Part shown: piece after piece, positions 1 to 64,000 of the stretch
Layout: the number at the start of each line of letters is the position of its first letter
How positions within the stretch are numbered: position 1 is the first letter of the stretch
DNA from: Eledone cirrhosa
Taxonomy: Eukaryota
DNA: 64,000 nt
Assembly: GCA_964016885.1 (NCBI GenBank)
Contig: OZ024748.1
Location: forward strand, 5,828,001 to 5,892,000
Direction: 5' to 3'
Position numbers and translations under genes: made by a program
Notes under the pieces: generated by a model
What the model was told of the DNA's origin: nothing
Seen by the model: only the letters and a program-made list of their open reading frames with translations
The model's database searches: none

Positions 1-153
1 TGGCAGGATCGGTAGAGGGTCGGACGCCATGGGTGGTGGATTGGCAGTATCGGTAGAGGGTCGGACGTCATGGGTGGGGGATTGGCAGGATCGGTAGAGG
101 GTCGGACGCCATGGGTGGTGGATTGGCAGTATCGGTAGAGGGTCGGACGCCAT
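1..153 (+). repeat. Tandem array (~41-bp unit, ~4 copies, probably continues left of the window) of the SINE tRNA-like head
   Basis: Unit GATTGGCAG(T/G)ATCGGTAGAGGGTCGGACG(C/T)CATGGGTGGTG repeats head-to-tail and matches the 5' end of the SINE at 154-348. Confidence 0.9.
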
Positions 154-348
154 GGGCGGTGGATTGGCAGTATCGGTAGAGGGTCGGACGCCATGCTTTG
201 CAGCACAGTTACGTCCCTTTACGGACTGAGTTCAAATCCCGCCGAGGTTAAATGTGCCTTTCATCCTTACGTGGTCGATAAAAAAATAAAGTACCAGTAA
301 TACACTGGAAATAATTGCTGGCCTTGTGCCTAAAGTAGAAACAATTAT
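154..348 (+). mobile_element. tRNA-derived SINE, family 1 (full length)
   Basis: A-box-like TGGCAGTATCGGTAGAG, B-box GAGTTCAAATCCC, body GCCTTTCATCCTTACG.GGTCGATAAAA..AAAGTACCAG and tail AAAGTAGAAACAATTAT. More than 12 copies in the window. The body resembles, from memory, the Meta-type SINE central domain (not verified). Confidence 0.85.
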
Positions 349-486
349 ATATAATGTAAATGCTAAACGATTAAAAGATGATAGTTAGTATTTAATGAGA
401 GAAATTGTAGTTGCTAATCTTAACTAACTGAGACAATGAATTAAATCACTCTCTCTGGATCATGTTTATATATGGTTATATATTCG

Positions 487-573
<87 letters not shown>

Positions 574-600
574 CAGCAGTCGCAGCAGCAGTGGTGGTGG
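487..600. repeat. (GTA)n/(GCA)n microsatellite
   Basis: Direct reading. Confidence 0.95.
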
Positions 601-954
601 TGTTATCAATTTTGTTTGTTTACAAACACGTTAGCCGTCTGAGATATTTATATGTATAAGCCAGAAAATGAATTGTTAGCGTTAAGTTGTGAGTGGAATC
701 TGGCACACACTGATTTATCACGACTATAGAACTACTGTTTTGCTATATTACTTCACTATCATCATCATCGTCATCATTATCATCATCATCATCATTATCA
801 TCATCATCAGCTACAAATTTCACATACAGACTCATAAACACACATGTAAGTATGTAAGTATGTATCTATGTTTGTAAGTTCATATATATATACATATATA
901 TATATATATACATATACATACTTATATTTATGTGTATATATACATACTTACATT

Positions 955-1030
<76 letters not shown>

Positions 1031-1086
1031 CATACTTAAATTTATGTGTATATATATATATGTAAATGTTTGTGCGTGTCTGTATG

Positions 1087-1118
<32 letters not shown>

Positions 1119-1604
1119 CACAAATTTATTATGCCAATAACAACATAAATAAATAATAATAATAACAACAACAACAATAACAACAACAATGTAAATCTGA
1201 TGATCTAACTACAAAGATAAACTTCTAACACTTTTCTATATAACTACACAGACACTTAGACCTCTCTAGACTTACAGACAGACTCCTACATTGTGTCAAA
1301 GACACAGCCAGTTAGATAAAAGAAAGATGATAAATAAATATCCCAATAAATATATAATCAATGAATTATTCGACCTGGTTTATAAATTGATTCGCCAATT
1401 TTAAGTTTAATATTCATAAAAGTACATCACCACCGTAAACGTCGTCGTCGTCATCGTAGTCGTTGTCAGCATTATATCGCCTTCACGTAGGTGGATCTAC
1501 GTCGGTTTTAAACTAAAATATTCATTTTTTAGAATGACTGAAGTGCATACATGTTGAATTGGCGTGTATGTAGATAAGTGTTTCAGTAGCAAGTGTAAAC
1601 ATAA

Positions 1605-2305
1605 CTTAATTCTTAAGTAAAACCAGCGTGAAACAGTATATGACAGCGTTGAACTTTTGAATTACAGATACAATTCATCATATTATATATTGCAAGTAGC
1701 TGCGAATTCCACGACAGATGCCTACATATCTTAATTCTCAAGTAAAATTTGCGAAACAGAATGTGGAACATGGTTTATATTTTGAATTACCTACAGGTGC
1801 AATTCATTTTCTATTCTAGTGTATAATTGTAAATGTCGATCGACAAGATCCCAAATTTCATTCGCTTAACGAGTGGGGTGGAGCCTGTCAAATCTGATTG
1901 AGGAAACAATGTTTCGAATTGTCTTTCCAATTGCTTATACTATACATATCTACTGGCCGCAAATCCTGGCAGAAGGAGCAAGGAGAAATAAAGTGTTTTG
2001 CTCAAGGACATAACACATCACTCTGTCTGAGAATCAAACTCACAACCTCACCATTGCGAATCCAATTCTCTAACCACTCAGCCACGCGTCTTCTATTGTA
2101 TATAGCTGTCTATTTCACCAGATGTGTATCGATATCTCACTTCTCAAGTAAAATTAACGTAAAACTGTGTAACAGGGTCAACCTTTGAATTACAGGTACA
2201 AACTATCTTGTATCTGGCTGAGTATTCCATCGATACATTTACTGATAACCTTCTCAATAGCGTCGTAGATAGTATGTCAAGGGTAGACCCTTGAAATACA
2301 TAAAT
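1605..2305. repeat. Degenerate copies (~4) of a dispersed repeat segment TTCTCAAGTAAAA...TTTGAATTACAGGTACAA
   Basis: Similar blocks start at ~1610, ~1735, ~2141 and ~2250. Related sequence occurs at ~8560-8625 and ~62440-62555. Probably the body of a longer SINE. Confidence 0.5.
1950..2092 (-). mobile_element. tRNA-derived CORE-type SINE (family 2), decayed
   Basis: The minus strand reads GCGTGGCTGAGTGGTTAGAG (A box)...GAGTTTGATTC (B box)...GTCCTTGAGCAAAACACTT..TTGCTCC (CORE-like). Homologues at 37060-37208 and 61360-61505. Confidence 0.7.
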
Positions 2306-2314
2306 AATCTATCT

Positions 2315-2470
2315 CATGGGCTTCCACATAGTTTATGTTTAACCAATTTCATACACAAGCCTTTGGTCAACATGAGGACTATGGTAAATGAATTTTGCCC
2401 AAGATATTATGTATTGAAACCAACTCCGAAATGACAAGATTAATAAGCCAACTTTTGGCCATGCTACGTG
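2315..2470 (-). mobile_element. Decayed SINE, family 3
   Basis: GGGCTTCCACATAGTTT...CAAGCCTTTGGTC...TTGCCCAAG resembles, on the opposite strand, 33065-33200 (...GAGTGAAATTTGGTTGACGGAA...GAAGCCCG). Confidence 0.5.
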
Positions 2471-2555
2471 CATAAACAACAATAAAATCAATGACATTTA
2501 CAGTAAAAACAATATGTCATGAATATTGTCAGAACACCAAATATCCACTATTATT

Positions 2556-2939
2556 GGTGGATTGGCAGGATCGGTGAAAAGTCAGGAGCTTTGCTTCGCA
2601 ACATAGAGTTACGGCCCTTTACATTATCAGTTCAAATCCCGCCGAGGTTAACTTTGCGTTTCATCCTTACGGGGTCGACAAAATAAAGTACCAGTAATAC
2701 ACTTGGATAATTGCCGGCTTTGTGTCAAAAGTAGAAACAATTATTGGTGGATTGGCAGGATCGGTGGAGAGTCGAACACTAAGCTTCGCAGCATAGAGTT
2801 ACGGCCCTTTATATTCTGAGTTCAAATACAGTCGAGGATAGCTTTGCCTTTCATCCTTTCGGGGTCGACAAAATAAATCACCAGTAATGTACTGGTGTTA
2901 ATTTAATCGACTTTCCCCTCCCCTTCAAATTGCTGGCCA
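2556..2939 (+). mobile_element. Head-to-tail dimer of SINE family 1 (2556-2745, 2746-2939)
   Basis: Two copies, each with A box, B box and body. The second starts immediately after the ACAATTATT tail of the first. Confidence 0.85.
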
Positions 2940-3079
2940 ACAATAAAACAACAGGGTGGTAACTAAACGAAGGAACCTCTTTGATTTCTGTTGTTTGATT
3001 TAGATTTGACCTGCGGTTAAACAACAACTGGACAATTCCACGGCAACATCCTTGATCAACTTATCCATGCATTTCTTTG

Positions 3080-4320
3080 TCACCACCACCACCACCACCA
3101 CCACCACAACCATCATCATCATCATCAACAACATTATCACCATCATCATAATCATCATCAGCATCAACATCATTTCATAATCATCAATAGTCTTTCCGTC
3201 CTCCCGACCCATGTCGTCGTCATCATCATCATCATCATCATCATCTTCTTCTTCCAGAGATCTAAACAATAATATTCTGACCAGTTACCATCACCATGAC
3301 AACAAGCAATCCCCACAACCACCATAGCCATCAAAACCAACCAATACAACCCACACTGTCACCATCAAAAGCGGCAACAACATCAAAAGGATTATGATCT
3401 CCCCACACCATCACCATCACCATCATCACACTCACCATCATCATCACTATCGTCGTCATCACCATCATCATTATAGACGTCGTCATCACCATCGTCACCA
3501 TTGCTATTATCATCATCATCATCATTTTGATCACTGGCATCATCATCATCATTACTAACAGCATATACATCATATTCATCATTGTTAACATCATCACTAC
3601 TAACAACATACATCATCAGCATCATCAATATTATCAACAGCAACATCAACATCAACAATCAATCCGATTTATCGAACTGAGACGGCACCACCATTACTAA
3701 GATCTATTGATTATTGGTTTGGTCTTCCCAGCCCCACCATCATCAGCACCATCGCTACACCTTATTCTACCACCAGCACCACCACTACAACCATCACTAC
3801 CACCAACACTACCACCAGCACTACCACCAGCACCATCATTACAACTATTTCTAACACCAACACCACCACTACCACCACCACTACCACCACCACTACCACC
3901 ATCACTACCACCACCACTACCACCACCACTACCACCACCACTACCACCATCACTACCACCACCACTACCACCACCACTACCACCATCACCACAACCTTTG
4001 CTACGGTGATTTTGTTACTGCTGGTGGCGGGGTGGTGTGGTATTGCTATTGGTGTGGTGGTGATGTTGGTGTTGTTACTGCTGATGGTGGGGTGGTGTGG
4101 TGGTGATGGTGGTGTTGTTACTGCTGGTGGCGGGGGTGGTATGTATTACTCTATCAGTGTGGTGGTGATGGTGGTGTTGTTACTGCTGGTGGTGGGGGTG
4201 GTATGGTATTACTCTATCAGTGTGGTGGTGATGGTGGTGATGGTGGTGTTGTTACTGCTGATGGTGAGGGTGGTATGGTATTACTCTACCAGTGTGGTGG
4301 TGATGGTTTGGTTGTATTGA
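3080..4320. repeat. Compound trinucleotide low-complexity region: (CAC/CAT/CCA)n switching to (GGT/GAT)n near 4005
   Basis: Direct reading. Confidence 0.85.
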
Positions 4321-4589
4321 TAGTGATGCTGTGATGCTGACTATGAGGATGTTGTTAATGCTGGTGACTGGGGGCGGTGTTATATTACTGTTGGAGTGGT
4401 GGTGTTGTGGGTTGTGGTGTGCTGTGGGGTGGTGTCGGATTTCTTACAGTGCAATTGAAGCTCTTTAAAATAGGAGTTAGCTTAACCCTTCCTAATTGTT
4501 GGGCAGATTGTGTTGAGGGCTTTGATGGCGATGATGATGTTGATGATGATGGTTTTGATGTTGATGGCGATGATGATGGTGGTGGTGGT

Positions 4590-5421
4590 AGTAGAGGGGG
4601 TGTGAGAGTGATATTAAATGTGGTGATGGTGGTGGTGGTGGTGGTAGAGGGGGTGTGACAGTGGTATTAAATGTGATGATGGTGGTGGTGATGGTGGTGG
4701 TGGTAGAGGGGGTGTGACAGTGGTATTAAATGTGATGATGGTTGTGATGGTGGTGGTGGTGGTGGTGGTAGAGGGGGTGTGACAGTGGTATTAAATATGA
4801 TGATGGCGGTTGTGATGGTGGTGGTGGTGGTGGTAGAGGGGGTGTGACAGTGGTATTAAATGTGGTGATGGTGGTGGTGGTGGTGGTGGTGGTGGTGGTG
4901 GTGGTGGTGGTGGTGGTGGTGGTGGTGGTGGTAGAGGGGGTGTGACAGTGGTATTAAATGTGATGATGGTTGTGATGGTGGTGGTGGTGGTGGTGGTGGT
5001 AGAGGGGGTGTGACAGTGGTATTAAATGTGATGATGGTTGTGATGGTGGTGGTGGTGGTGGTGGTGGTAGAGGGGGTGTGACAGTGGTATTAAATGTGAT
5101 GATGGTGGTTGTGATGGTGGTGGTGGTGGTGGTGGTAGAGGGGGTGTGACTGTGGTATTAAATGTGCTGATGGTGGTGGTGGTGGTGGTGGTGGTGGTAG
5201 AGAGGGTGTGACAGTGGTATTAAACGTGATGATGGTGGTTGTGATGGTGGTGGTGGTGGTAGAGGGGGTGTGACAGTGATATTAAATGTGATGATGGTGG
5301 TTGTGATGGTGGTGGTGGTGGTGGTAGAGAGGGTGTGACAGTGGTATTAAACGTGATGATGGTGGTTGTGATGGTGGTTGTGATGGTGGTGGTGGTAGAG
5401 GGGGTGTGACAGTGGTATTAA
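4590..5421. repeat. Minisatellite, ~13 units of TAGAGGGGGTGTGACAGTGGTATTAAATGTGATGAT + variable (GGT)n
   Basis: The core recurs about every 50-100 bp with a variable GGT tract. Confidence 0.9.
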
Positions 5422-5551
5422 CAAGGAAGGTGAGGAGAAGAATATGATAGTGATAGAGTATAACATTACAGAAAGTTAAAACTAAGGAAATATTTACTAA
5501 GGACTTACACTAATGTGTCTATGTGTGAGTGTTTGTGTAGTCCTGAGTCTG

Positions 5552-5582
<31 letters not shown>

Positions 5583-5621
5583 ATATATATATGTGTATGT
5601 ATGTATGTTGTGTTGGCCGTA

Positions 5622-5655
<34 letters not shown>

Positions 5656-5730
5656 GTATGTATCTATTGGCCGTAGCATATATTTACATCTTTTCAGCCT
5701 CATGGATTATATTCCTTTGTTAAATTTCGA

Positions 5731-5788
5731 ATACCTGATGATGTCACCAGATTCATACTGAACCCGGACATTGAAATGTTCATAGTAT
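5731..5788 (+). ncRNA. Type-I hammerhead ribozyme-like motif (Penelope-like element associated)
   Basis: ATAC-CTGATGA-TGTC..TTCA TAC TGAA..GACA-TT-GAAA-TG TT CA-TA-GTAT. Stem I is ATAC/GTAT, with possible distal pairing TTCCTT(5712)/AAGGAA(5800). Lies between (TA)n tracts. Confidence 0.6.
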
Positions 5789-5837
5789 AATAAACCTTTA
5801 AGGAATTATACCAGTCCAGCTTCCTGTTATTTTATAT

Positions 5838-5912
<75 letters not shown>

Positions 5913-6239
5913 AAGGATAAGGTAGTTTTCAGTGACATAACACAATAATGAAACAAGAGAGAGAGATAGAGAGAAAGAGAGAGGGAGGGATAAATATGTA
6001 TATAAATACGATGTAAATACATAAGCAATGCAAAGATAGACTAATAGATAGGTAGGTTAGAGAGGTAGAAATACATAGTATAGTAGACAAGCTCACGTTA
6101 CATGAGATCATACTTGAAAACAGTGATAGTTGGATAGGATTATAGATTGAGAGAAGAATATAAGAATGAAAGGAAGAATATACGTGTTTGCCAAATCCAA
6201 TTTCTTAATATTAGTCCAGCTATAACAACAATAACACAA

Positions 6240-6240
<1 letters not shown>

Positions 6241-6318
<78 letters not shown>
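6241..6318. repeat. (CTA)n microsatellite
   Basis: Direct reading. Confidence 0.95.
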
Positions 6319-6470
6319 TTAAACACTGCTGCTACAGGGAATTGTTGGAATCTAGCGTGGCACTTCCTCTCTGCTTTAGCAGTAGGAATTTCCTGAGAAT
6401 ATACACATATGCAGACAATTGCTACCGAAGACACGTGTTGGCACACATATGTGTGTGTGTATATATATAT

Positions 6471-6670
6471 ATAGGAAAAGAGTCAAGACCCGGACGGCAG
6501 AGATCAAGCCGTTTCGACGGCTATTTCTGAGTTCAGAAATACCAGTCGAAACCGCTTGAGCTCTGCCCTCGGGGTCTTGAATCTTTTCCTATTACCCACC
6601 TTACTACCCAAAGTATCGAGTACTCTGGTGCGTTATGGTCCACCTGGTTCCTTACCACACTTCCTACGTT
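6471..6670 (+). mobile_element. Hairpin element family A (TA-microsatellite-embedded), older copy
   Basis: Homologous to 12127-12324 and 29764-29944. Short inverted arm plus long arm ending CCTTACCACACTTCCTACGT(TA)n. Confidence 0.8.
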
Positions 6671-7431
6671 ATATATATATGTATGTATGTATAAGTCGAT
6701 TAAATCGATCCCAGTGCATGACTGGTACTTCCTTTTATCGACCCCGTAAGTATGACAGGTAAAGTTAACCTCGGCGGGAGTCAATAATTATAACTAATAG
6801 GAGAGATGGAGATACATTTAATGTCTCTGACATTATAGTTGATAGTGATTGACTATTGTGATAGTCATTTGCGTTAGGACGACTACATCTGCAATTTCAA
6901 ATGTTCCCATTGATTCTTAACTCAACCAATGATACACACAGATAAACAGACAGAGAGACATATACATGTATAGGTAAAAATACATGGTGTTTTCATTTTG
7001 GAAATATGAGACAGTTGGTAATTTACTACCATTAATAAGTTTGATAAAAAAATATCTGGTTAAATTTCGAAGTCACTATTAACACACACACATATATATA
7101 TATATGTATATATATATGGGTGTGCGTGTGTATATGTGTCTCAAGTATCGTTTCTCAATAATGTGCATAAATATTTAAATGAATTTAAGTGTGTACTTAA
7201 AAGCAAACATGTGTATTCTCATCTGTATGTATATAGACATATATATGGGTGTATATGCATATATGTATGTATACACGTATATATTTATGCATATATGTAT
7301 AAATGCATATATCTTCTTATTTTAAATTACAAGACAGCCTAGACTCACTTGAAAGCATTTACATGTCTTAAACTTCAAGACATGATTTTTCATGAATTAT
7401 TAATATTATATTATTATTGATAATAATGAAA

Positions 7432-7480
<49 letters not shown>

Positions 7481-7692
7481 CTTCATCACCAATAACTTGT
7501 AATGTCATTTTAAATCTTTGATTGTGGACAATGCTTTAAATGCGGTCTCTCCATCGTTTTCTGTTTATTTCAAAATATGTGGTCGATTGAAATACGAAAA
7601 TATGTGTGAATAAATAGCTTTATAGATCTAGTTAATACATAGTGTAGGCGTTATGGACAGACATACATACATACAGACAGACAGACAGACAG

Positions 7693-7786
<94 letters not shown>

Positions 7787-7787
7787 C

Positions 7788-7845
<58 letters not shown>

Positions 7846-7878
7846 AAGGGCCGGAGTTCAGCCATCGGGGTCCTGAAT

Positions 7879-7924
<46 letters not shown>

Positions 7925-8678
7925 AAGTTTTTCTGTTAAAGAACGGAAGGAGACCACAGATAGTTTAGGGAGAACTCAACACATCAAGTGGAGTAGGTTC
8001 CCTTTCAAATTGGTCATGAAATCGTCAGAATTGACAGATCACTTTCTATTTCTTATTTGGTCCGTGTTGATCATTCTATATATAAAGACGAGTGTGTCTT
8101 ATATAATATGAAACCACAGCGTAGTTATTGGCATCATATTAACTCATCTCTCTCAATTTCCTTCTTTGTGCTCTCGGATGAATATTAAGAATTTATAAAA
8201 AAAATTGCAAAATGAACAGCTGCAAAAGAACAGCAGCAATACTAGCAGCAACAACAGTAGCAACACCAGCATTGACTTATAAATGCAACAATTGCTGCAG
8301 ACACACAACGATGGTTTAAAACTAGCAGTGGAATACAATAAGTGAGAAAACACCAAATTAAACAGTGAAATAAAAAGTTATTGCTGTTTTTCATGTTCTT
8401 GTTATTATTACTTTTATTGCTGTAGTTGTTGATGTTGTTATTACTGAACTATAATCAGTCGGCTTCGAGGAAGATGTTATATCTTTGATAAGCTGATCGC
8501 CTGACTCATGTGAGTCTTTAAGTATTCAACATAAACGTGTACTCTTAACGTAAATGTCAAACCAAACCTATGTAACATACTGTGACATGGCTAAACCTTT
8601 CTGAATTAAGTGTGGTATCAATTCAACCGGCTTTTATATACGTTCACTAATATTGTTTGGTAATCTTTAGGTTGATGC

Positions 8679-9050
8679 TTAGTCAAAGTTCAGATAAATC
8701 CAGCAGATTATCTCACGACTTTTTTTCCATCCGTGACCATCGTATCTATTATTGAGACTTAATATATCTAGAACTACATAATCTAGCGCGTCTTTAACTT
8801 TTGAGTCTGTTGTCATAAAATAAATCGTTAGGTAAGAATTAATGTCGATTTTACTGATAAGTTTAGTATATTGGGGACCAACAAAGATGTTCCTTGAGTA
8901 ACTTTTCATTTTGTGGTTGATATTGTGAAATTGCTCAAGTGAATTCTCCAACACAGCTGTAATTAATGGCGTTCCAGCTTTGACAAACACTATCTTTATT
9001 CGTGGACTGTATCTAATACTCCGTTAAACAATATCTCATCCATTGCCTCT
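8679..9050 (-). pseudogene. Possible decayed DNA-transposase fragment (CMC/Chapaev-3-like)
   Basis: The translation ...SPRIKIVFVKA...FHNINHKMKSYSRNIFVGPQYTKLISK...DALDYVVLDIL resembles, from memory, the PLHIKLGLMKQFVKAL...GIFVGPQIRKL...AW..F..VV..FLGN block of that family. Upstream stops are present. Confidence 0.4.
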
Positions 9051-10017
9051 CTTTATTCCTCCGAGGACTGATCTTACTAAGAGAGTTGATATTGCTACTC
9101 TTGTTGGTTATGGATTGAGCTAGAAATTAAAACTATCACCACAAGAAAAATCTGACTCGCTCATTTCTCATAAATAACAGGCAGCTTAGAATCAACCAAA
9201 TTAACCACCACCACCACCACCACCACCACCACCACCACCACTTGCTCAAATAATTATGCTATGGTGGGTGGAGGTGACAGATTTAATATAGACTGAAGGG
9301 TCAGGTGTTTGGCTCTTTAATGAATGAAGGACGCTTCAGTCTGTTTTTTTTTTTTCAAGTATCAATTGAAATTGGAACTGGTGAGAAGTAGAGCGAGAGA
9401 GAAAGAGAGAGAGAGTGGGAGAGAAAGAGAGACAACGAGAGAGTTAATGTAGAGGGAGAGAGAAGGAGAGAGTGTGAGTGTAGAGGGAGAAGGAAAGAGT
9501 AGAGGGTGTAGATGTTTGAGAAGGATGAAGTGATGAACACAAGGGGCTCTTCTGGAATTTTGTAAACCTTGATGATGTATCGGGATCCATGCTGACGGGT
9601 AGAGAATGACTGATTGTTTGGCAAGAAAAACAAAAATGGCAGAAAAACAAAACAAGGCAAAACCATTTCCATAAACAAAAAGGCTCTTCGCCGTCGAGCT
9701 GCAAACTAAACACTAGGAGGGTTGGAAATGGGGAGAAGGGATGGCAATGTGCCCGAATTATGAAGCTGTAATGGCTGTAAAGAAATATAGGGGTTACCTA
9801 TCTTCATCTTAAGTGGTTATTACCACCCAGAGCTTCTCATCAATTTTACAACTCACACTTATTTATAAGGATTCAGATATTTATTCACATATTTAGATAA
9901 TTGCTTATATTATCTTTATAGATTATCTCCCACCTCTCTCTCTCTTCCTCTTTGTTCCACATCACTCTCGCTCTCTCTCCCTCTCTATCTCTATCCCTAT
10001 CTCTATCTCTCTCTCTC

Positions 10018-10048
<31 letters not shown>

Positions 10049-10104
10049 CCATATATAAACGTATACGTATGTGTAGGCATTTCACATGTACTTTACCTAA
10101 AATG

Positions 10105-10203
<99 letters not shown>

Positions 10204-10338
10204 TACTGTGTTTGCTAGCAGAGTGACCCAAGGGTTTAACGTTATTAGATATCTTTTTAAACTCATCTACGCTAGACAGATATCATCGAATTGTGATATA
10301 TTAATGGGTGTTAAGGTTTTTATGATATCTATTATCAT

Positions 10339-10369
<31 letters not shown>

Positions 10370-10452
10370 CATACATACATACATATATATATATATACAC
10401 ATATATATACATATACATATATATACACATATATATATATACATATATATAT

Positions 10453-10610
<158 letters not shown>

Positions 10611-10801
10611 TTATGAGTGTGCGTCTGTGTATGTGTATAAAGGCAAGAAATCGTACTGAATGCATGGAGAGTATAGTCATTTGTTCAAATTAATCTGAAG
10701 ACCTATACACTCATAACACACGCACACGGTACCTCCAGCCCCAACCCTCCGCCTTCATATAGATATATATAAAATATTTATATTCATATATACACACACA
10801 C

Positions 10802-10851
<50 letters not shown>

Positions 10852-10929
10852 GTGTGTCTCTCTCTCTATATATATATGTATATACATTCCCACACACACA
10901 CATATTTATATACATATGTTTATGTGTGG

Positions 10930-10963
<34 letters not shown>

Positions 10964-10990
10964 TATTTATATACATATGTTTATGTGTGC

Positions 10991-11085
<95 letters not shown>

Positions 11086-11092
11086 GTGTGTG

Positions 11093-11124
<32 letters not shown>

Positions 11125-11167
11125 CATTCCCACACACACACATTTATATACATATGTTTATGTGTGG

Positions 11168-11241
<74 letters not shown>

Positions 11242-12084
11242 TATGTAGAAGCATTCACCGCAATAACTGGATATGCTACTTCAAACACATCTACGGTGCA
11301 ACCTATCTATAATAAATACTGTTAGGTGTTCCATTCCACTGACAGGTCAGAGTCCTTCTAAACTTACACTAACAAAACTACATCAATACATAACAATAAT
11401 AACATCAATAATAACAATAACAATGATAAGCTATAACAAAAATAAAAACACACAACTGCAGCCAACAACAAACCAATAAAATAAAATAAGTTCCATGTCA
11501 AATCAAATTTTTGGCCTTCCATACATTTATTTAGTTGTATTTTTAACTATTTCTGAATTTCTTTATTTATTTCATTCTTCTCTTTCATACGTCTAATACT
11601 ATCTTCACGCTATTCCACACGACGGTTTCTAGCTTTTTGACTTTTTTTTGTTTGTTTTAAAATTGTTTTTATTTTTATTTTTATTTTTATTTTTATTTTT
11701 ATTTTTATTTTTATTTTTATTTCCTTCCCTTTCATTTGTTCAGCCGTCATTCTTTCTGGCTTCTGTTGTTCAGTTGTAGAATTGTTTAGGCCACCAATGC
11801 TCCTCTCCTCCCATCACTTACCCACAGAAACCACCACCACGACCACCACCACCACCACCACCGCCGCCGCCGCCGCCGCCAGTGGTAACAGCGACACCAC
11901 CGCCACCACTGATACCAGTGACAACACACACCGCCACAACCTCAAGCACCTTCAATGACACGTTGCAGTCACTCTGACGATCTCTCTTACCTATCTAACT
12001 TTGAATATAGGTTTCTGTATACTTACATACATACACATATATGTGAGTGTATGTATGTATATATATATATGTACATATGCACAT

Positions 12085-12126
<42 letters not shown>

Positions 12127-12127
<1 letters not shown>

Positions 12128-12320
12128 ACGAAGGAAATGTGGTAAGGAACCAGATGGACCATAACGCACCAAAGTACTCAATACTTAGGGTAGTAGAGTG
12201 GGTAATAGGAACGAGTAGGACCCCGACGGCTGAGCTCAAGCCGTTTCGACGGCTAATTCTGGACTGTCTAGAATTAGCCGTCGAAACGGCTTGAGCTCAG
12301 CCGTCGGGGTCCTACTCGTT

Positions 12321-12324
<4 letters not shown>
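12127..12324. mobile_element. Hairpin element family A, young copy with perfect 55-bp inverted arms
   Basis: 12206-12260 is the exact reverse complement of 12270-12324. The long arm extends to 12127. Flanked by (TA)n on both sides. Confidence 0.9.
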
Positions 12325-12387
<63 letters not shown>

Positions 12388-12412
12388 TATAATATATATA
12401 TATATGTATATA

Positions 12413-12505
<93 letters not shown>

Positions 12506-12583
12506 TATATATATATATAATATATATATATATAATATATATACATATAATATATATATATAATATATATATATATATAATAC

Positions 12584-12668
<85 letters not shown>

Positions 12669-13556
12669 CTTTAATGCGAAGAAATACCTATGATGGCTAG
12701 GAGATCACTGATGATGGATAGTTCTATTTCTAAATCTTCATTTTAATTGTATATCACATATGCAACAACACAGCACGCCATTATATATATATATATATAT
12801 ATACAATTACACATAAATACATATGTTTATATGTCTTTGTGTATTTCATTAGACACACTCTAGTGAGTAAAAGTATAGATATTGATTTCAGAGGGAAAGT
12901 GTATAAGACTGAGGGATATTGATAACCTAGTTTTATCGATACCCACTATTTGACTGGTTTGACCCCACTACTTGATTAGTCCTTATTAGTTATTGTGTGT
13001 GTGTGTATGTGTGTTGGTCGTGTGTTTATGTGTGTGTGTGTGTTGTTTGTGTTTTCGTTTTTGCTGTTGTTTCTTTTATGCTATTTTTTGCTGAAAGTCA
13101 ACTGAGATCGAGAATACCTTTGATCATCGACATTCCTCACGTGACAGAGAGAGAGAGAGAGAGAGAGGGGGATGAGGTAGGTAGAGAGACGGGGCTAGAG
13201 AGACATGGGGGGGGATAGGGAGTGAGAAGAGGCTAGAGAGAGAGAGAGAGAAAGATGGGGAGGGGATAGGGAGAGAGAAGAGGCTAAAGAGAGAGAGAGA
13301 GTAGGGTGCAGTCGGCTTCTGAGATTCAGCCTCTCTACTTAACTGGATTTTTATATATTTTATCGATCCAAGAAGGATCAAACGTGAAGATTGACCTCCA
13401 TAAGATTTGAACTCAGAATGCAAAGAGCTGGAACAAATACAAAAAGACATTTTGCCAGATGAACGTAGAAATCTGTCAATAGAGCACTTTTTGTTTATTC
13501 CAATTTATTCCACGTTATTCATAAAAATTGAATTCACATTTCAAGTCGTTACCCCT

Positions 13557-13592
13557 TATTCTGATGAGGGGTTCGTTTCGAAACATCAGTCA
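13557..13592 (+). ncRNA. Minimal hammerhead-like motif (decayed)
   Basis: ATT-CTGATGA-GGG GTTCG TTTC-GAAA-CA-TC-AGT. GAAACATC looks like CpG-decayed GAAACGTC. Followed ~70 nt later by (TA)n. Confidence 0.5.
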
Positions 13593-13717
13593 CCATTTCT
13601 TTCTAAAGGTACAAACTATATTCCACTATATGAACTGTTTATTTCATGTCTGCGCAAAGATATGATATATATATATATCCACACACACACATTATATATA
13701 TGTATGTATGTATATAA

Positions 13718-13795
<78 letters not shown>

Positions 13796-14497
13796 ACACG
13801 TTTATATATGTGTATGCATATAATCGCGTCTTGGAGGTATTTCCCTAACATATTCGTAACACTTAATGTCTTATTGGCATCGAAGCGTCTCTAATACTGC
13901 GTTTTGGAGGTATTGGATTTACTTATGCTCCCAAATGTTCATGATATAAGATCCTGCAAATCTCCGCCTCTTTCCCGCCCCTAATTACTTTATTTAAATG
14001 TGTAGTCTACCTTAGCGTTCCATCTGAAATATAACCCCCTGTCCACCAACAAAAAATATTTCGTGTGAGAGATGACCTAATCAGCGAAGCTTAGTATAAC
14101 CGTGATTGCTAGGCTTAAGAACGATTGGTATGATACATGAGATTCTTGTGAAAGAACAACAATCTATAAATCTCATGTGGTTCTAACATCTAGTAGCTAT
14201 GCTTACTCCATATATTGATGATGAGATTTAATAAGATCGAAACGTGCTTTGACTCACTCTCAACGTTGGCTAAACTTCAGATCAAAAGGCTTATAGAATT
14301 ATTGGTGGACTCTCGAGGAGGACCAGAGTTTCAAAAATGTACTTAATACGTTGGTAGAGTATAGGCATCCACATGTTGTATAGAAATGGGTTCTACAGGA
14401 CTAAATCAGTTTCATTAACGTGAAATCATCAGAAAAATCCTCATGATTCCATTCGAATGAAACCTTTCTACTACTGTAGAAGTAATTTCTATATATA

Positions 14498-15246
14498 ATA
14501 ATTGTTTCTACTTTTGGCACAAGGCCAGCAATTATCCTAGTGTATTACTGGTACTTTATTTTATCGACCCCGTAAGGATGAAAGGCAAAGTCAACCTCGA
14601 CGGGATTTGAACTCAGTCCGTAAAGGGACGTAACTGTGCTGCAAAGCATGGCGACCGACCCTCTACCGATACTGCCAATCCATGGTTTCTGATTTAGGCA
14701 CAAGGCCAACAATTTTGGGAGAGGGGGAAGTCGATTAAATTATCGACCATGTAAGGATGAAGGCCAAAGCTAACCACGTCGACATTTGAATTCAGAACGT
14801 AAAGGGCAATAACTAAATATAGCATAGCATTTTGTCCGACGCTCTATAGATTCTATATAAAACAATTGTTTCTACTTTTGGCACAAAGCCAGCAATTACC
14901 CCAGTACATTACTGGTACTTTATTTTATCGACCCCGTAAGGATGAAAGGCAAAGTTAACATTGACGGAATTTGAACTCAATAATTGTTTCTACTTTTTTG
15001 CACAAGGCCAGCAAATCCCCAGTGCATTACTGGTACATTATTTTATCGAGAACTCAACAATTGTTTCTACTTTAGGCACAAGGCCAGCAAACCCCCAGTG
15101 CATTACTGGTACATTATTTTATCGAGAACTCAATAATTGTTTCTACTTTAGGCACAAGGCCAGCAAACACCCAGTGCATTACTGGTACATTATTTTATCG
15201 AGAACTCAATAATTGTTTCTACTTTAGGCACAAGGCCAGCAATTAC
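14498..15246 (-). mobile_element. Cluster of SINE family 1: two near-full copies, one 5'-truncated copy and a ~75-bp tandem array of the SINE 3' end
   Basis: Copies at ~14498-14682, ~14683-14856 and ~14862-14980. The unit AATTGTTTCTACTTTAGGCACAAGGCCAGCAAA..CCAGTGCATTACTGGTACATTATTTTATCGAGAACTCAAT then repeats ~3.5 times. Confidence 0.85.
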
Positions 15247-15627
15247 CATACATAGACATAACTAACGGATGGCTTTTCTATCACTAACCCAATTCTCTTC
15301 TTTTCTTTCTTCTCTCCCCCACGTTCATCTACTTCTCCCTTCCTTCCTCTTCCAACCCTTTCTCCTTCTCTGTCACTTTCTATTTTTCTTTCTCGCATCG
15401 TTTGTTTGTTATTTTTTTATTTTTATTTTTGATTCTAATTTTAATTTTTCTTTTTAACTCTTTGTCCTATTCTGCAAACTTTTTTATTTGATGTCATCCT
15501 TTCGTATATATTTTTTATTTAATCCCTTTTCCCAATCCTCTCCCCATCATCCCTCTCCCTTTACCTATTTATCTGTCTCTCCATCCCTATAACCTCTCTC
15601 TATTTCTCCATACCTATCTTTTGTCTC

Positions 15628-15629
<2 letters not shown>

Positions 15630-15717
<88 letters not shown>

Positions 15718-15740
15718 ATATATATATATATATATATATA
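15630..15740. repeat. (CT)n-(TA)n compound microsatellite
   Basis: Direct reading. Confidence 0.95.
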
Positions 15741-15834
15741 CAATGAAATACCAATGAAGGTTGGAAAATCACTGATGAAGGACTATTTTTATCATATGTA
15801 ACCCATGTGCAACCACGCAGTATTCATTCTTCTC

Positions 15835-15898
<64 letters not shown>

Positions 15899-16532
15899 TC
15901 TCTGCTTTTCTCTATCTCATTCTATTTGTCTCTCTCTTGTGCCACACTCTCTCTTCTTATCTATCACTACCTTTCTATCTTTCTCTGCCCCATACAAGAT
16001 CTGTACCTATATCTCTACCTATCTATCTATCTCTCACCCCTCTCTCTCCCCGACTCTCCCTCTCTCTACTTATCTATTTCTCACTCCCACCATCTAACTA
16101 TTTCTCTCTCTCATTCCCTATCCATTTCTATTCTTCCACATCACTCTAGAAATATGTGAAGGAAATGTAAAGGAGGTAGTTTTGTCTCTCTACGTCTGTG
16201 TATATGAATGTGTGTGTGTATATGGATATATATATATATGTGTGTGTGTGTGTTTATGTGTGTGTGTGTGAATATAGGAACGACTTTGTGGTGGCATAAG
16301 TAGTGTTATGTCTTAATTTGCATCAAATTGTTTGCCTCTTCAAGACACTCATGTGTCTACGAGCCCGTGTATGTATATACATATGTATATGTACAATACT
16401 ATGAAGTATACGTATATATAAGTGTGATAGAGAAGTACATGTATCTATGTATATATATATGTATGTATGTATATATGTATGTATGTATGATAGAGAAGTA
16501 CATGTATCTATGTATATATATATGTATGTATG

Positions 16533-16564
<32 letters not shown>

Positions 16565-16650
16565 GGCGTGTGGGAATGTATGTCTATGTGATTTGAGTAG
16601 CAGCTTCTTCAAAATCCTCTTGAGTTTACGAGTCCGTATACACACATGTC

Positions 16651-16708
<58 letters not shown>

Positions 16709-16824
16709 TATGACATGTGTGTGTGTGTATATATATATACATATATATATATAGGAAATGTGTATATATATATATATAAATTTATTCGTCATTTATATGT
16801 GTATATATGCATATATATACATTC

Positions 16825-16890
<66 letters not shown>

Positions 16891-17420
16891 ATATATGCAT
16901 ATATATATATGTAAATATGTTTGCATGCATGAATGTGTTTCTCTACATATGCATGTGTGTGTGTGTGTGTGTGTTTTGCGTGTGTGTAAATGTGTATACA
17001 AGTATAGTTTTTGATGATGTTATTTTCATTCTTATTGCTGTGTGCTATTTGAAAGTTGTGTTAAAATGAAGTGGTGCTTCACTCACACCACAATACTCCA
17101 TTGAGATTACAAGAGATGTGTTATCAGTGTAGGGTGAAAAATATTCATCTACTCGCGACCCCCCTCCTGTTCTTGCTCTGCCCATGCATGTCTGCTTGCC
17201 TGTCAGTCTGCCTGCCCTGCTCTACTCTGCCCGTCTGTCACTCTGTATGCCAACTCTACACTGTCTCTCTATATTACCCCTCCCCTTAGTCCATGCTCTC
17301 TACTTACCTACCTACTCATCTCCACAACTACCTACTTACTTAGATGTACACGTGTGTCCATTATTATAAATGAACGCGGAGAGATATATGGAAGTAATGT
17401 GTGAGAACGGATAATTTTAC

Positions 17421-17450
<30 letters not shown>

Positions 17451-17451
<1 letters not shown>

Positions 17452-17525
17452 AAGGTGTCCCCAAAAATGTATACAATTTTATTAGAATGCTGTTGAATTG
17501 TGTATACATTTTTGGGGACATCCTC
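17451..17525. mobile_element. ~75-bp MITE with Tc1/mariner-like terminal inverted repeats
   Basis: TGTCCCCAAAAATGTATACA ... TGTATACATTTTTGGGGACA forms 20-bp perfect inverted repeats, with TA-rich flanks. Confidence 0.65.
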
Positions 17526-18456
17526 TCTCTCTATATATATTTATATATTTAATTATGTATGTATGCGTTGAGGTATATATGTACGTGTGTGTATATGTAT
17601 TTTCTTATGCATTTGTTCTTTACCATTCATCTTTTCGGGGTCGATTAATAAAGTGTCAGTGAAATAGAGGAGTCGATTATTGTCTCCCTTCCTTTCTTTC
17701 CCTTTTTAAGTCGCATTATCTCCCCCACTATCCCTCTCTTCTCTCCTTCTCACGCTGTTTCATTCTTATAATCGGCTACATTGATCTGCGAGAAGAGTTG
17801 TTCAAATTCAATCACAGCATCTATTCCAGGAGAAATGGTGACATGTTCAATGTGTTTCTAACAACGTCTCATAGAAAAACTGATATTTTTCTGGAGGGTT
17901 CGATCTGAGGCTATATTATTACGCATGCTCTCGGAGATCTGTGTCCAAATGCCACTGAGCCACTGAGCCACTGATGTCAACTTTACCTTTCATCCTTATG
18001 AAGTTGGAAAAATATATAACATATAGGGCGTTTGACTTGGTAGAATAGATTGAGAATTTCAAGGGATGATTTAATCTCACCGAATCATACTTGGGTAGAA
18101 GTAGAGTTGAATTTAGAACTTAGTGGGACCGGGACAGTTTTAGTTTGGGGGTGGGGCCTTTCATACACAAAAAATTAGAAAACACAGCAAACCCCCAATT
18201 TTATATATCAAAGATAGCTTGGTGCAAGTAATTGGAATTGGAAAGGTATACATCAGGTAGTAAATTCAAAAATTCTAACCATCCTAAAACTAAAAATCCC
18301 AGGTGAGGGAACCAATGAATTGCTACGGCCATCTCTGGTGGGGACCTCAAATGCAGAGGACCCGGGCCAAATGCTCCCTTTGCCTCACCATTAAATAAAG
18401 AACCAGTAACCAGGCCTTGGCCCTAAAATTAGAAATCAGTATTACACATGTAAACA

Positions 18457-18907
18457 GGGTGTTGTATTGGCAATATCAGTAGAGATGTCGGACACCATAC
18501 TTCCTGGCATAGTGTTACGTCCTGTTATAGTCGAATTTCAAATCCTGTCGAGGTTAACTTACCCTTTCATCCTTACGGAGTCCATAAAATAAAGTACCAG
18601 TAAAACACTGGATCGATTTAATCGATTTTCTCCTCCTCCAAATGTGTTGGCCTTGTATCTATATCACAAACTGTTATTACGAATGGCGGTGAAATTGGCA
18701 GTATCGGTAGATCGTCAGACACCATGCTTTGCAGCATAGAGTTATGGCCCTTTGCGTTCTGAGTTAAAATCCCGCCGAGGCTAATTTTGTCTTTCATCCT
18801 TACGAGGTCGATAAAATAAAGTACCAGTTACACACTGGGGTCGTTTAATCGACTTAAGCCCCTCTCCAATATTGGTGGCCTTCTGTCTATATCACAAACT
18901 ATTATTA
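18457..18907 (+). mobile_element. Head-to-tail dimer of SINE family 1
   Basis: Copies at ~18457-18679 and ~18684-18907. Both end in TATATCACAAACT(G/A)TTATTACGAAT. Confidence 0.8.
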
Positions 18908-19122
18908 CGAATATAAATGATATTTCGCTGTATGTATTTACCAAATAAATAATTATGATGACTGTATCAATGTCACAAAAACAAACAACTCTTGATCACA
19001 TTAATTAAAGATCGGATAACTTATGATTCACGGTTATTTTACTGTTTACAGTAAATATTAATGATACACAGGACCAAACTATGGAATGTTGCAATATGTA
19101 GATATACAATTACACATATACA

Positions 19123-19230
<108 letters not shown>

Positions 19231-19247
19231 CATATATATATATATAT

Positions 19248-19320
<73 letters not shown>

Positions 19321-19383
19321 CATATATATATATATATACACACATATATATATATATATACACACACATATATATATATGTAT

Positions 19384-19415
<32 letters not shown>

Positions 19416-19518
19416 GTATATATGTATGTATGTAACAACTTACGTCTGTCTATGATTGTGTGTTTGTATAATATATATATATATACACATACACAGATAC
19501 ATACATACATACATACAG

Positions 19519-19558
<40 letters not shown>

Positions 19559-19797
19559 GTATACCTATATATATATATAGTTTGTAGTTTAGTTTATGCA
19601 TATATACATATATATATATATGCGCAAACTACATATGAATGTGTGTAATTGAATGCCACTTTAGCTAGCGGAAATAAAGTTATTTAGTTGTAAAAGATCC
19701 CACACGTGCATATGTTGCACCTGTTATTTCAGTCAGCCATTTTGAAATGGAAATACACACCAAGGTAAAACAGTATAAATACGGGACAAAATAAATA

Positions 19798-19866
<69 letters not shown>

Positions 19867-19879
19867 ATAAATGTATATG

Positions 19880-19943
<64 letters not shown>

Positions 19944-20047
19944 TTTATGTATGCAAGCAAAAGGCATGAAGAAACATTAGAGCGAACGTCACAATGCAAT
20001 GAAGTAAAATATCATTAGTATTACGCTTGATATAGTAGGAAAAGTGT

Positions 20048-20084
20048 ATTAACATTTCGGACGCTAGTCCTTCATCAGAAATTT
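20048..20084 (-). ncRNA. Minimal hammerhead-like motif
   Basis: The minus strand reads CTGATGA-A-GGAC TAGC GTCC-GAAA-TG-TTA. Its downstream tail CCTACTATA.CAAG...CTTCATT is shared with the 21398 copy. Stem I is poorly preserved. Confidence 0.55.
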
Positions 20085-20603
20085 GAATGAGAAATTACAG
20101 AAGAAATAGAACGATTGAGGAGATGGGTAAGGCGGAAACGGAATCAAATAACAGTTTATTTCATATTGCCATATATATATATATATATATGTATGTCTAT
20201 AAACAGTCATAAATATTCATATATACCTATTTGAATATATATATATATATATATATACATATATAAGCGCATGCAGAAACTCACCCACACATATTTATAT
20301 TTGGAGAGTACAATACAAGGAATATATATCTGGATACAGATAGTATTCAATTATTTTAATAAGGTTCAATCACTGCTTTCTGAACGAGAATACAATAGAT
20401 ATGGAGAAATAGTTTGGAAATCAATAAAAATGGAATGTAAATTCTTTCAACACTACTGACATTTCTAGAGTCGAATCTGTTCAAGTGTAGGGCATATTAA
20501 GTTAGATACAGATATTGTAATATTTATACACATGTATGAGAAGAGTGAACGGAAGCAATGTATAGACACGCATAAACCCCCCGCCCGGATACACGCATAC
20601 ACA

Positions 20604-20670
<67 letters not shown>

Positions 20671-20708
20671 TATATATATATAAATATATATATATAACAT
20701 ATATATAA

Positions 20709-20749
<41 letters not shown>

Positions 20750-20879
20750 TATATATATATAAATATATATATATAATATATATATAATATATATATATAT
20801 ATAAGATATATATAAATAAATATAATTATAATATATATATATATATATATAACATATATATATATATATACATATATAT

Positions 20880-20940
<61 letters not shown>

Positions 20941-21013
20941 TACATATATATATATATACATATATACACATATATACATATATATATATACATATATATA
21001 TACATATATATAC

Positions 21014-21100
<87 letters not shown>

Positions 21101-21270
21101 TTTATATGTGTGTGTATATATATAAAAGGTTGGTATTCAAAGGGTCCTTAAAAAAAAATACTTGCTCTCCCTCTTACAATCAACAACAATGATGATATTT
21201 CGGTTGATACCTAGAGATATTTTTATTATTATAATTATAAATAATATATATTTTCTCTCAGTTTCAGGAA

Positions 21271-21336
<66 letters not shown>

Positions 21337-21397
21337 GACTGACCGAATACAGAACATTTTTTTCAATTCCTTCATATTTCGTCGACCTATTTCATCT

Positions 21398-21435
21398 TCT
21401 ATTTGATGAAGGACTGGTGCCCGAAAATGTATGGC
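21398..21435 (+). ncRNA. Decayed hammerhead-like motif, paralogue of 20048-20084
   Basis: TTGATGA-A-GGAC TGGT GCCC-GAAA-ATGTA, with the same 3' tail. Confidence 0.4.
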
Positions 21436-22077
21436 TCTGTACCTACTATAACAAGTATTAAACTGATATATTTCTTCATTTTAATGTGTCGTTTCCTTTG
21501 GTTTTTCTTTCTGTTTAATATTTTTATATATATATATAAATATATTTATATATATATATAAATATATTTATATATATATATATATATATATACATTTATA
21601 ATATATATATGTGTGTATATATATATTTATAAATATATATATATATATATATATATGCGTGTATATATATATATATACACGATCACACACGTGTAAAAAT
21701 ATATTTATATATATGTGTGTACGTATGAATAAAATAGACATATATTTTAGCTTATCATTTCGACAAACATGTTTGATATTTTTTTTATTAATTCGATTAC
21801 CGTTTGCTGTGTGTTTTCTAAGATATCTATGCCAAATACTTTATCATGTTGCTATGTAGCAGAGTGAGATAAAACGAGTTCAAGTAACCTTCTTCCGAAT
21901 CAACAGACTTCGTGTTTATTTATTATGTCGAATATAGTGTAGAACTTTAAAGTATTTCATATTTCTCGGAAATATATAGAGAACACACACATGTATACAC
22001 ACACATATATATTTATATATATATATTTTTTTATATATATATGTATGTATATATATACATATATATATATATTTATG

Positions 22078-22108
<31 letters not shown>

Positions 22109-22242
22109 GTATATATATTCATATATATATATATAGGTATGTATACATATATATGTATGTATAAACATATTTGTATAACATGAGAGAGTTCATTTCTCTC
22201 TCTCTCTCTCTCTCTCTGTATATATACATATATATATATATC

Positions 22243-22356
22243 AGATAGATTGTGGTCAAAACTAAGTAAACCAGAGTACTCAATACTTGGGCTAATTCAG
22301 ATCTAGCTGTCGAAACGGCCGGAACTCAGCAGCCGGCGGGGTCCTGAATATTTTCA
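22243..22356. mobile_element. Hairpin family A, old partial copy
   Basis: CCAGAGTACTCAATACTT...GATCTAGCTGTCGAAACGGCCGGAACTCAGC..GGGGTCCTGAAT within (TA)n. Confidence 0.65.
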
Positions 22357-22536
22357 TATATATATATATATATATATATTTATATGTGTGTGTGTATAAG
22401 TCATTTACAGATGCAATATCTAGTGATATGTGGTTATTTAGATCTCGTAAACTCACATAATGTTACAGAACATTACATGGAAAGAGACTCACTAAATTAT
22501 AATCAAATATATAATACTTTAACTAAATAAAAGACT

Positions 22537-22591
<55 letters not shown>

Positions 22592-22814
22592 TAACTCTTT
22601 CAGCCATCCAGCTGAGGCCATGCTGAGTTCAGTCTTTTTCGTCGCTATGGTCACTGCGGCCCATCTATCGGTCGCTGTCTTCAATTTGCAAAGCTGTTTA
22701 AACGTAATGTTATAACTCTAGGCTTATATACCCTATTGAGTGCTTAGCTGCACACCGAGACTGCATTCGTTAGCTTGGCTGCAAACAGAGCTTCGTTGAT
22801 GCTGTACTAAATTT

Positions 22815-22874
<60 letters not shown>

Positions 22875-23537
22875 GCTGGACTTCTAATTGTTCGAATTAT
22901 GAAATTGACGCCTTGTGCAATAACAGCTAAAGACTGCGCAGACACGTGTAACAATATAAGACTTAGTAGATATTTCTACCCTGAATTGCTGGGACCAACA
23001 TGTGGCCCATTGAATTGCAGGTGCAACTTATTAGGCTGAATGTATGGGGAATGAAATATTCTGGCGACGATGTACTTGTTTTACAAGATTTTTGATATTA
23101 TGTCGTGTGTTGAAACATATATTGTAATATTTTGGGAGGGTTATGTTGTCCTAATGTTGCCAAAAGTAATAAAAGACACTCACTGTGTGGTCTGACATTC
23201 GTTTCTTTATATTTTTTATGAATAATTTAGCTGGGGATCAATGGATATCATTGACCAACAGTTAAAAGTATATTGCTTAAATAGACAATGCGCCGAAAAG
23301 AAGCGAACCCACGACGTAACGATTGAGCCACCTGCATATACACAGGTATACCCCTTAAATACAGACAGGAAATACACACAAACACATTCAAAGTCAGTCA
23401 CTGCAAAACATTAAAAATAACGCCCTTTAATGAAATATTGAAAGATATAAAGTGTCATACATCCATATATATTAATGTATATATATATATATGTAGTAAC
23501 TGAGTGTACACATAAAAATACACACACACACACATAC

Positions 23538-23592
<55 letters not shown>

Positions 23593-23720
23593 AACCCTCG
23601 CACACACACATATACACACACAAATATATATTATATATACATCTACATACATATAGTATTTAAGAATTGTCAGCGTATGCATCATATATGTATATATATA
23701 TATATATATATATGTATATT

Positions 23721-23788
<68 letters not shown>

Positions 23789-23810
23789 AATATATATATA
23801 TATATATATG

Positions 23811-23850
<40 letters not shown>

Positions 23851-23925
23851 AATATATATATATGTATATATAAATATATATATATGTATATATAAATATA
23901 TATATATGTATATATAAATATATAT

Positions 23926-24055
<130 letters not shown>

Positions 24056-24369
24056 ATGTATATTTGTGTGTATATATATGTATATTTGTGTGTGTATATA
24101 TAAATATATATATATTATAGACAGAGATTCACTCATCATAAATTACAAGCAATTAAGCAATATTTACAGGGTCAACCTATGTTGTTACATCATTGATTTT
24201 TTTCTTTCCCAGTGTCTCTCTTTATAGTTTCCATTGATGATATATCGATATATCGATGATATATGCTGTCTATACAAACTATGTCAGGTTTCAAACTTTC
24301 TATCACTTTCTCTCTATGTATACATACTATATACCCACATCTAAGTATCTATCTATTCATGTGACTCTT

Positions 24370-24404
<35 letters not shown>

Positions 24405-24407
24405 GTC

Positions 24408-24485
<78 letters not shown>

Positions 24486-24486
24486 A

Positions 24487-24558
<72 letters not shown>

Positions 24559-24574
24559 TTATATATATATATAC

Positions 24575-24623
<49 letters not shown>

Positions 24624-24742
24624 TATATAAATATATATATAAATATATATATAAATATATATAAATATATATATAAATATATATATAAATATATATAAAT
24701 ATATATATTTGTATATATATATATATATATGTATATATATTT

Positions 24743-24787
<45 letters not shown>

Positions 24788-24788
24788 T

Positions 24789-24841
<53 letters not shown>

Positions 24842-24851
24842 CATATATATG

Positions 24852-24949
<98 letters not shown>

Positions 24950-25187
24950 GTACATGTTAAATGTGTAATGTTTATATACGGTTACACCTGAGACTCCCTA
25001 GGAAATTAAAACTGATTTCTCGAAGCACGTTAACACATGTGTAGAGAATATTTTCAATTATAAACATGATACACACGCATTCATCATTATATCCATTCTT
25101 CTTATCTATCCATACATAAATTCTGAAATGAATGCATATATATATATGTATATATATATTTATGTACATACATATATACATATACAA

Positions 25188-25242
<55 letters not shown>

Positions 25243-25338
25243 CTATATATATATATATATGAGTGCGTGTGTAGGCGAGTGTAAATTTATTTGCAGTCAT
25301 ATGTACTTATAAATACACACGCACTCACACACATAGAC

Positions 25339-25423
<85 letters not shown>

Positions 25424-25603
25424 TGTGCGTGTGTGTATAGCTATACATATTAATAATTGTATTTTTGTCATAAGTACACTATTTAAAAAGTCTATATAAT
25501 AACCGTAAAATATTGTAACTGTTTGCTTCGTTGATTAGTCTTATGCGAATATATATATATGTATATATATATAAATTAGAATTGTTGCTCTGAAATATAT
25601 ACA

Positions 25604-25647
<44 letters not shown>

Positions 25648-25673
25648 TATAAATTTATATATATATATATATA

Positions 25674-25735
25674 TAGGTAAAGGTATGACCCCGACGGCAG
25701 ACCTCGAGCCGTTTCGACGGCTATTTTTGGACTAC
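25674..25735 (-). mobile_element. Hairpin family A, single short arm
   Basis: TAGGTAAAGGTATGACCCCGACGGCAGACCTCGAGCCGTTTCGACGGCTATTTTTGGAC within (TA)n. Confidence 0.75.
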
Positions 25736-26196
25736 ACATATATATATATATATATATATACACATACACACACACATATATATATATATATATACATAAA
25801 TACACACGCACACACACACACACACACATGTATATATATATATAAGAAAATTACGTTTCTTAAAAAGATGTCCCACACGGGTGAAAGTATAAGGAAATGT
25901 AACTGGAGTCTTTTCAGAACATTTATTTATTTACTACAGCGGTTTCACAGTTCTTGTGATTTTCAAAAGTAGAATTGAGAATTTAGGGTTATTATATAAA
26001 AAATAGAAGATATATTAGTAATATATATGAAAACAAGTAAGGTTTCTCTGCCTTTTGATTAAACGTCTTCGAAATCAATGAATATGATTTCGAGATAAAC
26101 GTCTTCTAACCTCAATATATAGTAACACCTACTTGGTTTGACCACTATGTCTTATTGGGGTATCGTCTGAAATATATATACATATAAACGTGCATA

Positions 26197-26269
<73 letters not shown>

Positions 26270-26355
26270 TATATACATATATATATATATACACATATAT
26301 ATATATACATATATATATATACATAAATATATATACATACATATAAACATGCATA

Positions 26356-26438
<83 letters not shown>

Positions 26439-26493
26439 CATACATACATATAAACATTCATAGGATATATATATTTTATATATATATATATAT

Positions 26494-26527
<34 letters not shown>

Positions 26528-26884
26528 TAAATCATGTCCTTAGAATTATTAGATAAAATATATACCATTTCCTCTCCCAATCAGCGTAATTAACCATATA
26601 AAAAATCAATTAGACCAGGCTATAAGAATAAAGGCTCCTATGAAGAAATATTTGATAAATAACCGAAAGCGACCTCTTTGCGGTGACCCCAATAGAGTAT
26701 TTATCTAACATTTCAACAGCATATATATATATATATATAATATATATATAACATATATATATATATATATAACATATATATATATATATATAATATATAT
26801 ATATATATATAACATATATATATATATATAACATATATATATATATATATAACATATATATATATATAACATATATATATATAT

Positions 26885-26975
<91 letters not shown>

Positions 26976-27092
26976 CATATATATATATATATAACATATA
27001 TATATATATAACATATATATATATATAACATATATATATATATAACATATATATATATATAACATATATATATATATAACATATATATATAT

Positions 27093-27137
<45 letters not shown>

Positions 27138-27160
27138 CATATATATATATAGATATATAT

Positions 27161-27239
<79 letters not shown>

Positions 27240-27402
27240 TAAAATAACAGATTAAAGTTTAAGCAAAGAATCGCTGCTTTAATCTGTTATTTTAATCAAT
27301 ATTTGCTCTACGGTTCTTATATATTTGATATATATTTATCCTTATCGAGCCCTCTTTGGATTTTAGTCTTCCAATTTATTATCATTACTATATATATTTA
27401 CA

Positions 27403-27452
<50 letters not shown>

Positions 27453-27471
27453 CATATAAACATTCATAGGA

Positions 27472-27535
<64 letters not shown>

Positions 27536-28067
27536 TATAAGGGAGGGGATTAGAAGTGTGTAACACTCCACTTATCCAATAGGCAGTATAAGGTTAGCTC
27601 GATGTCTGAGGACAGAGCCGTAATATAATTAACAACAAAGAACGCTTAGAGTATATATACATATATATATATGTATATATACACACATATAAACATTCAT
27701 CAGACTTCACAACTGTCTCAGTGTATTTGTGTATCTTTCATTCCCTCGGCGTGTCCATGTTTATATGTGTGTGTGTGTTTGTATTTGATGAAGTATTAGT
27801 TTTATTGTTTGACTGGTGATATCACATGCATCCTAACACTCTTAACAAACATTCTGGTTAATAATATATATATTCATATATATATATATTCGGTATATAA
27901 GCATGCAATTCACTTCTAGCACTCTACGTCATATTACTAACTAAAAACAACGATGACGGAGTATATTAATAAAAAGGAAAATGCGAAGTTGAAGATGCTA
28001 GGTCCCCATATATATAATATACACACAGATATACATACGTACATAAATAAATAAATATATATAGACC

Positions 28068-28121
<54 letters not shown>

Positions 28122-28581
28122 GGTCTATATATTGGTGTCGGCGTGCGTGTGTGTGTGTGTGTGTGTTGATGTTTACTCACAGATTTATTGATGGCTTTTA
28201 ACTAGCAGATATGCTATGAGGGAGACAGCTAGAGGGAGCTAGACAGTAGCCTAGAAAATAGCACTACCAGATGGATAGATAGAAAGACAAGATGAAAGTA
28301 TGAGAAAGAGGAATAGAACTAATGTGGATGGGAAATCTGTGAATAATGGATAAAAAATAATATATGTATAAATGGGGTAATACAAATAAATAAATATTAT
28401 CTGAGCGAGGCTAAACTATAATATATCTAACAGTTAAACGGTTTCTAACGCTTAATAGTCTCATACGAACACATATCTAGCACATGCGCAACGAGACTAA
28501 ATCCTCCATACTTTCTTGTGATATAATAATATAAAACAAGCATAAATGCCGACGCACATGCACGGGAATACAAATATTTGC

Positions 28582-28622
<41 letters not shown>

Positions 28623-28727
28623 CTCAGACTTACACACTCAGACTTTCGAACACACATATATATTTAAGCACACACACAAACACATGCACCCACATACACA
28701 CATACATACATACACACACACACACGC

Positions 28728-28767
<40 letters not shown>

Positions 28768-28874
28768 GTATATGCAGGTAAAAAGATAAGTTTTTACATA
28801 GATAGAAAATTTATTATTTCTGTTTAAATGTTAGGACTTCTATAGGCATGATCATATATATCATGGGGTTCAAA

Positions 28875-28973
<99 letters not shown>

Positions 28974-29306
28974 GGTGTGTGTATATATATGGATGTAATT
29001 ATGAATGTATGCATATTTGCATGTATGTATGTATATATGTATATATGTATGCATGTATATATGTATATAACTCCATATGTGCTAGTCTTTGTTTAGTTTA
29101 GTCAACAGGTTACTATATTTTTTTCAATTTATTTTTAATTCGTTTATTACTTGGTTTCGATTTCAATGTTTTATATGGTTTCGTCTTTTTGATTAGCCCT
29201 GTCCCCTGTTAATATACGTAAATAGTCAACAACAAACAACCAGCATATTTCTGTTTATTTAGCTCATCTGATCTTTTAAACAGTTTGTCGTGCATTTACT
29301 TGCATG

Positions 29307-29405
<99 letters not shown>

Positions 29406-29454
29406 AATGTGTGTATGTTTTTAAGTATATATAAAATTAGACGCATGTATATCA

Positions 29455-29496
<42 letters not shown>

Positions 29497-29561
29497 TTAT
29501 ATTTATATACATTTGTGTGAGCGTGTGCCTGTGTTTGTTTTTAGCGTCATTATATGGATGA

Positions 29562-29615
<54 letters not shown>

Positions 29616-29722
29616 TATATACATATATACAAATATATATGTGTATTCATTTGTTTGTACATCTCTATCTATCTTCCCATTGATGTTTTTCTTTCGTGAG
29701 CTTTTATGAGATAATTATATAG

Positions 29723-30043
<321 letters not shown>

Positions 30044-30255
30044 TACATATACATGTACATATAATGTATAGATATATGTATATGTATACATACATAAATA
30101 TATATATAAATACATATACATGTATATATATATGTGTATATATGCATGTATATATATATATTGCTTTATATATATACATTTATGCATATATACATAAATA
30201 TATATATAAATACATATACATGTATATATATGTGTATATATACATGTATATATAT

Positions 30256-30471
30256 ATTGCTTTATATCTGGAGATCTCTCTGCACTTGTCGTCACATGGT
30301 ACCATGGGCCCAGCACTATGTGTCAATAATTGTCACAAATGTAGTGTTTGTACCAGAGTTTTCAAGTCGCTGGCTGGACTAAAAAGTCACACTCGTTCAG
30401 CGCATCGGCAGGGGTTCTCCTACATGGATATAAAGTAGTGGCCGTACTCGAAAACGAGTTGGCAGCCACCA

Positions 30472-30474
<3 letters not shown>
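30256..30474 (+). mobile_element. 3' fragment of an RTE(BovB-like) retroelement encoding a terminal C2H2 zinc finger
   Basis: Translates to HKCSVCTRVFKSLAGLKSHTRSAH (C-x2-C-x12-H-x4-H) and ends CCACCACCA(TA)n. Nearly identical to the 3' part of 57333-57918. Confidence 0.7.
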
Positions 30475-30527
<53 letters not shown>

Positions 30528-30902
30528 ATATAATATTGTGTGAAATATATAGCAAAGTGGCGAATACAAGGTACTCCACCCGACCTATATCTTAAGTTAT
30601 ATACCTGTAATTATTTTGATATTTACAGACGTGATAATCAACCACACTACCATGCTTGTCTTCACAGATCCAGAGTGTCTAGATCCATTTTAATCAGCAG
30701 AATTACGGAGCATTAATCGAACAGTGAACTTGAAACTTAAAATAACCGTAAATACATGCATACATGCCTATGTCCATTTAAATATATACGTACATATACA
30801 CCCACATCTATACACGCAAGTATATATGTGTATAGACATGTGAAATCACATTCAACTACATATGCTTATATATCATGAAAAATATAAGGTTGCATGCAAA
30901 AG

Positions 30903-30949
<47 letters not shown>

Positions 30950-30994
30950 GATATTAACAAATGGAAACTATATTTATAAAACCATATTTATTTC

Positions 30995-31050
30995 ATTATA
31001 CATATTTCAAGGATACCAAGTTAAATTATGGTATGCCTTCATCAGACAAA
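30995..31050 (-). ncRNA. Hammerhead-like motif (decayed stem I)
   Basis: The minus strand reads CTGATGA-AGG(C)ATACCA TAATTTAACT TGGTATCCT-T-GAAA-TATG-TA. Confidence 0.5.
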
Positions 31051-31127
31051 ATACAATATATACCAGTTTTATAAATAAATATTGACGTACCCTTTCAAAA
31101 TGCGACCGTTACTTTTGGAAGACATCA

Positions 31128-31170
<43 letters not shown>

Positions 31171-32209
31171 TATACATAATTACATATTTTCTTACATACA
31201 CTCAGAAATTCATACAAACATTTATATAGTCAATCATCCCTCCCTCCATCCATCCATACATATATATATATATAATACATTCATACATACATAGAGACAA
31301 CCATACATCCATACATACATACACACATACATACACACATACATTAATCATAATTCTCGACTGAAGTGAAAAATCTCGAAAATATTTCTAAAGCTGATCC
31401 CACTTGGTAAATTTATGTGTCAGCCTGTTTTCCCTGTCTGAAGACACTTTAAGCAAGCTGTTCCAAATGTCGATATAATAATTTACAGTTGGTGTGGAGT
31501 GGAGGAGCCAAGAGGTGATGTTATGTAGAGAGGGAGGGACTCTCTAAGGGCTGATAGACTGAAGAAGGGCACCAGCAGGCAATGTAGATAATGGGGTAGG
31601 TTTCTAGGGGTCTATTTGTTTTAAAGTCACGGGACAATCCTTCTCAAGTGCTTTAAACAGCAGGGTATTTTTCGAGCCTGCTGCATCTGTTAAACGGATG
31701 TCAGTACCTTCCCTTCCACCTCTCAAATGATTGGGCTTGTTTTTAGGGGTTTGGATGACAGACAAGAAAACCCATGACATTTTTCTAACTTTGTTCCAAA
31801 TATATTTCCATATACCTTCAATAACTCTACTTAATCCCCATTCGCACGTTATTATTTGGGTAGGTATTGGATTGTCGCAATCGGTAGAGCATCAGGCAAT
31901 TACATTAAAATATTTTTTACTTGTTATTCTTTATTTTCTACTTTCTACTTTTTATTCTTTAACTTGAGAATGACATCAGCAGGTATTTTATATAATAAGT
32001 TTAGAGTCTCCTTAAGGCCTAAACTTCGCATTTTATTCTTCGTATCTTTGTGGAAATAGAGGAATAAGCCAGTCATATATATCGAAGCATCAGCGACCCA
32101 CAGAAAACAGCCGAAGGGCGGGCATTGTCCTTACGTTTGTGTTTCCCTTACGTTTTCTAAACAATATTTATTAGTAACCACACAGCACCTTTGTCAATTT
32201 TAATTCATA

Positions 32210-32250
<41 letters not shown>

Positions 32251-32254
<4 letters not shown>

Positions 32255-32405
32255 ATGTAAAACTGCACTATCCACAAGTGTTTTTAACCTTCATATCATG
32301 TCTTCCTATTTTATCTGATGAAAACACAAATGTTATTGAATGATGATATTTATTTTTGAAATGCGCATAATAAAATACATGGAACTCATTTAACCATCTT
32401 TTGAT

Positions 32406-32408
<3 letters not shown>
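32251..32408 (+). mobile_element. ~160-bp hammerhead-bearing element within (TA)n (family C); second copy at 59010-59168
   Basis: Both copies start GTTGAT.. and end ..CCATCTTTTGAT, flanked by TA-rich repeats. Confidence 0.75.
32307..32377 (+). ncRNA. Type-I minimal hammerhead ribozyme with intact catalytic core
   Basis: TATTTTAT-CTGATGA-[AAACAC AAATGTTATT GAAT GATGATATTT ATTTTT]-GAA-ATGCGCAT-A-ATAAAATA. This gives a perfect 8-bp stem I, a 10-bp stem II with G-U pairs, a palindromic stem III, and predicted cleavage after AUA at 32369. Confidence 0.8.
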
Positions 32409-32448
<40 letters not shown>

Positions 32449-33064
32449 GAGTGAATAACCCCGCCAGCTGGTACCAGCCAAGCAATGGTGTCGATATATA
32501 CAGTCGACTAACATCTCCCAACACATGTTTAGTTTTGTTTGCATATGTCACAAATCTCTTTTAAAATTATTACTCATTTACTTGGCTATGGCCATGCTGG
32601 GGTATATTATTCCCTGTTGTTTCACTATACACAACTCTTCCTTCTCTGCTTACTTGAGTTTTGATGGATGAGGGATGCGGATGATGTGGCCCACATTTGA
32701 GTTCCTTGACGGGAAAAATACTGTTTCTGTTATATTTGTCGTTGCTCTTGTAAATTTTGACATGTAAATCATTATATCTATGATATAGTTACTATGTTAT
32801 ATTTTGTTTTTCTATAAGTTTAGTTTCAGATTTGTGGCAATGGGGACTTCCATATAATGTATAATTCAGTGTCCTGTTTAGTGTCACTATTAATGACATA
32901 TCTAACTATTATAGATGATATATATTCATACAAACACACACAGTCACACACATACAAGCACAAACACACAGAGGTACATATACAAGAACAAATAAGCACA
33001 CACATATACGCACACAAACAGGCACTCACAGCCACACAAAAACATGTGTATAAACAAGGTTAAG

Positions 33065-33200
33065 AAAAGTTCTTTCCCGACAATTAAGCTACGGTTTCGA
33101 TCTCAGAGCGTGGCATTTTGAGCAGAGCTTAACATAGCTTCAGTTTGGCCTATAGATTTCGAGTGAAATTTGGTTGACGGAATCTATTTAGAAGCCCGTC
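33065..33200 (+). mobile_element. Decayed SINE, family 3
   Basis: B-box-like GGTTTCGATCTC and 3' GAAGCCCGTC. Homologous to 2315-2470. Confidence 0.45.
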
Positions 33201-33493
33201 AGATTGACGGGCCATGTGATCTAAAGGGCCAAACCAGTCACGGTCTATTGGACTACTGGAATACTCAACGCTAAAACCCCCAAAAGCCCACCGAGGTCCA
33301 TTCCAGATGTGTGTGTGTGTGTATGCTCAGTGTAAATATATATGCATTCAACATGGTGATTTTCGAGTTATGGTGCAACGGTTAACCATTCAAGGGTGTG
33401 AAGGGATGGGGGAGAATGGGAGAAGTGTTATTGAATTAAATACTAGAGAGTTTTACGTTCATCAAAGAATGATGTGTGGTATGTTGTGATATG

Positions 33494-33610
<117 letters not shown>

Positions 33611-33616
33611 CCTAAT

Positions 33617-33690
<74 letters not shown>

Positions 33691-33764
33691 TACATATATA
33701 TATATATACACACATACACAGACACACTCACACATGTATATACATATATATGCATGTATATATA

Positions 33765-33812
33765 TCGAGAGACAGAGAAAAAGGGAGAGAGAGAGAGAGA
33801 CAGAGAGAGGGT

Positions 33813-33907
<95 letters not shown>

Positions 33908-33915
33908 TGAGAGAG
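33765..33915. repeat. (GA)n microsatellite
   Basis: Direct reading. Confidence 0.95.
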
Positions 33916-34864
33916 ATGGAGGTGAGCGTTATATAACCATATGCTTCCGGTTTAGCTCATTATTTATGCATATATGTTAAAAACGACATAGCTTTGGTCT
34001 CAAATGGAACTTCATATTGAATTTACGTCACGCATGATCACCGCTCTGTTGATGGCGGATTGTCGAATGCTTACTCTGGTTATTGTATTTTCATATTCTT
34101 ATACTCTCGTTCTCCTCTTATCCTGATACACTTATATTAGGCTAAACATGGAGGCTTGATGCTGTTGTGATTTCTTTAGTTGATGATGGTGTTGATGTTA
34201 TTGAGCTTATTGTAGACTTACTGCTGTGGTTTGTATTGTTGCTGGTGTTATTGTTGTTGATGTTTCTGCTTCTAATAGTTGTTGTTGTTGTGGAACTGCT
34301 TATAGTTTTTTTTTGTATTGCTGCTGGTGTTGTTGATGCTGTTGATAGGTGTTGTTCTTGTGCTTGATGTTGTAGAACAACATTTAGTCTGCTTGTTGTT
34401 GTTTTATATGTTGGTATTGTTGAAGTTGTTCTTGCTCTGATTGTCTTTGTTTATGTTGTGGGTTTGGTTGTAAATGATACTTGTTTGTTTTCGCTGTTGT
34501 TACTGTTTAGTTAAGATTGTTCTATGTTGCTGTGTTGAGCTATAAAATGTCTTCCCGCCGTGACCATGCTGTGTTTATTTGTGGTTGTTGTACTTCTTGC
34601 TGTTTAACTCCAGTTTTGATTTGATTGAGAAGTGTGAAGACCAACCCTATGCCAGCTTTAATCTTTCACTTGTTTTTACCATTAGATAAGGATCATGCTG
34701 CGACACCGACTTGATTTAGTCGATCATATCGACCCAATATATTTTTTTCAAGGTCGATGCGTACTTCTTCGATATATTTTTTTCTTTGTTGAACCACGAA
34801 GTTACGTGAAATAATCACAGACATAAACGTAAACAGAGTTACAGTCACACACAGACACACACAC

Positions 34865-34895
<31 letters not shown>

Positions 34896-35068
34896 GACAT
34901 ATATATGTATACATATATAGATATATATAGAGCTAAGCTCGGCGGGATTTGACACCGTATATATAATATATATTGCTGGTATGTATCCATGTATAAGAAT
35001 CTATGGATGTGAGTGTTTAGTGTATGTATATGGCTATCTAATTGACTGTGTGTATGTGTATGTTTGTA

Positions 35069-35102
<34 letters not shown>

Positions 35103-35445
35103 AATGTGAATTTCTGACTGTGTGAGGTTTGATATATGTGTCTATATGTGTATATTTAGGTCCATATGAATATCTGTCTATCTCTGTAGGTATATGGGTA
35201 TGTCTATAAGTGTGTGACATTCTATGTATATGTCTGTGTCAGTAGGTGTCTCTGTCTATGTGTTAGGACTTGTAAATATAAACGAAAACATAGGGATTAC
35301 ATCAAACAGAAAACAAAATTACTCGATTATCCAAACACAAACTATATAAAATTTACCTTTACATTCACACATACTTATTTATAACGAGAGATTGGGAGTT
35401 ACCAATTTAGACTAGTAGAATGTATATATATATACATATATATAA

Positions 35446-35543
<98 letters not shown>

Positions 35544-35623
35544 GTATGTACATATACATATATACATAATTGTATAACAAGAGACAGAAAGAAAGAGAGT
35601 GAGAGAGGTGAGCGATATATATA

Positions 35624-35666
<43 letters not shown>

Positions 35667-36122
35667 GCACATCCACACACGCACACATATTATATATACC
35701 ATAAAAACACACCTACACATTTACACAAAAACAAAAGACAGGCGCAAACAGGACACGCACAGACAAACCAATACATATACATAGACACAGTATTTACAAG
35801 AAACAAACACCCCAATATAAATATATGTTAATAGATCCATTCAGCCATATAGTGACACAGTAAACATTGGAAACGTCGAAACTATATACATAATATATTA
35901 TATTATATTTATTTACACATGAATATGTTTCTGTGAAATGGTGTGTCTAATATACCTGGAAGTTTAAAGGTATATATATACACTCCTGCTTCACACTTGT
36001 TTACATTTTATTATATATGTATGGGTGTATGTATGTATGTACATACATACCATACACACACAGACACATCTATAAATATATATATATATATGTATGTGTG
36101 TGTATATATCTCTATATATACT

Positions 36123-36198
<76 letters not shown>

Positions 36199-36607
36199 TA
36201 CATATATGTATGTGTGAGTGTGTATGTCTGTGCGTGCTAGTATATACGTTAAAATATCTCGAACAAACAAAATAAATAGCTAAAGAACCCAGTATCAACA
36301 GCAGCCATGCTACTCTTCACCACCACCACCACCAACAACAACATAACTACCACCACCACCTCTACCAACACCACTACCACCAACAACAACAACACCACCA
36401 ACAACAACACCACCAACAACAACACCACCGACACTACTACCACCAACACCACTAGCACCAACAACAACACCAACAACAACTATATACGTCATGACCAAGA
36501 AATGGTATGAATATTGTCGATTCTTCTGGCTTCTACTGCATATCAACAAACCAGTTTTGGTTCCATGTATTGCAGGAAGCATCGTAGACTTTATAGACTA
36601 CCTTGGG

Positions 36608-36677
<70 letters not shown>

Positions 36678-36678
<1 letters not shown>

Positions 36679-36880
36679 GATAAATCTACCAAGAGTTTAC
36701 GGTAGTGTCCAATCCGTATGAAGAACTCAATGTATTCCGGATATCATGGAAAGAAGAGATGTAATGAAAATCCACTGCATACCAATTATAACACATGTAT
36801 GCCCTAGAAACGATCGTTAAATAGTGAACTTTTTTTGTTTAATATAAGGAATTGTTTGTTCATTATTTGTTTAATATTTT
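36678..36880. mobile_element. Rearranged copy of the family-D hammerhead element
   Basis: The 5' block AAATC.ACCAA..GGTAG.GTC.AA.CCGTATGAAGAACTCAATGTA.TCCG is shared with 38078-38140. The 3' block CCTAGAAACGATCGTTAAATAGTGA resembles 38516-38540. Confidence 0.6.
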
Positions 36881-37059
36881 ATATATATATATATATATAT
36901 ACATACATACATATGTGTGTCTGTTTGCCTGTGTGTATACACATATATTTATATATAAAGTCTAAAGTCTTCGTTAAGCCAGAAGGCTTGTTAGTCTGGT
37001 GTTATCCCAGTTTCATGGCGTAAAACGACTGTGAGTGCAGTCTGCTCACGTTTAAACCC

Positions 37060-37208
37060 CATGCTATTGCTGGTACTCATTTTAAGCTGATTATACTGGA
37101 GCAACTTGAAATGTAGTGTTATGCTCAAGAACACATCACGCAACCCAGTCTAAGAATCGAACCCACAACATCATGATCTTAAGACAAACACCTTTACCAC
37201 GCGCCTCC
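37060..37208 (-). mobile_element. CORE-type SINE (family 2)
   Basis: ACTGGAGCAAC.TGAAATG.AGTGTT..GCTCAAGAACAC...GAATCGAACCCAC (reverse-complemented B box). Confidence 0.7.
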
Positions 37209-37219
37209 AATATTTGTAT

Positions 37220-37610
37220 ATCAGTAGAATGTCGGAAAACATGCTTAGCAGCACATAGTCATGGCCCTTTAGGTTCCTAGTTCAAATTTAAATTCCGTCG
37301 TGGTTAGCTTTTATCCTTAGGCGTCGATAAAATAAAGTACCAGTAACACACTGGGCTCGATTTAATTCACTTTCCTCTCCACAAATTTGTTGACCATGTG
37401 CCTAAATCAGAAACCATTATTATAATCAACAGAATCGGTAGAGAGTCGGACGCCATGCTTTCCAGCATAGTTACGTCTCTTTACGGTCTGAATTCAAATC
37501 TCGCCGAGGTTAACTTTGCCTTTCATCCTTACGGGGTCGATAAAATAAAGTACCAGTAATACACTGGAATAATTGTTGGCTTTGTGCCAAAAGTTGAAAC
37601 AATTATTATT
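37220..37610 (+). mobile_element. Head-to-tail dimer of SINE family 1
   Basis: Two bodies, each with GTCGATAAAATAAAGTACCAG and an ATTATT tail. Confidence 0.8.
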
Positions 37611-37711
37611 ATCAACTCAATCACCACCATTATCATCATCATCATGCTCATTTCAATCATGACCATCACTAACATGTTCAACATCATCGTTGTCATTGTC
37701 ATCAGAAATGC

Positions 37712-37746
<35 letters not shown>

Positions 37747-38224
37747 GTATCATCGTCATCATAAATGCCATTATCATCATCATCACCATGAGTAATAAGG
37801 TGAAAACATGCTCATGTTTAACCAAGTGTTTATTCCGTTGTGTCAGACAACGATCAATCAAGTTCCATTTTAGAGCAATGATGACAGCGTTGGTAAGATC
37901 CACGTCCATGTTTAGTGTGTATGTATGTGTATATATCAACATGTGTATATGTGAGTCTGTTTTACTGTATGTATATATACACACCCACACATATATATAT
38001 GCATATATATGTATATGGAAACATGTGTACCAATTTAATCAAGTACTATATAATATCATATATATATATATATACAGATAAATCCACCAATCAATGGTAG
38101 GGTCTAAACCGTATGAAGAACTCAATGTAATCCGTATGTAGAAGATGTCGTAAAGCAAAGTTTAAAATACAAAAATGTTCAACGATATAATTCAATTGGA
38201 TACAGAGTGAAAATAGAAATAAAA

Positions 38225-38585
38225 AAAAAATGAAATTAAACACAAAACTGTTAATTCATAGTAAAACTCATTATTTTACGATCGTTTCTGGGGGTAGTTC
38301 CCTGTATGTTCATTCAATTATTGATTTATGTAAAACATATTACAAAATATCATAGTAAGAAAAAAATAGATACGTCTTCACTACCCACCGTCTTCATTAT
38401 TTCTGAAGACGGCGGGTAGTGAAGACGTATCTATTTTTTTCTTACTATTATATTTTGTAATATGTTTTACATAAATCAATAATTGAATGAACATACAGGG
38501 ATCTACCCCCCCCCCCCCAGAAACGATCGTATAATAATGAGTTTTACTATGAATTAACAGTTTTATGTTTAATTTCATTGTTTTA
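38225..38585. repeat. Long near-perfect palindrome (arms ~170 bp) of a family-D hammerhead element
   Basis: 38227-38396 is reverse-complementary to ~38404-38580, with a 7-nt centre TTATTTC. Confidence 0.9.
38395..38540 (+). ncRNA. Type-I hammerhead with ~90-nt expansion in stem II
   Basis: CATTATTT-CTGAAGA-C-GGCGGGTAG...[~90 nt]...CTACCCCCC..-A-GAA-ACGATCGT-A-(T/A)AATAATG. The left arm gives GTA-AAATAATG, a perfect 8-bp complement of CATTATTT. Confidence 0.7.
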
Positions 38586-38586
38586 A

Positions 38587-38645
<59 letters not shown>

Positions 38646-38657
38646 TTATATATATAT

Positions 38658-39009
38658 ATAAACGTTTGTATATGTATAATAAAGCCAAAACAATGCAGGT
38701 ATGGACATAGAATAAAGAATGCAAATGCAAAAGATATTGTTGACAATTAGTCTTTTAACTTAGATTTATTTAAGTGTCCTTAATTTTCGAGATAATATCT
38801 CTTCTTCGGAGGGAAGTAAAGCGGTTAAACCAGTGTTCTAAATAGCTTGCCAAGTCATGAAGAAGAGATATTATCTCGAAAATTAAGGACACTTAAATAA
38901 ATCTAAGGTAAAAGACTAATTGTCAACAATATCTTTTGAATTTGCATTCTTTATTCTATGTCCATACCTGCATTGTTTTGGCTGTATTATACATATACAA
39001 ACGTTTATA
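38658..39009. repeat. Long near-perfect palindrome (arms ~150 bp, spacer ~50 nt); each arm begins with a minimal hammerhead-like motif (family E)
   Basis: Arms are 38660-38807 and 38859-39006. The motif is (C)YGAAGA-A-GAGAT ATT ATCTC-GAA-AATT-A-AGG, with upstream CCT pairing to AGG on the minus-strand copy. Confidence 0.85.
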
Positions 39010-39049
39010 CCTCATTACACAATGCTTCAAGTGAACTTTAACTTCCGCC

Positions 39050-39080
<31 letters not shown>

Positions 39081-39411
39081 GATCCACAGTATGTCATCGA
39101 ACTTATTTCAGCGATCTCCAGCCATTGCCCACTCAAGAGTTAGTAAGCATAGAATTGCAAGTTATCATACAGAGTACACACCATTAATTAATTAGAGAGT
39201 AAGATTACACTGTTTTGGTAATGACTCCTGTATAGCTGTATCTCTATCTGTATATATGTGTGTGTGTGTTTGTGGCATATTTATATTTACAAACCATCGT
39301 CCTCGCATCAGTTTAACTGAAGGAAAACATAATTAATCTTGAGTTTAATTAAGATGAATGCTCTTTATCGCTTAAAATTGTCACTTATACATACCCGTCC
39401 GCATACACACA

Positions 39412-39473
<62 letters not shown>

Positions 39474-39484
39474 TATATATATAT

Positions 39485-39692
39485 AACAAAGAAGGTGTAG
39501 TAAGATACCATTTGGACCATAATGACCCAGAGTACTCGACACTTAGGGTTGTAGTGTGGATAATATGAAAAGAGTCAGGACCCCAACGGTTGAGCTCCGG
39601 CCGTTTCGACAGCTAGATCCGAACTCCGAACAGTTAGGATCTAGCTGCCGAAACGGCCGGAGCTCAGCAGCCGAGGTCCTGACTCCTTTCCT
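39485..39692. mobile_element. Hairpin family A, old full copy
   Basis: Long arm from AACAAAGAAGGTGTAGTAAG and inverted arms around GAACTCCGAACAGTTA. Core variants are CTGTCGA and CTGCCGA. Confidence 0.8.
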
Positions 39693-42078
39693 ATATACAT
39701 ATATATACTCTGCGTTTGCGGTTCGGGGATCGAGAAGAAATGTCGAGGGAGGCTCTAATTATATTTTGGTGCAGGGTAGGCATATAGCTAAAGTATAAAC
39801 CCAACGGAGGCTCCACTCCATCTCAGTTAACTCACAAGTTCTGACATATTAAATCTACACTACATTCCACTGTATTTCTTCAAAGGTCCAGCTTCGATTC
39901 ATACCGTATCACAATTCTATTAAGACTATACATGACTAAGAAATAATCAATCAATTACATATAAGTGTAAGTGTGAGTACCACGTCCAATTTATCGAACA
40001 GTTAGAAAACTCATCATAAGGGTCGGATTTAGTCATTTTGAGGCCCTAGCGCTGAAATATTACACCTACACTACATCTTGAGAATATCTATTATATGAAA
40101 AATATATGTACATATATATTTGTATTTTTTAAATATTATATGTATACATATATACATATATATATATATATAGTTCTTTTCATATCTTTTATTTACTGCC
40201 GGCCCTCTGTTTGTGTACATTGGTTCAGGTAAATACAACAATGGTGCGTCTCTTTTCTTATTGCACCAATCATATACCTATTTTGCTTAATAGTTAATCC
40301 AACCTGCTCATCATTGAAACCGACTGGACGTCTATCATTAAAAAGAAACACGAGATGGTCATGATTACAAACTTTTTGATCATAGGTCTGCTGTATCAGG
40401 GCTGATCTGGTATTAAATATGCAGAACAACGTATTATATTGGAAAGTTGGCTTATTCGATTTCTTCTATGGAAGAGACGGCTTTACGTCGTCTAGTCATA
40501 TCTAATCGATATTTGGCAGCTTAGAAGGATTTAGTACCAATGCCTTTATATTCTTCTGTTGATGTTGTTAATGTTCGAGATCTATATATGATCTATTCCT
40601 TTTTCATATTGATTTTTTTGTGATAACACACAGGCGGCGGATTGGCTGAGTCGTTAGAGCGAAGAAGAAAATTCCTTGTGGTATTTCTCCCGGCTCACTG
40701 CTCTGCGCTTTGAGATCAAATTCAGGAGAGTTCCATTTCTCCTTTCATCCTTTACAGGGTCAGTAAATTAATAGACCAGTCAAAGTCGGTGGATTAGTGA
40801 ATTGTTTGAGAATTGTGTGAGATAACTTGCGGTATTTTGTCCAACTTTTTAGTAGCTGTTTAGTCAAATATTGCCGCTTCTACTTTCTAAAATAAGGTGC
40901 TTGGTTAATCGCTGCTACAGATATCACCGATTATCCGATACCTGAAAGTCCTTCTGTTCAGGTTGTCCACATGAATACCAAGCCACGCTCTAAGGCCGTC
41001 GGCACTCATATGTTCCCACTAACCCACTAAGGATGCTTTCTGGCCGTCTATCTATTGTAAAGTACCATGGGGTCTGGTAGCATTTCAGGTGACCGCAAAG
41101 AATTAAGATATTGGGGACAGTAGAAAAAGAGAAAAAACAAAACAAAACAAAACAAAACAGAGGGTTTTACCTCGAGTAAAGGAAAACAAACAACAACAAA
41201 GGAAAAACATTAACTATAACAATACCAATAATTGTATGTCATAATAACAATACAAAACTATAAAAAATATCAGAATACAAGGAGGGGCTTGCAGTTTAGG
41301 GCGATTTCAAAAAAAACTCCACACAAAATCCTGGATTATTCTGTCATCCCACTAGCATTAAAGGTGCCCTCAACCAGTTTCTTTCACCCTGATTAAAAAG
41401 CCATAGTTAGAATAGGTCAATTTAGTCGAGTCAACCTAACCACACAGACCCATCTTTTATAAAACCCAGTAGAAGACAGCAACTCCCTCTCTACTCTAAT
41501 CTTGACGAAGTTGGTACTTGACGAAGTTGGTGAAGGCCTGGCAAAAGTGGAAGATTTTTGTCCTCAAACGTTCAAGTCGTGTCCATCATAAAGCTTCTTT
41601 TAATATAGCAAACAGGCAGAGAAATTATTGCTACACCTCCCTTATAATAACAATAATGATAATATTAATGATAATATTAATGATAATAATGATAATAATA
41701 ATAATTATAATGATAAAAACAAAAAAAAAATCATCATCAATAATTAGGATTAATTAATACTCGGCTCTGCTTTTTTTACTGAGGCGATAATTTTCTCGTT
41801 GAAGCGAATCGGCAACACAATTTTGATGAAATTGAACATCCATTACCTTTGCAAGTAGTCATCACCATCACCATCATTATCATAGTAATCATTAACAGAA
41901 CAGCAGCAACAACAACAACTTCATCCTCTTCTTCCACTTCCTTCTCATCATCATCATTATCAACATCGTAAACATATTGATGTTATCATTATTACATTTA
42001 TTTATAGAGATATCTATTTATAAATATATTTGTTTGTATCTTTGATGCTCTCTGGGCAAAAGTACTATTTACTGCTGT

Positions 42079-42131
<53 letters not shown>

Positions 42132-42259
42132 TAAATAATAATATGAAGTAGGAACTATGTAATAATTAATTATTAAATCTGAAATAAACCCATTTCTCTT
42201 CATTTCTGCCATTACTCAATTTTTTATTACTTCACTTCTATTTATTTCAGTGTTGCTGT

Positions 42260-42290
<31 letters not shown>

Positions 42291-42489
42291 CCAAGTACTA
42301 GTAACAAAATAGTTTGTACTTAATCAACTAACATATACCGTAAAATATGCCATAAAAATACACCAACAAAATACAGGAATTGATCTAGTAGATGTTATTA
42401 ATGTAAGAGTTTAGTTGTTATGTGTGCGGACCTGGTGTATATATGTGTATATGGGAGAGAATGTATGTCTCGTTTTATTATTAATCTAG

Positions 42490-42704
42490 GGCGGTGGATT
42501 GGCAGTATTGGTAGAGAGTCGGACACCATGCTTCGCAGTATAGAGTTAGGGCCGTTTACGGTCTGAGTTCAAATCCCGCCGGTGTTAACTTTGCCTTTCA
42601 TCCTTACGGGGTCGATAAAATAAAGTACCAGTAATGCACTGGGGTCGATTTTATCGACTGTCCCCTCCCCTAAAATTGCTGGTCTTGTGCCTAAAGTAGA
42701 AACA
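42490..42704 (+). mobile_element. SINE family 1, full length with 13-bp target-site duplication
   Basis: ATTATTAATCTAG occurs at 42477-42489 and 42705-42717. A and B boxes are intact. Confidence 0.92.
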
Positions 42705-43728
42705 ATTATTAATCTAGACAAATCGAATGGATTTGTACCCTTAAGTTAACCGACCAGTATAACCAGCCACTCTACCATGTTGATACTGGTTAGACCTAAG
42801 TTATGTGTACACGTGTCTGTAGAAAATCAAGCCACACACACACTAATTTAACAGAGATGGGGGCAACAGGTAAGCCAGTAGGGTGTATCCTGAGGGCTTT
42901 GAAACTATTTAAATGTCCATATCCTGATACACATGTAGATTATTCAAAAGCCGCTTGTGGATTTAACAAGTTGGCCATTCTGTTGATCAAATAACTGTAG
43001 CATTCATCATTGAAACCGACGGAGGTCAATTTAGTTATTCCCTTTCAATGCTTTTTGTTGCTTTTGATGTTGATTTTGTTATTTCTTTATATTTTTGTTG
43101 TTGTAGTTATTGTATTTGTAATAACATTTAAATAAATGTTTGCACTTAATCAACGCCTGCTTATACCACCGTAAACATAACAAAACAATAGAAAGCAATG
43201 AAACAGTATTCAGATTTAGTAAATTATATTTCCATTGTTAATGATATGTCTTGATTACTATTACTATCATTACTATCTCTTGTTATGTCCCTCATCTGTC
43301 ATCTGAAAAACACATTATTATGATAAATTGCTACTATTATCATTATTCGTATTATCGAGCCCATACATATTATTATGGTTTTATTATTACTTTATTATTA
43401 TCATTAATATTTAATGATTTGTGGAGTATATATTATGATTACTGGATATTCTACCGTCATGCCAAGACTCAAAACAGAGCTTATAGAGTTATAACAATCT
43501 CCTGAGTACAGGTGTAATACTAACGACATAGCAAAGCATTTGAAGAAGAACAAACATCAGTCTAAAATCTACCTGAGGCAATTATCATAGGTAAATTCTA
43601 AATGCTTCTACATAGGTAGATCGCATTTCTTGTTCCAATAAAAGATGGGGTTATGGTCATATTGTTTACCTGGACAGCTCTACCGGTGAAATTTCTTAGA
43701 ATCTGGTGCACACTGAAATAATCATTAG

Positions 43729-43799
<71 letters not shown>

Positions 43800-43819
43800 C
43801 ATTTTAATATATATATAAA

Positions 43820-46564
43820 TCCCTCCCCCATGAAGAATGCACCCCCCCCCCCAACATAGACTCATAGTCAGCGACCTCATAGTCAGGAAAAGACGTACTC
43901 GACAACAGAGGAGGACTAGCCTCAGGAGAAAAATATGGAAGCTAAAGGATACCACAGACAGTAATAAATTTAAAAGCATATTACTTGATGCTTTCGACAG
44001 TAAGGAAGAGCAATTAGAGTCGTACAATATAGAGGAACAGTGGGAATTCCTGAAAGCTAAACTGCTGAAGGCGGCAGATGAAGTTTGTGGCTGGAGCAGG
44101 GCTATAGGCAGGAGGAGAGTAACGTGGTGGTGGAATAGTAAGGTGGAGGAGTCAATTAAGGTCAAAAAGCAGGCTTGGAAAGTATGGCGGGATGGGGGAA
44201 CTAGAGAAGACTATCAAGTGGCCAGGAGGGAAGCTAGGAGACAAGTGTACTTCGCAAGAAGGGAAGCAGAGGAAAGAAAGTTCAAGCATGTTCTACAACG
44301 CGAGGACCAAAAACGTGAGGTGTACAGGATTGCTAGGCAATGTGTCAAGGAAAACCGTGATATTGTCGGGGAGAAGTGTGTCCTTAATGATGATGGTGTA
44401 CTTGCCATCACTGACGCTGATAAGAAGGTAGCTTGGAAGTGTCACTACGAAAGGCTACTAAATGAGGAGAATAAATGGGAGAAAGACAGTCTCCCCCACA
44501 TCGATCCAATAGTGGAGTTGAAGGTAGTATAAGTTGAGTTGAAGGTAGTGCGAGTTGAAGGTAGTATAATAAGTAAGGCAATCAAAGATATGAAGACGGG
44601 TAAGGCGGCCGGGCCTGCGGAAATAGTTGGTGAAATTCTGAAAGCATCTGGAACGGTGGGACACACTATGGTCACCCGCATACTAAACCAGGTCATACAG
44701 AATGGGGCCGTTCCGAAGGACTGGCGTAGCAGCATCATCATTAACTCCTACAAGGGTAAATGAGATGCTCTTGATAGGGGTAACTATAGAGGCATTAAAT
44801 TAATCGACCAGGTCATGAAGGTCACAGAAAAAGTAATAGCGCAACTAATCAGAGAACGAATTGATCTAGATGAAATGCAGTTCGGGTTCGTGTCAGGTAA
44901 AAGTACCACAGACGCTCTTTTCGTTGTACGACAACTACAAGAGAAGTACCTAGCTAAACCCTTATACTTAGCTTTTGTTGACTTGGAGAAAGCCTTTGAC
45001 AGAGTCCCCCGCTCCATTATCTGGTGGGTGCTTAGAGAACTAGGTGTTGATGAATGGCTTGTGAGATCTATACAAGCCATGTATAAAGAACCAGTCAGCA
45101 AGGTTAGAATTAACAACTAATATAGTGAAGAGTTTAGCGTAAAAGTTGGTGTTCATCAGGGCTCTGTTCTTAGCCTCCTACTATTTATTATTGCCCTTCA
45201 GGCTATAACAGAGGAGTTCAAGACCGGCTGCCCATGGGAACTCCTATATGCAGATGATCTAACGCTCATAGCTGAATCAATGGCTGAACTAGAGAAGAAA
45301 TTCCAAACATGGAAGCATGGCCTATAATCAAAAGGCCTTAAAGTTAATTTGTCTAAGACTAAAGTTCTAGTTTGTAGGAAGGAAAATAGGGTACCGGTCC
45401 CATCTGGGAAATGGCCATGCTTAGTGTGTAGGAAAGGAGTAGGCAGAAACTCCATTTTATGTCCCAAATGCAAAGTATGCGTGCATAAAAGATGTAGTGG
45501 GATCACAGGTAAGCTAACTAAGAATATAGATTTTATATGTGGCCGGTGCTCTGTTGCAATAAGTAGCAGCAAGTGCCCACAAATACTAGCTCATTCCATT
45601 GCACAGATAATACTATAGAAATAGTGGACACCTTCCGTTACCTGGGTGACAAAATCAGCAGTGGGGGAGGGTGCTCTGAAAGTACAGTAGCTAGAGTCAG
45701 AACGGGATGGAAAAAGTTCAGAGAGCTTATACCAATATTGGCCGCTAAAGAGTTCCCTCTAAAAATGAAAGGCAGGCTGTATAATGCCTGCATACGAACA
45801 GCAATGTTACATGGCAGTGAGACCTGGGCATTGTGTGCAGAGGATATACGCAGACTGGAAAGAAACGAAGCTTGCATGCTCCGCTGGATGTGTAATAGTA
45901 ATATACGTGAACGGCAAAGGATAAACGAACTAAGGGAGAAATTAGGAATAAGAGGGATCAGATGTTGTTTACTCGAGAGAAGACTACGTTGGTACGGTCA
46001 CGTGATGCGCATGAAAGACGACAGCTGTATAAAAAAGTGCAGGGCGATAAAAATAGACGGTAGCCACGGAGTAGGCAGACCCAGAAAAACCTGGGACGAC
46101 TTGATAAATTCCGACCTCACACACTTACACCTCTCCAAGACAATGTCACTGGACCGAGATCTTTGGCGCTACACAGTCATACAGAAGAACCGCCTTGCCT
46201 AAGTACAAAGCGAAACCTACAGTCAGTAGGCACCTCTAACAAAATACCCCCCCCCCCCCTCAACACCCTTAAATGTGAAGTTATGTTGGTACCACAGCAT
46301 CCAGTCCGAAACAAATGAGGTCGTGTAGGTGTCACGACAAAAAAACACACAGTCCACGCTGTAATGTGGCCGTGTAGGTAACACGGTAAAAACCTCCTAG
46401 TCCACACTGTAAACGTGGTTGGTGTTAGGAAGGGCATCCAGCCGTAGAAAACCCGCTAGACAGTCCTATACGAGCAGGACAACACATCTTGTCTCAAGTG
46501 GGAAACCTCCCGTCCAAACCCATGCAAGATGGAAGATGGATTTAAACGATGATGATGATGATGA

Positions 46565-46568
<4 letters not shown>
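43820..46568 (+). mobile_element. 5'-truncated RTE-clade LINE (non-LTR retrotransposon) with 3' UTR and (GAT)n tail
   Basis: Ends of the APE endonuclease region (PQHRLIVSDL) and TWWWN, then RT motifs NYRGIKL, QFGFVSGKSTTDA, AFVDLEKAFDRV, GVHQGSVLS and LLYADDL (45241), then C-terminal RLRWYGHVMRM..GRPRKTW. Inserted within (TA)n. Confidence 0.95.
43837..46202 (+). pseudogene. Disrupted RTE ORF (reverse transcriptase with a PHD-like Cys-rich insert)
   Basis: One frame with in-frame stops at 44530, 44761, 45118 and 45325, and a frameshift near 45570-45600. The Cys-rich insert is CLVCRKGVGRNSILCPKCKVCVHKRC...FICGRC. Confidence 0.9.
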
Positions 46569-46624
<56 letters not shown>

Positions 46625-46959
46625 GCATACACATTTTAATATATATATGTATATATATATAACATATATACTTATATATACACATACACATTTTAATATA
46701 TATATACGTATGATGATGATGATGATGTATGTATATATACATGTATATGTATATATATATATATACACATATACATGTATATATACATACATCATCATCA
46801 TCATCATACGTATATATATATTAATATATATATATATATACATATATATATTTATATATATATATACACACATATACATGTATATATGCATACATATATA
46901 TATATATATATATAGATATACACACATTTACATGTATATATGCATATATATATATATTA

Positions 46960-47036
<77 letters not shown>

Positions 47037-47335
47037 TAGCTCACCGTAAACAGCTTCAATAAAGGCGTTTGTCTATGAAAAACTAGTCTAAATTTTGAGC
47101 ATCTCAACTAAATTAAAGAATTTTCAGCGTTGCTTGTGGGATTAGAACTCACATCTGTTTTATGGCGAGGTAATCTGTTACCAAGTACATATTTATATGT
47201 ATATATATTACATATACATACATACACACGTGCATACCTAATATGTAAAAGTACATATATACATATTTCACATGACAAGTGTTTAAAAGTGCGCGCTTAT
47301 ACAATGGAACAAAACGAGAATCAGTACAACACACT

Positions 47336-47373
<38 letters not shown>

Positions 47374-47432
47374 AATGTACTATTATTTATACATATGTGT
47401 GCATATGTATATAAATTTATATATATATTTAT

Positions 47433-47490
<58 letters not shown>

Positions 47491-47497
47491 ACTTACA

Positions 47498-47533
<36 letters not shown>

Positions 47534-48386
47534 CGCTTACATGTGTATATATATATACATGTATTATATATATATATATATATATATATACATCCATTTA
47601 CATATATATATAAGTATATATATATATATATAATACATTTCTAAAAGCACAAGTGGAGAGAAAAATAAAAGAAATTAAACAAGTACAAAACATTATTCAT
47701 ACAAAAATATAAAAACAATGCAACAAAAATATATTGAAAATGAACATCAAAATAGAACAGTATGATTAATTAAAAAATACAAACGTACAATATAAAGTAA
47801 AACAACAATAACAACAATAACAACATTTATAGAGGAACTACAACAACAATAACAACAATAACAACATTAATTTGTGAAAGAAACGACAAAAAAACATGAA
47901 TGAAACACATGAAAAGAGAAAGTAGAAAGAAATTAAAATAGCATAGAAAACAAATAACAAAAAAAACCCAAAGAAAAGAAGTGAATGAAGCAAAGTGTAA
48001 AGAGAAAGAGGACAGGTATAGTGATGGTAGCGGCGGGGGTGGATGTAAACTTTTTTGTGTCACCCCTCAGGAACTTGGCGCTAGCCCACAAATGGGAAAT
48101 TCACGAAATTGTTGTATCCTCACGATGTAATCCCTTCTAATTTTAGATAGCTTAATAGATAGAGGATAGAAGGAAAGAGAATCTGCCTGAGTGCATTCGT
48201 TTGTGTGTATGCGTGTGTGAGTGAGAGACTATGTGCGTGTGTCAGTGTGTGTGTGATAAAAGCAGCAAGAGAAAAGTGGTATAGAAAGGAGAAAACTTCG
48301 AATGTATATATATATATATGTATATGTGTGTATATATGTATATAATATATTATATACATATATACACATTTGGATATATATAAATC

Positions 48387-48445
<59 letters not shown>

Positions 48446-48446
48446 G

Positions 48447-48553
<107 letters not shown>

Positions 48554-48614
48554 ATATATATATATATTATATATATATATGTATATATATACATATATAT
48601 ATATATATACATAT

Positions 48615-48683
<69 letters not shown>

Positions 48684-48793
48684 TATATATATACCTTAGA
48701 ATATTTATGAATCCAAAGGTATATATAAATATATATATACCTTGGGATTTTTCTTCTAGTATCATCTATCTATTATATATATATATATATATA

Positions 48794-48881
48794 TAGGAAA
48801 CCATTACCCACTCTACTACCTCAAGTATTGAGTACTTTGGTGCGTTATGGTCCACCTGGTTTCCTTACCACATTTCCTTCG

Positions 48882-48884
<3 letters not shown>
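48794..48884 (+). mobile_element. Hairpin family A copy with the palindrome deleted
   Basis: TAGGAAACCA is joined directly to TTACCCACTCTACTACC...CATTTCCTTCGT(TA)n. Confidence 0.8.
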
Positions 48885-48931
<47 letters not shown>

Positions 48932-49516
48932 GCTACACATCTTCACACATGCATACATACACAGGCACACACACACAGACACACACACACATATAATTAT
49001 ATACGGCAATAGCATTAAATGGAAAGTGAGTGGGTTAAAGAGAAAAATAAAGACAGAACATAACTATATATGGAGAGAAAAGAAACTCAACATTTCCTCA
49101 AGATTTCGAACATAAAGTTCTTTATCTCAATATTTCCCAAATAAATTTCCCCAGAATAGATTTGTAGTTCAACGGAATTATTGAATTACAGGTTTGTGTA
49201 TTGTAGTAATAAAATAAATAGCAATCCTGTTCGTTTTATTTTTTGTTTTTTTTTTCATTCTGGCAAAGGTTTAGAATACGTTATACATATGTTTGTGTAT
49301 TTTTATATGGTGGTGGATGGGTTTGGCAGGGAAGAATTATTGTTTTCAGTATTTTTATTTATTTATGATATATTTGGCATTTACATCTATCAACGACAGC
49401 AAATAAAAAAATTACACACACAAACATATATACATATAAATACATATAAGTGTATTTACATATATACATATATATATATATACATGTAAATATACATATA
49501 TACATACATATCTATA

Positions 49517-49604
<88 letters not shown>

Positions 49605-49833
49605 CACCCGAAAGTTTTATAAAGGTGTTGTGTGTATGTATATCGGAAGGTTTCGCGGTTTAGAGACAGGGAAACCGTAGGTTACAGTAATCATTAATGC
49701 CTGTTAAGATGTAGGTGGATAGTAACGGGTAAAATCCCAATGGAGAGGGCGCTGTGTTGAGACTTTATCAAATATATGTTTATATATTTATGTGTACATA
49801 TAAATATATATATATATATATATTATATGTGAT

Positions 49834-49871
<38 letters not shown>

Positions 49872-50211
49872 GTTTGTATGTGCTTGCACATGTACCTCCG
49901 TGTATATGTAAACGTGAGAAGGAATTTCTCTGTAAATAGGTATTCAATAAAAACCACTACCTGTGCAAAATTGCTTAAAATATTCGCATGTAAACATAAT
50001 GTATTTTAAATGATTATTAATATTATTTTTCATATTCCACAATGCTGCAAGCAAACATAAACACTGGATTATTAATATTATATGGTGCTAAATCATAGAG
50101 AAATACCTCGCATGTAGCTGTGTAAAAGTATGTATTAAGTCAGACAGAGATATATATTTTATATATTATATTTATACACAATTAAACATAGAAAAACATA
50201 CAATCTATCAA

Positions 50212-50247
<36 letters not shown>

Positions 50248-50251
<4 letters not shown>

Positions 50252-50409
50252 AAAAAGTATGACCCCGACGGCACAGTTCAAGCCGTTTTTCTGGACCAGA
50301 AATAGCCGTCGAAACGGCTTGAGCTCTGCCGTCGTGGTAATACTTTTTCCAATTACCCACTCTACTACCCTATGTATTGAGTCTGGTTCCTTACCACAAT
50401 TCCTTCGTT
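50248..50409 (+). mobile_element. Hairpin family A copy with internal deletions
   Basis: GGAAAAAGTATGACCCCGACGG...CCGTCGTGGTAATACTTTTTCC plus the long-arm tail. Confidence 0.8.
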
Positions 50410-50517
50410 ATATATATATATATATATATATATAATTTCTATTCGTCTAAACGTGAAACTAATAAGTTTTCATCTTATGGCAGACTCTGGCTTGCTCATT
50501 TTAATTTTTATTCCTTG

Positions 50518-50588
<71 letters not shown>

Positions 50589-50616
50589 TACACATATATA
50601 TGTGTGTGTGTGTATG

Positions 50617-50702
<86 letters not shown>

Positions 50703-50916
50703 GAATTTAATTCATGTGTAACGTTTAGTTACTATTTTTTCTGCAGTTGTAGCACTCAATGCAAATCTATCTGGCTTTCTCTCCCACTCTCTCACTGCCT
50801 CTCTCTTTCTCTATAAATATATACAGAAACAGATATATATATATAAATATACATCAGATTAAAAGTACATGTATCTCAAAATATATACATATATATCTCA
50901 TTATATATATGTGTGT

Positions 50917-51019
<103 letters not shown>

Positions 51020-51059
51020 TATATAAATATATGTATATATATGTATATATATATAATCT

Positions 51060-51103
<44 letters not shown>

Positions 51104-51169
51104 TAAAACAGTATATAGATATATTTGAAGAAAATATAGAAACATATAATATATATGGGATATATATAT

Positions 51170-51272
<103 letters not shown>

Positions 51273-52280
51273 GCATATATGTTTTTATGTATGATGGTAT
51301 ATAAAATTCATATATATTTCAAAAGACTTATTTGATATGAAACATATGATTTTTTTTTTTTTTTGTCTGTTTGTGTGTATATATATATGTGTGTATATGT
51401 ATGTATGCATATATATATGAATATCGGCAGCTATGCTAGTTCGAATGAATATATGTATATATGTATGTATGTATGTATGAATGTATGTTTATATATAAGT
51501 ATTCATTCATGTATATATGTATTTATTTATGTATATATGTATATACTTAAGTAGATAAATATGTATGTGTTTATGTATATATGTAAGTATGTATGGATCT
51601 ATGTACGTATGTATATCTCTTAAGAATTTTCGAATCCGTCAACTGTGAACGGACTGCCTCTTTCGTTCTAGTGAGGCAGGAGAGTGTGACAAAAATTGGT
51701 GCCAATCCAAACATCGCGAATCTAATACCATGAATCCTTCACATACGTCGTCTCGGTGGGATTTGCATATTTTTGCAGATGGTATATCTATTAATAGTCT
51801 TTCTGATAATGTTTTTAGCGACTAATGAACAAATTTAGAACCATTAAAAGTAGGTTTTAAGTAATATTGATTTAGAAATGGAAACAGAATTATATTAATT
51901 TCCAAGCATTTTAAAATAAGAAAATTGTAAATGACAGAGAAAGTCCCAGAGTTTTTGATAAGAGAAAAGTGAATACAGAAATAAATTGGAGAAAGAGTGA
52001 CTTAATGATTTCAAAAATGTATAAGCTTACATATATAGTGGATGTGTAGTTGTTTTTATCATATCAACAATTTTAAAACAATAAAAAGACATGTCTTCAC
52101 TTTGCAAACGTGTCTGTAAATAAGGGAGAGAGATACGGATAACTGTCTATACAAAATATATAATATTAGATTTATAATTTGTTAAAATACAAATAAACAT
52201 ACTTGACAACCTATCTATTTATCTATCTATATGTGTGTGTGTCTGAATGTGCATATGTATATATATATATGTGTGTGTAT

Positions 52281-52335
<55 letters not shown>

Positions 52336-52363
52336 CATATATATTTATATACATATATATTTG

Positions 52364-52428
<65 letters not shown>

Positions 52429-52532
52429 GCATATATATACACACACATATATATACATATATATACATATATATACACATATATATACATGTATATACGT
52501 ATTTATATATATATGTATATATATATATTTTG

Positions 52533-52574
<42 letters not shown>

Positions 52575-52668
52575 ATATGATATAATATAATATTTATTAT
52601 ATACTTGAATATATAAACGCAGCAAAATATATACACACACCTATATATTAGTCTATATATATATATAA

Positions 52669-52770
<102 letters not shown>

Positions 52771-52987
52771 ATATATATACGTGTGTGTGTGTGTGTGCGT
52801 ATGTAGCTGTGCGTGCGCATGATACTATCTATAATTGTTAATGTATATGTAGGTGTAAATAGCTGTCAGAATTTAGGGTCCCATAATTTTGCATCTAGAC
52901 ACATACAGATGAGTATAAATATGTCTATGTGTGTGTGTGTACATATCTGTATATGTGTATATGCATATATGTGTATATATACACACA

Positions 52988-53039
<52 letters not shown>

Positions 53040-53433
53040 CATATATATTTCTATAACTATATATATATAGTTCTAATACATGGTCTTTATCATTAGGAGT
53101 TTGTTAAGGAACAACATTTATTCAGCCCCGTGTATATGGTCAAGGATGGTATCAAGTTAACAACTGGCTATTTCGAAGTCACTATTTGGTGGATAAAAAA
53201 GTTAGATCGATAAATCAAGTATGAGATTTAACAAAAATAATAATTGACGATTGTGTGTTTGTGTTAGAAAAATGTAATGGGTTGTCCCACAACAGCCTAA
53301 CTTGCTCTGGAATATAAATATATACGCCATCATGTAATTACAAATAAATATAAAATATATATTATATATTTATATACATATAACTGTATTTATATATGCA
53401 TATATATGTATATATTTATTAATACATATGTGA

Positions 53434-53474
<41 letters not shown>

Positions 53475-53731
53475 TAGATATTTATATATATATAGATATA
53501 GATAGATAAATATACACGGGTGTGTATGATTGTGTATAGAAGATTATATTAATAAGAGGAATTCCAACTTACTCGTTTTATTTACAATCCCTTAAAATGT
53601 ATAATGGTATTATAATGAAATAGTATGATAGAATATTAAATGTTAAGTGTTAATTGAACAAGTACTTTCATGCTTTCGCAATCTTCAGGTTCATAATGTG
53701 TGGTGACAGTCAAGTTTGCAATTTTCAACTA

Positions 53732-53805
<74 letters not shown>

Positions 53806-53910
53806 TATATATATATACACATATATTCGTGTATATATTTATATATATATATATAGACACATATTCATGAATATATATATACATGTATATATATATATGT
53901 ATATATATAT

Positions 53911-53979
<69 letters not shown>

Positions 53980-54009
53980 AATATATATATATATATATAT
54001 ATATGTTTT

Positions 54010-54077
<68 letters not shown>

Positions 54078-54317
54078 TACTTATATACATGTACATATAT
54101 ATATATATACAAATACTTATATATAAATATATACATATATTCATGTATATATTTATATATATATATGTATAAATAAATATATATGTATATATATATATAC
54201 ATATATATTGATATATGTATATCTATCTATATATATATATACATATTAATATATATATCTATATATATTCACATGAATATATATAAATACATACATGAAT
54301 ATATATAAATATATACA

Positions 54318-54396
<79 letters not shown>

Positions 54397-54512
54397 ATAA
54401 CGAAGGAAATGTGGTAAGGAACCAGTTCTCTGCAGATATATGTACGTAGTTGCATATGTATATATATATATATATACATGTATATATATATATATATATA
54501 TACATGTATATA

Positions 54513-54563
<51 letters not shown>

Positions 54564-54609
54564 GTATATATATATATGTATATATACATATATATATATA
54601 CATATATAT

Positions 54610-54836
<227 letters not shown>

Positions 54837-54841
54837 ACTAT

Positions 54842-54920
<79 letters not shown>

Positions 54921-54921
54921 T

Positions 54922-55016
<95 letters not shown>

Positions 55017-55209
55017 ACTACGTAGATATAACTGCAGAGAAGTGCCACGTGTTTTTGAAAGATGGGTGTTTAATTGACGCCGCTTTTTTTAACCTTTTAT
55101 TATATCTATTACCACTGTAGTGAAGATACAGTTATAATTAATGGACCATGCTTGATAGCTACTACTACTACTACTACTACTGCTCCTCCTTCAAAAATAA
55201 CTCCTTATA

Positions 55210-55277
<68 letters not shown>

Positions 55278-55384
55278 GCTACTACTACTACTACTTTTAA
55301 TAGTAAGAAACACTTGCTTAGAGTTCATCCTTCTAATTTTAAACTTTATTTTTGCGACATTATTCTTATACATTTACATGTATG

Positions 55385-55475
<91 letters not shown>

Positions 55476-55669
55476 ATTTATATGTATATATATTTATATT
55501 TATGTATATATATATTTATACGTATATATATATATATTTATATATATATTTATATGTATATATATATATTTATATATATTTATATTTATATATATATATA
55601 TTTATATTTATATATATATATATGTATATTTATATTTATATACTTATAAATGTATATATATATGCATTC

Positions 55670-55719
<50 letters not shown>

Positions 55720-55855
55720 ATATATATATATACATATATATATACATCTATATATATACGTATATATATATATATATGTATATATTTATATATATATATA
55801 CATACAAATGCATATATATATATTTATAAGTATATAAATATAAATATACATATAT

Positions 55856-55894
<39 letters not shown>

Positions 55895-55948
55895 AATATA
55901 TATATATATTTATATATATATATTTATATGTATATTTAGATATATAGA

Positions 55949-56003
<55 letters not shown>

Positions 56004-56118
56004 TTATACGTATAAATATATATATACGTATAAATATATATATACATAAATATATATATGCATATAAATATATATACATATAAATATACATACATATACA
56101 TACACATTAATATATGTA

Positions 56119-56198
<80 letters not shown>

Positions 56199-56212
56199 TA
56201 TACACATTAATA

Positions 56213-56270
<58 letters not shown>

Positions 56271-56693
56271 AATGTGTGTGAATGCATTGGTGAAACAGAC
56301 TGTATGTTATGACTCTCTGTTTCATCCAATATATTGTGACTATGTTAAATATAATAATATTAAAACTAAATAATAGTAATAATAATATCACTAATAATAA
56401 TGATTTCATTTATTAGCCACAAGGGCCGACATGTAGGCGAAAAATAATAATAACAATAGGAACAAGAATGATAATTTTGCGTATAAATTTTCAGCGTTTT
56501 GTGTAAAATAGATCGATATTTGTACGGGTTTACATCGATTAAGTAAATTATTGATTATATGAAAGGAATACTATAAAATAATCCAAGATATTATATACTA
56601 GCATATAATTCGCAATAAATCAGTGAATACATCCTTATAAATTTCTATGTACTGCTTATTTGGCTATGTGGTATTTTGGTTGCGTATATAAAT

Positions 56694-56804
<111 letters not shown>

Positions 56805-56805
56805 A

Positions 56806-56970
56806 AGTGGAAGAATATGCTACGAAATCATAAGACGTGTCCGTCGAACCTGCGGGTCCTGAATCATACAGATCCACACAACGATCGCGTCTCGAGCTGT
56901 CCGTCGGCGAAACAACTGTAACACATAATAAATTAAATTCAGATGCATCACTGATTTTTTGTTTTATATT
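56806..56970 (+). mobile_element. Family B element with hammerhead-like motif (CCGTCGA...GAAA-CAACTG-TA)
   Basis: CGTGT-CCGTCGA-A...TCCGTCGGC-GAAACAACTGTA-ACAC. Homologous to 59267-59441 and lies within (TA)n. Confidence 0.65.
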
Positions 56971-57179
56971 ATATTATATATATATATATATATTTTTTTT
57001 TTTACATATAAACTACTCATAATATATACATGTATATATATATATATATGTGTGTGTATACATATACAATATATATATAATCTAACATATGTATATATAT
57101 AATATAACATATATATATATATAAAATATATATATAATATAACACACACACATACACACACACATATATGTATATATAT

Positions 57180-57253
<74 letters not shown>

Positions 57254-57332
57254 ATATACATATTTATATATATAGATATATTATATATAATATAACATAT
57301 ATATATACATATAAAATAATATATCATATATA

Positions 57333-57918
57333 TGGTGACTTTCAACTCGTTTTCGACTAAGGCACTTAGTTTATATACATGTAGGAGAACCCCTACATTT
57401 GCGCTGAACGAGTGCGACTTTTTAGTCCAGCCAGCGACTTGAAAACACTGGTACAAACACTACACTTGTGACAATTATTGACACATAGTGCTGGGCCCAT
57501 GGTACCATGTGACGACAAGTGCAGAGAGATCTCCAGATATAAAGCAATGCCTGTGCCGTGAAGCTTTTATAGTGAGCAAAGGCACTGCACAAAGCCAGTC
57601 CCACTCTCTTAACCAAGATGATATTTACCAAAAAGAAGAACAAGTCAACATCATTGGATACTATCAGGGTTGCAGGTGTTATATCAGAGTTTTCCTTTTC
57701 CAAGAATTCTGCCTTGACAAAGACTAAGGGGAAATCTCTGCCGGTGATTTTGGATGGCCATTGACTCTTAAGTGCTCTTTTGCCCTCTGACAGGTTTTGT
57801 TTTTAGTCTTGCAGGATGTCCAAAGTGACCCTCCTCACCAAGAAACCTTTGTGGTGTTGCCAGCTTAATCGTCAACGACCCGACCACGGGAGAGGTTGTA
57901 CTGGGATACATGTTATCA
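57333..57918 (-). mobile_element. ~590-bp internally deleted (non-autonomous) RTE/BovB-like element
   Basis: The 3' ~220 bp match 30256-30474 (C2H2 tail). The upstream part is UTR-like, with a weak endonuclease-like peptide (DLFFF...RVGLA). Flanked by (TA)n. Confidence 0.6.
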
Positions 57919-58069
57919 TATATATATATATATATACACATATAATATATATACATAGATATAATATATATAGATATATAGATATGTATATATAACACAT
58001 ATACATATAAAATACCACACACACATTCGAGCCCTCTTTGGATTTTAGTCTTCAAATTTATTATTATTA

Positions 58070-58115
<46 letters not shown>

Positions 58116-58134
58116 ATGAGAATATATATATATC

Positions 58135-58449
58135 TCATCATCATCATCATCATCATCATCATCGTTTAACGTCCATATTCCACGCTTGCATGGGTTTGGA
58201 CGGGGGTTTTCCCACTTGAGGCAAGAGTGGTTGTCTTGCTCGCATAGGACTGTCTGGCGGGTTTTCTACGGCTGGATGCCCTTCCTAACACCAACCACAT
58301 TTACAGTGTGGAACTGGGAGGTTTTTACCGTGTTGCCTACAGGGCCACATTACAGCGTGGACTGTGTGTTTTTTTGTCGTGACACCTACACGACCTCCTT
58401 TGTTTCGGGCTGGATGTTGTGACACCAACATAACTTTACATTGAAGGGA
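58135..58449 (-). mobile_element. 5'-truncated copy (3' UTR only) of the RTE LINE at 43820
   Basis: Reverse complement of ~46266-46568, including the (GAT)n tail. Confidence 0.9.
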
Positions 58450-58453
58450 TATA

Positions 58454-58564
<111 letters not shown>

Positions 58565-58954
58565 ATATATACATTTAATATTGTATATTCATATATTCAG
58601 AAAATATATTAAATTTCACACCCGTCTAATCTTAACTAGCCATTTATGCGCTTGTGTAACAATGGCAGTTTCTTGATTATTTAATGATACGGTCCCTCAT
58701 TGAAGCCAGGACAAATAACATATTTCCAAAACATCTGTCCGTTCATATAATCGAACGCAAGACTTTACCTCTCTTTACTGTACTCTCTGAACAACAGACC
58801 ATGCGCATTGACAGTAGCAACCACACACACACACAAACACACACATATATATATATATTTATTTATTTATTTATTAATATATTTATTGTAACCTGTACTA
58901 ACAACAAATATTTACTCTACGGCTTTATATATACTAATATATACAACATTTATT

Positions 58955-59007
<53 letters not shown>

Positions 59008-59009
59008 CA

Positions 59010-59168
59010 AAATCAAAAGATGGTGAAAAGAGTTCCATGTATTTTATTATGCGCATTTGAAAAACAAATATCATCATGGGATGATATTTGCGTTCTCATC
59101 AGATAAAATAGGGAGACATGATATGAAGCTTAAAAAACATTTGCGAGCAGTGAAGTGTTAAATCAACA
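59010..59168 (-). mobile_element. Family C hammerhead element, second copy (core G12 changed to C)
   Basis: The minus strand reads TATTTTAT-CTGATGA-GAACG CAAATATCATC CCAT GATGATATTTG TTTTT-CAA-ATGCGCAT-A-ATAAAATA. Confidence 0.8.
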
Positions 59169-59266
59169 TATCATATATATATACGTGTGTATAATGGTAG
59201 CTATGGTGCTTCCATAGGCGGTATGCCTAAATTAGCACTCAATATTCTTACAGAGCAGAGTGTGAA

Positions 59267-59441
59267 TAGTATAAAAAACGAAAAATCAGTGATGCATCTG
59301 GACTCAGTTTATTGCGTGTTAGCCGTAGAATCAGCCAGATCCATACAGCGATCATGTCTCGAGCTATCTGCCGGCGAAACAATTGTAACACGCAATAAAC
59401 TGAGTCCAGATGCATCACTGAATTTTCGTTTTTTTATACTA
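59267..59441 (+). mobile_element. Family B element with ~55-bp inverted arms
   Basis: 59267-59321 is reverse-complementary to 59386-59441. GAAACAATTGTA at 59376-59387 gives a palindromic stem III and a GUA site. Confidence 0.8.
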
Positions 59442-59838
59442 TATATATATATGGACCTATATCTATGTGTACAATTTAAAGATCTTAGTGAACGCTATAT
59501 TGAGGTTCATTTGGCTCTCACCATTCGGAGTTCTCAAGAGGAAAACCTTTGGAATATCGACCGTTTTAGGAATATAAATAAATGATATGCCATAGAATTT
59601 AATATATTAATGGACCCTACATTTAACTTATATTCACAGTGTTGGACTATCTACTTTTGGAAGTCACCAATGTTTTTAGGTCAAAATAATGAAATACAAA
59701 ATAAAATCTTTGAAACTTCACACTGGTTAATTATTTCATTTGATATTTTCCCCTCAGTAAGGTCAATTAATTGTAGCAATTATGTGTGCCGTTTCATGAT
59801 AAAAATCTCTGACCATTCAATCTTTCCTATATATATAA

Positions 59839-59921
<83 letters not shown>

Positions 59922-60261
59922 TATGCAGTTAAGGCAAAAAAACTGTTTTTCTTTAATTTAGTAATTTTTGTTTTCAGGATATTATCTTAAACTTCTGATT
60001 AATTTTAAGAAAATTTTAAAATATTTGGCTGTTATTTGTGGGAGATAACGTATTTTCGTGGACATAGAGACTGTAGTAATTAATACCTTTCGTGGTCTGA
60101 GATCCAAACCTCATGGGATTGGTTTTAACTCATTTTGAATTTCTTTTCTAAGTGAACGGCTAAATTATCTAACATATATATAGGATCCAACACTTTCTAT
60201 GACTAACATTGAAATATCCCTCAAACCACACCTTGTCATCTTAGAAAATGTTAGGTTCGGT

Positions 60262-60426
60262 CAGTGGTTCCCAAAGTTCCATGGAACCCAAGGGTTCGTC
60301 AAACGAGTGTCTGGGGTTCCGTGAAAAAGTTCATATTAAGATCACATAACAGTATTAGGCTTTGGAGTTCTCCGAAAGTTTCTGAACCTAAAAGGGTCCG
60401 AGTTTGAAGGATTTGGGAAAACCCTG
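60262..60426. mobile_element. hAT/Charlie-like MITE
   Basis: Imperfect TIRs CAGTGGTTCCCAAA ... TTTGGGAAAACCCTG and internal GGGTTC motifs. The target-site duplication is not recognisable. Confidence 0.65.
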
Positions 60427-61359
60427 CCTTAGATAATCTATTGTTGAGTTTTCTGTTCACAGGAAAAAAACTGGGTTATGAAGGCCGTCACAACTTTAAT
60501 CACATGCCTGGAAGATCTTGCCATATATTGACAGATTATGGACCAGGTGTTAACCGCAGTCCAGCATTCTGTCACCTCTCATATTGAATCAATGTTTTAT
60601 TATTTACACCAGTCCTTATGTAATCCATATCTGAATATGCATCTAAACAAGAATAATCACCTGATATATCTAGTGTTTCCTGCTACATACATTGACCAAA
60701 TTTTTTAAAATCCCTTGTTCGGGGCAATGTAAACTGCTACATATATTGACCAAATCTTTCCAAAACTGCCTGTACTATTTGTTTAAAAATATATAAAGCC
60801 ATATTGGTTAATATGAGCTATTGATTCGCGATGTGCGAAAATAAGGAAACCTGAATTGTCATAGCTGAGATATATATAATATCATACGTCTAATTCAGGG
60901 GTTCAAAAATCGATATACAAAGATATCTGGAGATTTGTAAATTTATTCAGTAGACAGGTCTTCTAAAATACCGGCTTCGCCCTTAAACTGATTTAAAAGA
61001 ACATGGGCCTTGGTAGTAAAAATGCGGGGACTCACTTTCTTAATTGATGTTGGTCCACCCAAGGCCCAAAACTAACAACACTCAGGAAACAGCCTTTATT
61101 ACACGACTGTTTGATCTTTTATAAATATAAGCAACTCCTCTTTCAAATCACAGAGATCCATGTGTTAATATAAAAGCAACGGTAGGTCTGCATCGTCGGG
61201 GATTTACGAGCTTAGTAAAAAAAGAAAGAAGATAAAACCTCTAAAATCTATTTCATGGCCGAGGTCCCTTAGGACCGGTGATTAGCCGATATTATTGGCT
61301 TTAAGGGACTGAGTAAAAGATTCAACGCTTGTTCAACCTAGGCTTAAAATCCTCCACTA

Positions 61360-61505
61360 CTACTGGTACTCCTTTTCGGCTGTGTATACTGGAGCAACGT
61401 CAAATGAAGTGTTTGTCTCAAGAACACAACATACTACCCGGTCCATGAATCGAACCCACGATATTAGGACAGCAAGTCCAAAACTCTAACCACTAGGCCA
61501 TGCGT
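61360..61505 (-). mobile_element. CORE-type SINE (family 2)
   Basis: ACTGGAGCAACGTCAAATGAAGTGTTTGTCTCAAGAACACAAC...GAATCGAACCCAC...CTCTAACCACTAGGCCATGCG. Confidence 0.75.
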
Positions 61506-63479
61506 ATTACCCATGGGCTTAGTAAGGAACTAATATTACTACTGCTACTACAAAAAAGGTGGAGAGGGAGAGCCGTTCTATCACACTCTTAAAACAATTT
61601 GTCTATTCTAGTCCACGGTGTATATGAAGAAAACAACAATAGGATGGACTAGTTTTTACCATAAGGTCTGCTTAATCGTAGCTGATAGAGAGAGCAAAAC
61701 AACAGCAACGACGACAACATCAATAACAAGGAATGCTGCTGCTGCTACTACTACAATAATTTAAATTCCCTACATACACATATTTCGGAAGAGTGGGAGA
61801 GAGAGATTATTGAACTGAAATAGCGGAACGCACATTGCGCTGTTGGTGTTGTTATTGTTAGAGGTATTTGTGTTGTTGTTGGTTTGGCTGTTGGTGGTGT
61901 CGGTGATGCTGGTGATGTCTTTGTGATTTAATCCCAAGTCAGCCTTGATCTATGGGATTATGATCAACGACATTCTTTTCATATTCAGCTTCTTATATAG
62001 TCAATAAATGCTCCCTTTGTGTTTATCATGGACACATAGTTACGTATGGTAAAATGGCCTGATGTGAGGAAGATTTGGTTGCTATTTCTAGCGTATAAAA
62101 TCATCCTATGAAGAAGATATTTCTTACCATCTGAAATCTCTAGCATATGTATAGACTGCTGATTTACTTTCCCTTTATACTAATATACCGGTGTATAGGG
62201 AAATAATGAAGATTACTGTGTGAATGCCAGGATAAAATGTTCCAGCACCGTTTCGTTCCGTTTTAACTAATCCGTTTCGGAATTTAATAACAACACTATA
62301 CAATAATTTGTGGATTCTATATATTAAAATATATCTACTGCTAATAATCAGAATTTACCACACTGGTACGAGATTATTTTGTTGGAGGATTCCTCGTCGG
62401 TTTCGACGGAGAGTATATAGTTGTGAAACTAACTTAATTCCTACTTGTGAAATAATTGTGTAAGCGTGACTGAATATTGCACAGGAACTTATAAGCTTGA
62501 ATTAATAATTCTCAAGATGAATCTGTGTAACACAGTGACCAGGCTAAAACTTTCTAAATTAAATATATAATCCATAAACATATTGAGAAAATGAGTAAGA
62601 GAGAGAGAAAGAAAGGGAAAAATCAACACCTGTATTTTACTGGTACTAAATGTATCGACTGTGAAATGATGAAAAACGAAAATGAACTCGGATTTGAAAT
62701 CACAGCGCAAGGAGCCGAATGGTTATTATTCCATACTTTAACGGTTCCAGAAATCTTCCTCCTTGGGGAGAAAGTTAAAGTTCTTTGAATCAACCACATC
62801 ACTGTTATCCATGTCGGGAATTTTATAGAAATATAAACGTAGGGAAATAGCAAAAAAAAAGGGAAAAATAAAATATGGGGCGAAAGAATGGGTGTATGAT
62901 TTAGTGATAAAGCTGTAAGATTCTAGCAGGTTGTGAATTGGTGTTTCGATTTTAATCCCAGGTCTACCCTGATTTAAAACATGTATGATCAGCGGGCACT
63001 GCGACCATTCCGTCTATTCCTATATGAAAAAATCTAGTGAAAATGGTCGAAATGGAACTAACCACAAATATCCTTTTCTCAGAAAATGGAGACGGACTGG
63101 AACCACCCAAGGATTGACCCTTGGGAATTACTATATATTAAAATAGAAGAACAAAATAATGGAACATTTTTAATACATTTAAATACTAGTTGTAGCATGA
63201 ATATCGAACATGTAAAGATTTCCTCGATAGTGCGTGCCGCATGGCATTTACTCTGGCGCGATTCCAAAATAGCAACAGCGGCCTCAGTAGAAATATCAGC
63301 AACTTAGTAATAGTAGTAATAGTAGTGGTGGTAGTAGCAGCAGTAGCATTAGTGGTAGTAGTAGTAGTAGAAAATATTTATTTTTACGTAGTAGGCACTA
63401 AAAAAGTCACATATTTCATTTTAATATAATTTGTGAGTGATGGTGTTGGTGGTGTTGATGGTGGTGTTAAAGGATGGTA

Positions 63480-63955
63480 TAGTCGATTAAATTCACCCTC
63501 AGTACTTGACTGGTACTTGACTTTAAACGACCCCCACAGGGGATCAAAGGTAAATTCGACCCCTGACGATATATACCTAAGAAAGTAAAGGGGACGTAAC
63601 TGTATACTGTTTAAGGTATTTAGATTTAGAGAATCGACACACACTAGCGATTCTCTTACAATATATTACCGCCAGAATATTGATAGTGGTGGTACGGATA
63701 ATAGTACTAGTAGCAGTAGTAGTGTAGTAGTAGCAGTAGTGGTGGCAGTAGTAGTATCAATAATAATGGTTTCTGATTTAGGCACAAGGCCAAGAAATTT
63801 GGGATAGGGATGTCGATTAAATCGACCCAATTTATTATATCGACATCTTTTGGATGATAGGCAAAGCTAATTTCTGTGGGATTTGAACTCAGAATGTAAA
63901 GAGATAAAGCTATCAGTAGCAAAGCTTGTTGTACAACGATCTACTGATAATGAAA
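63480..63955 (-). mobile_element. Two decayed SINE family 1 copies (~63480-63640, ~63762-63955)
   Basis: TTTCTGATTTAGGCACAAGGCC...GTCGATTAAATCGACCC...GGGATTTGAACTCAGAA. Confidence 0.7.
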
Positions 63956-64000
63956 ATCCACTAAAAATAATAAGAAATAATGACTATGGATAAATCCAGA

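Follow-up and report, generated by a model that had tools for sequence, protein, structure and literature searches.

In the accessible text of the papers closest to our subject, little is settled about what the hammerhead ribozymes of Penelope-like elements (PLEs) do: Cervera and de la Pena 2014 (PMC4209133) give no in vivo evidence for a role, Craig 2021 (PMC8557442) calls the function unclear, and Frangieh 2024 (PMC11167929) describes neither RNA ends at the cut nor a need for cleavage in vitro. From the same portions of these sources, PLE insertions are described as having an inverted 5'-truncated copy, with a tail at one end (PMC8557442, from which the diagnostic motifs of the Hydra clade used below are also taken), and reverse transcription (RT) starting at two sites has been shown in vitro for an anole PLE (PMC11167929), which is the basis of the analogy drawn here. 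A U3-A8 pair is a natural hammerhead covariation (Cervera and de la Pena 2014, PMC4209133; Perreault 2011, PMC3088659), and the sections available of these two papers report the U3-A8 form in Schistosoma PLEs as active in vitro. Penelope and rotifer pLTRs are described, in excerpts of the literature, as having initiator-type promoters. The locus studied here, in Eledone cirrhosa, belongs to a repeat family (family A) that can be set beside these systems. Judged from its sequence, the 198-bp unit of this family is a head-to-head pair of pLTR-end copies from a young Penelope-like element with Hydra-clade motifs.

The window is the whole stretch of DNA that was analysed, 64,000 nucleotides long. 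A preliminary description of it had named about 10 copies of a hairpin family in or against (TA)n, and all 10 places do hold a copy or fragment of family A, each in or against (TA)n (Table 1). The unit at 12127 starts with a unique part of ~78-80 nt on one side, followed by the inverted repeat. Its tail-bearing copy agrees with the long pLTR copies L275 and L283 at 136 of 138 letters, so the RNA-sense strand of the tail-bearing arm in the window is the minus strand. Throughout, positions are numbered with the A of AGTCC as +1.

Table 1. Family-A features in the 64-kb window, with the parts of the two arms of the 12127 unit
Feature	Position	Strand	Basis
Tail-bearing pLTR-end copy, +1 (12265, A of initiator-like AGTCC) to ~+138	12128..12265	-	sequence identity to long pLTR copies
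PLE tail, +59 to ~+138, between two inferred RT start sites	12128..12207	-	one-arm occurrence among fetched copies
Arm 1, hammerhead 3' half on tail-bearing copy	12208..12265	-	sequence, alignment, pair counts
Arm 1, GAAA	12247-12244	-	
Arm 1, C17; predicted cut between 12225 and 12224	12225	-	
Arm 2, tail-less inverted copy, +2 to +58	12266..12322	+	sequence, alignment, pair counts
Arm 2, stem II 3' strand	12276-12282	+	
Arm 2, GAAA (core GAA 12283-12285)	12283-12286	+	
Arm 2, stem III	12286-12290/12300-12304	+	
Arm 2, GUC (C17 12305)	12303-12305	+	
Arm 2, stem I 3' strand	12306-12310	+	
59-bp inverted repeat, 1 mismatch, 3-nt centre; centre varies between genomic copies	12205..12325	.	fold + copy comparison
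(TA)n target, left flank	12106..12127	.	sequence
(TA)n target, right flank	12323..12668	.	sequence + repeat listing
Older palindrome-plus-tail copy, RNA sense +	6471..6670	+	window search
Old arm fragment	7845..7874	+	window search
Old-subfamily copy with internal deletion	22270..22345	.	window search
Solo tail-less arm between TA tracts	25673..25733	-	window search
Young palindrome-plus-tail copy; same subfamily variants on both arms	29764..29944	+	window search
Old-subfamily palindrome-plus-tail copy	39485..39693	-	window search
Tail with collapsed arms	48803..48883	+	window search
Middle-subfamily copy with deletions	50248..50409	+	window search
Last 27 letters of tail only	54399..54425	-	window search

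Other sequences in the window were recorded alongside these copies. The end of a further hammerhead family (CTGAAGAT core, Hydra type), the same family as in L156, lies beside (TA)n at 53560-53800 (-), and isolated CTGATGA...GAAA motifs with a short stem II and a weak stem I occur at 13561 (+) and 20078 (-). Two tandem repeats of high identity were found, one of 41 nt (1-195, 4.8 copies) and one of 76 nt (14973-15242, 3.5 copies). Open frames at 43834-44529 and 45567-46199 (+) gave no match in Pfam; we take them to resemble decayed LINE pieces.

The parent element was found by following copies past the tail. Two of 50 sampled palindrome copies extend beyond the tail, and one of them (L127) goes on into coding sequence. 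The junction from tail to 5' UTR/ORF is present in 304 genomic places, several of them spaced 3.53-3.54 kb, and the fetched arrays contain tandem units, an ORF of 784 codons from stop to stop (frameshifted in some) and an inverted 5'-truncated copy. The unit measures ~3.5 kb, with a 3' UTR of ~1.1 kb; the ORF, encoding 717 aa from the ATG with RT and GIY-YIG motifs, begins ~230 nt after +1. Intact ORFs are present and the parent is young. The expectation in the preliminary description of a young, hammerhead-related (TA)n family linked to a Penelope-like RT/GIY-YIG element was borne out.

Among 7,996 proteins scored, 2,049 were relatives of the 717-aa protein at E<=1e-20, at ~40% identity. The protein itself had zero matches in Pfam and PDB, and profile comparisons were likewise uninformative; its homolog P0001 has a Pfam GIY-YIG match. 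In 34 aligned proteins the motifs FD, RW(K/R), DKT, YRDDG, CxCX5C, YxC..YIG..R..H, CxxC and CxH are conserved and CCHH is absent. The 717-aa protein has RLRWR at 35 and SDKTG at 116, which correspond to the RWK-like motif and the DKG-to-DKT change of the Hydra clade, and CNC..CP at 572-581 with a single Cys between the two GIY-YIG strands, which corresponds to CxCX5C without CCHH. EN+ Penelope-like elements are characterised by a single RT/GIY-YIG ORF, by tandem pLTR units with an inverted 5'-truncated copy and by a one-sided tail, and family A has all of these; it also shares the preference of the Hydra clade for insertion into (TA)n. By its protein motifs, the parent would be placed with Hydra-clade PLEs.

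Pattern searches covered the 3.0-Gb genome, with reversed patterns as controls. A palindrome pattern with perfect arms of 17+17 nt and a free centre matched 7,063 genomic places (reversed control 0), and the 30 best family-A loci had both ends in common and lay in (TA)n. The sample scored for palindromes was the first 50 listed of the 7,063; such lists take the first 50-100 matches, from contigs C1-C2, and are non-random. The tail was on exactly one arm in 48 of these 50 copies by probe, and in L121 by eye, and on both arms in none. There were 35 distinct centre junctions among the 50; 32 centres were blunt or overlapping, 18 had inserted bases, and 8 palindromes were perfect without any loop. 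The two arms carried one subfamily haplotype in 44 of 49 scored palindromes, where random pairing would give 13.4. Because the centres vary, bases are inserted, loop-less cases occur and the arms are concordant, each insertion likely formed its palindrome anew from a single-arm template. A long inverted repeat between TA flanks is also what a miniature inverted-repeat DNA transposon with a TA target duplication would present; such an origin is scarcely credible given the one-sided tail, the variable centre and the continuity with an RT ORF.

The short unit might also be an independent non-autonomous element, SINE- or retrozyme-like, with masters of its own, the TA tract serving as TATA box, and mobilised in trans. 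In the genome 826 arms stand directly after (TA)n, short family-A copies outnumber long ones, and there are ORF-less tandem derivatives (257-nt in L131, a 299-nt array in L221), all in keeping with such an element. What it does not predict is that centres differ between copies (35 in 50), that long pLTR copies carry the same subfamily variants as short ones, and that short copies end at the two tail boundaries expected from a parent RNA. On this evidence we regard independence as unlikely and retain the parent PLE as the source of the short copies.

Several arrangements at single loci were noted. L004/L005 (C4:53013861-53014282) are two identical family-A insertions, tail to tail over 32 nt of TA. 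In L052 and L105 solo arms follow runs of 12-16 T, which suggests long untemplated A addition to cDNA ends. The flanks of L008, L020, L044, L047 and L049 hold several unrelated long palindromes within (TA)n, possibly the end pairs of further PLE families. The array in L221 (C2:356029001-356034000) has eight tandem 299-nt units without ORF, seven of which contain the two halves of the ribozyme, loop II being shortened; in sequence it has the layout of a retrozyme and appears to derive from the family-A pLTR.

The positions at which short copies begin were scored in 71 arms that no search had targeted. Starts fell at -5..+6 in 41 arms and at +7..+19 in 20, and 10 ran through the whole ribozyme (7 by script and L263, L198 and L262 by eye); none of the 71 truly ended between -6 and -45. 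The context of +1 is YYAGT in every aligned subfamily, which we take to resemble a Pol II initiator, and +1 lies inside a 33-nt loop II of the hammerhead described below. A TATA-like word stands 29 nt upstream of +1 in the youngest subfamilies only, the older ones being without it; most of what a TATA-anchored search of these retrieved was palindromes and solo arms. In 100 listed of the 826 arms next to (TA)n, the letter before AGTCC, read by eye, was G in 19, C in 9, A in 6, an extra T in 14 and plain TA in 52. Neither template nor target supplies a G, its excess over the strand-symmetric background is modest (14 vs 4), and it may have been copied from the cap. Some cDNAs that reach +1 continue on the ORF of the same element (L127, L131) or on other PLE families (L046, L151, L156). 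In Logan contigs of four runs, a kind of data that cannot show starts or cleavage, loose ends run into (TA)n at +61 and +141, and there are joints close to +1. From the DNA ends, +1 is likely the RNA 5' end and transcription start. A transcript begun inside loop II would hold only half a ribozyme.

Two further PLEs were examined. Family B (window 14270-14520 (-); L161-L190; L222) is a Hydra-type sister; its ORF is 42% identical to that of family A and, in the copies examined, decayed. It has the same palindromes and the same pile-up, with a start ~30 nt after a TATAAATA box and just before a whole canonical hammerhead, which comes shortly after a TATA box. The GTATTGAGTAC word in its tail is common with family A and is a candidate RT-binding signal on sequence grounds. 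A second very young PLE (L033, L071-L100, L159:1654-5460 (-)) has a 1,268-aa ORF with a Pfam GIY-YIG match and a canonical hammerhead, and its near-identical copies, at least 150 of them, are paired head to head; from its motifs we presume it to be Neptune-like. Chimeric joints (L046, L151) had made it a candidate partner of family A, which was rejected: family A has its own ORF and the tail is not shared.

Upstream of the arm, the full pLTR has ACCCC, TTGAGAA and then the 5' strand of stem II, and the whole is predicted to form a complete type-I hammerhead with a U3-A8 core. Its stem I is ACCCC/GGGGU and its core UUGANAA; stem II carries a ~33-nt loop and is followed by GAA, a 5-bp stem III with a palindromic loop, and C17. 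Core positions U4, G5, A6, A9, G12, A13 and A14, the A15.1-U16.1 pair and H17 are all kept, H17 being C. A pattern for the whole hammerhead had 5,518 genomic matches (reversed control 0), with G, A, C and T all represented at N7. Across 7 subfamily groups, variation is absent from the 9 invariant core positions (0/9) and affects 22 of 33 positions in loop II. The six younger groups were partly pre-selected on core letters by this pattern and the oldest was not; in that old subfamily, retrieved without the core pattern, TTGATAA and GAAA are kept in most copies.

Covariation was counted in 43 long copies hand-chosen to span the subfamilies. The hammerhead structure was paired in 93% of cells, and 0 of 500 shuffles were as high in percentage and score. 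Three pairs of stem II had changed on both sides, a pair count that 192 of 500 shuffles reach and that represents about three events among related subfamilies. Stems I and III are conserved without subfamily-level compensation. Position 3-8 was tallied in 45 parsed long copies (23 of 68 matches, not long copies or unparsed, being left out): U-A in 33, C·A in 8, U·G in 2 and single core changes in 2. The 8 copies with CTGAGAA, a C3·A8 mismatch, include the subfamily of the window copy. Because this subfamily has also amplified, the element can probably multiply without cleavage, which agrees with the accessible text of Frangieh 2024 (PMC11167929), where cleavage was not required in vitro.

Thermodynamic predictions were mixed. 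In the youngest copy the MFE fold is the three-way junction of the hammerhead, with a z-score of only -0.45. Only 8 of 43 long copies have the hammerhead fold within 1 kcal of their MFE, its ensemble share being <=0.15, and the RNAalifold consensus is a different fold, in which the core pairs with GGGG and the CGAA hairpin is kept. Rfam had zero matches in the 64-kb window and in the full pLTR. The palindromic 198-bp copies lack the 5' core strand, and because this half of the hammerhead is absent they cannot self-cleave, by established core requirements. Folded as one RNA, the 12127 unit is dominated by its inverted-repeat hairpin (MFE -141 kcal/mol, z -18). Reading the arm's own 5' end as a decayed CUGAUGA was dropped, the true 5' half having been found upstream in the full element. 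Scanning the 36 nt before the arm for CTGANGA produced 62 scattered matches and no family; the 32 inspected were mutations, insertions or chimeras.

The preliminary description had read the arm differently, as a hammerhead variant with stem I TAG/CTA, a rewritten core of CCGUCGA and GGGG, and a cut after 12311. The letters stand at 12275-12314 as written, and the proposed stem I has a pair probability of 0.15-0.18 in the isolated arm. The reading is out of register: GAAA sits inside 'CCGTCGA-A', the UUGANAA half lies upstream in the full element, what was proposed as stem II corresponds to stem III, GGGG belongs to stem I as its 3' strand, and the conventional register predicts a cut after 12305. 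In the 43 long copies the proposed parse was 83% paired, which 500 of 500 shuffles equalled, with zero compensated pairs; the G-C pair of its stem I is broken in 12 of 43. It is also less stable than stem III alone (-6.9 vs -7.7 kcal/mol), enforcing its pairs on the 12127 unit leaves -61.8 kcal/mol, a penalty of ~79 kcal/mol, and it is the conventional register that has covariation and a pile-up of ends at its cut site. We give this variant virtually no weight. Its supposed intermediates, CTGTCGA at ~22307 and CTGCCGA...GAGG-TC at ~39644, are present in the window, and both match an older subfamily, in which CTGTC is the 3' strand of stem II and pairs with an upstream CAGCT in long copies. The alternative hairpin GCCGU-CGAA-ACGGC does compete in the single arm, with pair probabilities of ~0.5 vs ~0.5; the switch role suggested for it found no support.

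With the cut of the conventional register at +41/+42, a genome search returned 232 palindromes in which both arms end at or within a few letters of this site, a class about 1/20 the size of the +1 class (232 vs ~4,600, estimated). Among 50 listed of the 232, scored by eye, 19 joints were blunt, 11 had one A or T, 12 had other filler and 8 ran into template; the 19 blunt joints fit collapse at a 2-nt CG microhomology equally well. In an open control, ends were permitted at ~+27..+47, giving 299 places in one subfamily, of which 50 listed were scored by eye. Thirty ended at +42/+43, 16 of these with untemplated A/T against intact GGGG; 15 of these loci were re-scored by script. Of the remaining 20, 10 had collapsed at long internal microhomologies, one arm was longer in 4, 5 were shorter, and in 1 both ends lay at +41. 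Of 40 cut-site-class copies fetched, 39 have one full tail and lie in (TA)n. L360 is joined twice at +42, and one of these joints leads into the ORF region, a jump that palindrome collapse cannot produce.

These ends could have another cause: the same parent, with palindromes made by fold-back self-priming of one cDNA, +1 and +42 being RT stalls or repair hot spots, and the hammerhead a non-cleaving vestige or protein-binding fold. Arm concordance (44/49) fits this alternative equally, and self-priming, proposed for rotifer PLEs, is favoured in the accessible part of Arkhipova 2013; the weak predicted stability of the hammerhead with its competing folds, the amplified C3·A8 subfamily and the microhomology at blunt +42 joints also agree with it. 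It is hard to reconcile with loop-less perfect palindromes (8/50), inserted bases (18/50), the two +42 joints of L360, A/T filler against intact GGGG, and arms joined to other families (L031, L041, L045, L046, L151, L156). Stalling where stem III begins predicts an end at +41, not +42. We consider this alternative improbable, if one to be taken seriously. The +42 class likely reflects reverse transcription of ribozyme-cut RNA, and would then be a genomic footprint of in vivo cleavage as read from DNA ends.

In the six loci just named, family-A arms are fused to sequences from different PLE families, and for some the junction is a short microhomology within the hammerhead of that second family. 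These chimeric insertions are cross-family template jumping.

The explanation that best covers the observations as a whole, and which we think probable, is a parent PLE with a hammerhead split by a start in loop II and with cut-site ends. Pol II would start at the A of YYAGT in loop II, and the mRNA, with GAAA-stem III-GUC as its 5' end, would be unable to cut itself. Read-through into the next pLTR would make a whole ribozyme, which would cut at +41/+42, end one unit and give the RNA of the next unit a 5' end at GGGG. The element's protein would nick both strands of the TA tract and RT would begin at RNA +58 and ~+138, so that cDNAs would run off after 58 or 138 nt, or on cleaved RNA after 17 and 97 nt. 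The run-off cDNAs would gain untemplated A's and be end-joined into a palindrome; alternatively they would jump to another RNA and continue, forming chimeras and tandem units. That the promoter splits the ribozyme, and that the ribozyme, whole only in read-through RNA, cuts in vivo as a 3'-end or unit-release signal, is a narrower proposal that we advance tentatively and with rather more doubt than confidence.

If this proposal is true, a promoter-bisected ribozyme would be a simple means of cutting only at the downstream repeat. The RNA would have a 41-nt terminal redundancy (+1..+41), the short palindromes would be paired 'strong-stop' cDNAs, and the pLTR would be an analogue of U3-R-U5 in which the ribozyme replaces the poly(A) signal. 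The genome appears to record two RNA 5' ends, the start and the cut, in hundreds to thousands of insertions, and the end-histogram test is applicable to any PLE-rich assembly. The abundant TA-embedded palindromes, which a repeat pipeline could take for MITEs, are also explained. The family-A ribozyme was missed by short-loop descriptors and by Rfam.

In the literature searched, which left Repbase and most subscription papers outside, neither a start site inside a PLE hammerhead nor genomic copies starting at its cut are reported. The available portions of the 2026 retrozyme preprint, the O. vulgaris repeat annotation and the NbRZ1 paper (PMC12029980) contained no description of the family-A arrangement, and five short family-A motifs were absent from the text of the Craig 2021 supplement as accessible. 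Going by sequence, what seems new is a PLE hammerhead with U3-A8, a long loop II and a presumed internal start; the U3-A8 variant and the PLE layout are known.

The comparisons below draw on partial texts of the sources cited. Family A resembles Hydra-clade PLEs (Craig 2021, PMC8557442; including Hydra-1_Obim) in its single ORF with C-terminal EN, RW(K/R), DKT and CxCX5C without CCHH, and also in its (TA)n target, inverted 5'-truncated copy, one-sided tail and pLTR hammerhead. It differs in size, 3.5 kb with a ~1.1-kb 3' UTR where the Hydra elements of that paper are mostly <3 kb, and in its tail of ~80 nt vs 30-40. The Hydra hammerheads tabulated in File S2 are all CTGANGA with a loop II of 3-10 nt, whereas that of family A is UUGANAA with ~33 nt, and the presumed start site inside loop II sets it apart from these short-loop forms; the ribozyme tabulated for Hydra-1_oBim is a different sequence. 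With the minimal, type-I hammerheads of PLEs (PMC4209133, PMC3088659) family A shares the type-I topology, a bulge at the foot of stem II, G10.1-C11.1 and a palindromic loop III. Unlike them (PMC4209133), it has a stable 5-bp stem III, with which a monomer could fold, and a very long loop II, and most of its genomic copies are the 3' half only.

Non-LTR retrozymes (bioRxiv 10.64898/2026.07.22.740005) are, like the 198-bp units, short non-coding derivatives of PLE pLTRs with hammerheads. They form head-to-tail arrays with whole ribozymes, whereas the 198-bp units stand head to head with half a ribozyme and fall outside that definition. The plant LTR retrozyme NbRZ1 (PMC12029980) also has its promoter in the ribozyme-bearing repeat; there transcription begins before the ribozyme, which removes the 5' end by cutting, whereas the family-A start would be inside. 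The anole Poseidon PAc (Frangieh 2024, PMC11167929) is similar in that two RT starts define the tail, both strands are cut and extended, and the target is AT-rich. The PAc ORF starts inside the ribozyme, whereas that of family A starts well after +1; and for PAc no reads begin or end at the ribozyme cut, whereas in family A a class of genomic insertions begins there.
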